Shown here: one piece after another, positions 1 through 64,000 of the stretch | Layout of the letters: each line of letters starts with the position of its first letter | Position numbering within the stretch: position 1 is the first letter of the stretch | DNA from: Escherichia phage 348Ecol098PP | DNA: 64,000 nt | Strand: one strand, 5' to 3' | Sequence record: OR062947.1 | Notes under the pieces: generated by a model | Told to the model about the DNA's origin: nothing | What the model saw: only the letters and a program-made list of their open reading frames with translations | Database searches by the model: none | Position numbers and translations under genes: made by a program

Positions 1-70
1 TAAAAAGGTTCCTGCGCCATGGTGGCACAAAGACTCTGAATACTATCAAAATCTTAAAAAGGAAAATGCA

Positions 71-382
71 TTGTTTGAAGGCAATATTACAGCAACACCA
101 GTCGGTAATGCAGAGGTTCTAGGCGCATATTCTCCAGCACAATCTGGTATGTTTAAAGGTTTGCCAAATGTGTGCAAACTGTCGGCAGTAAAACTAAATG
201 TTTCTAATGACCTTCTTCCGGCCGAAGATTATCATTACAACCAAATCAAGGCTACTGTAGACCAACTGTCCGTTGAACTTGACAAAGCACAAGCTAAGCT
301 TCGTGATGCTCAACAGGTGGTGACCAATCTCCAGTTGCAGTACTCTAAACTTTTTAACGCAATGAATGCATTAAAATCATAA
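71..382 (+). CDS. hypothetical protein; frame is open back to the window edge, so this may be the 3' part of a longer gene (TTG at 71 only a possible start)
   Basis: ORF track; no in-frame stop between nt 2 and 71; AAGGA 5 nt upstream of TTG; coiled-coil-like C-terminus. Confidence 0.4.
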   Translation: MFEGNITATPVGNAEVLGAYSPAQSGMFKGLPNVCKLSAVKLNVSNDLLPAEDYHYNQIKATVDQLSVELDKAQAKLRDAQQVVTNLQLQYSKLFNAMNALKS

Positions 383-386
383 AATA

Positions 387-416
387 GTTTACAACCAAGG
401 ATGGTTGGAGTATAAT
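387..416 (+). promoter_or_regulatory. early-type promoter, exact copy of 42228-42257
   Basis: GTTTAC-N18-TATAAT; 29 nt upstream of ORF 445. Confidence 0.55.
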
Positions 417-444
417 GAATCTATCTTAACGAGAGGAAAATATT

Positions 445-1392
445 ATGACACGTTCACATTACATTGAATACTTTGCAGGTCTTATCGCTAACGCTCACGC
501 TCAACGTGCTACTGGTGCTTGGACTGATGTTCCACATAAAGGTGTGGTTTATAGTATTCTTCGTGATTTTCTTACATACACAGGCCAAGAAAATCATATC
601 TGTAAAGATACTCAAAATGCATATTCTCATTCATTAGGGACACTGCTTCAATGGTTCAAACGTTCTCGTTTATTATCTTCTACTGTAGCTCGCGATAACA
701 TTAAAAACTTTATGAAGCCGAGCTTTATTAAATCTGTGACATCTAAAACCGATTTGGTTGAATTCACTATTGTTAATGATGTTAAAAAGACTCATTTGGC
801 TGATTGGTTATCTACCATTCCTGAAACTAAATTTGCTGATAAATTTGCTTGTGAATTCAATAACCAAGTGAATATGCTTTTTAAACATTCTCGTAAATTA
901 TTCACAGGCGGCGATGATCGTACAAATACAGTTCATGCTAAAGATTGGGTTACTGCAGTGTTCAAACCAACCGGTAATGGTACCGCATCATTATCAATTG
1001 ATATTCAGGTTCCTTATTATTACTCACGTAATCTCGGCACCATGAAAGCTGAAGAAATTAAGAAGCACAATAAAACCATTCGTTCGTTGTCTTATAAACT
1101 TCGCATGATGTTAAGAATCATGGACGTGGTAGAAATGTATGATGAAACCGAAGATAACGGTTCAATGTTATACAGTTCTCGCATTCAAATTAAGTTGAAG
1201 AACCCTAACGAGTATAAGCCTAAGCCTATTAAAGAGCCTAAAGCAGAAAAAGTTGATAACTTAAGAGAAGAACGCGAATATCTCAAATCTCGTCTGAAAG
1301 AAGTCGAAGCCCAGATTGCAGAACAAACTAAATCGTTAAAAGCTCTGAATGCGAAAGCGGATGGTTTACGAAATGCCATTGAGGTGTTATAA
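445..1392 (+). CDS. hypothetical protein, 315 aa, K/E-rich coiled-coil C-terminus
   Basis: ORF track; RBS GAGAGGAAAA upstream; early promoter 387-416 upstream. Confidence 0.7.
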   Translation: MTRSHYIEYFAGLIANAHAQRATGAWTDVPHKGVVYSILRDFLTYTGQENHICKDTQNAYSHSLGTLLQWFKRSRLLSSTVARDNIKNFMKPSFIKSVTSKTDLVEFTIVNDVKKTHLADWLSTIPETKFADKFACEFNNQVNMLFKHSRKLFTGGDDRTNTVHAKDWVTAVFKPTGNGTASLSIDIQVPYYYSRNLGTMKAEEIKKHNKTIRSLSYKLRMMLRIMDVVEMYDETEDNGSMLYSSRIQIKLKNPNEYKPKPIKEPKAEKVDNLREEREYLKSRLKEVEAQIAEQTKSLKALNAKADGLRNAIEVL

Positions 1393-1697
1393 TGAAACTA
1401 CGTCTTTTAGAGGATATTGATATGAACACTAATCACCGCTTGGTTAAGTTTATTGACGATAGTTCAAAGATTGAATTTGTTCAGCGAGATAAAATCCACG
1501 GTGAAGAAGAGTTCGTTCCTCCGGCATGGAACGAAATCATGAAAATGGTTGAACGACGTGAAAATGCTGCCAAATCGGCAGCAAAACATCCATGCCCGGA
1601 ATGTGGAACTATCCAAGTCCAACTGGTTAACTGGACCACTGATAACTTGAAATTGAAATGCCGTAAATGCTTCCACAAATTTGAGAGAACATTATAA
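1392..1697 (+). CDS. small zinc-ribbon protein (CPECG...CRKC)
   Basis: ORF track; ATGA overlap with upstream stop; four-Cys motif. Confidence 0.65.
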   Translation: MKLRLLEDIDMNTNHRLVKFIDDSSKIEFVQRDKIHGEEEFVPPAWNEIMKMVERRENAAKSAAKHPCPECGTIQVQLVNWTTDNLKLKCRKCFHKFERTL

Positions 1698-2110
1698 TGA
1701 GATATAGCCTTCGTTGTTTTATTGCAGCTTTAGTTTTTGCCATCATTCCATTCATTTGGAACAGCCAGAATACTTACATGGAAACTAAAGTAATTCCTGT
1801 GGAGGTAGTGGAATTAATCTCAGGCCAATCTACAGGAAAATATTCTAAATTAGAATTTATTGCAGTCTATAAAGATGAGCAAGGACGAGTTTTTGACAGG
1901 CGTGTATCACCGTCGTTTTATACGCTTCTGAATAAAGGTGATACGATAGCTATAGAAATTCGTGAGATGGATATCAAACAAACTACTAAAGATAACCTGA
2001 TTTGGTTCTTTGGTACGGTGTTGTTGGTTTCTATCTGTATCACAGGTTTTATTACATGTATTGTATTTGGCGTTGCATATTTAATCGATGAAAGGAAAAA
2101 TAATGTTTAA
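1697..2110 (+). CDS. membrane protein (two hydrophobic segments)
   Basis: ORF track; hydrophobic N- and C-terminal helices; translational coupling. Confidence 0.65.
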   Translation: MRYSLRCFIAALVFAIIPFIWNSQNTYMETKVIPVEVVELISGQSTGKYSKLEFIAVYKDEQGRVFDRRVSPSFYTLLNKGDTIAIEIREMDIKQTTKDNLIWFFGTVLLVSICITGFITCIVFGVAYLIDERKNNV

Positions 2111-2366
2111 AGTGTACGGGTATGACTCTACTATTCATAAATGCATTTATTGTGATAATGCGAAACGATTGCTGACTGTTAAGAAACAGCCATTCGAATT
2201 CATTAATGTTATGCCAGAAAAAGGTGTGTTCGACGATGAGAAAATTACTGAGCTTCTTGTTAAGCTTGGACGCGAATCACAAGTTGGATTGACTATGCCT
2301 CAAGTGTTTGCTCCTGACGGAAGTCACATTGGTGGATTTGATCAACTGCGAGAATATTTTAAATGA
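2103..2366 (+). CDS. nrdC: glutaredoxin/thioredoxin NrdC
   Basis: MFKVYGYDS...CIYC active site; near-identical in length and sequence pattern to T4 NrdC; ATG at 2103 chosen over ORF-track start 2088. Confidence 0.9.
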   Translation: MFKVYGYDSTIHKCIYCDNAKRLLTVKKQPFEFINVMPEKGVFDDEKITELLVKLGRESQVGLTMPQVFAPDGSHIGGFDQLREYFK

Positions 2367-2578
2367 TGCTTGAAGGAACTGATTATATCCATGACTACCG
2401 TGGAAACGCGGTATATGTAGGTGATGAAGTTGCAGTTTACTATGGGTATGGAACTTTGATGACAGCCAAGGTTATTCAAATTAAAAATAATCGTGCTAAA
2501 CTCGAAGTTTATTATTCTAATGGCGAAAAGTCTATTTCTAAATGGAAATACGGCGATTGCATTGTTAAACTGGGGTAA
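2363..2578 (+). CDS. hypothetical protein
   Basis: ORF track; ATGA overlap with nrdC stop. Confidence 0.55.
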   Translation: MMLEGTDYIHDYRGNAVYVGDEVAVYYGYGTLMTAKVIQIKNNRAKLEVYYSNGEKSISKWKYGDCIVKLG

Positions 2579-2580
2579 AT

Positions 2581-2751
2581 ATGATTTACGATATTAGTGC
2601 AGCAAGAGCTCCATCAATGGTTACTATTCCTGTTGAAGAATTAGATCGTCTTCAGAAAATTGAAGAGCTTCTTTGGGAAATTGAATCTGATTTGCCATCT
2701 GGGCTAGAATCCTGGGTTGATTATGAAGAGCTCAATAAGCTCCGCGGTTAA
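2581..2751 (+). CDS. hypothetical small acidic protein (56 aa)
   Basis: ATG at 2581 to TAA at 2749-2751, manually translated; below ORF-track size cutoff. Confidence 0.4.
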   Translation: MIYDISAARAPSMVTIPVEELDRLQKIEELLWEIESDLPSGLESWVDYEELNKLRG

Positions 2752-2879
2752 ACCATGGTATTCGGCTCGATGGGAGACGGTCGAGCCAGACGTCGAAACA
2801 GTTTACAACGACGAAGAAACGTGTTATGATGAACCTTCAATAAATGAATTAATTGATATGGAAATGGGAAGAGATTATT

Positions 2880-3050
2880 ATGCAAGTTAAATTATTATAC
2901 CGTTTATTAAAAAATGGCAAGCATGATTGGTATTTGCTTATTAAAACCGATCCGAATTTTTTCTCTGGACAACCATTTACAGTTCGTCCTACTAAACGTC
3001 AGCTTCGCAAAGCTAAACGTTCTCATCGAGACTTTTATAACGTTTACTAA
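2880..3050 (+). CDS. hypothetical small basic protein
   Basis: ATG 2880 with GGGAAGAG RBS; in frame with ORF-track ORF 2853..3050. Confidence 0.45.
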   Translation: MQVKLLYRLLKNGKHDWYLLIKTDPNFFSGQPFTVRPTKRQLRKAKRSHRDFYNVY

Positions 3051-3052
3051 AT

Positions 3053-3060
3053 TATAAATA
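3053..3060 (+). promoter_or_regulatory. late promoter core TATAAATA upstream of gene 49
   Basis: exact TATAAATA 30 nt upstream of the gene 49 ATG. Confidence 0.6.
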
Positions 3061-3083
3061 CCCTTATCTATTTAAGGTAAGGG
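3061..3083 (+). promoter_or_regulatory. RNA hairpin (CCCTTA / TAAGGG) overlapping the gene 49 Shine-Dalgarno
   Basis: 6-bp inverted repeat 3061-3066 / 3078-3083, right arm contains the AAGG RBS; late promoter would start transcription inside the left arm. Confidence 0.5.
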
Positions 3084-3089
3084 TTTATC

Positions 3090-3563
3090 ATGTTATTATC
3101 AGGCGCAAAATATAAAGAAGAAAAACAAAAATTTTATGATGCACAGAATGGTAAGTGTCCTATTTGCCACCGTGAATTAGACCCTGATGTTCAAGGTAAC
3201 CATCTTGACCACGACCATGAATTAAACGGGCCAAAAGCAGGTAGAGTTCGTGGGTTACTCTGTAATCTGTGCAATGCAGCAGAAGGTCAAATGAAGCATA
3301 AGTTCAACCGTTCCGGTCTTAAAAGACGTGATGTCGACTACCTCGAATGGCTTGAAGCTCTTCTTGCTTATTTGAAACAAGATTATTCTGATAATAATAT
3401 CCATCCTAATTTTGTTCCAGACAAAACTAAAGAGTTCTCAAGACTAGGTAAAGAGGAAATGATGTCCGAGATGCTTCAAAGAGGATTTGAATATAATGAA
3501 TCTGATACCAAAACACAATTAATAGCTTCATTCAAAAAGCAGCTTAGAAAGAGTTTAAAATGA
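3090..3563 (+). CDS. 49: endonuclease VII (Holliday junction resolvase)
   Basis: 157 aa; MLL.G..YKEEKQKFYDAQNGKC.IC.REL... HLDHDHELNGPKAG.VRGLLCNLCNAAEG matches T4 gp49 recalled from memory. Confidence 0.92.
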   Translation: MLLSGAKYKEEKQKFYDAQNGKCPICHRELDPDVQGNHLDHDHELNGPKAGRVRGLLCNLCNAAEGQMKHKFNRSGLKRRDVDYLEWLEALLAYLKQDYSDNNIHPNFVPDKTKEFSRLGKEEMMSEMLQRGFEYNESDTKTQLIASFKKQLRKSLK

Positions 3564-4381
3564 ATGTAGTATATAAACTATCATTTATTAATAGAATTAA
3601 TGCTAAAACCCCACCATATTATTACATTGGAAGTAAAACCAATTGCACTTTTGATGGAACGAATATTATTGATAAAAATGGTAAATTTTATTATTCGTCT
3701 TCGTCATCTTCCGAATTTCAAAAAGCCTTATTGAAAGAAACGCCGAAAGTTGAAATATTATATTTTCAATTAGTCGGAGATGAACAAATAACTAGCATTG
3801 AAGCTGAATTTCAAAAGAATATAGAAAAAGATGTATGGAATAAAGAGTATTTTAATTTAGCATATGCTGATGGCAAATTTACGACATATGGTATTTCTCC
3901 TTCTAAAGAAACTAGAGAAAAACAATCAATAACCATGATTAAAAGAAATCGTAATAAAGGCAAAAATCATGGATTTTATGGAAAGCATCATACTAATTTA
4001 GCCAGAAAGAAAATATCAGAAGCTTCTAAAAAATACTGGAAAGAAAATCCGCATCGTGGATTTTCGCATACAAAGGAAGCTAAAATTAAAATTGGAATTT
4101 CATCTTCTATCAGGCATAAAGGAAGTGGAAATCCGATGTATGGTGTAAAACCTTGGAAAACTCCGAACGCAATTAAATCTGGTACTTGTATATTATGGTT
4201 AAAATACGCAGAAATTTTATATGATTATTTAGGTCCAGATTTTAAAAGTAAATCATCTATTTTTGCGGATTTAAACTTACCGAAATTTAGAATTGATAAT
4301 TTCATCAAAAGGTTTAAAATGGGTTGGAACCCATATTTAGACGAAGAATTTCAAAAGGATAAATTAGAATTATGTCTTTAG
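3560..4381 (+). CDS. freestanding homing endonuclease-like protein (GIY-YIG-like N-terminus, NUMOD-like repeats)
   Basis: VYKLSF...YYIGSKTN near N-terminus; repeated GKNHGFYGKHHT / GSGNPMYGVKPW modules; sits between 49 and nrdD. Confidence 0.6.
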   Translation: MNVVYKLSFINRINAKTPPYYYIGSKTNCTFDGTNIIDKNGKFYYSSSSSSEFQKALLKETPKVEILYFQLVGDEQITSIEAEFQKNIEKDVWNKEYFNLAYADGKFTTYGISPSKETREKQSITMIKRNRNKGKNHGFYGKHHTNLARKKISEASKKYWKENPHRGFSHTKEAKIKIGISSSIRHKGSGNPMYGVKPWKTPNAIKSGTCILWLKYAEILYDYLGPDFKSKSSIFADLNLPKFRIDNFIKRFKMGWNPYLDEEFQKDKLELCL

Positions 4382-6189
4382 AGAAAGATGTTTTAAATTT
4401 TATTTCAAATAAAGATAAAGAATTAAATACCGAAAACGCCAACAAAGATTCTCGTGTCTTTCCAACAAAAAGAGATTTAATGGCCGGTATTGTTTCTAAA
4501 CATATCGCTTGTCGTATTCTTCCAAGTCATATTGTAAATGCCCATAATGTTGGATTAATTCATTTTCATGATTTAGATTACAGTATATCATTGCCTTTTA
4601 CTAATTGCTGTTTAGTAGATTTAAAAGGAATGCTTGAGAATGGATTTAAATTAGGCAATGCTCAAATTGAAACGCCTAAATCGATTGGTGTTGCTACTGC
4701 AATTATGGCACAAATTACTGCACAAGTTGCTTCTCACCAGTATGGCGGAACTACATTTGCGAATGTAGATAAAGTACTTTCTCCTTATGTTAAACGCACA
4801 TATGCAAAACATATTGAGGATGCAGAAAAATGGCAAATCGCTGATGCGTTGAATTATGCTCAATCTAAAACAGAAAAAGATGTCTATGACGCATTTCAAG
4901 CTTATGAGTATGAAGTAAATACTCTCTTTAGTTCAAACGGACAAACGCCTTTTGTAACAATTACATTTGGTACGGGAACTGACTGGACTGAACGAATGAT
5001 TCAGAAAGCAATTTTGAAAAATCGTATTAAAGGTCTTGGTCGTGATGGGATAACTCCTATTTTCCCTAAGCTTGTTATGTTCGTTGAAGAAGGTGTTAAT
5101 CTTTATAAAGATGATCCGAACTATGATATTAAACAGCTTGCTCTAGAGTGCGCAAGCAAAAGAATGTATCCTGACATTATTTCGGTTAAGAATAATAAAG
5201 CTATTATCGGTTCTTCAGTTCCTGTTTCTCCAATGGGCTGCCGTAGTTTCTTGAGTGTATGGAAAGATTCGACTGGCAATGAAATTCTTGATGGACGTAA
5301 TAATCTTGGTGTTGTAACACTGAATCTTCCTCGTATCGCATTAGATTCTTATATTGGAACCCAGTTCAATGAACAGAAATTTGTTGAATTATTCAATGAA
5401 CGAATGGATTTATGTTTTGAAGCATTGATGTGCAGAATTAGTTCCTTAAAAGGAGTTAAAGCGACTGTTGCTCCTATTCTTTACCAAGAAGGTGCATTCG
5501 GGGTTCGTCTTAAACCTGATGACGATATAATTGAGTTATTTAAAAACGGTAGAAGTTCAGTGTCTTTGGGATACATTGGTATTCACGAATTGAATATTCT
5601 TGTCGGTCGTGATATTGGACAAGAAATTTTAACTAAAATGAATGCTCATCTTAAACAGTGGACTGAAAGAACCGGATTTGCTTTTAGTTTATATTCTACT
5701 CCTGCTGAAAACCTTTGTTATCGCTTCTGTAAACTTGATACAGAAAAATATGGAAGCGTAAAAGATGTTACCGATAAAGGTTGGTACACTAACAGTTTCC
5801 ACGTTTCAGTAGAAGAAAATATTACTCCGTTTGAAAAGATTTCTCGTGAAGCGCCGTATCATTTCATTGCGACAGGCGGTCACATTTCTTATGTTGAACT
5901 TCCAGATATGAAAAACAATTTAAAGGGACTTGAGGCTGTCTGGGATTATGCTGCACAACATTTAGATTATTTTGGTGTTAATATGCCAGTAGATAAATGT
6001 TTTACATGCGGAAGTACCCATGAAATGACTCCTACTGAAAACGGATTTGTTTGTTCAGTTTGCGGAGAAACTGATCCTAAAAAGATGAACACCATAAGAA
6101 GAACATGCGGTTATTTGGGAAATCCGAACGAACGCGGATTTAATCTCGGTAAAAATAAAGAAATCATGCATAGGGTTAAACACCAATGA
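4372..6189 (+). CDS. nrdD: anaerobic ribonucleoside-triphosphate reductase NrdD (uninterrupted, no intron)
   Basis: 605 aa continuous ORF; very high similarity to T4 NrdD recalled from memory; C-terminal glycyl-radical region RRTCGYLG. Confidence 0.95.
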   Translation: MSLEKDVLNFISNKDKELNTENANKDSRVFPTKRDLMAGIVSKHIACRILPSHIVNAHNVGLIHFHDLDYSISLPFTNCCLVDLKGMLENGFKLGNAQIETPKSIGVATAIMAQITAQVASHQYGGTTFANVDKVLSPYVKRTYAKHIEDAEKWQIADALNYAQSKTEKDVYDAFQAYEYEVNTLFSSNGQTPFVTITFGTGTDWTERMIQKAILKNRIKGLGRDGITPIFPKLVMFVEEGVNLYKDDPNYDIKQLALECASKRMYPDIISVKNNKAIIGSSVPVSPMGCRSFLSVWKDSTGNEILDGRNNLGVVTLNLPRIALDSYIGTQFNEQKFVELFNERMDLCFEALMCRISSLKGVKATVAPILYQEGAFGVRLKPDDDIIELFKNGRSSVSLGYIGIHELNILVGRDIGQEILTKMNAHLKQWTERTGFAFSLYSTPAENLCYRFCKLDTEKYGSVKDVTDKGWYTNSFHVSVEENITPFEKISREAPYHFIATGGHISYVELPDMKNNLKGLEAVWDYAAQHLDYFGVNMPVDKCFTCGSTHEMTPTENGFVCSVCGETDPKKMNTIRRTCGYLGNPNERGFNLGKNKEIMHRVKHQ

Positions 6190-6656
6190 ATTATGATAGA
6201 TTTTATCCTTGCGATTTTGTGAATGGCCCTGGTTGCAGGGTCGTTCTTTTCGTTACAGGTTGTTTGCATAAATGCGAAGGGTGTTATAATAAATCAACAT
6301 GGAATGCTAGAAATGGTATTCCATTCACCGGAGAGACACTAGAACAATTAATTGAATGTTTGAATAATGATTATATAGAAGGATTGACTATAACCGGAGG
6401 TGACCCTCTCTATCCTGACAACCGAGATGTTGTTCATTGCATCGTTCAAACAGTAAAAAATCTTTATCCCAATAAAAGCATTTGGTTGTGGACAGGATAT
6501 AAGTTTGAAGATATTAAACAACTAGAAATGCTTAAATATGTTGATGTTATTATTGATGGGAAGTATGAGAAAAATCTTCCGACTAAAAAGCTGTGGCGAG
6601 GATCAGATAATCAGCGACTTTGGTCAAATACCGATGGGGTGTGGAAACATGATTAA
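6186..6656 (+). CDS. nrdG: anaerobic RNR activating protein NrdG (radical SAM)
   Basis: 156 aa; Cys cluster CLHKCEGC; ATGA coupling to nrdD. Confidence 0.9.
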   Translation: MNYDRFYPCDFVNGPGCRVVLFVTGCLHKCEGCYNKSTWNARNGIPFTGETLEQLIECLNNDYIEGLTITGGDPLYPDNRDVVHCIVQTVKNLYPNKSIWLWTGYKFEDIKQLEMLKYVDVIIDGKYEKNLPTKKLWRGSDNQRLWSNTDGVWKHD

Positions 6657-6770
6657 ATTGAATTACATTATGGATACTATAAATGATATGATTTTTCGTT
6701 TTGGCCCAGAATTTTATTCGCAGTATAGTTTGGTGTTTATCAATGTTTGGTTAATCAATTAAGGGTAAAT

Positions 6771-6986
6771 ATGTATAAATTTCGTAAAGGTTTAGCTGAT
6801 TTTCTTACAACTGTAACGTTCTTTTTGTTTATGGCAGTTGGAGCTATTTTTCTTATTCCTTTTACTGTTGTATTTTTCGTGATTAGTTTAATTTCTCCGG
6901 AAAAGGGATTATCCTCCAGCGAATTCAATGAACGTTTGGACAAAATTACTAATAAACTGAATTCTGTTCTTGATAAAAAGGCTTAA
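6771..6986 (+). CDS. small membrane protein
   Basis: ATG 6771 with AAGGG RBS; hydrophobic stretch FLTTVTFFLFMAVGAIFLIPFTVVFFVISLI. Confidence 0.55.
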   Translation: MYKFRKGLADFLTTVTFFLFMAVGAIFLIPFTVVFFVISLISPEKGLSSSEFNERLDKITNKLNSVLDKKA

Positions 6987-6988
6987 TT

Positions 6989-7306
6989 ATGATTAGTTTT
7001 GAGCGGTATGTGGTAGAGAGTTGGAAAGGTTTTGATATGTTCGGTAATGACTATTATTTCTATGAATGTAGTCTAAATCCTAGTTTTTGGGCTGGACGTG
7101 AACGAGATTTCGAAGAAATTAATGCTCGTGCCGAATTGTTAGGTGAACTGCCTACGGTTTATTTTACCTTTGATGAATCTGGATTTGTTATCCAGGTTTA
7201 TTTTCCTGAAGAAAACTCCGGTGAGGATTCTGTTAATCCTCCTTATTGGGCTTACCAAGGAATTATTTCTCGTGGAACAAAACTCGAACTTAAAGAACAA
7301 GATTGA
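6989..7306 (+). CDS. hypothetical protein
   Basis: ORF track; RBS AAAAGG upstream. Confidence 0.55.
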   Translation: MISFERYVVESWKGFDMFGNDYYFYECSLNPSFWAGRERDFEEINARAELLGELPTVYFTFDESGFVIQVYFPEENSGEDSVNPPYWAYQGIISRGTKLELKEQD

Positions 7307-7595
7307 AATTTATGGCATCCCTGAAGAAGTAGGACGTTGTCCGGGATGTTATACTGTTACAAAACTTTTAAAGGAGCTCAATGCTCCTTATACATTTTAT
7401 AAAGTCCTCACTAATAATGGTAAGATTGAATATGACCGTCCTTTAATCGTATCTCTTGCTAAACGTGCAGGATTCACTTCACTTAATATTCGTTATCCTG
7501 TCATATTTTTAAATGATAAGAAACAAAAGAATATTGCAGAGTTTAAAAAGTCCTTGATTTCATTAGGATATGACTCTGATATCATAGAAGATTGA
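7272..7595 (+). CDS. nrdH: glutaredoxin-like protein (CPGC active site); start codon uncertain, no in-frame ATG (GTG 7272 proposed)
   Basis: IEIYGIPEEVGRCPGCYTVTKLL redox motif; ORF-track N-terminal extension (7143-) overlaps the upstream ORF and looks non-coding. Confidence 0.5.
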   Translation: MEQNSNLKNKIEIYGIPEEVGRCPGCYTVTKLLKELNAPYTFYKVLTNNGKIEYDRPLIVSLAKRAGFTSLNIRYPVIFLNDKKQKNIAEFKKSLISLGYDSDIIED

Positions 7596-7615
7596 CCAGG
7601 CGGCGCCTGGTCAAT
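7591..7615 (+). terminator. strong perfect hairpin (11-bp stem) after glutaredoxin gene; no T-run
   Basis: ATTGACCAGGCG-G-CGCCTGGTCAAT palindrome. Confidence 0.4.
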
Positions 7616-7704
7616 CTTCATCTCATTTCTAATATAATCCATTGGAATCTTCACTTCACTATCTCCTTGTGCCCCTCTCAAATCGAAAATATTTTCATAA
7701 AACA

Positions 7705-7732
7705 GTTTACATCCTCAATAGATGTGTTAAGA
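7705..7732 (+). promoter_or_regulatory. T4 early-type promoter (GTTTAC -35, TAAGAT -10)
   Basis: GTTTAC at 7705-7710, 16-nt spacer, TAAGAT; 30 nt upstream of ORF 7762. Confidence 0.4.
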
Positions 7733-7761
7733 TTAAACCATCTACTATAGAGGAAAATAAA

Positions 7762-8010
7762 ATGATTAGTTTAGATTCAAAGAAAGTTGTTCTAACTCTT
7801 AATGTAAATAACGAACGTCTGATATTCATTACCATTTCCGATTTGAACGTTGAAATTGCTAATGGCGTCCGTACTTATCAAACGTCTAAAACACATTGGG
7901 ACTATATCCCAATGTTGACGCTTACTCAGCGTTTAGAATCAATCGGTCTTAAAGACCTTTCAGTAAGTGAAGTGAATTTTATCAAACGCATTGTATCAAT
8001 CAACCTCTGA
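7762..8010 (+). CDS. hypothetical protein
   Basis: ATG 7762 with AGAGGAAAA RBS; in frame with ORF-track 7642..8010. Confidence 0.55.
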   Translation: MISLDSKKVVLTLNVNNERLIFITISDLNVEIANGVRTYQTSKTHWDYIPMLTLTQRLESIGLKDLSVSEVNFIKRIVSINL

Positions 8011-8017
8011 GGTACTT

Positions 8018-8311
8018 ATGGGTAAAACGTATCGTCGTAAAGATTTGAAAGTTCGTGATTACGACTATTTTGGTAAACGTAAAGCTCCTGACGGTGTTAG
8101 CCACAGAGACATGGTTGAAAACATTTTCCGCTCAGATAAATGGAAACGTATGAAAGGCGTTGATTCCGAAGTCAAGAATGAAATGAATCGACAACTTCGA
8201 AAAGAAGTTCGTAAGTTGAAAAAAGATGTTTACAGTAAAGAAGATTATGATTATAATACTTCTCATACTGAAGCCAAACGTAAAGCTAACGAATGTTATC
8301 GTTACAGTTGA
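8018..8311 (+). CDS. highly basic K/R-rich protein
   Basis: ATG 8018 with GAGG RBS; composition. Confidence 0.55.
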   Translation: MGKTYRRKDLKVRDYDYFGKRKAPDGVSHRDMVENIFRSDKWKRMKGVDSEVKNEMNRQLRKEVRKLKKDVYSKEDYDYNTSHTEAKRKANECYRYS

Positions 8312-8318
8312 GGAAATT

Positions 8319-8453
8319 ATGAATATCAAACGAATGCTTTTTAAGCAGGGATTATATACTTTAAATGCTAATCTAAAGGGTGATACAACTAAATGGTCTG
8401 TAAATGACTGGATTAAGTTCATCGACGAAAACGCGGCGTGGAACACAAAATGA
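8319..8453 (+). CDS. hypothetical small protein
   Basis: ATG 8319 with GAGGAAA RBS. Confidence 0.4.
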   Translation: MNIKRMLFKQGLYTLNANLKGDTTKWSVNDWIKFIDENAAWNTK

Positions 8454-8650
8454 ATCCTGAAAATATTGTGTCATGGCAACTTCGTGAAGAACGTGCCGAA
8501 TTCTTTGCCAATATGAAACTCAACGGTGTTGATGATGAAGACTTTTTACGTTGGTTCTGGATTTACAAATACAAAGAATGCCAGCACGCTGTACTACTGA
8601 CTTGCGCAGTTATGTACGAAGGCTGGAAAGGCGCTAAAAAGTTCGGTTAA
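8450..8650 (+). CDS. hypothetical protein
   Basis: ATGA overlap with upstream stop; ORF track frame. Confidence 0.5.
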   Translation: MNPENIVSWQLREERAEFFANMKLNGVDDEDFLRWFWIYKYKECQHAVLLTCAVMYEGWKGAKKFG

Positions 8651-8659
8651 TAATGTACA

Positions 8660-8693
8660 ACGATAGGAAGACATGTTATTATCTTCCTATCGT
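8660..8693 (+). terminator. 12-bp stem hairpin after ORF 8450..8650
   Basis: ACGATAGGAAGA ... TCTTCCTATCGT inverted repeat. Confidence 0.4.
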
Positions 8694-8713
8694 CTTAAAA
8701 TGAGGAAAATATC

Positions 8714-8953
8714 ATGGAACAAGAATTAGACATTACTACATCGAAAAAACGTCTTGAAGTCGTAGTGAATGGTTCAACTATTAAGTTTGTATATGACACT
8801 TTAACTGATGCTATTACCGTTAGTTGTGGTGGAAAGGCTTTTAGTCTAGATTCTACTGAAAACAAATACCCGTTCTATAAAGGTATCTTTGATATGGGTG
8901 TTGATATCAGTGTTCGTCAAGCAAACTATTTACATTATCTTATCACGAAATAA
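8714..8953 (+). CDS. hypothetical protein
   Basis: ORF track; RBS GAGGAAAA. Confidence 0.6.
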   Translation: MEQELDITTSKKRLEVVVNGSTIKFVYDTLTDAITVSCGGKAFSLDSTENKYPFYKGIFDMGVDISVRQANYLHYLITK

Positions 8954-8982
8954 TGCACAAACTCTTGAGAGCAGAGTATAAT
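8954..8982 (+). promoter_or_regulatory. early-type promoter with hairpin-forming spacer (copy 1 of a 34-bp element)
   Basis: TGCACA-N18-TATAAT; spacer contains TGAGAGCA/TGCTCTCA inverted repeat; identical element at 53806-53839. Confidence 0.4.
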
Positions 8983-9019
8983 GCTCTCATTGGATAATAA
9001 AACAACCGAGGAAAATAAT

Positions 9020-9352
9020 ATGTCTACTAAAATCAAAAACGTAGTTAATTCTTTCGCTTTCGATAAAGTTGTTGCTCTTCTGGAATCCGGCAATATTGTT
9101 ACTCCTCAAGTTCTTGACGCGTGGGAATTCCGTCTTTATGAAATCATGCAAAAACACGACCAGAAAATTGGACGTAATTCTATTCGCGAAATTCTAGTAC
9201 AATATATTCTTTCTGAATTTGACGTTGCTGCATTTGGTGTTGAATCTAAAGCTTATCAGAAACATGAAATCTCTGAAAAAACTATCCGTCGTATGAAAAA
9301 TCAACGTAAGAAAAAATTCGTTGACCTGAAAATTGTTAAGGCGGTAAAATGA
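9020..9352 (+). CDS. hypothetical protein
   Basis: ATG 9020 with GAGGAAAATAAT RBS. Confidence 0.6.
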   Translation: MSTKIKNVVNSFAFDKVVALLESGNIVTPQVLDAWEFRLYEIMQKHDQKIGRNSIREILVQYILSEFDVAAFGVESKAYQKHEISEKTIRRMKNQRKKKFVDLKIVKAVK

Positions 9353-9576
9353 GCGTATTAACAGAAACTTTGATTAATGACCTGCGTCTAGCTGGTTACG
9401 AAGTTGGTACAAATAGCCTAGGTCTTCCTCAGATTGAAGGGCCTGGATTTATTCTAGAATACGAATTCAAACAATGGTGGTTATATGCTACGGTTGACGA
9501 TGCGTTGAATATTGATTTCGTTGACCAATTTGATTCGTTGGATGCTGCCTTATTTGCAGCAAAGGAAATAGAATGA
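9349..9576 (+). CDS. hypothetical acidic protein
   Basis: ORF track; ATGA coupling. Confidence 0.55.
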   Translation: MSVLTETLINDLRLAGYEVGTNSLGLPQIEGPGFILEYEFKQWWLYATVDDALNIDFVDQFDSLDAALFAAKEIE

Positions 9577-9731
9577 AACTATCTTGAATCGCTATAACCG
9601 AAGAAAAGTTTGGTGAATTTTAAGTCGACAACTTTATGAAAGTTACGTATCTTTGATAGTATCTCGTGCTTTAAGATAGGTCTCTAAATATTATGATATA
9701 ATAGACCTATGAATTGAGCCAAGAGGTACTT

Positions 9732-10289
9732 ATGACTGAACAAAAACCTAAAAATAACTATGTGAATAATAAAGAGCTTCTCGCCGCTATAATCGAGTGG
9801 AAAAAGGAGCTCTTAAATAATAAAGACCCAAACAAAATTATTCGTCAGAATGATACCATCGGTTTAGCAATTATGCTTATCGCCGAAGGCCTGTCCAAAC
9901 GTTTCAACTTTTCAGGATATACCCAGTCTTGGAAGCAGGAGATGATTGCAGATGGGATTGAAGCCTCTATTAAGGGACTTCATAATTTCGACGAAACTAA
10001 GTACAATAACCCACATGCATACATAACTCGAGCTTGTTTTAATGCCTTTGTCCAACGTATCAAAAAAGAACGTAAGGAAGTTGCAAAGAAATATAGTTAC
10101 TTCGTTCATAATGTCTACGACAGTCATGACGATGATATGGTAGCGTTGGTAGATGAAACGTTTATTCAAGACATCTACGATAAAATGACGCATTATGAAG
10201 AATCCGCTTATAAAGCTCCTGGGGCTGAAAAGAAGGAAGTTGTTAGCGATTCGCCTAGTTTGGATTTTTTATATGAGGATGACAATTGA
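9732..10289 (+). CDS. 55: late-transcription sigma factor gp55
   Basis: NYVNNKELL...[48 protein letters not shown] matches T4 gp55; ATG 9732 after AAGAGG RBS. Confidence 0.92.
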
Positions 10290-10488
10290 CATCTCTAACT
10301 ACTTAGAAGAACCTTTTGACGAAGCAATCCCTTATTTGGTAAAACTGTTGGGTCGTGAATTTAAAATTAATTTTGACATCGACCCTTTGAACCCACATGA
10401 CGTGTCATTTTCGATAAATGGGACTCCGGTTGAGTATGAGTTCTGTATTGAAGAGGATGGACGTTTTTATTTTAATTTAATGAGATAA
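10273..10488 (+). CDS. hypothetical protein
   Basis: ATG 10273/10279 overlapping gp55 stop; ORF-track frame. Confidence 0.45.
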
Positions 10489-10489
10489 T

Positions 10490-10813
10490 ATGACTACCGA
10501 GATTATTGAAAATAAAGAAGCAGAAGATGCAGTAGCTAAAATGCTACAAGAAATCCAAAAGAAAAATGAAGCTGAAGCACGTAAAAAATCCGAAAAGATT
10601 CTTAAAAAGAATCGTTTTGAACTAAACCGTCTTTATGCTCATGCTCAAGAAGCAGCAATTCAAAACAACTTCGAAGCTTACGAATATGCTATTAAGAAAT
10701 CTCGGGATATTCTACGACAACCATATAACGACAAGCTAATTAAAATCCAGTGGGTTACTACTCGTCAGGCTATTGAGGACATCATTAATGGCGCTAGTTC
10801 AAACAAAGTTTAA
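10490..10813 (+). CDS. hypothetical protein (helical, K/E-rich)
   Basis: ORF track. Confidence 0.6.
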   Translation: MTTEIIENKEAEDAVAKMLQEIQKKNEAEARKKSEKILKKNRFELNRLYAHAQEAAIQNNFEAYEYAIKKSRDILRQPYNDKLIKIQWVTTRQAIEDIINGASSNKV

Positions 10814-10994
10814 ACGTCTGAAGCTGAACGCAGGGTTCACCCTTAAATTGGGAGGTCCTCTTTGTGTTAAAATCTCTGAAAAGGAATATCACGACTGTTC
10901 TATTACAGAAATTTGTCCGCCTATTGTAAAGGCAGACCCAAAACAACTCGTGTGGGTTGATTCATTTCAAGTTAAGAAATGGTGGAAACGATGA
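10788..10994 (+). CDS. hypothetical protein
   Basis: ATG 10788 in ORF-track frame. Confidence 0.45.
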   Translation: MALVQTKFKRLKLNAGFTLKLGGPLCVKISEKEYHDCSITEICPPIVKADPKQLVWVDSFQVKKWWKR

Positions 10995-11033
10995 GAGAAA
11001 TCGATTTAGGTATTTTCTGAGAGGTGCTTATGC

Positions 11034-11207
11034 ATGACGAACATCCCGACTTCTGAAAATTTCGATAAAATCCGTAAAGGCAAAGCAGAAAGAATGAGAC
11101 GTTTTAAAGAGTCTTATGATAAAGCTAAAGCCGAAGGAACTATTACATACAAGCCCATTCGATTTAAAAGTTCAAATGAGCCTCTGTACGGTGTACTATG
11201 TGGATAG
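11034..11207 (+). CDS. hypothetical small protein (57 aa)
   Basis: manual translation; GAGAGG RBS 9 nt upstream; followed directly by terminator. Confidence 0.4.
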   Translation: MTNIPTSENFDKIRKGKAERMRRFKESYDKAKAEGTITYKPIRFKSSNEPLYGVLCG

Positions 11208-11230
11208 GAACTCTTCGGAGTTCCTTTTTT
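11207..11230 (+). terminator. rho-independent terminator (UUCG tetraloop hairpin + T6)
   Basis: GGAACTC-TTCG-GAGTTCC-TTTTTT. Confidence 0.65.
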
Positions 11231-11253
11231 GCTTTATAAACGGATGATAGAAT
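11230..11253 (+). promoter_or_regulatory. middle (MotA-dependent) promoter candidate upstream of gene 47
   Basis: MotA box TGCTTTA, 11-nt spacer, TAGAAT -10. Confidence 0.5.
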
Positions 11254-11276
11254 GAATTAACTAATGAGGAAATAAT

Positions 11277-12296
11277 ATGAAAATTTTGCACTTAGGCGAC
11301 TTCCATATCGGAGTCAAACAAGATGACCCATGGGTTCAAGATATTCAACGTGACGGTATTCGTCAAGCAATTGAATACTCTAAGAAACACGGGATTAAAA
11401 CTTGGATTCAGTACGGTGATTGGTTTGACGTCCGTAAAGCAATAACACATCGTACAATGGAATTCAATCGTGAAATCGTTGATATGATTTCTAAAGCAGG
11501 CATTCACGTTCATGTCACGATAGGAAACCATGACATGGCGTTTAAGAATACAATAACACCTAACACTGTTTCTGAATTGTTAACTCAATTTGAAAACTTT
11601 ACTATTTACGAGCATCCAACTACTGTAGATTTTGACGGATGTCTGATTGATATCGTTCCATGGATGTGTGAAGAAAATACAGGTGAAATCTTAGAGCACA
11701 TCAAGACTTCTTCTGCAGCGTATTGTGTTGGGCACTGGGAACTGAACGGCTTTTATTTCTATAAAGGAATGAAGTCTCATGGGCTTGAACCTGATTTCTT
11801 AAAGACCTATAAACAAGTCTGGTCCGGCCACTTCCACACAATCTCTGAAGCTGCTAACGTCAAATATATTGGGACACCATGGACCCTTACTGCAGGTGAT
11901 GAGAACGACCCGCGCGGATTCTGGGTATTTGACACTGATGTTGAACGTATGGAATTTATTCCTAATGAAACAACATGGCATCGACGAATCACTTATCCGT
12001 TTAAAGGCAAAATCAATTATTCTGATTATACTAATCTAGCAGTACGTGTTATAGTATCAGAAATTGATTCAGAGTTGACTAAGTTTGAATCTGAACTTGA
12101 AAAAGTAGTTCACTCTCTTCGTATGGTTTCTAAAGTTGATAACAGTGTTGAATCTGATGATGACCAGGAAATCGAGATTAAATCACTTCAAGATATCATT
12201 AAAGAATATATTGACGCGATTCCAGATATCTCAGACGAAGATAGAGAAGCGCTGGTCAAATATTCCAACGAACTTTATATTGAGGCAACACAATGA
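11277..12296 (+). CDS. 47: recombination endonuclease subunit gp47 (Mre11/SbcD-like)
   Basis: 339 aa; N-terminal HLGDFH phosphoesterase motif, GNHD; synteny with 46. Confidence 0.92.
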   Translation: MKILHLGDFHIGVKQDDPWVQDIQRDGIRQAIEYSKKHGIKTWIQYGDWFDVRKAITHRTMEFNREIVDMISKAGIHVHVTIGNHDMAFKNTITPNTVSELLTQFENFTIYEHPTTVDFDGCLIDIVPWMCEENTGEILEHIKTSSAAYCVGHWELNGFYFYKGMKSHGLEPDFLKTYKQVWSGHFHTISEAANVKYIGTPWTLTAGDENDPRGFWVFDTDVERMEFIPNETTWHRRITYPFKGKINYSDYTNLAVRVIVSEIDSELTKFESELEKVVHSLRMVSKVDNSVESDDDQEIEIKSLQDIIKEYIDAIPDISDEDREALVKYSNELYIEATQ

Positions 12297-12550
12297 CTTT
12301 AGATGAATTTAACAATGCTGGTCTCAGGCTTGAAGTCGAAATGGACGTTAAAGATGATGATGGATTCGAGAACACTATCAAGTATTGGATTGAGCCATTA
12401 CGCGTTGAAGGCAATGAAGTTAAAGCAGTTCATGTCTGCACCGACTGGGCTATTGAATTTAGCTTTAATATAATGGACAACGATACTCCTGGCTCTATTC
12501 TTAAAATGGCTGAAGCGTGTATTGAGGACGCGTATAATGACGAAGACTGA
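12293..12550 (+). CDS. hypothetical acidic protein
   Basis: ORF track; ATGA coupling to 47. Confidence 0.55.
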   Translation: MTLDEFNNAGLRLEVEMDVKDDDGFENTIKYWIEPLRVEGNEVKAVHVCTDWAIEFSFNIMDNDTPGSILKMAEACIEDAYNDED

Positions 12551-12776
12551 TTACGAAATCCATCGTCATGAATTTAGTATTGGTGACGGTTATATTGGTG
12601 TCGTTGAATGGGCTGAGAATTACGAGGAATCAACTCCTCGTTTCTTTGGAACAATGTATGTTACCTGTGAGTACGCGCCAGGTGTTGTTATATATGCAGA
12701 ACTAGATGAATATTTTGCTGATAGAGATGACATGTTAAAATATGTAGAGGACTTCATTCGAAGAGAATACATATGA
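12537..12776 (+). CDS. hypothetical protein
   Basis: ATG 12537 in ORF-track frame. Confidence 0.5.
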   Translation: MTKTDYEIHRHEFSIGDGYIGVVEWAENYEESTPRFFGTMYVTCEYAPGVVIYAELDEYFADRDDMLKYVEDFIRREYI

Positions 12777-14461
12777 AATCATTTAAATTAAATCGTGTTC
12801 GTTATCAAAACATCATGTCGGTAGGTGGGAATCCTATTGACATCCAATTAGATAAAGTCCAAAAGACATTAATCACTGGTAAAAATGGTGGTGGTAAATC
12901 TACGATGTTAGAAGCCATTACTTTCGGACTTTTCGGTAAACCATTTCGTGATGTTAAGAAAGGGCAAATCATTAATAGCACGAACAAGAAAGAGCTCTTA
13001 GTTGAGCTTTGGATGGAATTCGATGGTAAAAAATACTTCATTAAACGTGGCCAAAAGCCCAATATTTTCGAAATCTCCGTTGACGGTGTTCGTCTCGATG
13101 AATCTGCCAGCAGTCGTGACTTCCAAGAAGAATTTGAACGTAGCATCGGAATGTCATACGCGTCTTTTAAACAAATCGTTGTGCTTGGGACGGCAGGGTA
13201 TACCCCTTTCATGGCTCTTAGCACCCCTGCTCGTAGAAAACTTGTCGAAGACCTTTTAGAAGTCGGCACACTCGCTGAAATGGATAAAATCAATAAGTCT
13301 CAAGTTCGAGAACTTAATTCCCAGGGACAAGTTCTCGATGCCAAGAAAGATGGTGTTATCCAACAAATTAAGATTTATAACGAGAATATCGAACGTCAAA
13401 AGAAATTATCTGGTGATAATGTAGCGCGTCTACAGAATATGTATGATGACCTAGCCAAAGAAGCTCGTTCATTAAAAGCAGAAATCGAAGAAGCTAATGA
13501 GCGACTACTTAATATCGTTCTTGATGAAGACCCTACTGAGGCATTCAACAAGATCGGACAAGAAGCATTCTTGATTAAATCTAAAATCGACTCATATAAC
13601 AAAGTTATTAAGATGTATCATGACGGTGGCACATGTCCTACTTGTGCGTCACAGTTGCACCAGGGTGACCCTATTGTCTCTAAGATTACCGATAAGCTTC
13701 ATGAATGTAATCACTCATTCGAGCAACTTACATGTCACAGAGATAATCTGAGTGTCCTAGTGGACGAATATAGAGCTAATGTTAAGACTAAACAGGACCT
13801 TGCATCTGATATTCGTACCAAGAAACAAGCAATGATTGCCACTATTGATAAAGCTAAGAAAGTTAAAGCTGCAATAGAACAAGCCTCGGCGGAATTTATC
13901 GACCATGCCGATGAGATAGCTTTGCTTCAAAAAGAACTTGATAAAATCATTAAAACAAAATCAGATATCGTTCTTGAAAAATACCATCGTGGTATTATCA
14001 CAGATATGTTAAAAGATTCTGGTATTAAAGGTGCTATCATTAAAAAATACGTGCCTCTGTTCAACAAGCAGATTAACCATTATCTTAAAATCATGGAAGC
14101 TGATTACGTGTTTTCTATTGACGAAGAATTCAATGAATCTATAAAATCACGTGGCCGCGAAGAGTTCAGTTATGCTTCATTTAGTCAAGGTGAAAAAGCA
14201 CGTATCGATATCGCGTTATTGTTTACATGGCGAGATATTGCTGAAAAGGTCTCTGGTGTTAGAATCAATACATTAATTATGGACGAAGTCATGGATTCCG
14301 CGACTGATTCTGAAGGTATTAAAGCTATTTCAACAATTCTTAACTCTCTAACCGATGCAAACGTGTTTATAATTAGTCACAGAGACCATGACCCACAAGC
14401 TTATGGACAGCATTTGCAAATGAGCAAAGTTGGACGATTTACTGTAATGAAAGCCTCTTAA
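12773..14461 (+). CDS. 46: recombination endonuclease subunit gp46 (Rad50/SbcC-like ATPase)
   Basis: 562 aa; Walker A GKNGGGKST, zinc hook CPTC, signature/Walker B near C-terminus. Confidence 0.92.
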   Translation: MKSFKLNRVRYQNIMSVGGNPIDIQLDKVQKTLITGKNGGGKSTMLEAITFGLFGKPFRDVKKGQIINSTNKKELLVELWMEFDGKKYFIKRGQKPNIFEISVDGVRLDESASSRDFQEEFERSIGMSYASFKQIVVLGTAGYTPFMALSTPARRKLVEDLLEVGTLAEMDKINKSQVRELNSQGQVLDAKKDGVIQQIKIYNENIERQKKLSGDNVARLQNMYDDLAKEARSLKAEIEEANERLLNIVLDEDPTEAFNKIGQEAFLIKSKIDSYNKVIKMYHDGGTCPTCASQLHQGDPIVSKITDKLHECNHSFEQLTCHRDNLSVLVDEYRANVKTKQDLASDIRTKKQAMIATIDKAKKVKAAIEQASAEFIDHADEIALLQKELDKIIKTKSDIVLEKYHRGIITDMLKDSGIKGAIIKKYVPLFNKQINHYLKIMEADYVFSIDEEFNESIKSRGREEFSYASFSQGEKARIDIALLFTWRDIAEKVSGVRINTLIMDEVMDSATDSEGIKAISTILNSLTDANVFIISHRDHDPQAYGQHLQMSKVGRFTVMKAS

Positions 14462-15174
14462 TGAGGCTTATGTTTACAGTTATCAAAATGCCAACGACGC
14501 ATATTAGCAGGGATCCCTATTTTATCGCAATGAGGACATTTAATTTTCTTGTCCTCTTTTTTCTTTCTGTTAGGATTTGATTTACAGAATTTTATATGCG
14601 GCTTTAACGCCGATAACTTAGTAGTTAAGCCACAAAACGGACAAGAATCTTCTTTCCAAATTTTCGTGGCCATGGTTTTAATTATTTTATCTTTTGTTTC
14701 TTGATCAAGTTTTACTATTTTAGGCGTAGGGCCTTGTTTACAGTTATCAAAATGCCAACGTCTCATGTTTCCTTCAGTGCCGGTTAAACCGCAGTGTGGA
14801 CATGTAATCTTTGGTTTATTTTTTGCCGACTCAGACATTTTCTTACGAGTTTCAGCAGTGAATTCTTTGTTCTTTTGAACTTCTTGATTCTTACGTCGAA
14901 GCCATCCAAATAATTTGTTTTTGCTTCTATCTGCTTTAGGAGATGAGATAGTCATCATACGAGCAGCATATATTAAAGAGGCATTATCTGGATGGATTTT
15001 TACCAACAGTTGATGTGCCAAATAATGTTCTTCCGGTGTTAAGTCTACTAAGTTTAAAGCATCATCACTTCCACCTAAACATTGTGGTATAATGTGATGA
15101 CGTTCTGTATAACCATCTAAACTTCTTGATTTAGCATTGGTGATAAGCTTTTCGTATATTGAGTTATAATTCAT
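14458..15174 (-). CDS. HNH homing endonuclease-like protein with duplicated zinc-finger modules
   Basis: HHIIPQCLGGSDDALNLVDLTPEEHYLAH HNH motif; three CPxCG modules, two ending RRWHFDNCK; convergent with gene 46. Confidence 0.75.
   Translation of the reverse strand: MNYNSIYEKLITNAKSRSLDGYTERHHIIPQCLGGSDDALNLVDLTPEEHYLAHQLLVKIHPDNASLIYAARMMTISSPKADRSKNKLFGWLRRKNQEVQKNKEFTAETRKKMSESAKNKPKITCPHCGLTGTEGNMRRWHFDNCKQGPTPKIVKLDQETKDKIIKTMATKIWKEDSCPFCGLTTKLSALKPHIKFCKSNPNRKKKEDKKIKCPHCDKIGIPANMRRWHFDNCKHKPH
14471..14496. repeat. 26-bp perfect direct repeat, copy 1 (copy 2 at 14736-14761) inside HNH gene
   Basis: TGTTTACAGTTATCAAAATGCCAACG found twice 265 bp apart. Confidence 0.85.
14736..14761. 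repeat. 26-bp perfect direct repeat, copy 2
   Basis: identical to 14471-14496. Confidence 0.85.
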
Positions 15175-15228
15175 TTACTAAATCCTTATTTGATACAGCA
15201 ACAGATAAATTGATAAACCTATTTATAT

Positions 15229-15253
15229 TGCTTTAATCTCGGAGATTTATAAT
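15229..15253 (+). promoter_or_regulatory. middle promoter candidate (MotA box + TATAAT)
   Basis: TGCTTTA, 12-nt spacer, TATAAT; the -10 overlaps the ATG of ORF 15252. Confidence 0.4.
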
Positions 15254-15443
15254 GGCGGAGTATTCAACTGGCCAACATCTTCTCGTTGTCCCTGAAATTA
15301 AAAAATATGTTTTGACCAATACGTTTTCAGGTGAAGAACATATTGTTACTGAACAAATGCTCAAATCTGCTTTTAAAGATGAGTATAATAAAATAATGTC
15401 TAATCGCAATTCCGCATGGACAGTTACCGACTTCTACGAATAA
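15252..15443 (+). CDS. hypothetical protein
   Basis: ORF track; GGAGA RBS. Confidence 0.5.
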   Translation: MAEYSTGQHLLVVPEIKKYVLTNTFSGEEHIVTEQMLKSAFKDEYNKIMSNRNSAWTVTDFYE

Positions 15444-15455
15444 GAGAGAAATAAT

Positions 15456-15872
15456 ATGTTTACTACTGCTAAAGGTTTCACTGCTGCTGATCTGAAAGTT
15501 ACTTCTATCCGTACTGACGCTAACCCACATAACCATAATCGTGTTCGTAAAGCATGGGTCCTGCATTGTGATGACGCAAGTGCTAAAAAACTCCAATCTT
15601 TGCCACAAGAAACTCGTTTTATGATTTATGGTTTTATTGATAACGATGTATCTGATATGTGGATTCATCTGATGCGTAAGCACTATAAAGATTCTATTGA
15701 AGCCGGCGGAAAAATCGTTCTTGATAAAGATGGTTCTGAGCGTCTGGAAGATTTCTACTGTGTTGATGCCGACGAACAACTAATTGCAGCTGGCGAAATT
15801 GTTGCTTCTAAAATTCCAGAATATATTGAATCACTGCCTGAAGCTATTAAAAAGCAGATGGTTGCTGCATAA
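15456..15872 (+). CDS. rpbA: RNA polymerase-binding protein RpbA
   Basis: position immediately upstream of gene 45 and strong similarity to T4 RpbA as recalled. Confidence 0.75.
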   Translation: MFTTAKGFTAADLKVTSIRTDANPHNHNRVRKAWVLHCDDASAKKLQSLPQETRFMIYGFIDNDVSDMWIHLMRKHYKDSIEAGGKIVLDKDGSERLEDFYCVDADEQLIAAGEIVASKIPEYIESLPEAIKKQMVAA

Positions 15873-15914
15873 TAAATTTGTTATAAACTTTGAATTGTCT
15901 TGAAAGGAAATAAA

Positions 15915-16601
15915 ATGAAACTGTCTAAAGATACTATCGCTATTCTGAAAAACTTTGCCTCTATTAACTCTGGCATTCTGCTGAGTCAAGGTAAATTTAT
16001 TATGACTCGTGCAGTTAATGGCACCACTTATGCGGAAGCAAATATCTCTGATGAAATTGATTTTGACGTAGCACTTTATGATTTGAATAGCTTCTTAAGC
16101 ATTTTGAGTCTAGTGTCTGATGATGCCGAAATTTCAATGCACACCGATGGCAATATTAAAATTGCAGATACACGTTCCACAGTTTATTGGCCTGCCGCTG
16201 ACAAGAGCACCATTGTTTTTCCTAATAAGCCAATTCAATTCCCAGTGGCTTCTGTGATTACTGAAATTAAAGCCGAAGACCTTCAACAATTGCTTCGAGT
16301 TTCACGTGGTCTTCAGATTGATACAATTGCTATTACAAATAAAGATGGTAAAATTGTTATCAATGGCTATAATAAAGTTGAAGATTCTGGACTAACTCGT
16401 CCTAAGTATTCTTTGACTCTTACCGATTATGATGGTTCTAACAATTTTAACTTCGTAATCAATATGGCTAATATGAAAATCCAGCCAGGTAACTATAAAG
16501 TAATGTTGTGGGGAGCTGGTGATAAAGTTGCAGCCAAGTTTGAAAGCCCTCAAGTAAGTTATGTTATTGCGATGGAAGCCGATTCTACTCACGACTTCTA
16601 A
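15915..16601 (+). CDS. 45: sliding clamp gp45
   Basis: MKLSKDTIAILKNFASINSGI... closely matches T4 gp45 (228 aa); ATG 15915. Confidence 0.95.
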   Translation: MKLSKDTIAILKNFASINSGILLSQGKFIMTRAVNGTTYAEANISDEIDFDVALYDLNSFLSILSLVSDDAEISMHTDGNIKIADTRSTVYWPAADKSTIVFPNKPIQFPVASVITEIKAEDLQQLLRVSRGLQIDTIAITNKDGKIVINGYNKVEDSGLTRPKYSLTLTDYDGSNNFNFVINMANMKIQPGNYKVMLWGAGDKVAAKFESPQVSYVIAMEADSTHDF

Positions 16602-16634
16602 GTCAAAGCTTTACGTTTATTGTGATACGATTAT

Positions 16635-16650
16635 GGAGGAGAAATCCTCC
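16635..16650 (+). promoter_or_regulatory. GNRA-tetraloop hairpin in 45-44 intergenic region
   Basis: GGAGGA-GAAA-TCCTCC. Confidence 0.35.
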
Positions 16651-16676
16651 AGTTTAATGATAATGAGGAAAATTAC

Positions 16677-17639
16677 ATGATTACTATCAATTCCAAAGAA
16701 CACATTCTAGAACAGAAATATCGTCCTTCTTCCATTGACGAATGTATTCTGCCTGCGTATGACCATGAAACATTCAAGTCTTTAGTATCTAAAGGAAAAC
16801 TTCCTCATATTATTTTGCACTCTCCTTCTCCTGGTACAGGTAAAACAACCGTAGCAAAAGCATTATGTAACGATATCAACGCTGAAATGATGTTCGTCAA
16901 CGGTTCTGATTGTAAAATTGATTTTGTACGTGGACCGTTAACTGCATTTGCTCGTTCAGTCTCAATGGAAGGCAAGCCGAAAGTTATTGTTATCGATGAA
17001 TTTGACCGTAGTGGCCTCGCCGAATCACAACGTCACCTTCGTACATTCATGGAAGAATTCTCTAGTAACTGTTCTATTATTATTACTGCTAACAACATCG
17101 ATGGAATTATTGAACCATTACGTAGTCGTTGTCGAGTTATCGAATTCGGACGTCCAACCGAAGAAGATAAAATCTCGATGATGAAGAAAATGATTCATCG
17201 TATGGTTGAAATCTGTAAGAACGAAAATATCGAAATCGCTGATATGAAAGTTGTTGCAGCTCTGGTTAAAAAGAACTTCCCGGACTTTCGTCGTACAATT
17301 GGCCAATTAGACCAGTACTCGTCTAAAGGTGTTCTTGATGCGGGTATTTTGTCTATCGTAACTAATGACCGTGGCACAGTCTCTGATGTTATCGAAGCAA
17401 TGAAGAACAAAGATATCAAACAGCTTCGTGCATTAGCTCCAAAATATGCCGCAGATTATTCATGGTTCATCGATAAATTAGTTTCAGAATGTTATGACCA
17501 AGTTGCACCCGGTAAAAGTATTATTTCGCTTTATGAAATTGCAGGCGAAAATAATAAGTTTCATGGACTAGCTAGTAATATTGAATTACATGTTATGTAT
17601 ATGCTTCTTCAACTGACCTGCGAACTGACTTGGAAATAA
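16677..17639 (+). CDS. 44: clamp loader large subunit gp44 (AAA+)
   Basis: 320 aa; Walker [11 protein letters not shown]; near-identical organisation to T4 gp44. Confidence 0.95.
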
Positions 17640-17640
17640 T

Positions 17641-18204
17641 ATGAACTTATTCGATGATGACGTCCGGCTTAACGAGCACCAAATTGCATGGAAGTCTAAT
17701 GACGCTGATGCGATTCAAAAATGTGCTGATATGTTTAAAGAAAAACCTGAGAATGGATTCTTTAAAATCATTAATGCTATTAATGAAAAGAAATCTATGT
17801 CAATTGCTCAGGTCGACTATTCAAAATTTATGGTTGAGAACTCATTATCCCAGTTCCCAGAATGTATGCCAGCTGTTTACATGATGAACTTAGTCGGTTC
17901 TGAATTAAGTGATGAAGCGCACTTCAACTATATGATGGCGGCAATTCCGCGTGGTCGTCGATTCTCTAAATGGGCTAAACTAGTCGAAGACACTTCAGAG
18001 TTACTAGTTATCAAACTGTTGATGAAACATTACACAATCAACATGAATGATGCTACTGAGTATAAGCGGCTCCTTGAAAAAAATAACAAGTTGCCAATAG
18101 TCCTTAAAGAACTGAAGGCCATGGTCACTGATGAGTTTCTCAAAGAAGTTACAAAAAATGTGAAAGAACAAAAACAATTTAAAAAATTAGCATTGGAATG
18201 GTAA
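17641..18204 (+). CDS. 62: clamp loader small subunit gp62
   Basis: 187 aa; synteny 44-62-regA. Confidence 0.9.
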
Positions 18205-18206
18205 AA

Positions 18207-18575
18207 ATGATTGAAATTAAATTGAAGAACCCTGAAGATTTTCTGAAAGTCAAAGAGACTCTGACCCGTATGGGCATCGCTAATAACAAGGATAAAGTCC
18301 TTTACCAGTCTTGTCATATCCTCCAAAAGCAAGGTAAATACTATATCGTCCACTTTAAAGAAATGCTGCGTATGGACGGACGTCAGGTTGATATTGACGG
18401 TGAAGACTATCAGCGACGTGATTCGATTGCTCAGTTGCTTGAAGACTGGGGATTGATTGTTATTGAAGATTCTGCTCGTGAAGATCTATTTAGCCTGACT
18501 AATAACTTCCGAGTTATCTCTTTTAAACAGAAAGATGACTGGACTTTGAAAGCAAAATATACAATTGGTAATTAA
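18207..18575 (+). CDS. regA: translational repressor RegA
   Basis: MIEIKLKNPEDFLKVKETLTRMGIANNK...; 122 aa; ATG 18207. Confidence 0.92.
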   Translation: MIEIKLKNPEDFLKVKETLTRMGIANNKDKVLYQSCHILQKQGKYYIVHFKEMLRMDGRQVDIDGEDYQRRDSIAQLLEDWGLIVIEDSAREDLFSLTNNFRVISFKQKDDWTLKAKYTIGN

Positions 18576-18580
18576 AGCAA

Positions 18581-18599
18581 TGGGACTTCGGTCCCATTT
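18581..18599 (+). terminator. UUCG tetraloop hairpin after regA
   Basis: TGGGAC-TTCG-GTCCCA-TTT. Confidence 0.45.
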
Positions 18600-18656
18600 G
18601 GAGTATAATAAGTTCATCAACAAACAAAAGACAATAACTCGTCTAAAGGAAATTAA

Positions 18657-21368
18657 ATGAAAGAATTTTACTTAACGGTTGAACAGATTGGTGATTCAAT
18701 TTTTGAACGTTACATCGATTCTAACGGCCGTGAACGTACTCGTGAAGTAGAATATAAACCATCACTGTTTGCTCATTGTCCAGAAAGTCAGGCTACGAAA
18801 TATTTCGATATCTACGGTAAGCCGTGTACTCGTAAGTTGTTCGCTAATATGCGTGATGCCTCCCAATGGATTAAACGCATGGAAGATATCGGTCTTGAAG
18901 CACTTGGCATGGACGATTTCAAATTGGCGTATTTGTCTGACACTTATAACTATGAAATCAAATACGACCATACAAAAATTCGTGTGGCTAACTTCGACAT
19001 CGAAGTAACATCTCCCGATGGGTTCCCTGAGCCATCACAAGCAAAACATCCGATTGATGCTATCACCCATTATGACTCAATTGACGACAGGTTCTACGTA
19101 TTTGATCTATTGAATTCTCCATATGGTAATGTAGAAGAATGGTCTATTGAAATCGCTGCTAAGCTTCAAGAACAAGGCGGTGATGAAGTTCCATCCGAAA
19201 TTATCGATAAAATCATTTATATGCCGTTCGATAACGAAAAAGAATTGTTGATGGAATATCTCAACTTCTGGCAACAGAAAACTCCTGTCATTTTGACTGG
19301 ATGGAACGTTGAGTCATTTGATATTCCATATGTGTATAACCGAATCAAGAATATTTTTGGCGAATCTACTGCGAAACGTTTATCACCACATCGTAAAACT
19401 CGTGTTAAAGTTATCGAAAACATGTATGGTTCTCGTGAAATCATTACATTGTTCGGTATCTCTGTTCTTGATTACATTGACCTTTACAAAAAATTCTCTT
19501 TTACCAATCAACCATCGTATTCTCTGGATTACATTTCAGAATTTGAATTGAACGTTGGTAAACTGAAATATGACGGCCCTATTTCTAAGCTTCGTGAAAG
19601 CAATCACCAACGATATATTTCTTATAACATTATCGACGTGTATCGTGTATTGCAAATTGATGCTAAGCGTCAGTTCATCAACTTGAGTTTGGACATGGGT
19701 TATTATGCTAAAATTCAGATTCAATCTGTGTTTAGCCCAATTAAAACATGGGATGCTATTATTTTTAATAGCCTTAAAGAGCAGAACAAGGTGATTCCAC
19801 AAGGTCGTTCTCACCCGGTTCAACCTTATCCTGGCGCTTTTGTTAAGGAACCTATTCCAAATCGATACAAATATGTAATGAGTTTCGACCTTACATCTCT
19901 GTATCCAAGTATTATTCGCCAAGTGAATATTAGCCCGGAAACAATAGCAGGAACGTTTAAAGTAGCTCCATTGCATGATTATATTAACGCAATCGCTGAA
20001 CGTCCTTCAGATGTGTACAGTTGTTCTCCTAACGGCATGATGTATTATAAAGACCGTGATGGTGTAGTTCCAACTGAAATCACTAAAGTCTTTAATCAAC
20101 GTAAAGAACATAAAGGTTATATGCTTGCGGCTCAACGTAATGGCGAAATAATTAAAGAGGCATTGCATAATCCTAATCTTTCTGTTGATGAACCATTAGA
20201 TGTTGATTATCGTTTCGACTTCAGTGATGAGATTAAAGAAAAGATTAAAAAGTTGTCTGCTAAATCTCTTAATGAAATGTTGTTTAGAGCTCAACGTACT
20301 GAAGTTGCAGGTATGACTGCCCAAATTAACCGTAAATTGCTTATCAACTCACTTTATGGTGCACTTGGAAACGTTTGGTTCCGTTATTATGATTTGCGTA
20401 ATGCTACTGCAATCACAACATTTGGTCAAATGGCTTTACAGTGGATTGAACGTAAAGTTAATGAATATCTGAATGAAGTTTGTGGTACAGAAGGTGAAGC
20501 TTTCGTTCTTTATGGTGATACAGACTCTATTTACGTATCTGCTGATAAAATTATCGATAAGGTTGGTGAATCTAAATTCCGTGATACCAACCATTGGGTA
20601 GACTTCTTAGATAAGTTTGCACGTGAACGTATGGAACCAGCTATTGATAGAGGTTTCCGTGAAATGTGTGAATACATGAACAATAAACAACACTTAATGT
20701 TCATGGACCGAGAAGCTATCGCTGGTCCTCCACTTGGTTCTAAAGGTATTGGTGGATTCTGGACTGGTAAGAAACGTTATGCATTAAACGTGTGGGATAT
20801 GGAAGGTACTCGTTACGCTGAGCCTAAACTCAAAATCATGGGTCTAGAGACTCAGAAATCTTCGACTCCTAAAGCAGTACAGAAAGCTCTTAAAGAATGT
20901 ATTCGTCGTATGCTTCAAGAAGGTGAAGAATCATTACAAGAATATTTTAAAGAGTTTGAAAAAGAATTCCGTCAATTGAATTATATTAGCATCGCGTCTG
21001 TATCTTCTGCGAATAACATTGCTAAATATGATGTTGGTGGATTCCCTGGCCCCAAATGCCCATTCCATATTCGTGGAATTCTGACGTATAACCGGGCTAT
21101 CAAAGGTAATATCGATGCACCGCAAGTTGTAGAAGGTGAAAAAGTATATGTTCTGCCTTTACGTGAAGGAAACCCATTCGGTGATAAATGTATCGCATGG
21201 CCTTCTGGTACTGAAATCACAGATTTAATTAAAGACGACGTACTTCATTGGATGGACTACACTGTTCTCCTTGAGAAGACATTTATTAAACCACTTGAAG
21301 GATTCACATCAGCAGCGAAACTCGATTACGAGAAGAAAGCATCTCTGTTCGATATGTTCGATTTTTGA
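18657..21368 (+). CDS. 43: DNA polymerase gp43 (family B), RB69-type 903 aa
   Basis: MKEFYLTVEQIGDSIFERYIDSNGRERTREVEYKPSLFAHCPESQ... exo and pol motifs (FDIEV, YGDTDS). Confidence 0.97.
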   Translation: MKEFYLTVEQIGDSIFERYIDSNGRERTREVEYKPSLFAHCPESQATKYFDIYGKPCTRKLFANMRDASQWIKRMEDIGLEALGMDDFKLAYLSDTYNYEIKYDHTKIRVANFDIEVTSPDGFPEPSQAKHPIDAITHYDSIDDRFYVFDLLNSPYGNVEEWSIEIAAKLQEQGGDEVPSEIIDKIIYMPFDNEKELLMEYLNFWQQKTPVILTGWNVESFDIPYVYNRIKNIFGESTAKRLSPHRKTRVKVIENMYGSREIITLFGISVLDYIDLYKKFSFTNQPSYSLDYISEFELNVGKLKYDGPISKLRESNHQRYISYNIIDVYRVLQIDAKRQFINLSLDMGYYAKIQIQSVFSPIKTWDAIIFNSLKEQNKVIPQGRSHPVQPYPGAFVKEPIPNRYKYVMSFDLTSLYPSIIRQVNISPETIAGTFKVAPLHDYINAIAERPSDVYSCSPNGMMYYKDRDGVVPTEITKVFNQRKEHKGYMLAAQRNGEIIKEALHNPNLSVDEPLDVDYRFDFSDEIKEKIKKLSAKSLNEMLFRAQRTEVAGMTAQINRKLLINSLYGALGNVWFRYYDLRNATAITTFGQMALQWIERKVNEYLNEVCGTEGEAFVLYGDTDSIYVSADKIIDKVGESKFRDTNHWVDFLDKFARERMEPAIDRGFREMCEYMNNKQHLMFMDREAIAGPPLGSKGIGGFWTGKKRYALNVWDMEGTRYAEPKLKIMGLETQKSSTPKAVQKALKECIRRMLQEGEESLQEYFKEFEKEFRQLNYISIASVSSANNIAKYDVGGFPGPKCPFHIRGILTYNRAIKGNIDAPQVVEGEKVYVLPLREGNPFGDKCIAWPSGTEITDLIKDDVLHWMDYTVLLEKTFIKPLEGFTSAAKLDYEKKASLFDMFDF

Positions 21369-21408
21369 TATAATGACATGGACGGTAAACTAATTAAACG
21401 AGAGAAAT

Positions 21409-22044
21409 ATGAAAACTACTCCTATTACTATCGCTATTGACGCAATCATAAAACAATCTTCTTCTTTGGCCGCTATGGCCAAAGTAATTAGTCAAAACCC
21501 TGCTCGTTATAATGCTATTCTAGAAACTCTTCGACGTCCGGGACTTAGTAATTATGAAAGTCGTGTAATTATTACAGGTGTTGGTAAGAATGCTAATATT
21601 GCAACTAAAGCTTCTGAGACATTTGCTTCACTCGGTATCCCGAGTATGTACTTGAACACTGGGCATTATTCTCACGGCGATGCAGGATTCATTGCGCCTA
21701 ATGATGTGTTGATTCATATTAGTCGTTCTGGTAAAACTGAAGAAATGATAGGCGTGGCTAAGCATCTTAAAATGATTCGACCGAACGTCAAACAGATTCT
21801 GTTGCATTGTAACCCAGACATTCCACAAGAAAATGAAGCCCTTTTTGATTACTCTTTCTGTACAGGCATCGCAGTAGAGGTTGATGAGAATTCTCTGGCT
21901 CCGACTATGTCCACTACATTGTTGTTAGCGCTTATCGATACGTTTGCTATCAACCTTTCGTCTGAACGTGGATTTACCTCTAATGATTTCCTTAAGTTCC
22001 ATCCAGGCGGTGCACTAGGTGCCATGTTACGAGGCGAGCAATGA
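21409..22044 (+). CDS. SIS-domain sugar-phosphate isomerase, KdsD/KpsF/GutQ-type arabinose-5-phosphate isomerase-like (no CBS domains)
   Basis: GVGKNANIATKASETFASLGIPSMYLNTGHYSHGD, ISRSGKTEE, LAPTMSTTLLLAL, RGFTSNDFLKFHPGGALG match the API SIS-domain pattern from memory. Confidence 0.75.
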   Translation: MKTTPITIAIDAIIKQSSSLAAMAKVISQNPARYNAILETLRRPGLSNYESRVIITGVGKNANIATKASETFASLGIPSMYLNTGHYSHGDAGFIAPNDVLIHISRSGKTEEMIGVAKHLKMIRPNVKQILLHCNPDIPQENEALFDYSFCTGIAVEVDENSLAPTMSTTLLLALIDTFAINLSSERGFTSNDFLKFHPGGALGAMLRGEQ

Positions 22045-22184
22045 AAGCAATAACAATAGGACTTTTACTATTGATGCTTGTCATGACTATCTACTGGAGC
22101 TTAACGGCTCCAGTAATGATTCCAACACTTGTAATTGGATGGATTATGATTGGACTACAAGCAAAGTATGAATGCTTTAACTAG
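22041..22184 (+). CDS. small hydrophobic protein (47 aa, single/double TM)
   Basis: manual translation; ATGA overlap with isomerase stop. Confidence 0.4.
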   Translation: MKAITIGLLLLMLVMTIYWSLTAPVMIPTLVIGWIMIGLQAKYECFN

Positions 22185-22225
22185 AATAGTGTACAATACT
22201 CCTACTTACCAATGAGGACCACAAC

Positions 22226-23911
22226 ATGAAAAAAGCTGTTATTCTTGGTGCTGGACTAGCAACTCGTTTGTATCCAATAACGCATCATATTCCTAAGGTG
22301 CTTGTTAACTATAAACAAGACACTATTCTGAGCAATTTGTATACAATTTATTCTGACCTTGGCGCAGATGAAATTATTGTAGTAGTTCATTCAAAATTTG
22401 CTGGAACTGTTCGAGCTTATTGTGAGCAAGAAGGGTTCAATGTGACTATTCGTACAGTTGATGAAGCGTATGGTTCTGCTTATGCTCTTGCTAAATTGCA
22501 CAAAGATTTAGACGGCCATAATGTAATTGTTAACTGGTGTGATATTATTCCTGATTTTGGTTCATGGTCTTGGAATGTTAACGCAATCTATGTTAAGGGT
22601 GACGAATGTCGATATAATTTCGACGGTGAAAATATCACTAACGTAGGTTCAACAGGTGGTAATGTTGTAGGAATTTACCAGTTCAAAGACTGGGAATTCT
22701 ATATGGGTTCTACCGATGAGGAAATTCATGAATACTGCAAAGGACGTGATTTCGTAGAATTCCTTTACGGCAGTGCATTCAATAAATCAGAGCTTATGAA
22801 TCTAATTGATTTAGGTGATATGCCTAAACTTGAAAAGGCTCATGAAGTTCGTGAACTTAATCGTAGTTTTAATGCAGTTGAAATTGGTGAAGAAACTGTA
22901 ACTAAATTCGCATTAACCGAACAAGGCCGAGCTCTTCAGAAAGATGAGATTTCATGGTATCTTAAAGTGAAATCAGATTCAGTTCCTCAGTTAGTTTCTG
23001 TTAATGAAAATAACTTTGAAATGGAACGCATTAAAGGTAAGCCGGCATTTGAATATATTAAATCCAAATCGAGTCTCGCTCGTCCACAAATTGTTGATGC
23101 AATTTTAGATGCACTGAAATTCAGCACAGACACTTATTTTGTAAGTCCTGAAACTGTTCGTCGTGATTTCACTAAAGAATTCTATACGAAAGTTATTGAT
23201 CGTTGTGAAAGTATTCAACCATTGATTGATTCATTTGGTAAAATAACACATGTGAACTACACTAAGATTGGGCGTCTGAAGCCAATGTTGAAACAAGCTT
23301 TAGAACACCTTATTCGTTATCATAACCGTTCTCAGGGACAGTACTCTGTTATTCATGGTGACCCGAACTTCAGTAATACTATGATTACTGATAATGGCGA
23401 AGTCAAGTTTATCGACCCTCGTGGATATTTTGGTGAAACCAAGATTTACGGGCCAAAATTGTATGATGAAGCTAAAGTGCTTTACGCTGTTTCAGGATAT
23501 GATGAATTCAACGCTAATCCGACCTGGGGGCAGTTTACTATTGATGAAACAACTTGTAATGTGACTATTAACATCAATCCATTAGTTTACAAATATGGAA
23601 AGATGAGTTCGTTTAACGAGTATCATCATTTGGCGGTGGCAATTATCTGGATTGCATTAGGTGGTTATTTCAAGAATAATCCACTTAAAGCGGTAGCCGC
23701 ATATTATAAAGGTATGGAACTTCTGACTAAGCAATTACGTAACATGGGCCGTGTACTTCAGGACGGCACCATTAGTTATGACGTAGCAGAACCTGTAACG
23801 GCTACTCTGATTACAAAAAATCCTGGTAAATGGGTACTAACTGATAAAGAAACTGGTGTTTCCTATCGTCCAATCGGTGGCGATATCACTCATCAATGGG
23901 AACGAATCTAA
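22226..23911 (+). CDS. bifunctional sugar-1-phosphate nucleotidyltransferase / sugar anomeric kinase (APH/choline-kinase fold) fusion
   Basis: N-terminal AVILGAGLATRLYPIT..PK nucleotidyltransferase signature; C-terminal IHGDPNFSN and FIDPRG kinase motifs. Confidence 0.75.
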   Translation: MKKAVILGAGLATRLYPITHHIPKVLVNYKQDTILSNLYTIYSDLGADEIIVVVHSKFAGTVRAYCEQEGFNVTIRTVDEAYGSAYALAKLHKDLDGHNVIVNWCDIIPDFGSWSWNVNAIYVKGDECRYNFDGENITNVGSTGGNVVGIYQFKDWEFYMGSTDEEIHEYCKGRDFVEFLYGSAFNKSELMNLIDLGDMPKLEKAHEVRELNRSFNAVEIGEETVTKFALTEQGRALQKDEISWYLKVKSDSVPQLVSVNENNFEMERIKGKPAFEYIKSKSSLARPQIVDAILDALKFSTDTYFVSPETVRRDFTKEFYTKVIDRCESIQPLIDSFGKITHVNYTKIGRLKPMLKQALEHLIRYHNRSQGQYSVIHGDPNFSNTMITDNGEVKFIDPRGYFGETKIYGPKLYDEAKVLYAVSGYDEFNANPTWGQFTIDETTCNVTININPLVYKYGKMSSFNEYHHLAVAIIWIALGGYFKNNPLKAVAAYYKGMELLTKQLRNMGRVLQDGTISYDVAEPVTATLITKNPGKWVLTDKETGVSYRPIGGDITHQWERI

Positions 23912-24297
23912 TGCACCGTGTAGAAAACATGCTTAATCTTTGTTTTGATGTCGATGATTGTATAACAGAGTGGAATAACAATCGTGATTACGTGAACTTC
24001 AAACCAGACGTCGAAATGGTGTCTGCCATTAATGCCCTATATGATGCAGGGCATACCATAACGCTTTACACTGCTCGCGGTATGAAGTCAGTAGGTCCTG
24101 GTCGTATAGCAATTGACATTCTCCCAAGTCTGATTCAGAACTTGGCAAACATTGGCTTGAAGTACCATAATTTGCTAACACATAAACCAGTATATGATTG
24201 GATTATCGACGACAAAGCTATGCGTCCTGACGAATTCAAAGCTCTTATGAATAAAGGCGAATTCGAAACATTTAAATCATATAAACCGAATCTATAA
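23911..24297 (+). CDS. HAD-superfamily phosphatase
   Basis: motif I FDVDDCIT near N-terminus; TAATG overlap with upstream stop; ORF-track frame. Confidence 0.65.
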   Translation: MHRVENMLNLCFDVDDCITEWNNNRDYVNFKPDVEMVSAINALYDAGHTITLYTARGMKSVGPGRIAIDILPSLIQNLANIGLKYHNLLTHKPVYDWIIDDKAMRPDEFKALMNKGEFETFKSYKPNL

Positions 24298-24351
24298 TAA
24301 TTTAAGTAAGACCTGCAAAAACCATCGCAACAATTAACGCGAGATGCAAAA

Positions 24352-25512
24352 ATGAATACCTTTAAAATCGGAACGAATTTTGATTTAGCTCTTCTTGATA
24401 AAATCGTAGAGCTCAATAAAACTTATCCTAATAGCTTGATAAACGAAGTATACGGCTCTACAAGAGAAATGGCTTTTGTAGCAGCCAGACCTGATTTTAG
24501 GCTTCCTGACGTTGACAAAAAGATGTTAGAAGATTACGTTAAACGTTGTAACGAATTAGGTATTTGCTTTAACTATACACTCAACACGATAAATCCTGGT
24601 TCAAAAAGAGAACTAGTTGAGTGGAAGAAGAAAGCTATTCAGGATTATGTTCAGTATCTTTGGTCAATAGGCGTATGGCGTATTACTATCGCTAACCCTG
24701 TTGTTATGGAAATTGTTCGTGAAGTCAATAAAGACATTGAGATTGAAGTTTCAACAATTCTACATGTCGATGCTGTAACTCAAATCAAATACTTGCATGA
24801 CCAATATAATATCAAAAAGGTCTGCTGTGGAATTCATAAGAACCGTTCAGTTTCTTTCCTGAAGCGTGCAGCAGAGTTTTGCAATAAGAACAATATAATA
24901 TTTGAAGTTCTCGTAAATGAATTCTGCTCTAATGCTGGTAAAGGGTATACAACACATTGTAGTTATCGTGACTCTTGCTATATTTTCCATAGCACCGATG
25001 TTACAGTAGATGATGCCAAATCCTTAAATGGATATCCTATGCAGCACTGTATTAAAGCTCGTGATACAGACCCATTTAACTGGTTGAGAACTCGTTTTGT
25101 TCGTCCTCAAGATTTGAAACTTTATAATGATATTGGTATCACTCAATTCAAAGTTTCAGGACGTACAGGTAGCACCGACTACATTTTGAAAGTTCTTGAA
25201 GCTTATGCTTCTGAAAAGTTTGAAGGTAATTTGTTGGAATTGTGGAAGCCTTTAGAGACTATTTTCACTCTTGAAAATGAGACCGAGTTTTCACATACGG
25301 TAAATATTGAAACCTCTTTGTTAGATGGCTTTTTAGAAAAAAGGTGGTTCAAACATCCAGATTTCGATTGTGCTAATGAAATCTGCGGGACGACGTGTAC
25401 ATATTGTGAAAGATATTATAAACGTCAGTTATCTAAAAATGGGTTAGCAGAAAACTCTATATCTATTATTGATATAACTAACTCTGATGACGCTTTGAGG
25501 TACCCGGAATGA
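24352..25512 (+). CDS. peptidase-U32-family (TIM barrel, Cys-rich) protein
   Basis: NEVYGSTREMAFVAARPDF, ICFNYTLNTINPG, EFCSNAGKGYTTHCSYRDSC resemble U32 proteins as recalled from memory. Confidence 0.5.
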   Translation: MNTFKIGTNFDLALLDKIVELNKTYPNSLINEVYGSTREMAFVAARPDFRLPDVDKKMLEDYVKRCNELGICFNYTLNTINPGSKRELVEWKKKAIQDYVQYLWSIGVWRITIANPVVMEIVREVNKDIEIEVSTILHVDAVTQIKYLHDQYNIKKVCCGIHKNRSVSFLKRAAEFCNKNNIIFEVLVNEFCSNAGKGYTTHCSYRDSCYIFHSTDVTVDDAKSLNGYPMQHCIKARDTDPFNWLRTRFVRPQDLKLYNDIGITQFKVSGRTGSTDYILKVLEAYASEKFEGNLLELWKPLETIFTLENETEFSHTVNIETSLLDGFLEKRWFKHPDFDCANEICGTTCTYCERYYKRQLSKNGLAENSISIIDITNSDDALRYPE

Positions 25513-25790
25513 TTTCTAGAAAAACTTTTAACCACCAACTTAATGAAGAGATTTTGACTATGAAAATTAACAGCAACGAACAAATTCTTAAAAAGGCCCT
25601 TATGGGCCTGTTTGAAACTAAAGCGGCTAAAGTGATTAAAGAAACCTGTTCAACTAGAATACTACGCTGATGCATTTCTTCATAGTGTTCTTGGAAGTAT
25701 CGATGCTGAAGCTTTACGTTATATCAACATCGCTAAGAAATTCAAATAAGCTTTATGAATTGAGTATATAATAACTGTATTGAGGTAAAC

Positions 25791-26507
25791 ATGGGAAAAC
25801 ATAACACAATGAAATATATTAAAGCCGCAGATTTTCAATCCGCATTTAAAGCTGTCAATCGTGAAATTTTAGAAAATCCACAGTTCGTTACTGACTCTCG
25901 TATTGGACGTTGTAATGAAATTGGGTCTATGACAGTAGTTGTTGATACCCCTTCATCATTCAAAATGACCGACCCACGTATTAATCGCATCTCTTATGAA
26001 TATGCTGAAGATTTCTGGAAATTTATGATTTCTGGTGGTACTGATGCAGAAGAAGCATTTAAGGCATATCCTAACGTTGCTAAATTTATTTCTAAACCTA
26101 AATCAGATGCTTTGCCTGCAAACTTCAACACTTTCTACGGTCCACGAATTGCGGCCCAGTTACCAGCTCTTCTCAAAGAACTTAAAGAGAAACCTAATTC
26201 ACGAAGAGTTGTGTTTCAAATTCTTGAAAGTTCAGATCAGGCTTTGCTTGATTCGGATGAAACACTTGAATATCCATGTACTGACTCAGTGACTTATTAT
26301 ATTCGTGATGGTAAGCTTTATACCCACTGTCATATGCGTTCTCAGAACTGTGCTGTTGTTATGCAGTTGGATTTTTATCTCCAAGGAAAATTACTTCATT
26401 ATATCGCTAACGAATGTGGTGTAGAAGTTGGTGATTATACTCATACCATGGTAAGTGCCCATGTGTTTGAACGTGATTTTGATTATGTTAAAGGATTCCT
26501 TGACTAA
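25791..26507 (+). CDS. 42: dCMP hydroxymethylase (thymidylate-synthase fold)
   Basis: PNSRRVVFQI and YPCTDSVTYYIRDGKLYTHCHMRSQN align with the SRR and catalytic Cys regions of T4 gp42. Confidence 0.8.
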   Translation: MGKHNTMKYIKAADFQSAFKAVNREILENPQFVTDSRIGRCNEIGSMTVVVDTPSSFKMTDPRINRISYEYAEDFWKFMISGGTDAEEAFKAYPNVAKFISKPKSDALPANFNTFYGPRIAAQLPALLKELKEKPNSRRVVFQILESSDQALLDSDETLEYPCTDSVTYYIRDGKLYTHCHMRSQNCAVVMQLDFYLQGKLLHYIANECGVEVGDYTHTMVSAHVFERDFDYVKGFLD

Positions 26508-27406
26508 TGGCTATTTTCCGCGTACCTATCTTGAGTATGCGGTCTTATGAAACTGGACAGTATGCTATCCTTAAGGATGGCAACTTCCAACTTCATTTGC
26601 ACCGTGCTAATCCGGGTGATGTGATTACATATCCACGTAATGCATCTGATATTAAAGAATGTGAACGTCTTTTCCCAGAATTTAAGTTTGTTCCATTATG
26701 GTATAAAGATAACGCATATAACACTCGTAAATATTTCTGGTCTGAAAATGAATTTGTGGTTGATTCATTAATTGATTATTATGATTGTGATTTTCTAATC
26801 ACAGATATCACTGGATATGACGGTACTTTTGACGTAGAATTCAATTTCAATATCACTGCAGACCCTAATAAACCACGTTTTTATATTGACGAATTCTTAA
26901 AAACCGATATGTTGTCGGTTAATCGTTCACTTCAAACTACTGTGTTGAATAAACGTCAAAAGGAAGTGCTGGTTAACGCTGGTGCCGATGGTAATAAGAT
27001 TATCGTAACCCAGAAAGTTATACGTCCTTCCATCATGCAGCGTCTTGTAGGTGATTTGGCTCCTATTCATCTAGATGGTATTTTTCATCCATTTCGAATT
27101 AGTGATCCGTGCTATCGTTTTGAACAAGTGGTTGAATGCGCGATTCAATTAGGTCAACCGCTTTATATAACCGATCCAAATAATAGCTTCGACAGAAATA
27201 AGTATCCTGAAGAAGCGTTGATTCGAATTTTTAAACCAACTAAAACTGAGTACTATCAAATTCTTAAAGGACGACCGAAGATTCAATATTTCGAAAATCC
27301 TGAAGAAGTATTTCATCCAGGTCTTGGTGAGTTCATCTACTTTAACGCTTTAATTTCTTCGCCGTATAATATACCTAAATATGAAGATGTCGTAATCGAG
27401 GAATAA
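26507..27406 (+). CDS. hypothetical protein (299 aa) in the syntenic slot of T4 beta-glucosyltransferase; function unknown
   Basis: ORF track; TAATG coupling to gene 42; no recognisable beta-gt similarity. Confidence 0.8.
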   Translation: MAIFRVPILSMRSYETGQYAILKDGNFQLHLHRANPGDVITYPRNASDIKECERLFPEFKFVPLWYKDNAYNTRKYFWSENEFVVDSLIDYYDCDFLITDITGYDGTFDVEFNFNITADPNKPRFYIDEFLKTDMLSVNRSLQTTVLNKRQKEVLVNAGADGNKIIVTQKVIRPSIMQRLVGDLAPIHLDGIFHPFRISDPCYRFEQVVECAIQLGQPLYITDPNNSFDRNKYPEEALIRIFKPTKTEYYQILKGRPKIQYFENPEEVFHPGLGEFIYFNALISSPYNIPKYEDVVIEE

Positions 27407-27407
27407 A

Positions 27408-27956
27408 ATGGCTAAAATTATTTTAGTAGATGGCCCAGATAATGCTGGTAAAACAACTTTCATTAATGACATAATGGAAATTAGTGAAAGATATGTAAAG
27501 ATTGATTTCCCTAAACGAACAGTTGATGGACGTTTCGATGTTAAGTCTCGAAATGAAGTTGGCTGTTTCGAAACGATGTTGAATTATTTAGACCCTACTA
27601 AGATTTATCTGTTAGACCGTGGATATATTAGTAACTGGGTTTATGGACGTATTCGACAAGACGCGGACTCGGTTCTTGACGTTTATGAACAGGATTATGT
27701 TCGTCTTTGCCAAAACCATGATGTGTTCACAATTATTTTAACACGTAACGAAATGACTGAAAGTTTTGAAGACGACCTTATTACTTTGTCTTCATTCGGT
27801 TTTAATACAGTCATTTCACATTTTGAAGAGTTTGCAATTCATAACAAAATCCAAACGTATCAATTACTTAATCATGATGGTGCTAACAAAGTTATAGGAT
27901 TTAATGCAAGCGAACGTAATGATTTGATTACAGAAATCATCAAATGGGCTCGTTAA
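27408..27956 (+). CDS. P-loop kinase (thymidylate/nucleoside-monophosphate kinase-like)
   Basis: Walker A ILVDGPDNAGKTTF; size 182 aa; GAGGAA RBS. Confidence 0.7.
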   Translation: MAKIILVDGPDNAGKTTFINDIMEISERYVKIDFPKRTVDGRFDVKSRNEVGCFETMLNYLDPTKIYLLDRGYISNWVYGRIRQDADSVLDVYEQDYVRLCQNHDVFTIILTRNEMTESFEDDLITLSSFGFNTVISHFEEFAIHNKIQTYQLLNHDGANKVIGFNASERNDLITEIIKWAR

Positions 27957-28054
27957 GAGCCATTTAAAGTTTTAAATGCTGTATAACCCTTAGTATATAA
28001 TCATCTTATCTTTTAAACATGAGTAAAATATAATGATGCCTATGGAAAAATACA

Positions 28055-29227
28055 ATGTCTGATTTAAAATCTCGTCTGATTAAAGCTTCTACTTCTAAAA
28101 TGACTGCAGACTTGACTAAGTCTAAGCTGTTTAATAATCGTGATGAAGTCCCTACTCGTATTCCGATGTTGAATATTGCACTAGGTGGTGCTCTGAATGC
28201 AGGATTGCAATCAGGCTTGACTATTTTTGCTGCACCTTCTAAACATTTTAAAACATTGTTTGGACTGACCATGGTTGCAGCATATATGAAGAAATATAAA
28301 GATGCAATTTGTTTGTTCTATGATTCAGAATTTGGTGCTTCAGAATCTTATTTTCGTTCAATGGGTGTTGATTTAGACCGTGTAGTTCATACTCCGATTC
28401 AATCTGTCGAACAACTTAAAGTTGATATGACTAATCAGCTTGACGCGATTGAACGTGGTGATAAAGTTATTATCTTTATCGATTCAATCGGTAATACTGC
28501 ATCTAAGAAAGAAACCGAAGATGCGTTGAACGAGAAAGTTGTAGGTGATATGTCTCGTGCTAAGGCACTTAAATCTCTGTTCCGCATTGTGACTCCTTAT
28601 CTGACTATTAAAGATATTCCATGTGTTGCAATCAACCATACAGCAATGGAAATCGGCGGACTATATCCTAAAGAGATTATGGGCGGCGGTACAGGTATTC
28701 TTTACTCTGCTAACACTGTATTCTTTATCTCTAAACGTCAGGTTAAAGAAGGTACAGAATTGACCGGTTATGACTTCACGTTGAAAGCAGAAAAATCTCG
28801 CACAGTTAAAGAGAAATCTACTTTCCCGATCACGGTTAATTTTGATGGCGGTATTGACCCATTCAGTGGCTTGTTAGAAATGGCAACTGAAATTGGTTTT
28901 GTAGTTAAGCCTAAAGCCGGGTGGTATGCTCGTGAATTCCTTGACGAAGAAACAGGCGAAATGATTCGTGAAGAAAAATCATGGCGTGCTAAAGCTACTG
29001 ATTGTGTAGAATTTTGGGGGCCGTTGTTTAAACATAAGCCTTTCCGAGATGCAATTGAAACTAAATATAAACTAGGTGCTATCTCTTCTATTAAAGAAGT
29101 TGATGACGCTGTTAACGACCTTATTAATTGCAAAGCAACAACTAAAGTTCCGGTTAAAACTTCTGATGCTCCGTCTGCAGCAGATATAGAAAACGACCTT
29201 GACGAAATGGAAGATTTCGATGAATAA
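28055..29227 (+). CDS. uvsX: recombinase UvsX (RecA-like)
   Basis: 390 aa; N-terminal MSDLKSRLIKASTSK...; RecA fold motifs. Confidence 0.95.
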   Translation: MSDLKSRLIKASTSKMTADLTKSKLFNNRDEVPTRIPMLNIALGGALNAGLQSGLTIFAAPSKHFKTLFGLTMVAAYMKKYKDAICLFYDSEFGASESYFRSMGVDLDRVVHTPIQSVEQLKVDMTNQLDAIERGDKVIIFIDSIGNTASKKETEDALNEKVVGDMSRAKALKSLFRIVTPYLTIKDIPCVAINHTAMEIGGLYPKEIMGGGTGILYSANTVFFISKRQVKEGTELTGYDFTLKAEKSRTVKEKSTFPITVNFDGGIDPFSGLLEMATEIGFVVKPKAGWYAREFLDEETGEMIREEKSWRAKATDCVEFWGPLFKHKPFRDAIETKYKLGAISSIKEVDDAVNDLINCKATTKVPVKTSDAPSAADIENDLDEMEDFDE

Positions 29228-29561
29228 TCTCGATGATTTAAATCTAGAAATCGTTGATGAATCCCCTTCTTCGGAAGGGGAAGACATTCGCAAAGAACGA
29301 GTGTTTAATGAATCTCTTAAAATTGTCCGTTCAGCAATGGAAAATGTCATTCAAGAGATTCTGATTACACTTGAAGACGGTTCCCATCATATAGTCTATA
29401 TTACAAAACTAGACTGGGTTGATGGTAAAATCGTAATGGACTTTGCAGTTCTTGACCAGGACAGAAAAGCAGAACTTGCACCACATGTTGAAAAATGTGT
29501 TACAATGCAAGTACAACAAGCTTTTAATGAACGAACCAAGAAAAAATTTAAATTCTTTTAA
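29220..29561 (+). CDS. 40: gp40-like head assembly protein
   Basis: synteny uvsX-40-41; ATG 29220 in ORF-track frame. Confidence 0.7.
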   Translation: MNNLDDLNLEIVDESPSSEGEDIRKERVFNESLKIVRSAMENVIQEILITLEDGSHHIVYITKLDWVDGKIVMDFAVLDQDRKAELAPHVEKCVTMQVQQAFNERTKKKFKFF

Positions 29562-29570
29562 GGAGTTATC

Positions 29571-31013
29571 GTGGTAGAAATTATTTTGTCTCATCTAGTA
29601 TACGACCAGGCTTATTTTTCTAAGGTCTGGCCTTATATGGATTCTGAGTATTTTGAGCGTGGACCGGCAAAAAATGTCTTTAAAATTATAAAGAGCCACG
29701 TTAACGAATATAATGCAATGCCATCTATCAATGCGTTAAAGGTGGCTTTAGATAACAGTTCTTTAACTGAAGCCGAATATAAAGGAACTTCAGACCTAAT
29801 TGAAAAATTGGCTGATACTCCTGAAGACCACGAATGGTTGGTTAAAGAAACTGAGAAATATGTCCAGCAAAAAGCGATGTATAACGCTACATCCAAAATC
29901 ATTGAGATTCAGTCTAATGCTGAACTACCTCCAGAACAACGTAACAAGAAAATGCCTGACGTAGGAGCTATTCCTGATATTATGCGTCAAGCACTTTCAA
30001 TTTCGTTTGATAGTTATGTTGGGCATGACTGGATGGAAGACTACGAAGCACGCTGGCTTTCTTATCTGAACAAAGCACGTAAGGTCCCGTTCAAATTAAA
30101 CATTTTGAATAAAATCACTAAAGGTGGTGCTGAAACCGGTACACTAAACGTTTTAATGGCTGGTGTTAACGTCGGTAAATCTTTAGGCCTTTGTTCACTT
30201 GCTGCAGATTATCTTCAAACAGGTCATAATGTTCTTTATATTTCCATGGAAATGGCTGAAGAAGTTTGTGCTAAGCGTATAGATGCAAACATGCTTGACG
30301 TATCACTTGATGATATTGATGATGGTAACGTATCTTATGCTGAATATAAAGCCAAGATGGAAAAATGGCGTTCAAAAACAACATTAGGACGTTTAGTAGT
30401 TAAACAGTATCCTACTGGTGGAGCTAATGCTAATACATTCCGTGCATTGCTTAATGAATTGAAACTCAAGAAGAACTTTGTGCCATCTGTAATCATGGTT
30501 GATTACTTAGGTATTTGTGGGTCTTGTCGTATCAGAGTTTACACTGAAAATAGCTACACATTAGTTAAAGCTATCGCAGAAGAACTTCGTGCATTAGCAG
30601 TAGAATCTGAAACAGTTCTATGGACTGCAGCTCAAGTAGGACGTGCAGCATGGGATGCTTCAGACATGAACATGAGTGATATTGCAGAATCAGCAGGTTT
30701 ACCAGCAACGGCAGATTTCATGTTGGCCGTAATTGAAACCGAAGAACTTGCACAAGCTGAACAACAACTTATCAAACAAATCAAATCACGATACGGTGAT
30801 AAGAATAAGTGGAATAAATTCCTGATGGGTGTACGTAAAGGCAACCAGAAATGGATTGAGATTGAGCAAGAAGGCATGAACACACCTAACACAGTAAATG
30901 AAAACGCAGGTGCTCAGATGCGTCAGGCAGAGATGAATCGTACGGAACGCGTAGGTAAAGCCAAAGCAACACGTGCTGACCTAGATAGCTTAGCCAATGA
31001 GTTAAAATTTTAA
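29571..31013 (+). CDS. 41: replicative DNA helicase gp41 (DnaB-like), GTG start
   Basis: MVEIILSHLVYDQAYFSKVWPYMDSEYFE...; Walker A GVNVGKS; AAGGAG 5 nt upstream of GTG. Confidence 0.93.
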   Translation: MVEIILSHLVYDQAYFSKVWPYMDSEYFERGPAKNVFKIIKSHVNEYNAMPSINALKVALDNSSLTEAEYKGTSDLIEKLADTPEDHEWLVKETEKYVQQKAMYNATSKIIEIQSNAELPPEQRNKKMPDVGAIPDIMRQALSISFDSYVGHDWMEDYEARWLSYLNKARKVPFKLNILNKITKGGAETGTLNVLMAGVNVGKSLGLCSLAADYLQTGHNVLYISMEMAEEVCAKRIDANMLDVSLDDIDDGNVSYAEYKAKMEKWRSKTTLGRLVVKQYPTGGANANTFRALLNELKLKKNFVPSVIMVDYLGICGSCRIRVYTENSYTLVKAIAEELRALAVESETVLWTAAQVGRAAWDASDMNMSDIAESAGLPATADFMLAVIETEELAQAEQQLIKQIKSRYGDKNKWNKFLMGVRKGNQKWIEIEQEGMNTPNTVNENAGAQMRQAEMNRTERVGKAKATRADLDSLANELKF

Positions 31014-31019
31014 TAAAAA

Positions 31020-31038
31020 GGAGACTTCGGTCTCCTTT
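31020..31038 (+). terminator. UUCG tetraloop hairpin after gene 41
   Basis: GGAGAC-TTCG-GTCTCC-TTT. Confidence 0.45.
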
Positions 31039-31042
31039 CGGG

Positions 31043-31072
31043 GTTTACATCTTCCTCTAGGCATGATATGAT
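31043..31072 (+). promoter_or_regulatory. early-type promoter
   Basis: GTTTAC-N17-(A)TATGAT. Confidence 0.45.
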
Positions 31073-31101
31073 GTACTTACACCAACCAAGAGGAGAACAA
31101 A

Positions 31102-31419
31102 ATGAAAACCATCGATTGTAAAGCAGAATTTAAGATTTTTTATCACGGTTCAAGTAGTTCAGCTAACATCGAAAACATGCTTTGTCCTCCTGAGGAAACA
31201 GGAGTTCTGTCTGAAACCGGACGTAAGAAAAACTTGGATCGTGTATTCTTTACTGAAGATATCGGTTTAGCAAAGATTTATGCAGGACGAGCAGCACGCT
31301 CTTATGGAGGTGAACCACGTCTCTATCGAGTAATTTCTCCGGTAGACGTAGTTCAAATGAATAATACTAAAGGTGCTACAGTTTATCACGCTGAATGGGC
31401 ATTTTGTGAGGAAATATGA
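31102..31419 (+). CDS. hypothetical protein
   Basis: ORF track; GAGGAGAA RBS. Confidence 0.65.
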   Translation: MKTIDCKAEFKIFYHGSSSSANIENMLCPPEETGVLSETGRKKNLDRVFFTEDIGLAKIYAGRAARSYGGEPRLYRVISPVDVVQMNNTKGATVYHAEWAFCEEI

Positions 31420-31604
31420 ACAAATTAACTAAAGTTACTTTTATCGGTTGGTTTAAAAGCGGTGAGATGTTCACTAAAGATATCATGTTATCAGGTGATC
31501 GCGAAGAAATCGAGTGGGTTACGGTACAACTTGCTGAAGTGAACAACGCATTAGTTAAAGCATTTGTTAATGACGAGAAAGTTTTCGAAGCAGATTTTCA
31601 ATAA
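31416..31604 (+). CDS. hypothetical small acidic protein
   Basis: ORF track; ATGA coupling. Confidence 0.6.
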   Translation: MNKLTKVTFIGWFKSGEMFTKDIMLSGDREEIEWVTVQLAEVNNALVKAFVNDEKVFEADFQ

Positions 31605-31616
31605 TTTTAAATAACT

Positions 31617-31647
31617 GTTTACAAGCACCACATACTGTGTTACTATC
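31617..31647 (+). promoter_or_regulatory. early-type promoter
   Basis: GTTTAC-N17/18-TACTAT. Confidence 0.4.
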
Positions 31648-31674
31648 TTTCTATCAACTACAGAGGAAATTGAA

Positions 31675-32043
31675 ATGAAAAAATTAATCGCTTTAGCAAT
31701 GGTATTTGGATTAACCGGATGTGGTGCCCACGGCTTTATCCCTAATAACGTTGGCCAACTGATTTACAATCCGAATGTTAAACAGTATGACCAACCTAAA
31801 GTTGAAGTGGAAGACCCGGTTACTGTAGGTAATCGAATGATTCAAGCTGATACCCATGCTCAACGTTATCGTGACTCTGATACTGTAGCATTGTCAAAAG
31901 AACAACGCGTTAAAGAACATTGTCTACAGGCTACTGAAATCGCATTCATTCGCTATGTTGAAACAACTGGTAAAGAGCCTACCCAGAAACAAATCGTGAA
32001 TAACTACGTCCAGTGTATTGAACGTTTAAACAAATTTAATTAA
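31675..32043 (+). CDS. lipoprotein (lipobox LTGC)
   Basis: signal peptide MKKLIALAMVFGLTGC. Confidence 0.7.
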   Translation: MKKLIALAMVFGLTGCGAHGFIPNNVGQLIYNPNVKQYDQPKVEVEDPVTVGNRMIQADTHAQRYRDSDTVALSKEQRVKEHCLQATEIAFIRYVETTGKEPTQKQIVNNYVQCIERLNKFN

Positions 32044-32046
32044 TTG

Positions 32047-32077
32047 GTTTACACCAAAGTTAAAACAAGATACTATA
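32047..32077 (+). promoter_or_regulatory. early-type promoter
   Basis: GTTTAC-N17-ATACTAT. Confidence 0.4.
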
Positions 32078-32104
32078 AACATAACAAATCAAGAGGAAAT
32101 TAAC

Positions 32105-32353
32105 ATGGAATTATTCGTAGCTAGTTCAGTAGCAGTTTTAATCGCAGGTATTGGTTCAATCATCATTTACATGTTGCCTTGGGTAATCGCACTTATTCGT
32201 GGCACAAAAAGCACAACAGCAATCTTCTTTGTATCTTTACTCTTTAACTGGACGATGGTTGGTTGGATTGGAACTTTAATTTGGTCTATCGTTGCCGAAA
32301 AGAAATCTGCTCAGCAGCCTCAACAAGTAATTATTATTCGCGAAAAAGAATAA
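32105..32353 (+). CDS. inner-membrane protein (two TM helices)
   Basis: hydrophobic segments; GAGGAAA RBS. Confidence 0.7.
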   Translation: MELFVASSVAVLIAGIGSIIIYMLPWVIALIRGTKSTTAIFFVSLLFNWTMVGWIGTLIWSIVAEKKSAQQPQQVIIIREKE

Positions 32354-32357
32354 ACTT

Positions 32358-32387
32358 GTTTACATTATAGATGGACTATAGTATAGT
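32358..32387 (+). promoter_or_regulatory. early-type promoter
   Basis: GTTTAC-N17/18-TATAGT. Confidence 0.45.
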
Positions 32388-32416
32388 AGTCCTATCAAAT
32401 CAACTAAGGAGTTAAA

Positions 32417-32710
32417 ATGAAAAAGTTATCATTGGCAGCAATCTTACTTGCAGTATCATGTGCACCGGCTCCAGTTACGGCAGGTTATGATAAAGACCTC
32501 TGTGAGTGGTCAATGACTGCAAATCAAGAAGATGTTGAACAACAAATCTTCTCTGATATCATGAACATCACTAAACGAGACCGTCCTAATATGGTTAATA
32601 AAGTTGTTGAACAACTTAAGTCTGGCGGTATCATGCAGTACAACTATGTTTTGTATTGTGACCCTAATTTCGATAACAAAGATATCGTAACCGAAATCAC
32701 AGGTGAATAA
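32417..32710 (+). CDS. secreted/periplasmic protein with signal peptide; Sp (spackle)-like by size and neighbourhood
   Basis: MKKLSLAAILLAVSCAPAPVTAG signal peptide; 97 aa. Confidence 0.6.
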   Translation: MKKLSLAAILLAVSCAPAPVTAGYDKDLCEWSMTANQEDVEQQIFSDIMNITKRDRPNMVNKVVEQLKSGGIMQYNYVLYCDPNFDNKDIVTEITGE

Positions 32711-32711
32711 T

Positions 32712-33362
32712 ATGATTTATTATATGCACAAAAATGCGCCATTTAAATATGGTAAATTTCCTAATGCACAATGTTATAATATAACGCCGAATGAAAATAA
32801 TAACGGATACCATCTCGGTGTAATTTTTGTAATTGTTAAAGATAACGAAATCGTTGCCTGGGCAGATTTTAAAGGTACAACATACGATGTTAATCCTGTG
32901 CCTTTCACATATTACAATATAATGGATTTGGCATATGATTATAATTGGTTTAATCATGACACGTTGGCTCATATTGAAGGTGTAGGATTTGACATCTCTT
33001 ATTCTAGCTATTCATTATGTCCTATGAGCCGAGCTCACGGTAAAGATGTATCATATCTTTCAATTCGGAAACGTGTAAACTTCAAACGTAGTACAGAGTA
33101 TGTTGGTGGACTCTTTGTTAAAGATAATAAAATAACCCGTATTAGTTATCCTTTAAGTGTGGGCCAAAAAGATGTTGATGTTGATTTGGACTTAACTGAA
33201 AATAACATTAATCGTATTGCTTCTGTATATTTTGATATCGATGAAAAAATTGTAGTGTGTGGATACGAATTACCACCTGAAGAAAAGGCTGAAGCAATTG
33301 AAGTCGAATTAGAAATTTCTGTTGATGACCAAATATTTAATGCATTTATGAATCGAGGTTAA
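32712..33362 (+). CDS. hypothetical protein
   Basis: ATG 32712 in ORF-track frame. Confidence 0.65.
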   Translation: MIYYMHKNAPFKYGKFPNAQCYNITPNENNNGYHLGVIFVIVKDNEIVAWADFKGTTYDVNPVPFTYYNIMDLAYDYNWFNHDTLAHIEGVGFDISYSSYSLCPMSRAHGKDVSYLSIRKRVNFKRSTEYVGGLFVKDNKITRISYPLSVGQKDVDVDLDLTENNINRIASVYFDIDEKIVVCGYELPPEEKAEAIEVELEISVDDQIFNAFMNRG

Positions 33363-33363
33363 A

Positions 33364-33561
33364 ATGACTACTGCAATTTGCACTGGTTCTAAAATTAGTG
33401 TTTTTACAAGTTTTGAAGATTATGAAGTTGTTTCAAAACACCAATGTCATATTAGCGTAAAAGCTAATGATGGTGTAATTTGGAATATTCCACAGTATGA
33501 AGGCACCACATATGAAGTCACAAATATAAATGGTGACAAAGCAATCTTTGTAATTGATTAA
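33364..33561 (+). CDS. hypothetical protein
   Basis: ORF track. Confidence 0.55.
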   Translation: MTTAICTGSKISVFTSFEDYEVVSKHQCHISVKANDGVIWNIPQYEGTTYEVTNINGDKAIFVID

Positions 33562-33580
33562 ATATACTCAGGAGGTACCT

Positions 33581-34048
33581 ATGGGTATTATTAACACTGC
33601 AATAGATTCTGTTTACGCATATAAGTTTATTCGACTAATGCAAAAACCTTTTACCGAATGGAAAGCATACGAAGCCAAAATCATCGATGAACGTGGAAGT
33701 GTTCTTAAACGTCCTTCTACTCCCGAAGAAAAAGCGGCGTATACACCTTTTCATGCTTCAGTTCGTTCAATGAAGCGAATGATGAGCACTGTTCCAGGTC
33801 TTAATGGAATGGCCTCAATGATGTCTGCCTGGAGTGCTGTAGCTTCACGCTATAACATTACTGAAGAACAACAGAAAGAAATATTTAAAGAACTCCCTTT
33901 ATTTGAGGATATGGTTGCTGGTGATTCAGGCGGCAGTCCTCAAGCTATTGCATCAGGAACAACTACAGGTGCAGTCGTAAATAAAGGTCCAGAACAAATT
34001 CCTTCCAAGAAAAGAAAGCGAATTAAAGTAAATATTAATAAGTTGTGA
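33581..34048 (+). CDS. hypothetical protein with basic C-terminal tail
   Basis: ATG 33581 after AGGAGG RBS. Confidence 0.65.
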   Translation: MGIINTAIDSVYAYKFIRLMQKPFTEWKAYEAKIIDERGSVLKRPSTPEEKAAYTPFHASVRSMKRMMSTVPGLNGMASMMSAWSAVASRYNITEEQQKEIFKELPLFEDMVAGDSGGSPQAIASGTTTGAVVNKGPEQIPSKKRKRIKVNINKL

Positions 34049-34087
34049 TATGATGGCCTTAAATTAATAAGGCCTCTGGAGAATACT

Positions 34088-35110
34088 ATGGCTGAATGGA
34101 TAGATAATGAATTTGCTTATCGTGCGTTTTCTCACCTCCCTCGTTTTAGACAAATCAATAATTCAAGCACATTTAAATTAACATTTCGATGTCCAGTTTG
34201 TGGCGACTCTCAGACAGATGCAATGAAAGCTCGCGGATGGTATTACGGTGGTACTCCTGGTAATGTACATTGCTATAACTGTCAATACCACAATACAATT
34301 TCCGGATACTTAAAAGAGTATGATGAAGAGCTTTATCGCGAATATCTAATGGAAGTTCGTAAAGAAAAAGCTAGAATGGAACCAAAGATTGAAAAGGTTC
34401 CTGAAGCTAAGCCTGAGCCAGAGAAAAAGACTATAAATTCTTTGCCGTCTTGTTCTCGTCTGGACAAGTTGCCTGAAGAGCATCCTATTGTGAAATATGT
34501 TAAGTCTCGGTGTATTCCTAAAGAATCATGGAACAGATTATGGTTCACATTAGAATGGCCCAAATTGGTCAACAAGATTCAACCTGGTACGTATAAGAAA
34601 GAGATTCCCGAACCACGGTTAGTGATTCCTATTTTTAATAAAGATGGGAAGGCCGAGTCATTCCAAGGACGTGCACTTCGTAAAGATGCTCCTCAGAAAT
34701 ATATCACTATTAAAGCGTTTGAGTCTGCAACAAAAATTTATGGTGTTGAACGTGTTAAGGAAGGAGACGTCTGGGTAATGGAAGGCCCTATTGATAGTTT
34801 ATTCATACCCAATGCAATCGCTATTACAGGCGGCTCAATAGATTTAGACGTGGTACCATTTAAAGAACGTCGGGTATGGGTAATGGATAATGAACCTAGG
34901 CATCCGGATACTATAGCTCGCATGAAGCGATTAGTTGATGCAGGCGAACGTGTCATGTTCTGGGACCGAGCTCCATGGAGATCAAAGGATGTGAATGATA
35001 TGGTAATGAAAGAAAATGCAACACCACAAGAAATTTTAGAATATATGAAACAGAATATTTCAAGTGGGTTGCATGCTAAAATGAGATTATCTCGTTATTC
35101 GAAGATTTAA
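34088..35110 (+). CDS. 61: DNA primase gp61
   Basis: IDNEFAYRAF.HLP.F.Q.NNSSTFKL.FRCPVCGDS zinc ribbon and TOPRIM region match T4 gp61. Confidence 0.93.
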   Translation: MAEWIDNEFAYRAFSHLPRFRQINNSSTFKLTFRCPVCGDSQTDAMKARGWYYGGTPGNVHCYNCQYHNTISGYLKEYDEELYREYLMEVRKEKARMEPKIEKVPEAKPEPEKKTINSLPSCSRLDKLPEEHPIVKYVKSRCIPKESWNRLWFTLEWPKLVNKIQPGTYKKEIPEPRLVIPIFNKDGKAESFQGRALRKDAPQKYITIKAFESATKIYGVERVKEGDVWVMEGPIDSLFIPNAIAITGGSIDLDVVPFKERRVWVMDNEPRHPDTIARMKRLVDAGERVMFWDRAPWRSKDVNDMVMKENATPQEILEYMKQNISSGLHAKMRLSRYSKI

Positions 35111-35304
35111 ACAAGCCCTATAATAGCAAAGGCCAAATCAACTACAGTATCCAATGGAACAGAAGGAACCATAACACCATGGGCAACTAACAATGGTGCA
35201 ATCCCGAAGTTCCATGAAATAATGCCACCTACAACTATTGCAGCGATAGCAGTTTTCTTTTTATTGCCTTTAATAGCGTTGATTAACGATGGAAGTTTAA
35301 ACAT
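35107..35304 (-). CDS. small membrane protein (65 aa) encoded antisense to the early gene block
   Basis: strong AAGGAG RBS 7 nt upstream on minus strand; two hydrophobic helices; fills the 61-56 intergenic region. Confidence 0.5.
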   Translation of the reverse strand: MFKLPSLINAIKGNKKKTAIAAIVVGGIISWNFGIAPLLVAHGVMVPSVPLDTVVDLAFAIIGLV

Positions 35305-35393
35305 AATATCTCCTTAGTTACCTATTATTTATTACGCTTTATAAAATTAATGTTAGAATTAACTTCTCTTATACTGAATTGAAAGGAAAAATA

Positions 35394-35915
35394 ATGGCAC
35401 ACTTTAACGAATGTTCACAACTTATTTCTGGTGTTGATAAAGCAGAAGAAGCTTATTTTAATGCTCTGATTCACGAAGATAAAGACCCACTGCAGGTAAT
35501 GCTTGATATGCAGAAATCTTTACAGGTTCGTCTGGCAAATGACAAGCCTGAACATAACAAACATCCTGATGAATTGGCCACTGCTGGCGATGTTGTTGAT
35601 TGGCTGCGTAATCAGAAAGATTATATTGATGATGAATTCCGTGAACTGCTGACTTCACTTGGTGGTATGAGCAATGGTGAAAAAGCCGCCAGCAGTGTAT
35701 GGAAGCCGTGGAAGGCACAACATGCTGAATATCGAAATCGTCGTATCGATGAACTGTCTCCTGAAGACCAGCTTGAAATTAAATTCGAGATGATTGATAT
35801 CCTCCACTTTGTTCTGAATATGTTCCAAGGTCTGGGTCTTTCCGCTGAAGAAATCTTTAAACTTTACTACTTGAAAAACCAACACAACTTTGAACGTCAG
35901 GATAATGGTTACTGA
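35394..35915 (+). CDS. 56: dCTP pyrophosphatase gp56
   Basis: MAHFNEC...DKDPLQVMLDMQ...LEIKFE..DI.HFVLNMF.GLG..AEEIFKLYYLKN matches T4 gp56. Confidence 0.92.
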   Translation: MAHFNECSQLISGVDKAEEAYFNALIHEDKDPLQVMLDMQKSLQVRLANDKPEHNKHPDELATAGDVVDWLRNQKDYIDDEFRELLTSLGGMSNGEKAASSVWKPWKAQHAEYRNRRIDELSPEDQLEIKFEMIDILHFVLNMFQGLGLSAEEIFKLYYLKNQHNFERQDNGY

Positions 35916-35921
35916 TTAAGT

Positions 35922-35929
35922 TATAAATA
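35922..35929 (+). promoter_or_regulatory. late promoter TATAAATA upstream of soc
   Basis: exact TATAAATA 32 nt upstream of soc ATG. Confidence 0.6.
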
Positions 35930-35960
35930 CACCTGTAATTAAACAACAAAGGAGTTAATT

Positions 35961-36197
35961 ATGGGTGGTTACGTTAATATCAAAACCTTTACACGTCCGG
36001 CTGGTGAAGGTAAAGAAGTTAAAGGTATGGAAGTTTCTGTGCCGTTTGAGATTTATTCAAACGAACATCGGATTGCAGATTCTCATTACCAAATCTTTCC
36101 ATCAGAAAAGGCAGCTTATTCTACTGTAGTTTCTGATGCAGCTGACTGGAAAACTAAGAACGCTGCAATGTTTACCCCTACACCAGTAAGTGGTTAA
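35961..36197 (+). CDS. soc: small outer capsid protein Soc
   Basis: GYVNIKTF...YQ.FPSEKAAYSTV pattern as in T4 Soc; late promoter upstream; terminator downstream. Confidence 0.8.
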   Translation: MGGYVNIKTFTRPAGEGKEVKGMEVSVPFEIYSNEHRIADSHYQIFPSEKAAYSTVVSDAADWKTKNAAMFTPTPVSG

Positions 36198-36206
36198 ATA
36201 ATTTAA

Positions 36207-36230
36207 GGAATCCTTCGGGATTCCTTTTTT
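36207..36230 (+). terminator. rho-independent terminator (UUCG hairpin + T6)
   Basis: GGAATCC-TTCG-GGATTCC-TTTTTT. Confidence 0.65.
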
Positions 36231-36239
36231 GTTTCTACA

Positions 36240-36270
36240 GTTTACAACCGCTAAAAACTGTGTTAAGATA
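36240..36270 (+). promoter_or_regulatory. early-type promoter
   Basis: GTTTAC-N17-TTAAGAT. Confidence 0.4.
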
Positions 36271-36297
36271 TTTTTACTTACTCAAGAGGAGAACAAT

Positions 36298-36525
36298 ATG
36301 TTAAATCGTTGGATTAAACCTAATAACACATTAGGTGCTTTGATTGCTCAAGAAGTTTCGTTGAAATACGGTCTTGGATATTACGATGATGTAGTCGTAC
36401 ACTCATTCATGATGGATGGTGAAGACGTCAAATTTAATGCCGAAATCCGTTGGGATGATGGTGGTGTTCGTTTTGTTCGAGGAACAATTAATGCTTACGA
36501 TGCTGAAGAAGTTGTTTGCTGTTAA
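36298..36525 (+). CDS. hypothetical protein
   Basis: ATG 36298 with AGAGGAGAA RBS. Confidence 0.6.
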   Translation: MLNRWIKPNNTLGALIAQEVSLKYGLGYYDDVVVHSFMMDGEDVKFNAEIRWDDGGVRFVRGTINAYDAEEVVCC

Positions 36526-36538
36526 ACCAGGCGAAGGT

Positions 36539-36727
36539 ATGATGCCTATTCCTGATACACACGAAAAAAGTTGGGAATACATTGGTGACGGCATGATGGA
36601 AGAAGTTATTCGTCCTAAGTCTGCTTCAAGCTCTTCCGATTATAATCATTCATACGTATCGTCTTGGCCTGGTGATTCTGGGTCAAGTTATTCTGATTGT
36701 GGTTCAAGCTCAGGGAGCTGCGAATGA
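36539..36727 (+). CDS. hypothetical protein with Ser/Gly/Asp-rich low-complexity C-terminus; start uncertain
   Basis: ORF-track frame 36416..36727; first plausible ATG 36539. Confidence 0.35.
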   Translation: MMPIPDTHEKSWEYIGDGMMEEVIRPKSASSSSDYNHSYVSSWPGDSGSSYSDCGSSSGSCE

Positions 36728-36903
36728 ACAGATTGGTAAGATGGTTTAAAAGCTGGGACGATGGTGTCGGTCCAGAAGATTGGCTGGATGTTCTTGAAGA
36801 GAATATGGCTAAAGAATTCCAGAAACATGAAGAAAAGCTCGTCGAAGATGAAGGCGAACGTATTGTAAAACTTTATATGGGTGAACCATCGAGGAAATTA
36901 TAA
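36724..36903 (+). CDS. hypothetical protein
   Basis: ATGA overlap; ORF-track frame. Confidence 0.45.
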   Translation: MNRLVRWFKSWDDGVGPEDWLDVLEENMAKEFQKHEEKLVEDEGERIVKLYMGEPSRKL

Positions 36904-37367
36904 TGGATGCTATGTTATTTAAAATGTATTTGCTTGAAGCCAAGTCGTTTAAACATATACCAGTAGAAGATAAGACTCCACTAGAAATAGCTATTCTCAT
37001 TAACAAAAGTCTAAATAATCCGCAATATATCGTAGAAGAATTCTGCAAATTGCAGATTCCTAAAGGTTACAAAATTCGTGTAGAGCGAGTTGGAGCTATT
37101 ACTCGTTCTAAAAATTCTCCGTTTAGTCTTGAAGAAGGCATAAAGGACTTAGGTTATGAATCTACGGAAAATGCAGTTTATGTGAATCCTGAAAAGCGTT
37201 TAGACTTGTTTGAAAAGCGAGACCATAAGTATTTTGCCAAAAAATACTTTATTACGTCATTAGCAGATTTAATCCATTTGCAACGAGCTATTTGGAAATT
37301 TTTTAAGACAAAAGGTGTAGCGCTAGAAACATTCTCCGAGCAGCCTAGTTTTTATTTAGGTGAATAA
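36903..37367 (+). CDS. hypothetical protein
   Basis: ORF track; GAGGAAA RBS. Confidence 0.65.
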   Translation: MDAMLFKMYLLEAKSFKHIPVEDKTPLEIAILINKSLNNPQYIVEEFCKLQIPKGYKIRVERVGAITRSKNSPFSLEEGIKDLGYESTENAVYVNPEKRLDLFEKRDHKYFAKKYFITSLADLIHLQRAIWKFFKTKGVALETFSEQPSFYLGE

Positions 37368-37368
37368 T

Positions 37369-37548
37369 ATGGACATTATGAGTATGTTTGACGAGCCTGA
37401 AGTTGAGGCTCCTAAAGTGCATCGTAGTGAACTTGTTGATGAACTAGATAGTATTATACAACGGCATGGCTTTAGTTTACCTGTTGAAGCCCTGAAAGAC
37501 CTTGCCTCTTATTATGACGACCCTCCACCATGGAGTCCTTGGAAATGA
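37369..37548 (+). CDS. hypothetical acidic protein
   Basis: ATG 37369 in ORF-track frame. Confidence 0.5.
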   Translation: MDIMSMFDEPEVEAPKVHRSELVDELDSIIQRHGFSLPVEALKDLASYYDDPPPWSPWK

Positions 37549-37709
37549 AAGAGAAATTTAAAGAGAAATTCTTACTAGAAATCAAGGAAAAAGACTTTGA
37601 GACATGGTATCGAATGGTGAAAGGGTTGACATTGCTTTTTAAAGCATCGTTATTCATGTTAGAACAACCTGGCCCTGATGGACCTTTAGTAGGAAAGCTT
37701 AAAAAGTAG
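37545..37709 (+). CDS. hypothetical small protein (54 aa)
   Basis: manual translation; ATGA coupling. Confidence 0.4.
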   Translation: MKEKFKEKFLLEIKEKDFETWYRMVKGLTLLFKASLFMLEQPGPDGPLVGKLKK

Positions 37710-37737
37710 TTTACATTCCCTCCTCTCGTGTTATGAT
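37709..37737 (+). promoter_or_regulatory. early-type promoter
   Basis: GTTTAC-N17-TATGAT. Confidence 0.45.
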
Positions 37738-37764
37738 AGGCTTATCTTTAAATGGAGGTCTATC

Positions 37765-38346
37765 ATGACATGTCAATCTGAACTTCAAGAACGTGAATAC
37801 CTAACAAATCTGATTGATAGCAAATTCACCCGCCAAGAACAAAACATTCTCTGGGCTTGCACCGATTCTAAGGAAGACCCGGATTTCCACTATGAATTAG
37901 ACCATCTTGTTCGTAAGCATATGACTTCTACAGTACCAGTAGAACTCTACCGTGGTGTAACTCCAGAAGAAGTAGAACGTCTTTCCCTTCTTTCTGTTGG
38001 ATGTCATTGGTCTCCTGGACGAGTAACATCGTTCACAACTGATTTCAGTACAGCTCGTCAATTCTCTGGGAGATGGGAATATCAGACGTACACTATTCTT
38101 AGTCTCAGGAATGCTCCATTCATTTTTGATTACTACCAAAACATGGTTAACATTGTACTTGCCGGGAAGAACCCTAAGCATGTTATGGAAGAAAAGCGTG
38201 TTGACGTCCTAGATATGATTGAATCTGAACAAGAGTACATGGTCTCAGGTATCTCTAGATTTGAGATTGTGGAAATTGAAGACTTAGAATATGACCCTTT
38301 ATCTCGATTATACAAAATCATTCATTTGAAAATGTTGAATTTTTAG
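37765..38346 (+). CDS. ADP-ribosyltransferase, ModA/ModB family (paralog 1)
   Basis: R-S-E type motifs (ELYRG, TSFTTDF) and paralogy with adjacent ORF; synteny with T4 modA/modB next to dda. Confidence 0.6.
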   Translation: MTCQSELQEREYLTNLIDSKFTRQEQNILWACTDSKEDPDFHYELDHLVRKHMTSTVPVELYRGVTPEEVERLSLLSVGCHWSPGRVTSFTTDFSTARQFSGRWEYQTYTILSLRNAPFIFDYYQNMVNIVLAGKNPKHVMEEKRVDVLDMIESEQEYMVSGISRFEIVEIEDLEYDPLSRLYKIIHLKMLNF

Positions 38347-38374
38347 TGTACAAACTCTTCCGATGATGATACTA
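38345..38374 (+). promoter_or_regulatory. early-type promoter
   Basis: GTGTAC-N18-TACTAT. Confidence 0.4.
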
Positions 38375-38403
38375 TACCTTTATCAACCACAGGAGAAACC
38401 TAA

Positions 38404-39012
38404 ATGTTTATGCCGTATAACGAGTGTGAAATTGAAGAAATGGTTCGTCGTGCCCAAAACCCTGAATATCAAGATGTATTGCAGTACGAAATTGATAGTC
38501 AATTCAGCGACATTGAACAAAGCATCCTTTGGCAGTGTATGGAAAACAAGCCAGACTGTATTCAACAGGAGTTAAGTTCAATCGTTCGTAGAAATTGGAC
38601 GTCTTCTGTTCCTGAGACAATGTATCGTGGAATCTCTAAGAAAACTATGGCCACACTCGATGATAAAGGTATTGGTAGTATTATTAAATTTGACAGAGTA
38701 ATGAGCTTCAGCCCAGTGTTCGGTGTAGCACGTAACTTTGCTTCGTATAATTTTTACGGAACATTTAATATGTTCTGCATCAAAGATGCACCATTTGCTT
38801 TCAACTTCCGTGAACATATGCTTAATATGATTCTGGCTGCACCATCTTGTGAGTTCAATGGAGCTTTCCCTGAAGCGACAAGACGGTCTAATGCTAGACT
38901 TATATCTGACGAATGTGAATTTATGCTCCCTATAGGGACTACACTGCGTGTAGATTCTATTATTCAAGATGGACGTTATACAATCTGGAATCTGTCTATT
39001 GTCAGTTACTGA
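38404..39012 (+). CDS. ADP-ribosyltransferase, ModA/ModB family (paralog 2)
   Basis: ETMYRG, MSFSPVF motifs; paralog of 37765..38346. Confidence 0.6.
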   Translation: MFMPYNECEIEEMVRRAQNPEYQDVLQYEIDSQFSDIEQSILWQCMENKPDCIQQELSSIVRRNWTSSVPETMYRGISKKTMATLDDKGIGSIIKFDRVMSFSPVFGVARNFASYNFYGTFNMFCIKDAPFAFNFREHMLNMILAAPSCEFNGAFPEATRRSNARLISDECEFMLPIGTTLRVDSIIQDGRYTIWNLSIVSY

Positions 39013-39086
39013 CTGAATTGGAATAACCGGATGGAACTCAGAACCATTATAACACATAAAAAATTAAAGCATTTTATGAAAAAAGA

Positions 39087-39115
39087 GTGTACACTACCTG
39101 AGGGCATGATATTAT
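39087..39115 (+). promoter_or_regulatory. early-type promoter
   Basis: GTGTAC-N17-TATTAT. Confidence 0.4.
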
Positions 39116-39164
39116 AAGCTTATCAGCTAAATGACCTAACGTCCGTAAGACAGAGGAAAATATT

Positions 39165-39911
39165 ATGTTGTCAAATAATAAAATTAACAAAATCAATCGT
39201 CGTCTTGACCACACCAGAGCTTCTGCGAAGAGACGCTCTAAGGATTTTAACTTAGACTTTAATTACCTTAAAAACATTCTTGATCAAAAGGTCTGCGCTT
39301 ACTCAGGTGAATCTTTTAATAACTCTGTTGAAGGTGAGAAATTATCCTTAGAACGTTTTAATAATGATATCGGCTACATTAAAGGTAATGTTATCCCAGT
39401 TAAGAAAAAATATAACACGGCTCGTTCTGATTTAACATTAGAAGAACTTATTGAAAAACGTGATGCCATTGCAAGACGTATCGCTAATCCTTCTGCCCGT
39501 AAAGTAGAGAAACTTAATCTCGACGAGAAGAAATGGGCCCAAATTAAAAAGGTTTATGGTACTATTTTAAAAATCCGAGCAAAACGTGAAAATCGTGTTA
39601 AGCATATGGCGAACATGATGAAAAATCAACCTTTATCTAACGAATCTAAACTTAGAATTGTTGCTTTGAAAGCACGCATTAATGGCTCACATCAAGCAGA
39701 AGGCCATGAACTTACTAAACTCAACGTTCTTCTTAAAGGCTCTGACTGGAAAACTAAAACTAAATTAACTGACGCTGAATCGCTTTTCGATACATATGAT
39801 AAAGTTATCCAAGGTCTGCAACGTTTTGAAAAGATTGGTTTCATTGGTAAATTAAAATTGAAACGTGGCTTACCACTTAGCGCATCATTATTCCAACTGA
39901 TTAAAGGTTAA
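39165..39911 (+). CDS. hypothetical protein with HNH_3-like motif (LSLERFNNDIGYIKGNV); occupies T4 srd position
   Basis: ORF track; motif; synteny. Confidence 0.45.
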   Translation: MLSNNKINKINRRLDHTRASAKRRSKDFNLDFNYLKNILDQKVCAYSGESFNNSVEGEKLSLERFNNDIGYIKGNVIPVKKKYNTARSDLTLEELIEKRDAIARRIANPSARKVEKLNLDEKKWAQIKKVYGTILKIRAKRENRVKHMANMMKNQPLSNESKLRIVALKARINGSHQAEGHELTKLNVLLKGSDWKTKTKLTDAESLFDTYDKVIQGLQRFEKIGFIGKLKLKRGLPLSASLFQLIKG

Positions 39912-39913
39912 TT

Positions 39914-40225
39914 ATGGTTTATGTATATGCAATAGTTTATCGAGATATGGAAGGATTTACTGTCCCGGTTCCACTTGATGAGCATCGTCCTGCAGTATTT
40001 TTTAGAAAGGATATTGCAGATAAAGTTTTCGATACTTTGAAAACACAGTATAAAACAGATTTAAAAATGGGAGTTCTAAGAATGGTCGAAACTCCGCGTA
40101 AGTTCTGGTTTAATAAGCTTGAAATGAAACACGTTAAACTAGATGCGGAGACGCAAAGATTGTATCAACGAATCCTGGACACAGGCCGTATTGTTAGTAT
40201 TCCAATTGCAGGGACTTTACGATGA
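39914..40225 (+). CDS. hypothetical protein (dda.1 position)
   Basis: ORF track; ATGA coupling to dda. Confidence 0.6.
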   Translation: MVYVYAIVYRDMEGFTVPVPLDEHRPAVFFRKDIADKVFDTLKTQYKTDLKMGVLRMVETPRKFWFNKLEMKHVKLDAETQRLYQRILDTGRIVSIPIAGTLR

Positions 40226-41535
40226 CATTTGATGATTTGACTGAAGGCCAGAAAAACGCCTTCAACGTTGTTATGAACGCTATTAAAGAAAAGAAACATC
40301 ACGTAACTATTAATGGGCCTGCTGGTACAGGTAAAACAACCCTTACTAGATTCATCGTTGAAGCCCTTATTTCTTCTGGAGAATCAGGTATTATTTTAGC
40401 AGCCCCTACACACGCCGCTAAAAAGGTTCTAAGCAAACTTGCGGGTCAAGAAGCATCGACTATTCATAGCATTCTTAAAATCAACCCAACTACATACGAA
40501 GAAAACGTATTGTTTGAACAGAAAAAGGTTCCCGACTTAGCCTTGTGCCGTGTACTGTTATTTGACGAAGCGTCAATGTGCGACCGTTCTCTGTTTAAAA
40601 TAATGTTAGCTAGTATCCCTAAATGGTGTACAGTAATTGGAATCGGCGACCGATGCCAGATTCGTCCGGTAGACCCAGGCGAATCAACTGCGTATCTAAG
40701 TCCTTTCTTCACTCACAAAGACTTCGTGCAATGCAATCTTACAGAAGTTAAACGTAGCAATGCACCAATTATTGATGTTGCGACTGATATTCGTAATGGC
40801 AAATGGATTTACGATAAAGTAGTTGATGGACACGGTGTTCACGGATATACAGACCTTAAATCGTATATGATGAACTATTTTAACGTCGTTAAAACTCCTG
40901 AAGACCTTTTCGAAAATCGAATGATGGCATTCACAAATAAGTCGGTGGACAAGTTAAATTCAATTATTCGCCGAAAACTTCTTGAAACAGAAAAACCATT
41001 TATTAAAGACGAAGTCATTGTTCTACAAGAGCCGTTTACTAAGACATATAAGCTAGATGGTAAAAATATGACCGAAATGCTTTTCAATAACGGCCAATTC
41101 GTTCGTATTCGAGATGCTGTAGAAACGTCTACATTCGTTAAAGCACGTGGTGTTTCAGGCGAATATATGATACGATACTGGAATCTTACAGTAGAAACAT
41201 ATGGGGATGATGAAGAATACATCCGCGAAGATATAAAGGTTATTTCTTCTGAAGAAGAGCTTTATAAATTCAATTTGTTTTTGGCTAAGACCGCAGAAAC
41301 ATACAAATTTTGGAATAAAGGTGGTAAAGCTCCATGGAGCGAATTCTGGGATGCTAAACGTATGTTCACTAAGGTGAAGGCGCTACCAGTATCAACCTTC
41401 CATAAGGCCCAGGGTATGTCTGTTGACACTGCCTTTGTTTATACACCGTGTATCCATTATGCCGATTCAGAATTAGCTAAACAGTTATTGTATGTCGGCA
41501 CAACTCGCGGTCGGTTTGACGTCCATTTTATTTGA
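40222..41535 (+). CDS. dda: DNA helicase Dda (SF1)
   Basis: 437 aa; Walker A GPAGTGKTT; synteny dda-dexA. Confidence 0.92.
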   Translation: MTFDDLTEGQKNAFNVVMNAIKEKKHHVTINGPAGTGKTTLTRFIVEALISSGESGIILAAPTHAAKKVLSKLAGQEASTIHSILKINPTTYEENVLFEQKKVPDLALCRVLLFDEASMCDRSLFKIMLASIPKWCTVIGIGDRCQIRPVDPGESTAYLSPFFTHKDFVQCNLTEVKRSNAPIIDVATDIRNGKWIYDKVVDGHGVHGYTDLKSYMMNYFNVVKTPEDLFENRMMAFTNKSVDKLNSIIRRKLLETEKPFIKDEVIVLQEPFTKTYKLDGKNMTEMLFNNGQFVRIRDAVETSTFVKARGVSGEYMIRYWNLTVETYGDDEEYIREDIKVISSEEELYKFNLFLAKTAETYKFWNKGGKAPWSEFWDAKRMFTKVKALPVSTFHKAQGMSVDTAFVYTPCIHYADSELAKQLLYVGTTRGRFDVHFI

Positions 41536-41544
41536 GAGAAAATT

Positions 41545-42222
41545 ATGAGCACTGATGTTATTATAGATTTTGAAACATTCGGCAATACATCAAAAGCGGC
41601 TGTTATTGACCTTGCGGTTATTGCATATAATTCCGACCCTGAAGTTGTTGAATCATTTGAAGAACTTGTTCAACGAGGTAAGCGAATTAAATTTAATTTA
41701 GCTTCTCAGAAAGGGAAGCGAGTTTTCGCTAAATCCACTATGAAATGGTGGAAAGAACAATCGGCTGACGCACGTAAAAACTTGACTCCGTCTGAAGACG
41801 ATGTCACTACGCTTGAAGGCATTAAAATCTTTTTAGACTATTGCCGAGCTAATAAAGTTGACCAATGGAAATCACAGATGTGGTGCCGTGGTATGAGCTT
41901 TGACTTCCCGATCTTAGTCGATTTGATTCGTGACCTTTATCGTGATGAAGGTGTTCTTGAACCAGATATTGATACTGATAAATTAGAACCGGTTAAATTC
42001 TGGGCTCAACGAGATATTCGTACTGCAATCGAAGCTTACTCGTTGACACGAGGATTAAGTATGTGTCCATTACCGATGGGTACGCTAAAAGGATTCGTTG
42101 CCCATGATAGTATTCATGATTGTGCTAAAGATATTTTGATGTTAAAATATGCTCAGCGTTATGCGCTTGGCCTTGAAGATGTCCCTGAGAATCCTGACCC
42201 GTTAAGTGTAAAACAGCGATAA
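41545..42222 (+). CDS. dexA: exonuclease A DexA (DEDD 3'-5' exonuclease)
   Basis: 225 aa; N-terminal IIDFETFG exo motif. Confidence 0.85.
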   Translation: MSTDVIIDFETFGNTSKAAVIDLAVIAYNSDPEVVESFEELVQRGKRIKFNLASQKGKRVFAKSTMKWWKEQSADARKNLTPSEDDVTTLEGIKIFLDYCRANKVDQWKSQMWCRGMSFDFPILVDLIRDLYRDEGVLEPDIDTDKLEPVKFWAQRDIRTAIEAYSLTRGLSMCPLPMGTLKGFVAHDSIHDCAKDILMLKYAQRYALGLEDVPENPDPLSVKQR

Positions 42223-42227
42223 AACCA

Positions 42228-42257
42228 GTTTACAACCAAGGATGGTTGGAGTATAAT
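42228..42257 (+). promoter_or_regulatory. early promoter, exact copy of the element at 387-416
   Basis: GTTTACAACCAAGGATGGTTGGAGTATAAT identical at both sites. Confidence 0.55.
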
Positions 42258-42288
42258 CTTTCTATCTTAACCAAACAGGAAAAACATT

Positions 42289-42783
42289 ATGAATATCAAT
42301 ACTATGGCTACTTACATCCTGAAAGACGAAAAACAAATCAACTGGTACGGTGCTTCAGTGCGAGCTTATGAAAAGTTTTGTGAAATTTTAGGTGCCACTC
42401 AAGGTAATAGTTTCACTATTGTTAACTTCATCAAACAAGTTGAAGGCCCTTGGTTATTCTTAGAAATTAAAAATTCATACGGTACAATTTCTACTACTGC
42501 CATTCCAAGCACCGACTTTGAACTGTTGATTGAAGAAGCACCTGTTAAAGATGGTCTCCACTTTGATATGGATATCGTTTGTATGTACGGTACTCTGATT
42601 AAGCCTATTGAGCCTACTGATTTGTTGTGTAAATATGTTTCAATTCGACGCCCATTCGATGGTCCGGTAAATGGATGGGTAACTGACCAGTGGATTGAAG
42701 ATGGGGTTGAACTTCTGAACGTTGTTCATGCCGGTGATTTTAGTGTGGTTCCACGTAGTGCAGTAGTTAATATTCTAAATTAA
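42289..42783 (+). CDS. hypothetical protein, member 1 of a three-gene tandem paralog family
   Basis: shared C-terminal motif GW/F-x-x-DQW-I/V-EDG-x-x-L-x-N-V/I-V. Confidence 0.7.
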   Translation: MNINTMATYILKDEKQINWYGASVRAYEKFCEILGATQGNSFTIVNFIKQVEGPWLFLEIKNSYGTISTTAIPSTDFELLIEEAPVKDGLHFDMDIVCMYGTLIKPIEPTDLLCKYVSIRRPFDGPVNGWVTDQWIEDGVELLNVVHAGDFSVVPRSAVVNILN

Positions 42784-42784
42784 T

Positions 42785-42815
42785 GTTGTACATCCAAGGA
42801 TGGATGGAGTATAAT
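42785..42815 (+). promoter_or_regulatory. early-type promoter, diverged copy of 42228-42257
   Basis: GTTGTACATCCAAGGATGGATGGAGTATAAT. Confidence 0.45.
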
Positions 42816-42845
42816 GAATTCAACTTAAACAAAGAGAGAAAAAAT

Positions 42846-43376
42846 ATGATTACTATTGGTGAAATCCTTCGTGTATCTCCTGCTTCTCGTTCTAAAGCTG
42901 CAGGTCGTCTGGTTGAAGTAGCAGGGCTTCGTACTAACGGCATGGGACGTGTTAAAGAAGTTAAAGTTCGAATCATCCCCAGTTTTGGCGGACAAGATGC
43001 CCAGTATGCTTACGTAAGTCCTAAATTCCTGGAAAAACATATACGAGTCCAATTTGCTTCAAGCGAAGAAGTTGCACCTGCACACTTTGCTTCTGTTGAA
43101 GAAGTTGAATCACGTGATGGATACGTATGTGAATCCACTGAGCCTAATGTACAGTTCAAATGGGCCCTTTGCAAAGGCGTTGAATTTATAACCGATAAAG
43201 AATTTGATTACATCGACGAATACGGTTATCCAAGCAAAACTGATACTATGTGCGGCTTCATCAGCGACCAATGGGTTGAAGATGGTAAAAAGCTATACAA
43301 TATTGTATTCTTAGGTGACTTCCGAGTTGTTGAAGAATCTGAAATCACTCGCTATGTGTCTCCACGTAAAGCTTAA
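42846..43376 (+). CDS. hypothetical protein, paralog family member 2
   Basis: ATG 42846 with AGAGAGAAAAAA RBS; C-terminal GFISDQWVEDGKKLYNIVF motif. Confidence 0.7.
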   Translation: MITIGEILRVSPASRSKAAGRLVEVAGLRTNGMGRVKEVKVRIIPSFGGQDAQYAYVSPKFLEKHIRVQFASSEEVAPAHFASVEEVESRDGYVCESTEPNVQFKWALCKGVEFITDKEFDYIDEYGYPSKTDTMCGFISDQWVEDGKKLYNIVFLGDFRVVEESEITRYVSPRKA

Positions 43377-43385
43377 GGAATTATT

Positions 43386-43805
43386 ATGAATATTGCAAAT
43401 CTCTCTATTGGTGATTATGTACACGTATCGGATGCTTCTCGCTCTAAAGTTGCTGGTAAGTTGGTCGAAGTTCTTTCTGTGAGTGATCCGGTTTTTGGAC
43501 GTAACGAAGTTAAAGTTAGTGACGCCGATGGTAACATTGGTTACGTTAAAAGCCAGTTCATCGAGCCAGAAGAACGCGCGTTCAAATGGAAACTGGGCAG
43601 ATCAGTTTTAGTTGTAAAAGACTACGAGTTCACCATTGCCGCTGCGACAGATGGAACACCGTGGACAACGAATCAAGTTGCTGGTTTTATTTCGGACCAA
43701 TGGGTAGAAGATGGTGTTAAGCTTTATAACATCGTTTTCGCTGGACAGTTCATGGTAGTTCCTGAGTTCCAAATCAAAAAATATTGTCCAGCATCTTTTG
43801 CATAA
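43386..43805 (+). CDS. hypothetical protein, paralog family member 3
   Basis: N-terminal SDASRSKVAGKLVEV and C-terminal GFISDQWVEDGVKLYNIVF shared with member 2. Confidence 0.7.
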   Translation: MNIANLSIGDYVHVSDASRSKVAGKLVEVLSVSDPVFGRNEVKVSDADGNIGYVKSQFIEPEERAFKWKLGRSVLVVKDYEFTIAAATDGTPWTTNQVAGFISDQWVEDGVKLYNIVFAGQFMVVPEFQIKKYCPASFA

Positions 43806-43809
43806 AGTT

Positions 43810-43838
43810 GTTTACTTCTCCTCTGGATTTGGTATTAT
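43810..43838 (+). promoter_or_regulatory. early-type promoter
   Basis: GTTTAC-N17-TATTAT. Confidence 0.45.
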
Positions 43839-43864
43839 ATCCATATCAACCAGAGGAGAATAAT

Positions 43865-44389
43865 ATGTTAGTTTACCGCGTAGAACGTAGTTTTTGTACT
43901 CAACGTGAATCATTACCAGGAATTGCTATCAAAGACGGTAAAGCCGTCAGAATTTGGGAAACCTCTTGGAATAAAGAACCTCGTTCGCCATACGGTTGGT
44001 CGGGCACCGACAACTCTGAAGAAACATGGGAGTTCCTTGATAAGCATGGAATACTCTCAGGTAACTTCTACCATCATGGCGACAACTATAATGTCCCTAA
44101 TCGTCCTACAGTAAATGAAGACAAACTCCTTGAACAAAATATCTTAAGATACTATAGAATTGATCACTCATTTGAATTGAGTGAAGATTGGGCCCAAGGG
44201 TTCTATTTTGGATTTGAAAGTGTTGACGCGGTTTATGCATGGTTTGATGACCAGGTGGATGTTGAACTCTTGAAAGCTAAAGGATACTACATCGCGGTCT
44301 ATGAAGCGCCTGATTTCATCCTCGGAAGTTGTCAATTAATGTTCAGACGTTCATTGGCAGAACAAGTTGATTTTATTTTGCTAAAATGA
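43865..44389 (+). CDS. hypothetical protein
   Basis: ATG 43865 with AGAGGAGAA RBS. Confidence 0.65.
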   Translation: MLVYRVERSFCTQRESLPGIAIKDGKAVRIWETSWNKEPRSPYGWSGTDNSEETWEFLDKHGILSGNFYHHGDNYNVPNRPTVNEDKLLEQNILRYYRIDHSFELSEDWAQGFYFGFESVDAVYAWFDDQVDVELLKAKGYYIAVYEAPDFILGSCQLMFRRSLAEQVDFILLK

Positions 44390-44446
44390 TGTACAACAAC
44401 TATGGTCTATGATACTATAGACCTATCAAAACAAGAGGAGAATATT

Positions 44447-44674
44447 ATGAAACGTCAAATCATTAAAAACGTAACTACTGATTCAAACATCGATGAGTTT
44501 GAAGATGTTCTGTTTAATCCTGATTTAGTTGTTGTACAGAAAAACTGGACTGAATTTTTATGCTACACTGAAGTGGTTTACGTTTACGAAAAACTAGGCG
44601 ATGAAATGCCTATCTATGGTATCTTCCGTGAAATCACTGAAAATGGTACAACTTATTGGAAGGAAACTTACTAA
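44447..44674 (+). CDS. hypothetical protein
   Basis: ATG 44447 with AGAGGAGAA RBS. Confidence 0.6.
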
Positions 44675-45087
44675 TGGCTAATAAATTCCGCGTTAACTCA
44701 TGGTACCAATTTATAGATAAACGTGCCCAAGAAGAGTTTATTAAAGACCACACTGATAATGGGATTTATGCACGACGTCTTGGCATGGAACCATTTAAAG
44801 TATTAGATGTTGACCATCTCGGACGTCCTACTAAAATTTTAACATCTACTGGCACGGTTGGATACGCAACAGGCGGTGATATCCTTGATGAAAACTTTAT
44901 CTGGCTCTCCACGAATGAAGCAGAGTTCTTTGACGAAGTTGAAAATCCATATCAAGCGTCCGAAGAGCAAGATTCTAGTGAACTTGACGAATTGTCTGAA
45001 TTTCCGGTGATGACGATTACTATCGAAAATAACGACCAGGCATGGTCTTTGTATCAAATGTTGAAAGCCCACTTTAAGGAACAATAA
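44674..45087 (+). CDS. hypothetical acidic protein
   Basis: TAATG coupling; ORF-track frame. Confidence 0.6.
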
Positions 45088-45266
45088 TGCCGTTATACGA
45101 CTATAAATGTCAATCTGAAGATTGTGGTCATGAATATGAAAAAATTAAAAGGATTTCTGAACGAGAAAACGATGTTTGCCCTGAATGTCATCGTCTGTCT
45201 ACTCGTCGGGTTTCTGCTCCTAAACATGTGAACGGTGGTTTTTACGACTTACTTAAGAAGGGTTAA
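45087..45266 (+). CDS. zinc-ribbon protein, FmdB-like (59 aa)
   Basis: [18 protein letters not shown]...CPECH pattern; manual translation. Confidence 0.55.
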   Translation: MPLYDYKCQSEDCGHEYEKIKRISERENDVCPECHRLSTRRVSAPKHVNGGFYDLLKKG

Positions 45267-45268
45267 TT

Positions 45269-45694
45269 ATGGCTTTTAAAGGTTTTGAAGTTGGTAAGAA
45301 ATATCGTATTATCAAAGGACAGGAAGATAATTTCTTGAGAATTCTTAATACGACTGGTAAGCGTCTTAATACTAATCTGCATACTACTTTATTGTCCAAA
45401 GATTTTATTGTGGAAGAGATGATTGGTTACGGCGTTTCGGTTATTGCTGTAGAAGCCGTAGGCGATTATGGCCGAACTATTCATAGTATGCAAGGTGATA
45501 TTCTGCTTTATGGTGCAGAATTTAAATTCTTTGAAGAAGTTCCGGAACCAGATACAGCTGTCGATTTCAAAAAAGGCTCTATAGAATTTGTTGATGGTTC
45601 GGTGATCGTATCAGGCGATGTGGTCATTACAGTTAAAAGTGAACAAGGGCGTTTAGCTGCAATTGATGCACTTCAGAAAATTAAATTTAAATAA
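45269..45694 (+). CDS. hypothetical protein
   Basis: ORF track; terminator immediately downstream. Confidence 0.65.
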   Translation: MAFKGFEVGKKYRIIKGQEDNFLRILNTTGKRLNTNLHTTLLSKDFIVEEMIGYGVSVIAVEAVGDYGRTIHSMQGDILLYGAEFKFFEEVPEPDTAVDFKKGSIEFVDGSVIVSGDVVITVKSEQGRLAAIDALQKIKFK

Positions 45695-45711
45695 GGGCTT
45701 CGGCCCTTTTT
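45695..45711 (+). terminator. rho-independent terminator (UUCG hairpin + T5)
   Basis: GGGC-TTCG-GCCC-TTTTT. Confidence 0.6.
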
Positions 45712-45735
45712 GCTTTAGATTTCGGATGATAGAAT
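45711..45735 (+). promoter_or_regulatory. middle (MotA-dependent) promoter candidate upstream of gene 39
   Basis: TGCTTTA, 12-nt spacer, TAGAAT; same architecture as 11230-11253. Confidence 0.5.
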
Positions 45736-45757
45736 ACCTTCATAACGAGGAGACAAC

Positions 45758-47575
45758 ATGATTAAAAATGAAATTAAGGTATTGTCAGATGTAGAACATA
45801 TTAAGAAACGTAGTGGTATGTATATTGGTTCTTCTGCTAAAGAAGCACATGAGCGTTTTTTGTTTGGTAAATATCAACAAGTTGAATATGTTCCTGGTCT
45901 GGTTAAATTAATCGATGAGATTATTGACAACTCGGTTGATGAAGCTATTCGTACATCATTTAAGTTTGCAAATAAAATTGATGTGCAAATTAAAAATAAT
46001 CAAGTTTCGGTGGAAGATAACGGACGTGGTATTCCTCAAGGTTTAGTTACCGACCAAACAGGTGAACAAATTCCTGGGCCTGTAGCAGCCTGGACTATTC
46101 CAAAGGCCGGTGGTAACTTTGGTGATGACTCTGAACGCAAGACTGGTGGTATGAACGGCGTCGGGAGTAGTTTAACTAATATCTTCTCTACGTTGTTTAC
46201 AGGCATCACGTCAGATGGCGAAAATGAAATCACTGTTAACTGTTCAAACGGAATGGAAAACAAATCATGGTCTTCTAAGAAATCTAAAGGTAAAGGCACT
46301 AAAGTAATCTTCACTCCTGATTTCACTTCATTTGAAGAGCATAATTTATCTCAAATTTATTTAGATATTACTTTAGACCGACTTCAAACATTGGCAGTCG
46401 TTTATCCTGATATCAAGTTCACATTTAATGGTAAAAAGGTTGATGGTAATTTTAAACGATTTGCTAAACAATTTGGTGAAGATAACATCATTCAAGAAAA
46501 TGATAAAGTCTCTATAGCATTCACAACATCACCAGATGGCTTCCGTCATTTAACTTATGTGAATAACATCCATACTAAAAATGGTGGCCATCATGTTGAA
46601 TGTGTAATGGATGATATCTGCGAACATCTTTTGCCCGGTATTAAAAAGAAATATAAGGGTATTGAAGTCACTAAAGCTCGTGTTAAAGAATGCCTCACAA
46701 TGTTGATGTTTATTAGAGACATGAGCAACATGCGTTTTGATTCTCAGACTAAAGAACGTTTAACGTCAACGTATGGTGATATTCGTAATCATATCCAATT
46801 AGATGCTAAGAAAATTGCTCAGGCACTTCTTAAAAACGAAGCCTTGATTATGCCTATTGTTGAAGCCGCATTAGCTCGTAAATTGGCGGCAGAAAAGGCT
46901 GCAGAAACTAAAGCAGCTAAAAAGGCAACTAAAGCTAAGGTTCATAAACATATTAAAGCTAACCAATGTGGTAAAGATGCAGATACGACATTGTTCTTAA
47001 CAGAAGGTGATTCTGCAATTGGTTATCTCATTGATGTTCGTGACCGTGAACTACACGGCGGATTCCCATTACGTGGTAAGGTGATGAATAGCTGGGGTAT
47101 GTCATATGCTGATATGATGAAGAACAAAGAGCTCTTTGATATCTGTGCTATCACGGGTCTTATTCTTGGTGAAAAGGCAGAGAATACGAACTATCGTAAT
47201 ATTGCAATTATGACCGATGCCGATCATGACGGTCTTGGAAGTATCTATCCGGCTTTGCTTGCTTTCTTTAGTAATTGGCCTGAATTGTTTGAACAAGGAC
47301 GTATTCGCTTTGTTAAAACACCTGTAATTATTGCACAAATTGGCAAAGCTCAAAAATGGTTTTATACTGTAGCTGAGTATGAAGAAGTTAAAGATACACT
47401 GCCTAAGCATAGTATTCGATACATCAAGGGATTAGGCTCCCTTGAAAAGTCAGAATATCGTGAAATGATTCAGAACCCTGTGTACGACGTAGTTAAACTT
47501 CCTGAAAATTGGAAAGAACTCTTTGAAATGTTGATGGGTGATGATTCAGAACTTCGTAAAGAATGGATGTCCTAA
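45758..47575 (+). CDS. 39: DNA topoisomerase II large subunit (GyrB-like), single 605-aa ORF corresponding to fused T4 39+60
   Basis: GHKL ATPase N-terminus; TOPRIM region in the same ORF; no interruption. Confidence 0.92.
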   Translation: MIKNEIKVLSDVEHIKKRSGMYIGSSAKEAHERFLFGKYQQVEYVPGLVKLIDEIIDNSVDEAIRTSFKFANKIDVQIKNNQVSVEDNGRGIPQGLVTDQTGEQIPGPVAAWTIPKAGGNFGDDSERKTGGMNGVGSSLTNIFSTLFTGITSDGENEITVNCSNGMENKSWSSKKSKGKGTKVIFTPDFTSFEEHNLSQIYLDITLDRLQTLAVVYPDIKFTFNGKKVDGNFKRFAKQFGEDNIIQENDKVSIAFTTSPDGFRHLTYVNNIHTKNGGHHVECVMDDICEHLLPGIKKKYKGIEVTKARVKECLTMLMFIRDMSNMRFDSQTKERLTSTYGDIRNHIQLDAKKIAQALLKNEALIMPIVEAALARKLAAEKAAETKAAKKATKAKVHKHIKANQCGKDADTTLFLTEGDSAIGYLIDVRDRELHGGFPLRGKVMNSWGMSYADMMKNKELFDICAITGLILGEKAENTNYRNIAIMTDADHDGLGSIYPALLAFFSNWPELFEQGRIRFVKTPVIIAQIGKAQKWFYTVAEYEEVKDTLPKHSIRYIKGLGSLEKSEYREMIQNPVYDVVKLPENWKELFEMLMGDDSELRKEWMS

Positions 47576-47590
47576 GCTCCTTCGGGAGCT
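47575..47590 (+). terminator. UUCG tetraloop hairpin after gene 39
   Basis: AGCTCC-TTCG-GGAGCT. Confidence 0.4.
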
Positions 47591-47617
47591 TCATTTTAAT
47601 TTTAATAAGGCTTAATT

Positions 47618-48718
47618 ATGAAAGTTATGTTTATCCCATCTCGTGCAGTCCCATTTAACCCAGAACGTGTACAAGGTGGTCTTGAAGCAGTACATTTAAA
47701 TGTGTTGAAATATCTTGTGTCCATCGGTGCTGATATTGATTATATCGGCTTTGATAATGACACATTTGGTGATTGGAAGGTTAATCATCATCCTGTTGGT
47801 CATCTGACTAAATTCAGTCTAGGTATGAGTTATACTATGGCTCGTAAGATTGTTGAACTGGCCGGCATCCATGAATACGATTTTGTTGTTACTATGGAAC
47901 CGACTAAACTAACCGTTCAGGCAATTAAAGACGCAGGTCTCTCTAAAGTTCATAAGAATTTTATGGCAACACCATTTGAACCTGTATCTCGTGGCATTGT
48001 TCAAATTTGGGACCAGACTATTCAAATTCATAAGAATGGCGGTAAGAGTTATGCTCCTACTAAAGCCTTCCGTGAATTTGAACGCAAATATTGTTATATG
48101 ACTTCAGGTCTGACTGACAAAATCGATTATGATTATTGGCGAGCAAATCCGTTGTTTGAAGCCGAAGATTATCCGGTTATTTGTTTGAATGAGAAACCTG
48201 AAGTTCTTCCGGCGACGGATCTGATTATTAGTGCACAACGTTATGACACTAAAATGCGTCGTACTGATGTTGCTCTTGAAGCGATTAAAGCACTAGGCGA
48301 AAATGGTGCAGGATACTGTCCAAGCAAATGGGCGCCACCAGCTAAATATCCTGTTATTATCGATGCTCCACACAGTGAAATCATGGAACGTCTTAAAACA
48401 GCTAAAGCACTTATTAATACGTGTCCTGACACAGGTACGGTAGAGAATAGTTCTATTGAAGCCATCTCTAAAGGTGTCCCTGTAATCCAGTTAGTTTTTA
48501 AGGATTATCCTCATGCGACATTCGAATACGACCCAGATACTGTGCGTGTAGAAATTGATTCCTCTACTCCTAAGAAAGAAGTAGTTGCGCTTTACACAAA
48601 AGCTGTATTAGAATTCACTGACACATACGAAGCTCGAGTTAAACGTGCTGAAGCAGTATGGAAGAAGTATAACCGAGATGCAGTTGTTGCGATGTGGGAT
48701 AAAATCTTCACAGCGTAA
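47618..48718 (+). CDS. GT-B-fold glycosyltransferase (GT4-like); candidate DNA hmC sugar transferase
   Basis: N-terminal MKVMFIPSRAVPFNPERVQGGLEAVHLNVLKYL and C-terminal TGTVENSSIEAISKGVPVI resemble GT4 signatures. Confidence 0.6.
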   Translation: MKVMFIPSRAVPFNPERVQGGLEAVHLNVLKYLVSIGADIDYIGFDNDTFGDWKVNHHPVGHLTKFSLGMSYTMARKIVELAGIHEYDFVVTMEPTKLTVQAIKDAGLSKVHKNFMATPFEPVSRGIVQIWDQTIQIHKNGGKSYAPTKAFREFERKYCYMTSGLTDKIDYDYWRANPLFEAEDYPVICLNEKPEVLPATDLIISAQRYDTKMRRTDVALEAIKALGENGAGYCPSKWAPPAKYPVIIDAPHSEIMERLKTAKALINTCPDTGTVENSSIEAISKGVPVIQLVFKDYPHATFEYDPDTVRVEIDSSTPKKEVVALYTKAVLEFTDTYEARVKRAEAVWKKYNRDAVVAMWDKIFTA

Positions 48719-48810
48719 ATCCTGAATAGCCTGAGGCACTATTACACATAAGATGATAGATTATATGGTCTTTAGTAATAGTGCCCTAGGAATCTACTGA
48801 AGAGAATATT

Positions 48811-49011
48811 ATGAGAACATATAACGTGGACTTGGAACTTTTTGATAAAGCGGTGCTCCGGGAATTCCGGCTTATCCAAAGATTTTTTGATATCGAATCA
48901 GCAGAGTCCTTTAAAGAACGCTTTAAAGAAATTCGATATAAAATACAAACCGATACAGCTACTAAAGAAGAACTTCTCGAAGTAGCAGAAATTTTTAAAC
49001 GTAACTTGTGA
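48811..49011 (+). CDS. hypothetical protein (rIIA.1 position)
   Basis: ORF track; GAAGAGAATATT RBS. Confidence 0.55.
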   Translation: MRTYNVDLELFDKAVLREFRLIQRFFDIESAESFKERFKEIRYKIQTDTATKEELLEVAEIFKRNL

Positions 49012-49023
49012 TGAGAGAAAAAT

Positions 49024-51237
49024 ATGATTATTGAAACGGCTAAAGAAACGATTATTGGTTCAGGCGGTAAGAGCACAGCATTCACTATTCAAGGCAATAG
49101 CAAAGTTTATAAGATTTTGTCTAATGACCTTTATACAAACAAAGAATTGGCTTGTGTACGTGAATTAATCACAAACTGTATCGATGGACAAATTCTTAAC
49201 GGTTGCACTGATAAGTTTATTGTTCAGGCTCCAGGTCGTTTAGACCCACGTTTTGTAGTTCGAGACTTTGGTCCTGGTATGAGTGATTTCACCATTCGAG
49301 GTAATGACGAAGAGCCAGGAATCTATAACTCATATTTTGCTTCAACTAAAACATCGAGTAATGATTTCATTGGTGGATTCGGACTCGGCTCTAAAGCTCC
49401 ACTAGCATATACCGATACGTTTAACCTTACGTCTTATCACAACGGTGAAGTTCGTGGTTACGTAATCTACCAAGATGACACAGGTCCACAAATTAAGCCA
49501 ACCTTTGTAGATAAGATGGGTCCTGATGACCGTACGGGTGTAGAAGTAGTTGTACCGGTTAACCCAGAAGATTTTGAAAAGTTCGCATCTGAAATTGCAT
49601 ATGTTATGCGTCCTCTAGGTGATATTGCAGAAGTTCGCGGTGTTAAAGATATTAAATACTTTCCTGAATTTGACGATGTATATTTGGCCAAGGAAGCTCC
49701 ATGGGGTGAACGTGGTAATATCATGGCCGTTTATGGTGGTATTGTATATCCAATCGGAAGTGTTATTAAAGAACAAACATGGATGATGACACGATGCACT
49801 ACAGCTTATATTAAATTCCCAATGGGTGAACTAGATGTTGCTCCGTCTCGCGAAGCATTGTCATTTGATAAACGTACAGTAGCAAATATCCATAAACGCG
49901 TTGCAGAAATCGATGCTAAATTGTTCGCTGAAGATTCTAAGAAATGGATTGATTGTAAATACCCACGACATGTGTTCCGCGAAATTGATTCTCTTGGCTA
50001 TACCGCTCGTAAATACATGGAAAAGGCCGGGTCTAATATTGAATCACTGAAATACTCTAAAGAACAACTAACTTATTCTGAGTTGTACAAACGTTTTAAA
50101 ATGGGACCTGAGTGGTGTAATCTTGGTGTCGTATACGATATCGTTGAATCCCCTCGTCTTCGTCGTATTCGTGAAAGTGGTAGCTCATCATCAACCATTT
50201 CAATTAACAGCCTGATTGGCATTAACATTAAAAACGTTGAAATTGTTATTGACGATGTTAAGGGACGCGTTCCATTAATGCGAGCTCTTAATTCAATTGA
50301 AATGTCTAAAGACGAGGTTAAATTATCCGGTAAAGTTCCACGCGGTTTTGGTAAAAGCGTACTATTCGTTGACCCTACAGACGAAGATGCAATGAAACTT
50401 CTGGAACGCCTTAAAGTTATCTTTGATGGCGACAACATTAACATATACAAGACTTCAGAGCTTTTACAAATCGTTAAGCCATGGATTGAAGTCAGGAAAC
50501 GGACTAATGAGCCTCGTCCTAAATCCCCGAGTGCTCATCGATTCTTTAAGAATGAAAACGATGTTTGGGTATCAGAAGACCTCTTTATTCCGGCAAGTGA
50601 AGCAGATGAAATCCAAGGTTATGCTATAGTTCGTAATCGTTCTAATGCTGAATGTCTTGACGCAGATAAAGGTTGGTTGAACTATGACTCCAATTTCTTG
50701 ACCCGTATTGCTGATTTGTCAGGTATTAAAGAGTTCACTGTAGTTCGTCCACAGATTGCTAAGAAAGTTCGTAAACTTGGTGAAGTAGAATGCTTGTTCG
50801 AAAAATCAATTAATGACTATATTACGCTAATTGATAAAGTGGATTATGATGAGTATGTATCACCAAGTCGTAGAGCACAGCCTTATTTGAATCATATTAC
50901 TCGTAACGAAGAGCTTAACTTCCTTAGTAAGTATTTTAGCTCTAAGAACAAAGAAATCAGTAAAGACTTTGCAAAACTCTCAACAGTAAATAATCGTTGG
51001 GGATGGAATCGATTCGCAGGTGCTACTAATACAGACCTGAATAAGAAGTTAGAATTGTGTGCTAAAATTTTCGATAAGCTTAAAGATAATGCTTACGATA
51101 ATGATGATAAAATGGTTATTGAATTCGAAACCAATTATCATATTGTGTCAGAATACATGGGACGACGTGGTACTCTTTCCAAAGAACAGGTCGCTCAAAT
51201 CGTTAAATTCGTGAAGGCCGTGGAAGCGGCCAAATAA
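49024..51237 (+). CDS. rIIA: rIIA (membrane-associated GHKL ATPase-like protector from prophage-induced early lysis)
   Basis: 737 aa; N-terminal GHKL motifs (ELITNCIDG, GGFGLGSKAP); synteny with rIIB. Confidence 0.92.
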   Translation: MIIETAKETIIGSGGKSTAFTIQGNSKVYKILSNDLYTNKELACVRELITNCIDGQILNGCTDKFIVQAPGRLDPRFVVRDFGPGMSDFTIRGNDEEPGIYNSYFASTKTSSNDFIGGFGLGSKAPLAYTDTFNLTSYHNGEVRGYVIYQDDTGPQIKPTFVDKMGPDDRTGVEVVVPVNPEDFEKFASEIAYVMRPLGDIAEVRGVKDIKYFPEFDDVYLAKEAPWGERGNIMAVYGGIVYPIGSVIKEQTWMMTRCTTAYIKFPMGELDVAPSREALSFDKRTVANIHKRVAEIDAKLFAEDSKKWIDCKYPRHVFREIDSLGYTARKYMEKAGSNIESLKYSKEQLTYSELYKRFKMGPEWCNLGVVYDIVESPRLRRIRESGSSSSTISINSLIGINIKNVEIVIDDVKGRVPLMRALNSIEMSKDEVKLSGKVPRGFGKSVLFVDPTDEDAMKLLERLKVIFDGDNINIYKTSELLQIVKPWIEVRKRTNEPRPKSPSAHRFFKNENDVWVSEDLFIPASEADEIQGYAIVRNRSNAECLDADKGWLNYDSNFLTRIADLSGIKEFTVVRPQIAKKVRKLGEVECLFEKSINDYITLIDKVDYDEYVSPSRRAQPYLNHITRNEELNFLSKYFSSKNKEISKDFAKLSTVNNRWGWNRFAGATNTDLNKKLELCAKIFDKLKDNAYDNDDKMVIEFETNYHIVSEYMGRRGTLSKEQVAQIVKFVKAVEAAK

Positions 51238-51246
51238 GGAAACATT

Positions 51247-52194
51247 ATGTACAATATTAAATGCTTGTCCCAAGAAGAACAGTTAGAAGCTTATGGCCTG
51301 GTTGAATCAGGCAAATGGACTCGTAAAGAAATTGCCGATTACTTCGACATTTCAACAGATACTCTTCGTAAGATTGTTAAGAATTTTAAAGCAGAAGGCG
51401 TTGTCCCTGAAGCAAACGATGCCTCTTATGTAATCGAAGAAGTTCCAGAAAATGATGAACCTATTATCGGCGGACATCGTCCTGAAATCGTATGGAACGC
51501 GTCATCTAAATTTATTTCAATTATTGAAGGACGCGTAGCATACAATGCGACTCCATCAAGTCATGCAAATTTTGAAGAAATTAAAGCTAATCTGGTCGCA
51601 GGAAACCTTAATAAAGCTGTCGAACTTATTAACATCAAGAAAGCTATTAGTAAGTTTGTTGACGGTAATGTTGTTATTGAAGGTGGTAGTTTATTTTATC
51701 AAGGTATAGAGATTCGTTCTGGTCTGGTTAATCGTATTATTGATTCTATGGAAAAAGGCGAAGACTTTAAATTCTATCTACCGTTCCTTGAAAACCTGTT
51801 AGAAAACCCAAGCGAAAAAGCTGTACAACGTTTATTCGACTTCTTGGTTGCAAATGATATTGAAATCACTGAAGATGGGCATTTCTACGCGTGGAAAGTA
51901 GTTCGTAAAGATTATTTAGATTGCTATAGCGGTACATTTGATAACTCACCAGGTAAAGTTGTTTCAATGCCTCGTACTCGTGTTAACGATGATGATACAC
52001 AAACCTGCTCCCGTGGTCTACATGTTTGCGCTAAATCTTATATTCGCCACTTTGGTTCAAGCTCAGATAAAGTTGTGAAAGTTAAAGTTCATCCACGTGA
52101 TGTTGTATCCATCCCGGTTGACTATGGTGATGCTAAGATGCGCACATGTCGTTATGAAGTAATTTCAGACGTTACTGAATTGTTTGCAGAATAA
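51247..52194 (+). CDS. rIIB: rIIB
   Basis: 315 aa; immediately downstream of rIIA; followed by terminator. Confidence 0.9.
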   Translation: MYNIKCLSQEEQLEAYGLVESGKWTRKEIADYFDISTDTLRKIVKNFKAEGVVPEANDASYVIEEVPENDEPIIGGHRPEIVWNASSKFISIIEGRVAYNATPSSHANFEEIKANLVAGNLNKAVELINIKKAISKFVDGNVVIEGGSLFYQGIEIRSGLVNRIIDSMEKGEDFKFYLPFLENLLENPSEKAVQRLFDFLVANDIEITEDGHFYAWKVVRKDYLDCYSGTFDNSPGKVVSMPRTRVNDDDTQTCSRGLHVCAKSYIRHFGSSSDKVVKVKVHPRDVVSIPVDYGDAKMRTCRYEVISDVTELFAE

Positions 52195-52199
52195 TAATT

Positions 52200-52221
52200 G
52201 GGGACTTCGGTCCCCTTTTTT
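52200..52221 (+). terminator. rho-independent terminator (UUCG hairpin + T6)
   Basis: GGGGAC-TTCG-GTCCCC-TTTTTT. Confidence 0.65.
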
Positions 52222-52235
52222 CTTTAGGGGTAATT

Positions 52236-52523
52236 ATGATTCATCCATTTGACGTATCAGAATCCAAAATTGCTAATCTTCGTGGTCATCATAAGTGTAA
52301 ATCAGTTTATTGTGCTAAATTGGTAAAACATCCTGGCGATGCACACTACGGCTGGTTAGAATGCGACGAAGTTGTTATTGAAATTCCGCCTGTAGATGCA
52401 GAATATCTTGAAGAAGGTGACCGCATTTATTTTGGCGAACTACACATCAGAGGTATCTATGGTAAAGACGAACTTGGGGCTGTTGAGGCTGAAGAATCTT
52501 CCGACATTTATCCTGTCGAATGA
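52236..52523 (+). CDS. hypothetical protein
   Basis: ORF track; AGGGGT RBS. Confidence 0.6.
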   Translation: MIHPFDVSESKIANLRGHHKCKSVYCAKLVKHPGDAHYGWLECDEVVIEIPPVDAEYLEEGDRIYFGELHIRGIYGKDELGAVEAEESSDIYPVE

Positions 52524-52539
52524 GTTTTTGACTAGTGAA

Positions 52540-53016
52540 ATGAAGGTGAAGATTGCTGACACTGCTCGGTATTCCCTGAGCCAAAATCCTGGCCAAAACA
52601 AAGAAGATGTAGTTCGACGTTGTAAGGTTGCGGTCTTTGCAGAGTATGTAGTAGCAAATTGGCTAGACGGATATGTTAATAAAGGTATTGAAGATGTAGA
52701 AGACCCGTACACGTATGCATGGGACGTGTTAGCTCATCCTAAATACTGCGGGTTGCGTGTAGAAGTCAAGACACACCAGATAGATTCTAAATGGATTTCG
52801 GTTACCACAGGATACAGCGGTGATTATCCAGGTGGTAATGGAATCAATATAGGGCCCTTCTTGAACCATCGAGTCGCAGATTGCATTATTATATTAGATG
52901 TCAAAGAAACCTCACCTGACGTCTTCTCTTATTCTATAAAGTTCGTGGGAGACCATGAAGACCTAAAGAAAATCGTCCGCAAGAGCAACTACAACGGGTG
53001 GTATCTTCAACTTTAA
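52540..53016 (+). CDS. hypothetical protein (start uncertain; T4 denB region by synteny, not verified)
   Basis: first ATG after upstream stop, in ORF-track frame 52396..53016. Confidence 0.5.
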   Translation: MKVKIADTARYSLSQNPGQNKEDVVRRCKVAVFAEYVVANWLDGYVNKGIEDVEDPYTYAWDVLAHPKYCGLRVEVKTHQIDSKWISVTTGYSGDYPGGNGINIGPFLNHRVADCIIILDVKETSPDVFSYSIKFVGDHEDLKKIVRKSNYNGWYLQL

Positions 53017-53028
53017 TTTCATAAAAGT

Positions 53029-53059
53029 GTTTACAACTAAGTAGGACTATGATATAGTA
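53029..53059 (+). promoter_or_regulatory. early-type promoter
   Basis: GTTTAC-N17-ATATAGT. Confidence 0.45.
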
Positions 53060-53084
53060 GTCCTATCTAAAAGAGGATAACATC

Positions 53085-53348
53085 ATGAAATTTAAATTTT
53101 TCTACGCAAAACATAAAGTAACAGGCGAATTTGTTTCAATGTACAACACTGCAGATGACGAAGGGATGATTTATACCCATTTGGGTCTATCTCATTGGGA
53201 CTCAGACGTGCCTTATATGTCATCTGAAGCCGAAATAACTCGTCTGGTTAATGGACATATGAACGACCATTTTAGTGTTATTCTTTCTAAAGACCTTAAA
53301 GAGGTTATCAACAAAGGATATATGGAACTCGCGGAAGTTGAGATATGA
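53085..53348 (+). CDS. hypothetical protein
   Basis: ORF track; AAGAGGATAA RBS. Confidence 0.65.
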   Translation: MKFKFFYAKHKVTGEFVSMYNTADDEGMIYTHLGLSHWDSDVPYMSSEAEITRLVNGHMNDHFSVILSKDLKEVINKGYMELAEVEI

Positions 53349-53431
53349 GCTCTAAAATGTGGATCGGAATATGGTTGCTTAGTATCCCTATGATTTGTAT
53401 AGTATTTTCAATTGTATTGAGGTACTTATGA
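53345..53431 (+). CDS. small hydrophobic peptide (28 aa)
   Basis: manual translation MSSKMWIGIWLLSIPMICIVFSIVLRYL; ATGA coupling. Confidence 0.4.
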   Translation: MSSKMWIGIWLLSIPMICIVFSIVLRYL

Positions 53432-53538
53432 AAAATGCACTTATTATTGTACTAAGAACAATTTGTGATACGGGTTTTTACATCGCATGTTCGTTCACTG
53501 GATCATGGTTGGCTTTAACATATTTTAATGTAATTTAA
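53428..53538 (+). CDS. small hydrophobic peptide (36 aa)
   Basis: manual translation MKNALIIVLRTICDTGFYIACSFTGSWLALTYFNVI; ATGA coupling. Confidence 0.4.
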   Translation: MKNALIIVLRTICDTGFYIACSFTGSWLALTYFNVI

Positions 53539-53540
53539 TT

Positions 53541-53570
53541 GTTTACAACAAGGTAGGATTATGGTATAGT
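53541..53570 (+). promoter_or_regulatory. early-type promoter
   Basis: GTTTAC-N18-TATAGT. Confidence 0.45.
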
Positions 53571-53598
53571 AGTCCTACTGAAACATGAGGAACACAAA

Positions 53599-53799
53599 AT
53601 GGCTAAGCTTTTTAAAGATGTTGAAATTGGTGAAAAATTTGTCCTGAATAATGGTCAGCAGCTTATTCGTGTAGCTTCTATCGCCGGACAAACTCATAAC
53701 TGTATCGCCCCAACGTGTTGGACTCGATTCTTTATTGAAGATGACACTGAATGTTTAACTGTTGAAGAGCTTTTTGAACGTTCTGATATAGCCGAATAA
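53599..53799 (+). CDS. hypothetical protein
   Basis: ORF track; GAGGAACA RBS. Confidence 0.6.
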   Translation: MAKLFKDVEIGEKFVLNNGQQLIRVASIAGQTHNCIAPTCWTRFFIEDDTECLTVEELFERSDIAE

Positions 53800-53801
53800 A
53801 A

Positions 53802-53831
53802 TTGTACAAACTCTTGAGAGCAGAGTATAAT
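53802..53831 (+). promoter_or_regulatory. early-type promoter with hairpin-forming spacer (copy 2 of 34-bp element at 8957-8990)
   Basis: TTGTAC-N18-TATAAT; identical ACAAACTCTTGAGAGCAGAGTATAATGCTCTCAT. Confidence 0.45.
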
Positions 53832-53875
53832 GCTCTCATGGATTACAAAAACATTAATCAATTGAGGAAATTAGC

Positions 53876-54322
53876 ATGTCCAAATATTTAACTCGTAAAG
53901 ACCTTCTGGCAGTTGGCGGTGAAGTTGTTGCAGTAGTTCGTAATGGCGAATACGGTTCTGAAGTTTCTAAAGAGTTTCGTTCTCGTGAAGGTTTTTACTT
54001 CTTTGTTAAAGGTTCATCTGACTGGCGTCAAGTTGCAGCACGATTCTTTGTAGGACGTCAACGTTCTAAACAAGGGTTGGATGCAATTCTTTCTCACATT
54101 CGTCAAGGCCGTTCGCAACTAGCCCGTACTATGGGCACTAACAATATTGAATATGATGTAATCTTTGTTGCAGCTAAGAACATGAAACCCCTGACTACTG
54201 GTTATGGTAAAGGACAATTGGCTCTGGCATTCACTCGCAATCATACATCAGAATATCAAACACTCACTGAAATGAACCGTCTTCTGGCAGATAATTTCAA
54301 ATTCGTTCTGCAGAGTTACTAA
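53876..54322 (+). CDS. ndd: nucleoid disruption protein Ndd
   Basis: FYVGNQRSKQG..A.LSHIRQ.RSQLART...[41 protein letters not shown] matches T4 Ndd. Confidence 0.88.
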
Positions 54323-54329
54323 TTTATAC

Positions 54330-54352
54330 GGGCCTATTAAGTTAGGCCTTTA
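54330..54352 (+). terminator. hairpin + T-rich tract after ndd
   Basis: GGGCCTA-TTAAGT-TAGGCC-TTTAATTTATTTTT. Confidence 0.45.
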
Positions 54353-54374
54353 ATTTATTTTTGAGGTAATTAAA

Positions 54375-54524
54375 ATGGTAGCATGGATTATTGCATTGCT
54401 GTGTTGGTCGTTTTTATTCGTTAACACTTTAGTTACAGGCGAAACAACAGTATTTCAACAGGCTGTGTCACAAGGTACCTTAGCGGTCTTAGCTCTTCTT
54501 AACGTATTAAAAGGCGAGCAATGA
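54375..54524 (+). CDS. small membrane protein (49 aa)
   Basis: manual translation MVAWIIALLCWSFLFVNTLV...; GAGG RBS. Confidence 0.45.
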   Translation: MVAWIIALLCWSFLFVNTLVTGETTVFQQAVSQGTLAVLALLNVLKGEQ

Positions 54525-54661
54525 TTAAGAAAATCTTAGCAGGAGCCTTCGGGCTCTTGTTTTTGCTTACGGTTCTGTACTACGGTGTGATGTTTGGGCT
54601 AATCCAAGTAGTGCTTTTCATTTCAGATGTTATAATGGTTATTCGTTCATTAATATGGTGA
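54521..54661 (+). CDS. small membrane protein (46 aa)
   Basis: manual translation MIKKILAGAFGLLFLLTVLYYGVMFGLIQVVLF...; ATGA coupling. Confidence 0.45.
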   Translation: MIKKILAGAFGLLFLLTVLYYGVMFGLIQVVLFISDVIMVIRSLIW

Positions 54662-54665
54662 AAAT

Positions 54666-55991
54666 ATGCAATTGAATTCTCGTAATCTAAAAAGTATTAT
54701 TGATAACGAAGCCTTAGCATATGCGATGTACACCGTTGAAAACCGTGCAATCCCAAACATGATTGATGGATTTAAGCCGGTTCAACGTTTTGTGGTTCAT
54801 CGTGCGTTAGATTTGGCTCGTGGTAATAAAGAAAAATTTCATAAACTTGCGTCAATTGCAGGAGGTGTTGCAGATTTAGGTTATCATCATGGCGAATCTT
54901 CTGCACAAGATGCAGGTGCATTGATGGCTAACACATGGAACAACAACTATCCGTTGTTAGATGGCCAAGGCAACTTTGGTTCTAGAACAGTCCAAAAAGC
55001 TGCAGCATCTCGTTATATTTTTGCTCGTGTAAGTAAAAATTTCTATAACGTATATAAAGATACTGAATATGCTCCAGCTCATGAAGATAAAGAACACATT
55101 CCACCAAAATTCTATCTTCCTATTATTCCGACAGTTCTTTTGAATGGTGTCTCTGGTATTGCAACCGGTTACGCAACAAATATTCTGCCTCATAGTTTTA
55201 AATCAGTCAAAAAGGCTGTATTACAAGCTCTTCAAGGTAAAAATGTCACTAAGCCAAAAGTTGAATTCCCGGAATTCCGTGGTGAAGTACATGAAGTTGA
55301 TGGGCGTTATGAGATTCACGGAACATATAAGTTCACATCTCGCACTCAAATGCAGATAACTGAAATCCCATATAAATTCGACCGTGAAACGTATGTGAGT
55401 AAGGTTCTTGACCCGTTGGAAGACAAAGGTCTAATCTCATGGGAAGATGATTGTGGTGAACACGGCTTTGGGTTTAAGGTGAAGTTCCGTAAAGAGTACT
55501 CGCTTCCTGATGATGAAGAGCTACGTCATGAAAAAATCATGAAAGATTTTAGTCTCATCGAACGTCGTTCACAAAACATCACAGTGATTAATGAAAAGGG
55601 TAAATTAGCAGTCTATGATAACGTAGTGGACTTAATCAAAGATTTTGTTGAAGTCCGTAAGACTTACGTTCAGAAACGTATTGACAACAAAATCCTTGAA
55701 TCTGAAAAAGCATTTAAACTGGCTTTTGCTAAGGCACACTTCATCAAAAAAGTTATTACAGGTGAAATTGTGATTCAGGGCAAGACCCGTAAAGCTTTGA
55801 CTGAAGAGCTAACACAAATCGAAATGTATAAAGAACATGTCGATAAACTGGTAGGTCTTAACATCTTCCATATCACTTCCGACGAAGCACGTAAACTAGC
55901 AGAAGAAGCTAAAGCTAAGAAAGAAGAAAATGAGTATTGGAAGTCTACTGATGTGGTAACTGAGTATGTTAAAGATTTGGAGGCTCTATGA
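54666..55991 (+). CDS. 52: DNA topoisomerase II medium subunit gp52 (GyrA-like)
   Basis: 441 aa; N-terminal NEALAYAMYTVENRAIPNMIDGFKPVQR. Confidence 0.92.
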   Translation: MQLNSRNLKSIIDNEALAYAMYTVENRAIPNMIDGFKPVQRFVVHRALDLARGNKEKFHKLASIAGGVADLGYHHGESSAQDAGALMANTWNNNYPLLDGQGNFGSRTVQKAAASRYIFARVSKNFYNVYKDTEYAPAHEDKEHIPPKFYLPIIPTVLLNGVSGIATGYATNILPHSFKSVKKAVLQALQGKNVTKPKVEFPEFRGEVHEVDGRYEIHGTYKFTSRTQMQITEIPYKFDRETYVSKVLDPLEDKGLISWEDDCGEHGFGFKVKFRKEYSLPDDEELRHEKIMKDFSLIERRSQNITVINEKGKLAVYDNVVDLIKDFVEVRKTYVQKRIDNKILESEKAFKLAFAKAHFIKKVITGEIVIQGKTRKALTEELTQIEMYKEHVDKLVGLNIFHITSDEARKLAEEAKAKKEENEYWKSTDVVTEYVKDLEAL

Positions 55992-56092
55992 GCCTTGGAG
56001 TCGAGTTCTTGTTACTATGTATCTTTGCTGTTATTCTAGGCCTGGCGACAGGCTTAGCTATAGGTTTAATAGCAGCCCACTTTAAAAAGTAA
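55988..56092 (+). CDS. small membrane peptide (34 aa)
   Basis: manual translation MSLGVEFLLLCIFAVILGLATGLAIGLIAAHFKK; ATGA coupling to 52. Confidence 0.4.
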   Translation: MSLGVEFLLLCIFAVILGLATGLAIGLIAAHFKK

Positions 56093-56113
56093 GGAACCTT
56101 CGGGTTCCTTTTT
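56093..56113 (+). terminator. rho-independent terminator (UUCG hairpin + T5)
   Basis: GGAACC-TTCG-GGTTCC-TTTTT. Confidence 0.65.
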
Positions 56114-56134
56114 GTGCATTTTTCTCACAAAACA

Positions 56135-56164
56135 GTTTACATGTGCTTCAAACATGATATTATA
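56135..56164 (+). promoter_or_regulatory. early-type promoter upstream of motA
   Basis: GTTTAC-N17-TATTAT. Confidence 0.5.
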
Positions 56165-56202
56165 GACCTATCAAAACAAAACAACCGAATTGGAGAAATA
56201 AA

Positions 56203-56835
56203 ATGTCTAAAGTTGCTTACATCATCAAAGCTTCCGAAAACGCTCTTAATGAAAAAACTGCTGCAATAATGGTTTACATCATTAAGAACAACTTCACCAC
56301 TGCTGCCAATGTCCGTGAAGCTCTGGAAGCGGAATACAATGCATCGGTTGTTAACTCTAACATTGGTGTATTGATTAAGAAAGGTTTAGTCGAAAAATCT
56401 GGTGATGGACTTATAGCAACAGGCGAAGCAATGGATATTATCCAAAAAGCTGCAGACCTCTTTGCCCAAGAAAATGCTCCAGAACTTCTTCAGAAACGTA
56501 ACACTAGAAAAGCACGTGGAGTTACTCCTGAAATGCATGAATTAGCAAACTTTGTTTTTGAAAATATTAAAGATAAAGTTGAAGTTAAAGAAATCGGTGA
56601 AAACCGTAGTAACTTGGAAGTTCGATTTGCAAAACGAGTTCTAGGTATTCGTCAGATCGAAATTCGTCGAGATGGTTCTCTTAGAATCTTTGCATACAAC
56701 ATGTCAGAAACTGAATCAAAGCTGTTTACTTCTCTTGAAAATGATGTTAAGATTAAGATCGGTGGTAAATATACTTACATTGACTTCCCTAATGTGTCCA
56801 AAGAAATCATTACCCTTGTAACTAACGTACTGTGA
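56203..56835 (+). CDS. motA: middle transcription activator MotA
   Basis: MSKV.YIIKAS...VNSNIGVLIKKGLVEKSGDGLI.TGEA.DII..AA.L.AQENAPELL.KR.TRKAR matches T4 MotA. Confidence 0.9.
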   Translation: MSKVAYIIKASENALNEKTAAIMVYIIKNNFTTAANVREALEAEYNASVVNSNIGVLIKKGLVEKSGDGLIATGEAMDIIQKAADLFAQENAPELLQKRNTRKARGVTPEMHELANFVFENIKDKVEVKEIGENRSNLEVRFAKRVLGIRQIEIRRDGSLRIFAYNMSETESKLFTSLENDVKIKIGGKYTYIDFPNVSKEIITLVTNVL

Positions 56836-56845
56836 GGAATACATA

Positions 56846-57175
56846 ATGAATAAGCTGAATATTATTAACGAACTTCGTAAATGTGCAGAACCTACTCAGG
56901 AAGGATGGGATATTTGGTACCACGGGGCTTATTTAGGGACAATTGTAAAGATTAAAGCAGGCCAATATATGGTTATTCGTGAAAATAATGACGCACCATT
57001 TGGCCTTCGTAAAAACTACATGGCAGCGATCAGTTCATTTGTTGATGCCGCTTACGAAATCTATAAAGAAGATTATAAAGAATATCAGCAGTCACAACCG
57101 GTTATTCGTTCGATCGGTGTAAATAAACAAGCACAAAAATCTATTTGGCAACGTATTAAGGAATGGTTTAAATGA
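56846..57175 (+). CDS. hypothetical protein
   Basis: ORF track; GAGGAATA RBS. Confidence 0.65.
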
Positions 57176-57633
57176 AATCATTTAAAGAACGTTTAGAGCT
57201 ATTAGATTTGGCCTTGTCTCGTGAGACTCCTGAAAGTCTAGCAGAAAAATTCCAGTCCTACGGTTATAATTATTCTGCTGATGATGTAATGAATGAAGTT
57301 CCTGAAATCTGTTGGCAAACGTGCTATTGGAATAATGACCAAAAAGTTCAACGTGTTATAGTATGTGCAGCTAATAGGTTTAAATTGAAGAGTGGTGGAA
57401 CTCTGGTTATTCCTGGAGTTCGTCATTACTCTAAAGATATGGCTGAAGTACTTGATATAGTTGGTCCTCAATTAGTCTCGCAACAAGTTTGTGGCGACGA
57501 CCAAGGCTTTATTGACCAATACTCTAATTACTGGACTCGTGAAGAAGCAATGATTATTGCAACGTATGCTGGACAGGTACGTATTGAACGTGGCGGAAGC
57601 GAGAAAGAACTTTATTCAGAGGACCTTTATTAA
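57172..57633 (+). CDS. hypothetical protein
   Basis: ORF track; ATGA coupling. Confidence 0.65.
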
Positions 57634-57914
57634 TGAATATTAAACAACTCCAGAAAGATGCTATTGAATCACGTATCCAAGATATCAAACGTCTTAATCA
57701 TATGATGGAAGAAAACTATGGTATGTATGCTAATCAGCCTGGTTGGGACGCTTTAGACCATCCTTATTTGGTTAATTTATGTAAAGGTGATACGTTAGCA
57801 ATTATTCGTGATGGGTTAAAACCTTTCTTGCGTGACATGTATATTAAAATGAACGAAGAAATTATTAGCTCGTTGCAATATCAATTAAGGAAATTAGATG
57901 ATGAGAATAATTGA
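57633..57914 (+). CDS. hypothetical protein
   Basis: ORF track; TAATG coupling. Confidence 0.6.
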   Translation: MNIKQLQKDAIESRIQDIKRLNHMMEENYGMYANQPGWDALDHPYLVNLCKGDTLAIIRDGLKPFLRDMYIKMNEEIISSLQYQLRKLDDENN

Positions 57915-58116
57915 TTCTAAAGTAGATTATTTTAATTCTGTTAATGATAAGAATAAAGCTTTAATTCGCCACTTTATTACTGAGATGGGATATACAGACT
58001 CTAAAGATTTGAAAGAGCACATTATCGAATGTTCTGTGGCTAAAAAGTTTTCTTTTACCGATAAATGTTTAAATGAGGTTATAAATCATTATGAACAATC
58101 TTGTAGCAAAACATGA
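57898..58116 (+). CDS. hypothetical protein
   Basis: ORF track. Confidence 0.5.
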   Translation: MMRIIDSKVDYFNSVNDKNKALIRHFITEMGYTDSKDLKEHIIECSVAKKFSFTDKCLNEVINHYEQSCSKT

Positions 58117-58199
58117 TTTCAATAAGGCTTCTGTTCATAAGGACAAGAAGAAATCAGAACTTCAATCTAAACGTAAACAAAAACATAAGGGTAAAGACT

Positions 58200-58499
58200 A
58201 TGCTTACTAAAATCAAAGAAAATCCTGCAACTGAACTTGTTATTCGATGCGAAGAACTTGCAGAGCTTTATCAGGTTAACCGAGAAGTATATCGTAGTGT
58301 TGTTGCAGATATGGCAGACGAAGTATGTTCTCGTATTCCTTTTAGTGTTGATTTCAATCAAATGAAGCCTGGTGAAATCACTATCGTCTTTGGTTCTGAC
58401 TATACTGAAGAACGGGCTCTTAATGTCCTAGAATATGAAATGTCATTCTTTGACATACAGGATTACATTGATAGTTATAAGGAACGATATGAGTCATAA
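58200..58499 (+). CDS. hypothetical acidic protein (100 aa)
   Basis: ATG 58200 with AAGGG RBS; in ORF-track frame 58113..58499. Confidence 0.55.
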   Translation: MLTKIKENPATELVIRCEELAELYQVNREVYRSVVADMADEVCSRIPFSVDFNQMKPGEITIVFGSDYTEERALNVLEYEMSFFDIQDYIDSYKERYES

Positions 58500-58650
58500 T
58501 CTTCAGAACGTAGTAGAGGCCGAACGTGAGCGTGAGGCTTTAGTCTATAATGAACTATTAGTTCCGTTCTTGGCCTTACACTCGTACGAACAGGAAGACT
58601 ATACCAATTACGTTAAAAGCGTAGAAAAAGCCGTTTACAATCAACACTGA
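58489..58650 (+). CDS. hypothetical small protein
   Basis: ATG 58489 with AAGGA RBS; ORF-track frame. Confidence 0.45.
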   Translation: MSHNLQNVVEAEREREALVYNELLVPFLALHSYEQEDYTNYVKSVEKAVYNQH

Positions 58651-58696
58651 TAATGGTACTATACTCATATCAATTAAGTGGAATGAATAAAACGTT

Positions 58697-58969
58697 ATGA
58701 ATAAAGACATTGAAATCGTACGTGAAATTATTACTATTGCTTCTATTTTGATTAAATTCTCTAGGGAAGATATTGTTGAAGACCGAGCAAGTTTCATCGG
58801 ATTCTTGAATGAGATTGGAATTAAAAAAGATGGTCGGCAGCTAAATCAGAATTCTTTTAGAAAACTAATTACAAATTTAACTGCCGAAGAAAAGAAAACA
58901 CTGATTAGTGAATTCAATGAAGGTTTTGAAAATATTTATCGTCATTTAGCGATGTATTCTAACAACTAA
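58697..58969 (+). CDS. asiA: anti-sigma-70 factor AsiA
   Basis: MNK.I..VREIIT.ASILIKFSREDIVE.RA.FI.FLNEIG...GR.LNQNSFRK...L...K.TLI.EFNEGFE..YR.L.MY matches T4 AsiA (90 aa). Confidence 0.9.
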   Translation: MNKDIEIVREIITIASILIKFSREDIVEDRASFIGFLNEIGIKKDGRQLNQNSFRKLITNLTAEEKKTLISEFNEGFENIYRHLAMYSNN

Positions 58970-59629
58970 TTATTTAGCCCTTCCTAGTATTCGGACCGCT
59001 TGGTTGCATATAGCCGCTAAGCGATCTTCCTCAAGTATATTATTCCCCTTATACCAATACATCGTCACAGTTCCAGCATAGATGTTATCCAAATTAAAGT
59101 ATGGACAACTATACATATAAGAAAGTTCGGCAGTTTTAGATTTTGTAGGCAAAAATGCAAATTCTGATTTAGACGAGAAATGACGGCCACTTAAATGAAT
59201 TATATATTCATTGGCCGTTTTATCCACCGGGAACCCCCCAAGGGACTTTTCAGAAATTGTGCTAGGCAGTTTGCCTTCATAAGCTATAAGGTCGACGAAA
59301 TAATTTAAGTTTTTAGGTCTGAAAGAATACACAGCACTAAAATCTGCACCAGATGAGATATGAACTATTTGCAGTTGTTCTAGAGCCGCAGATTCAAAAC
59401 GTAAAGCTCGTTCTTTTTGGATTATTTCAGTATAAGTATCATACTTAGATCTTACATAATAATCCAGCAAAATACTTCCTTTGTACCATATTAGTGCCAT
59501 TAGGAACAAAAGAATAATTACCGCTACTCGGGACATTAAAACCTTTCCAGTAGCGTTATCTTTGAAAATACGATCTAGCAACCCAAATAGAATATCACTA
59601 GGCGAAAATGACACTTTTGGTGTTGCCAT
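58970..59629 (-). CDS. t: holin T
   Basis: 219 aa; SFSPSDILFG.LDR.FKDNATGKVL.SRVAV..LLF.MA..WY... matches T4 holin. Confidence 0.92.
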   Translation of the reverse strand: MATPKVSFSPSDILFGLLDRIFKDNATGKVLMSRVAVIILLFLMALIWYKGSILLDYYVRSKYDTYTEIIQKERALRFESAALEQLQIVHISSGADFSAVYSFRPKNLNYFVDLIAYEGKLPSTISEKSLGGFPVDKTANEYIIHLSGRHFSSKSEFAFLPTKSKTAELSYMYSCPYFNLDNIYAGTVTMYWYKGNNILEEDRLAAICNQAVRILGRAK

Positions 59630-59638
59630 AATACCTCC

Positions 59639-60190
59639 TTACTTAAAGATATTTATAATTCGTTTAACAAGTGATTTGCTTTCAAGGTCAGGGAATTTAG
59701 GGAATTCGCCGCCAAGATGTTCATGTTTTTCTAAAAGGGCAAAGAATTTTTTGAGCTCTTTAAATTTTCGTTTTTCTTCTCTATTAGCAACCTCTGCATC
59801 AATAAGAGAACTTAAAACGCTGAATAATTTATAGAGTTCATGAATTTTCTTATCACGTTGAACTACGCGTTTATATGCTTCATCTTCCTTCCACCCGTCG
59901 TCGGTCCAAATGTCAAATTCGCCAGGTTCTTCTGTAGTAACATTTTGAAGAGCACCTGGAGTGTCAATAACAATTTTTTGCTTATCATAAGTCCATACTG
60001 TTTTTCCACGATGGTCTTCAACGTATACCCATTCTTGTTCGCGTTCATCAAATACAACAGCATAGCCTTCTTTAGGGTCTAAAGGTTTTTTTGGTGTCGA
60101 ATGAGCCGGAAATCCTACGCCTTTTAATGGTTTATAATTTTCTTCTTTGTAAAATTCTTTTGTATCGAAATAAAAGTGATAAATTTTCAT
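59639..60190 (-). CDS. 38: tail-fibre assembly/adhesin protein gp38 (T4 type, 183 aa)
   Basis: MKIYH.YFDTKEFYKEENYKP.KG.G.PAHST.KKPL.PKEGYAVVFDER...FALLEKHEHLGGEFP matches T4 gp38. Confidence 0.85.
   Translation of the reverse strand: MKIYHFYFDTKEFYKEENYKPLKGVGFPAHSTPKKPLDPKEGYAVVFDEREQEWVYVEDHRGKTVWTYDKQKIVIDTPGALQNVTTEEPGEFDIWTDDGWKEDEAYKRVVQRDKKIHELYKLFSVLSSLIDAEVANREEKRKFKELKKFFALLEKHEHLGGEFPKFPDLESKSLVKRIINIFK
59650..59657 (-). promoter_or_regulatory. late promoter TATAAATA (minus strand) upstream of holin t
   Basis: TATTTATA on + strand = TATAAATA on minus, 21 nt upstream of t start. Confidence 0.55.
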
Positions 60191-60198
60191 ATTCAGAA

Positions 60199-60212
60199 GG
60201 GGCCGAAGCCCC
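60199..60212 (-). terminator. UUCG tetraloop hairpin between genes 37 and 38 (minus-strand transcript)
   Basis: GGGGC-TTCG-GCCCC read on minus strand. Confidence 0.4.
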
Positions 60213-60217
60213 TCTCC

Positions 60218-63200
60218 TTATGCTAAACGAACGATATAGTTAAAAGCAATGTTTTTAACTGTGTTTTCTGTATTACCTGTACTATTTACAGTGATAGTAT
60301 GACCGTGCGAACCAATTGCTACCGAGTGGGTATGAGCACCAATACCTACAGTATGTGTATGGGCACCAATACCTACAGTATGCGCGTGGTTACCTGTGGT
60401 ATTTGTAGTTCCAGACCAAGAGTGCGTATGGTTACCTTCTGTCGATGACTTTGCAATATATTGGCCTATACCAGGCACGATTTTGTCGCTCGTGGCAAAA
60501 GAAAGAACCTGGGTTCCGCTAATTGCAGTAGCTCCATTAGGATATATTCCTGTTGGTTGATTATTAGGACCCCTTGGACCGGTCTGTGAGTGTTGGTGGT
60601 TCCCTGCTGCGCCAGTAGTACCACTAACGCTATGGTTATGGTTACCTGTTGTGTTGCTGGTTTTAGTACCATAATCGAATGATGAGGTGGTTTTAGTACC
60701 ATAATCGAATGATGAGGTGGTTTTAGTACCCAAATCTGTGCTTGATGCACTTGCACTATGGCTATGAGACTTAATACCATCAGCTTCTGTACTTAATACA
60801 GCACGCCCGGATGGTTTACCCTTGATAGTTTGACCACGCATATCAGGCAGAGCGCCGGAAGGATACACCGCAGCTAACTTAGGATACAAGTCAGTATCAA
60901 ACGTCTGGCCTTCCATGATGGCATAACCTTCAGGAGGTGTATCAGTAGGCCAAGGAATCGGAGCACCAATTGGGTAACTCGAGACAATATCCGTCTTAAG
61001 GTTATTTATTGTGGTATTCAAGTTAGCAAAATTACCAGTGCCGCCAGTGATGTTACCATCAGTACCGAATTGAGCATTACCAACTTTTAATGGTTTTGAA
61101 AAAAGAACATCGTCGGTTCTAAATGCAACCCCATGACCTAATGCATTATTATATAAGTTAAGTTCATCTGAACTACCACTCCCATTACCAACGTACCATT
61201 TAACCGTATTAGCTTTTTTACCCTGAATATAAACAGCGTTGGTCAATGAAGCCGAGTTAATAATAAGCGCGGCGTTATTAGCGTTAATTGTGATAGCTTG
61301 CCCTGATGTTGTTCCACTAGTTTCTACTTTAAATCTTCCACCACCGATATCAACATCATGATCCATGGAAACTTTACCAGTACTTAATGTAATATAGAAC
61401 GGACGTAAATTAGAAATACCACCTGATTCACCAGCATTCTGCGGGGTTGGAATAATATAAAGCTTATCTTCAGAACGACGGAAAATAGCACCGTATTCGG
61501 CATTCCAAATTCTTAATGCATCAGCAGTTCCGCCAATTTTAACTTGTCCAGTAATAGAAGAACCACCTTGGACAAACAAACCATTAGACATGGTAACATT
61601 ACCACCAAAAGAACCTGTACCAGAGGCACTTATATTTCCGAGCCCGACAATATGTCCAGTTTCTACAGTACCATTAAATTTAAAGTTAACCGGACCTACT
61701 GTTTGACCTGATGCAGGAGCAGTGCGTTGTGCATAAAAATAATATCCATGCCCGTCAGCTAATTCAAAAACTGTTTCACGAGTACGAGCGCCAGATGCGT
61801 TAAATGAATTACCCCACGCTTTAATAGATACATAACTTTTATTCTGACCTGCACGAGTACCACCAGCCCACAGTATAGTTTTAGTACCATCTACTGCTGT
61901 AGGAGCGTCAAGTTGAATACCATCGGGTCTAGCGCCAGTAAGAACTAATCCGTTATCAAATTTAATTCTTTGTATTGAAGATACTGTTCCGTCCGCTCTA
62001 ATAGCAACGCTATTGGAACCGGTTTTAATATCTAAAATTCCTGGGTCAACAATAAGCCCTTCGGCCATACTAACGGACATACGACCTGTACCACGGAAAT
62101 AGTGATACATTTTAGAATTACTGTTATAACCGATATGAGTTTGTCCATCACCGTTATTATTTCCATCAACATCAGTACGCGCAGTAAACATTGCTTGGTT
62201 GTTATTTGGGTAATCCCAAGTAGTACCAGAATTGCGGCTATAACCGACCATCAATTTCTTAGTGCTGTTAATACCGTTATTCAAAATGGTAGCGGATGAA
62301 ATACCGTTAGCCATGAAATCAATAACACCGTCGCGGACCCATTTAATACCTGTATCGTTATCACCAATGGCAATACCAATAGAAATAGCTGAATCCAAAG
62401 GATAACGTCCATTTGTACCATTATCAGGAAGACCTACTGAAATAGATTTACCTGCAGTAATACGCCCACTAGTATCAAACGCCCATTGGAAAGATTCCGG
62501 ACCTATACCAGTCCACCAAGAAATTTCTTGTGGCTTTCCTGAACGACAATCAGCTATTTCATGGAAAATACTAGAAGTATTCGAAGCCCGCATCTTACGG
62601 AGGTAGTTAAGACCATTTGTATTACGGTCAGAGCCATCTGCCGGTGGATTATAAATCCACATAGGTAAAGAAACCCAATCGTATCCAATGTTAGCATTAG
62701 CTACAAATGTTTTTGTACTAAAATTAATATTTTTAGTAACAATTTCAGGACCGGTGATAATACCATTAGCAGAGTTTATATTGCCTGAAGCAGAAATATT
62801 ACCGGTACGAACTTCAATACTACCAGAATCTACGATGAAATTACCATTTCGATTAAAAGTCCAATATTTCGAATCACCAGCTTCATTAATATAGTGAAAT
62901 TTAAAACTACCTTCGTTTACTAATGTACCAGCAGAAAAAGTACCGTCTTTATAACGCTGCTTAATCAGAGGATGGTATTCTGATACTGAGGTAGCAGAGC
63001 TCAAATCCGTAAAGATAGGAGCTTTATTTAGGTGTTGATTTGCCCACGCGCCATTTCCAGCAGTTTTTGGCAAGAATTCAATATACTTTCCTGCATAAAC
63101 AAACTGGTTTCCATTAAGATTATATGTACCGTTTTGTAAATAATCACCATTTTGAGTTACATTACCGTTAATATCCCCGCCCTTAGCAAAGCCTAGGCTA

Positions 63201-63343
63201 ATAATATTACCGAGGTCATCTTTAGTAAAAAGAGTTCGATCTTTTAAGTTTATCGCTAATTCGCCTTCGGCTAATTGTGCTGCAGTAGGATTAACTCCTG
63301 CCACTTTGCTTCTTTTAAATTGTATCTGTTTTAATGTAGCCAT
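60218..63343 (-). CDS. 37: long tail fibre distal subunit gp37 (receptor-binding), 1041 aa
   Basis: N-terminal [39 protein letters not shown]; C-terminal His-x-His repeats; synteny 36-37-38-t. Confidence 0.9.
60336..60389. repeat. 27-bp tandem repeat x2 inside gene 37, encoding HTHTVGIGA His-box repeats
   Basis: GCACCAATACCTACAGTATG repeated at 60336 and 60363. Confidence 0.8.
60661..60730. repeat. 30-bp tandem repeat x2.3 inside gene 37, encoding [10 protein letters not shown] repeats
   Basis: TTTTAGTACCATAATCGAATGATGAGGTGG at 60661 and 60691, partial third copy. Confidence 0.85.
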
Positions 63344-63351
63344 AAGTCCTC

Positions 63352-64000
63352 TTAATAATAGCCGAAATCTTGAACAGAATCCTTAATTACGATTTGGTCG
63401 AAACGAGGAACATGATTAGCCTCAGACGCCGGATTCTGTGAGAAAAAGTTTGGTGCTGTTAAAGTACCAGTCATGGTATCGCCAGAACGCAATACACGGG
63501 AATTTGCGTTATCCGTAACAATATTTATTCGTCCATCAACATAATCTTTTCTTGTGAGATCATTTGCTGCAACTGGAGCAGTCATATCGCTTCTTACTTG
63601 TCCTGAAGCAGATACAACGCCTTTTGTATTAATATCACCATTACGTGTATTGATTACTACAGTTCTACCCGCTGTTCCTTGTGATGATTTAAAACCAATA
63701 CCATACCATGAAACAATATCAATATTTGCTGTAACAAAAGTAGCTGCATCACCGTTACCAGGAAAAATACCGCTTTGGTTTGTATTGTTTATAGCATATG
63801 GTATTTGCACGCCACTGTTAAATGTTACCTTTGAAGCGTAAGTACCACCATTAGCTTTAGAAACGAAATCATTATCAGCAGCTTGCGGTTTATTATATTC
63901 TGAATAGAGTTTAAACGTTTTATACAGGACGTCATCACCTGCTGGCATTAAAGGGAAATTACCTTGATGCCATATAACAGCACCGCCAGTTGTACTACCA
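63352..64000 (-). CDS. 36: tail fibre hinge protein gp36 (5' end beyond window)
   Basis: [40 protein letters not shown] ... [17 protein letters not shown] matches T4 gp36; true N-terminus lies upstream of first in-window Met. Confidence 0.85.

Follow-up and report, generated by a model that had tools for sequence, protein, structure and literature searches.

His-unit repeat in the gp37 fibre tip of Escherichia phage 348Ecol098PP: a probable arm of a T4-type needle with paired rungs

A 27-bp repeat in gene 37 of Escherichia phage 348Ecol098PP very probably encodes the proximal return arm of a T4-type gp37 needle, one that would be built of paired rungs and is carried here in a widespread and old three-step version. 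The window analyzed is a stretch of 64,000 nucleotides from sequence record OR062947.1, and all coordinates refer to it.

Gene 37 and the flanking genes

The genes and domains of the locus are as follows.

60218..63343, minus strand: gene 37, distal subunit of the long tail fibre, 1041 aa and a stop codon (ORF list, Pfam, 2XGF match and gp37 annotation in relatives)
60824..60967, minus strand: Collar domain, residues 793-840 (PF07484 Collar, E 1.5e-11; aligned with the T4 collar in 2XGF)
60590..60769, minus strand: outgoing arm of the needle stem, residues 859-918, H-x-H at 860, 902 and 916 (limits transferred from T4 882-931)
60449..60589, minus strand: head (tip) subdomain, residues 919-965, variable, presumed receptor-binding (corresponds to T4 932-959)
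60272..60448, minus strand: return arm of the needle stem, residues 966-1024, H-x-H at 972, 986, 995, 1004 and 1013 (limits transferred from T4 960-1009)
60221..60271, minus strand: C-terminal strand returning to the collar, residues 1025-1041 (nearly invariant in homologues)
60195..60217, minus strand: GGAG and then a GGGGC-UUCG-GCCCC hairpin in the intergenic stretch that separates the stop of gene 37 from the start of gene 38 (fold -15.8 kcal/mol, z = -1.85)
59639..60190, minus strand: gene 38, T4-type tail fibre assembly chaperone, 183 aa (Pfam Caudo_TAP; 68% identity to T4 gp38)

In a phmmer search against the PDB, the C-terminal 279 aa of gp37 aligned over the whole tip to 2xgf_A with an E-value of 4.5e-89 (residues 32-310 of the query with 2-242 of the chain). 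Upstream of the collar, residues 692-767 match Pfam PF20744 (gp37_trimer). The Pfam search returned no match on this protein to the PF03335 Phage_fiber repeat at E <= 0.01; a PF03335 match is precomputed for many gp37 homologues, and its lack here probably reflects the threshold of the model rather than a real difference from them.

The gene 38 product matches T4 gp38 at 68% identity across 179 aa (E 5e-93), and the order gene 37, gene 38, holin gene is that of T4 and of Mosigvirus S143_2. Relatives are annotated with a putative terminator at the site of the intergenic hairpin. A T2/S16-type fibre, in which gp37 is capped by a glycine-rich gp38 adhesin of ~260 aa, was considered and ruled out, since gp38 here is the 183-aa T4-type chaperone; that gp37 itself ends in a T4-type needle also counters it.

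Needle architecture and predicted metal sites

Iron-coordinating ladders of H-x-H motifs have been a textbook feature of gp37-type tips since 2XGF, the crystal structure of the T4 gp37 receptor-binding tip reportedly described by Bartual et al. in 2010. The needle of T4 (domain D11) is inserted into the collar; residues 882-931 make up its stem on the way out and 960-1009 on the way back, with the tip at 932-959, while residues 1010-1026 are assigned to domain D10 (PMC6957217). Seven iron atoms along the needle axis are held by seven His-x-His pairs, of which the iron-binding H929/H931 is essential (PMC6957217). In tips of this kind each chain turns round at the head, which makes the barrel of three chains six-stranded, and the number of H-x-H motifs may scale with needle length (PMC12609058).

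We transferred the arm limits from T4 (PMC6957217) to 348Ecol098PP through the 2XGF alignment and the H-x-H positions. All seven T4 iron-binding pairs (H-x-H starts 883, 915, 929, 966, 980, 989 and 998) are conserved in register in 348Ecol098PP, which has one extra, giving the eight starts listed above. The initial annotation, made from the DNA alone, had recognized a T4-type gp37 with His-x-His-rich surroundings and had proposed that these coordinate metal. The full-length alignment of the tip and the eight motifs bear out the first two points, and homology to the T4 iron-binding pairs upholds the third and supports the prediction that the eight sites of the 348Ecol098PP needle bind iron.

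Apart from a different head, the 2XGF alignment shows just two stem indels relative to T4, by which the outgoing arm is longer by 10 aa and the return arm by 9 aa. The outgoing and return arms thus measure 60 and 59 residues, against 50 and 50 in T4, a one-residue difference that calls for some bulge. An AlphaFold2 monomer of residues 763-1041, computed with a 34-sequence alignment, had a mean pLDDT of 45.9, a pTM of 0.16 and almost no needle secondary structure; such low confidence is expected for an interdigitated trimer, and the model is useless for His geometry.

The 27-bp His-unit repeat

The repeat forms the first part of a run of four 9-aa units on the return arm.

60281..60388, minus strand: four 9-aa His units (Tandem Repeats Finder and in-frame translation)
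60388-60362, minus strand: His unit 1, HAHTVGIGA (in-frame reading)
60361-60335, minus strand: His unit 2, HTHTVGIGA (in-frame reading)
60334-60308, minus strand: His unit 3, HTHSVAIGS (in-frame reading)
60307-60281, minus strand: His unit 4, HGHTITVNS (in-frame reading)

Tandem Repeats Finder reports the region 60311-60382 with a period of 27, 2.7 copies, 84% matches and a score of 88. Units 1 and 2 (60335-60388) are identical at 23/27 nt and 8/9 aa, and share a perfect 20-nt core, CATACTGTAGGTATTGGTGC, at 60336-60355 and 60363-60382. A match to this core was found in 0/100 shuffles even when three mismatches were allowed, which rules out a chance origin of the 27-bp repeat. The initial annotation had placed an exact 27-bp tandem duplication at 60336-60389. 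A periodic repeat is indeed there, on the minus strand and in the frame of gene 37, but its copies are inexact; the 19-residue peptide quoted for it does not occur in gp37, where the first unit reads HAH. In an alignment of 34 homologues, the columns of the H-x-H histidines are invariant, and the His at both positions of each terminal unit is essentially so.

A second tandem repeat on the outgoing arm

The initial annotation had overlooked a perfect 30-bp tandem repeat, which lies on the other, outgoing arm of the needle hairpin.

60668..60727, minus strand: two perfect 30-bp units encoding a 10-aa unit twice, residues 873-892 (Tandem Repeats Finder)

Tandem Repeats Finder gives it a period of 30 and 2.4 copies at 100% match, a partial third copy extending to 60658. 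Exact matches of the 30-bp units are expected 0 times by chance, so a chance origin is ruled out here as well. The extra 10-aa unit corresponds to the 10-aa insertion relative to T4 gp37 in the 2XGF alignment. In an exact-pattern scan of viral and metagenome contigs, the junction of the two units, which is private to this sequence, had no match, and neither a donor nor a single-copy ancestor was found.

Pairing of the two arms across fibre tips

We compared unit numbers on the two arms in 184 unique complete tips, drawn from 120 homologues, 150 representatives of 50%-identity clusters and 89 phage or viral loci. If n9 counts the terminal 9-aa steps of the return arm, the distance between the first two H-x-H motifs obeys 12 + 10 x n9.

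Spacing 22 aa: n9 = 1, 1 unique tip
Spacing 32 aa: n9 = 2, 88 unique tips
Spacing 42 aa: n9 = 3, 81 unique tips
Spacing 41 aa: n9 = 3, 3 unique tips
Spacing 52 aa: n9 = 4, 4 unique tips
Spacing 62 aa: n9 = 5, 1 unique tip
Spacing 73 aa: n9 = 6, 1 unique tip

The number of outgoing 10-aa units matches that of return 9-aa His units in 183/184 tips. Four apparent exceptions to the pairing are due to an extra or missing outgoing H-x-H. The sole real mismatch, with two outgoing and three return units, is in a metagenomic T-even contig (L008, IMGVR_UViG_3300030021_000020) whose g37-g38-t locus is otherwise intact, and it suggests that strict pairing may not be obligatory. In every one of the 184 tips the two arms have equal numbers of distal 14-aa steps (0/0 in 75, 1/1 in 108 and 2/2 in one). 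The total of H-x-H motifs per tip ranges from 4 to 10, with eight in 46 tips, and the n9 = 3 class to which 348Ecol098PP belongs accounts for 84/184. Because unit numbers are equal on both arms, the needle appears to grow by paired rungs, from one to six. We did not find an explicit two-arm pairing rule in the accessible literature; such a rule follows directly from the known fold.

By homology to T4, each chain would leave the collar, reach the head and double back, three chains forming a six-stranded needle in which the H-x-H motifs of the three point to the axis and hold one iron ion each. The eighth site of 348Ecol098PP, against seven in T4, would then come from one added 9-residue unit, HxHxVGIGA, on the return arm, matched at the same axial level by one added 10-residue outgoing unit. 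Adding to both arms would keep them in register at their 60 and 59 residues, and the needle would be a stack of paired rungs in its widespread and old n9 = 3 version.

Two published stem contacts in T4, G921-F970 and G964-H929 (PMC6957217), together with the symmetric stem limits, imply an antiparallel register of i+j about 1892; this value is extrapolated from those contacts and the domain limits, not from coordinates. It would set the T4 10-aa unit 896-905 opposite the return unit HTHTVAIGS at 989-997. In 348Ecol098PP, outgoing units 873-882 and 883-892 would correspondingly face return units 1004-1012 and 995-1003, and judged from the sequence the two duplications appear to make up a single extra rung between them.

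Head subdomain

The head aligns poorly with that of T4. The distance between the starts of the third and fourth H-x-H, which spans the head, is 56 residues as against 37 in T4, and since the head is both longer than and unrelated to that of T4, receptor specificity is presumably different. Its identity is 95% with the head of S143_2 and 78-83% with those of other T-even phages. T-even phages carry this head family on stems with three steps (n9 = 3), and prophages carry a head of 53% identity on stems with two (n9 = 2), so that stem length and head type vary separately.

Age and origin of the repeat units

The same four-unit return arm is present in all eight close phages examined (S143_2, JM17, 172859UKE1, JK42, slur03, G2469, WFbE185 and ESCO10), and E. 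coli prophage fibres of ~64% identity also have four return units. The phages and prophage fibres share one signature across the four units, namely HAH, HxH, ..VAIGS and HGH in that order. His units 1 and 2 of JM17 are identical in DNA to those of 348Ecol098PP, and the unit pair therefore predates the split between the two. The four differences between units 1 and 2 fall at the same positions as in relatives, and the 6/8 shared codons are within reach of regional codon usage (P = 0.07).

These observations bear on the earlier proposal that an exact duplication pointed to recent expansion. A duplication of the 27-bp His box in this lineage, by slippage or unequal crossing-over and newly lengthening the needle, would account for the one unit that the phage has beyond T4, for the perfect 20-nt core common to units 1 and 2, and for a paired outgoing repeat that is perfect and private to this sequence. 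The orthologous unit signatures and the codon test lead us to reject a private event of this kind, and the shared four-unit arm, the identical DNA in JM17 and the placement of the inter-unit differences make a recent duplication very unlikely. There is expansion with respect to T4, whose return arm has three such units; it belongs to an old and common class of tips and is no new event of this phage, so the inference of recency, drawn from copies that are in fact inexact, is not borne out. The similarity of the His units in DNA would rather follow from strong constraint on VGIGA and codon bias, perhaps with some gene conversion.

How much gene conversion has contributed is a matter on which the two repeats differ. 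An old rung number with units re-homogenized by gene conversion or unequal exchange, so that near-identity is recent and the architecture is not, is a possible though not a probable account of the His units. It draws on the outgoing 30-bp units, which are 30/30 identical within 348Ecol098PP and within another locus (L007) but differ in sequence between the two; in S143_2, slur03, JK42 and JM17 the two copies have diverged at several positions, most of them synonymous. All ten codons are identical between the 30-bp units of 348Ecol098PP (codon test, P = 1e-4), and His units 1 and 2 use one and the same Ile codon, ATT in 348Ecol098PP and JM17 and ATC in L007. The signal in the 27-bp units is weak by comparison, as the codon test shows, and their first three codons are unit-specific; the repeats are short for homologous exchange, and the contigs scanned held no donor of the exact 30-bp unit, for which import from an unsampled phage is possible. 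We read the identity of the 30-bp pair as recent homogenization by gene conversion, or as import from an unsampled donor, and not as a change in rung number; of the two repeats, it would be the only one with clear recent homogenization.

In the paired-rung reading the added His unit would be a metal site like its neighbours. The extra H-x-H could instead bind another metal or none, acting as a spacer or, at the DNA level, as a 'His box' recombination site for head swaps. Conserved motifs in adhesins mediate recombination according to the passage on them in PMC3157838 (citing Tetart 1996, 1998), and the occurrence of one head family on n9 = 2 and n9 = 3 stems would suit such a role. The inserted unit nevertheless matches its neighbours, which bind Fe in T4, in the exact 9-residue period and in the HxHxV.IG. 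consensus, and the near-invariance of both His positions in the terminal units also argues against it; a role in recombination is, besides, compatible with metal binding. We consider a site without iron improbable. An assembly or sequencing artefact has a negligible chance of explaining the repeat: short tandem repeats in general can be misassembled, and nothing specific points to it here, where the repeat is in frame and matched by a compensating unit on the outgoing arm. It is rejected because the identical architecture is common to many independently sequenced phages.

Relation to known fibre tips

The T4 gp37 tip (2XGF) shares with 348Ecol098PP the layout of collar, needle and head, seven H-x-H pairs in register and a T4-type gp38 downstream, and from the third His unit to the C-terminus the two are almost identical. 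348Ecol098PP differs in having one more return 9-aa unit and one more outgoing 10-aa unit, hence eight sites instead of seven. The eight close phages named above, from Mosigvirus, Tequatrovirus and Dhakavirus, have the same eight-motif architecture, with spacings of 42, 14, 55-56, 14, 9, 9 and 9, a 29-residue tail and the same head family (78-95% identity). Their tip DNA is at most 91% identical, and their own two outgoing 30-bp units differ, mostly at synonymous sites, whereas those of 348Ecol098PP are identical and private.

Fibre C-termini of E. coli and Shigella prophages (such as P0008, P0010, P0064 and L009) resemble the 348Ecol098PP tip in collar, stem repeats and C-terminus at 59-69% identity, and the pairing of outgoing 10-aa with return 9-aa units holds in them; they differ in N-terminal shafts and heads, and their stems have one to six proximal steps and zero to two distal 14-aa steps. 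The long and short fibre tips of the Felixounavirus Bas63, compared by their published description (PMC12609058), likewise combine H-x-H ladders with a collar, needle and head of T4-like form, but their motifs number six or seven.

Korf et al. (2019) had already counted seven to nine H-x-H repeats per gp37 in phages that include G2469 and WFbE185. The tips of G2469 and WFbE185 have the architecture seen in 348Ecol098PP, and the repeat amounts to an ordinary variant, described before, of a known iron-stapled fibre tip. Viable tandem duplications in the His-box region of T4 gene 37 were reportedly obtained by Tetart et al. in 1996 as host-range mutants; they are said to have involved the variable segment between His boxes and to have changed the host range. 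By that account they differ from the present case, which is natural and concerns conserved stem rungs outside the head.

In itself the repeat adds little, being one more allele among tips whose H-x-H counts of 7-9 were published. A modest added value lies in the companion repeat and in the pairing rule (183/184 for the 10/9 rungs and 184/184 for the 14/14 steps). The rule can serve as a sequence-level check of tip annotation or assembly and as a guide to engineering fibre length, units being added or removed on both arms, and it offers a clean natural case of compensating indels in an interdigitated trimer. More speculatively, the gp37-type needle might be a modular ruler. Its paired rungs (10-aa FDYG out, 9-aa H-x-H back) would bring one iron site each in one to six copies, with a second rung of 14 aa per arm in zero to two copies. 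The rung number would change by two co-selected indels ~300 bp apart, mismatches like that of L008 being viable; homogenization would keep the units recombination-prone, and needle length would be tuned to the thickness of the host surface layer.

The adjoining rIIA-motA region is 98% identical to phages HY126 and ST0, and the record of Mosigvirus S143_2 mentions ST0 in its annotation notes. Set against the tip DNA, with its identity of at most 91% to any sequence of the phage collection, this is the usual mosaic pattern for the locus.

Needle repeats and their pairing

A perfect tandem repeat lies on the outgoing arm of the gp37 needle, where it amounts to a 10-residue insertion relative to T4.

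60658-60730, minus strand: perfect 30-bp tandem repeat (units 60698-60727 and 60668-60697), encoding the same 10-residue sequence twice

The two units use identical codons at all 10 positions (P = 1e-4), and an exact-pattern scan of viral and metagenome contigs found no second source of the window's 30-bp unit sequence. From the sequence we infer that this insertion partners the extra 9-residue His unit by which the return arm exceeds that of T4. The matching of outgoing 10-residue units with return His units is broken in only one of the 184 unique complete tips, that of L008, a metagenomic T-even contig.

IMGVR_UViG_3300030021_000020, locus 1501-2070: two TK..SFDYG units on the outgoing arm, only three His units on the return arm

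The g37-g38-holin locus of L008 is intact apart from this unit mismatch, which represents either a tolerated mismatch of register or an error.

The extremes of needle class were found in P0128, P0222, P0187, and P0261, representatives of homologue clusters defined at 50% identity. P0128 has five proximal 9-residue steps and 10 H-x-H motifs in total, and P0222 has six such steps; P0261 has a single proximal step, yet two 14-residue distal steps per arm.

Head subdomain and genome mosaicism

60449-60589, minus strand: head (presumed receptor-binding) subdomain, residues 919-965

This head is longer than that of T4 and unrelated to it. Mosigvirus S143_2 carries a head with 95% identity to it, compared with 78-83% in other T-even phages, and E. 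coli prophages carry a 53%-identical head on shorter needles (two proximal 9-residue steps). Judged by comparison of 46000-58000 with 60218-61150, the genome is a mosaic: phages HY126 and ST0 share 98% identity with the rIIA-motA region, whereas no phage record exceeds 91% identity to the gp37 tip. A tandem repeat with a 12-bp unit was noted in the gp37 shaft region at 62363-62387; it is weak (score 36) and extends to 2.1 copies.

Gene 37-gene 38 junction

60195-60217, minus strand: a GGAG sequence and, after it, a GGGGC-UUCG-GCCCC hairpin, both lying between the stop codon of gene 37 and the AUG of gene 38

The only Shine-Dalgarno-like sequence is approximately 24 nt from the AUG; folding of the hairpin (-15.8 kcal/mol) would move it near this start codon. 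T4 gene 38 has a split ribosome-binding site, which this junction resembles. The same junction is annotated as a putative terminator in relatives.
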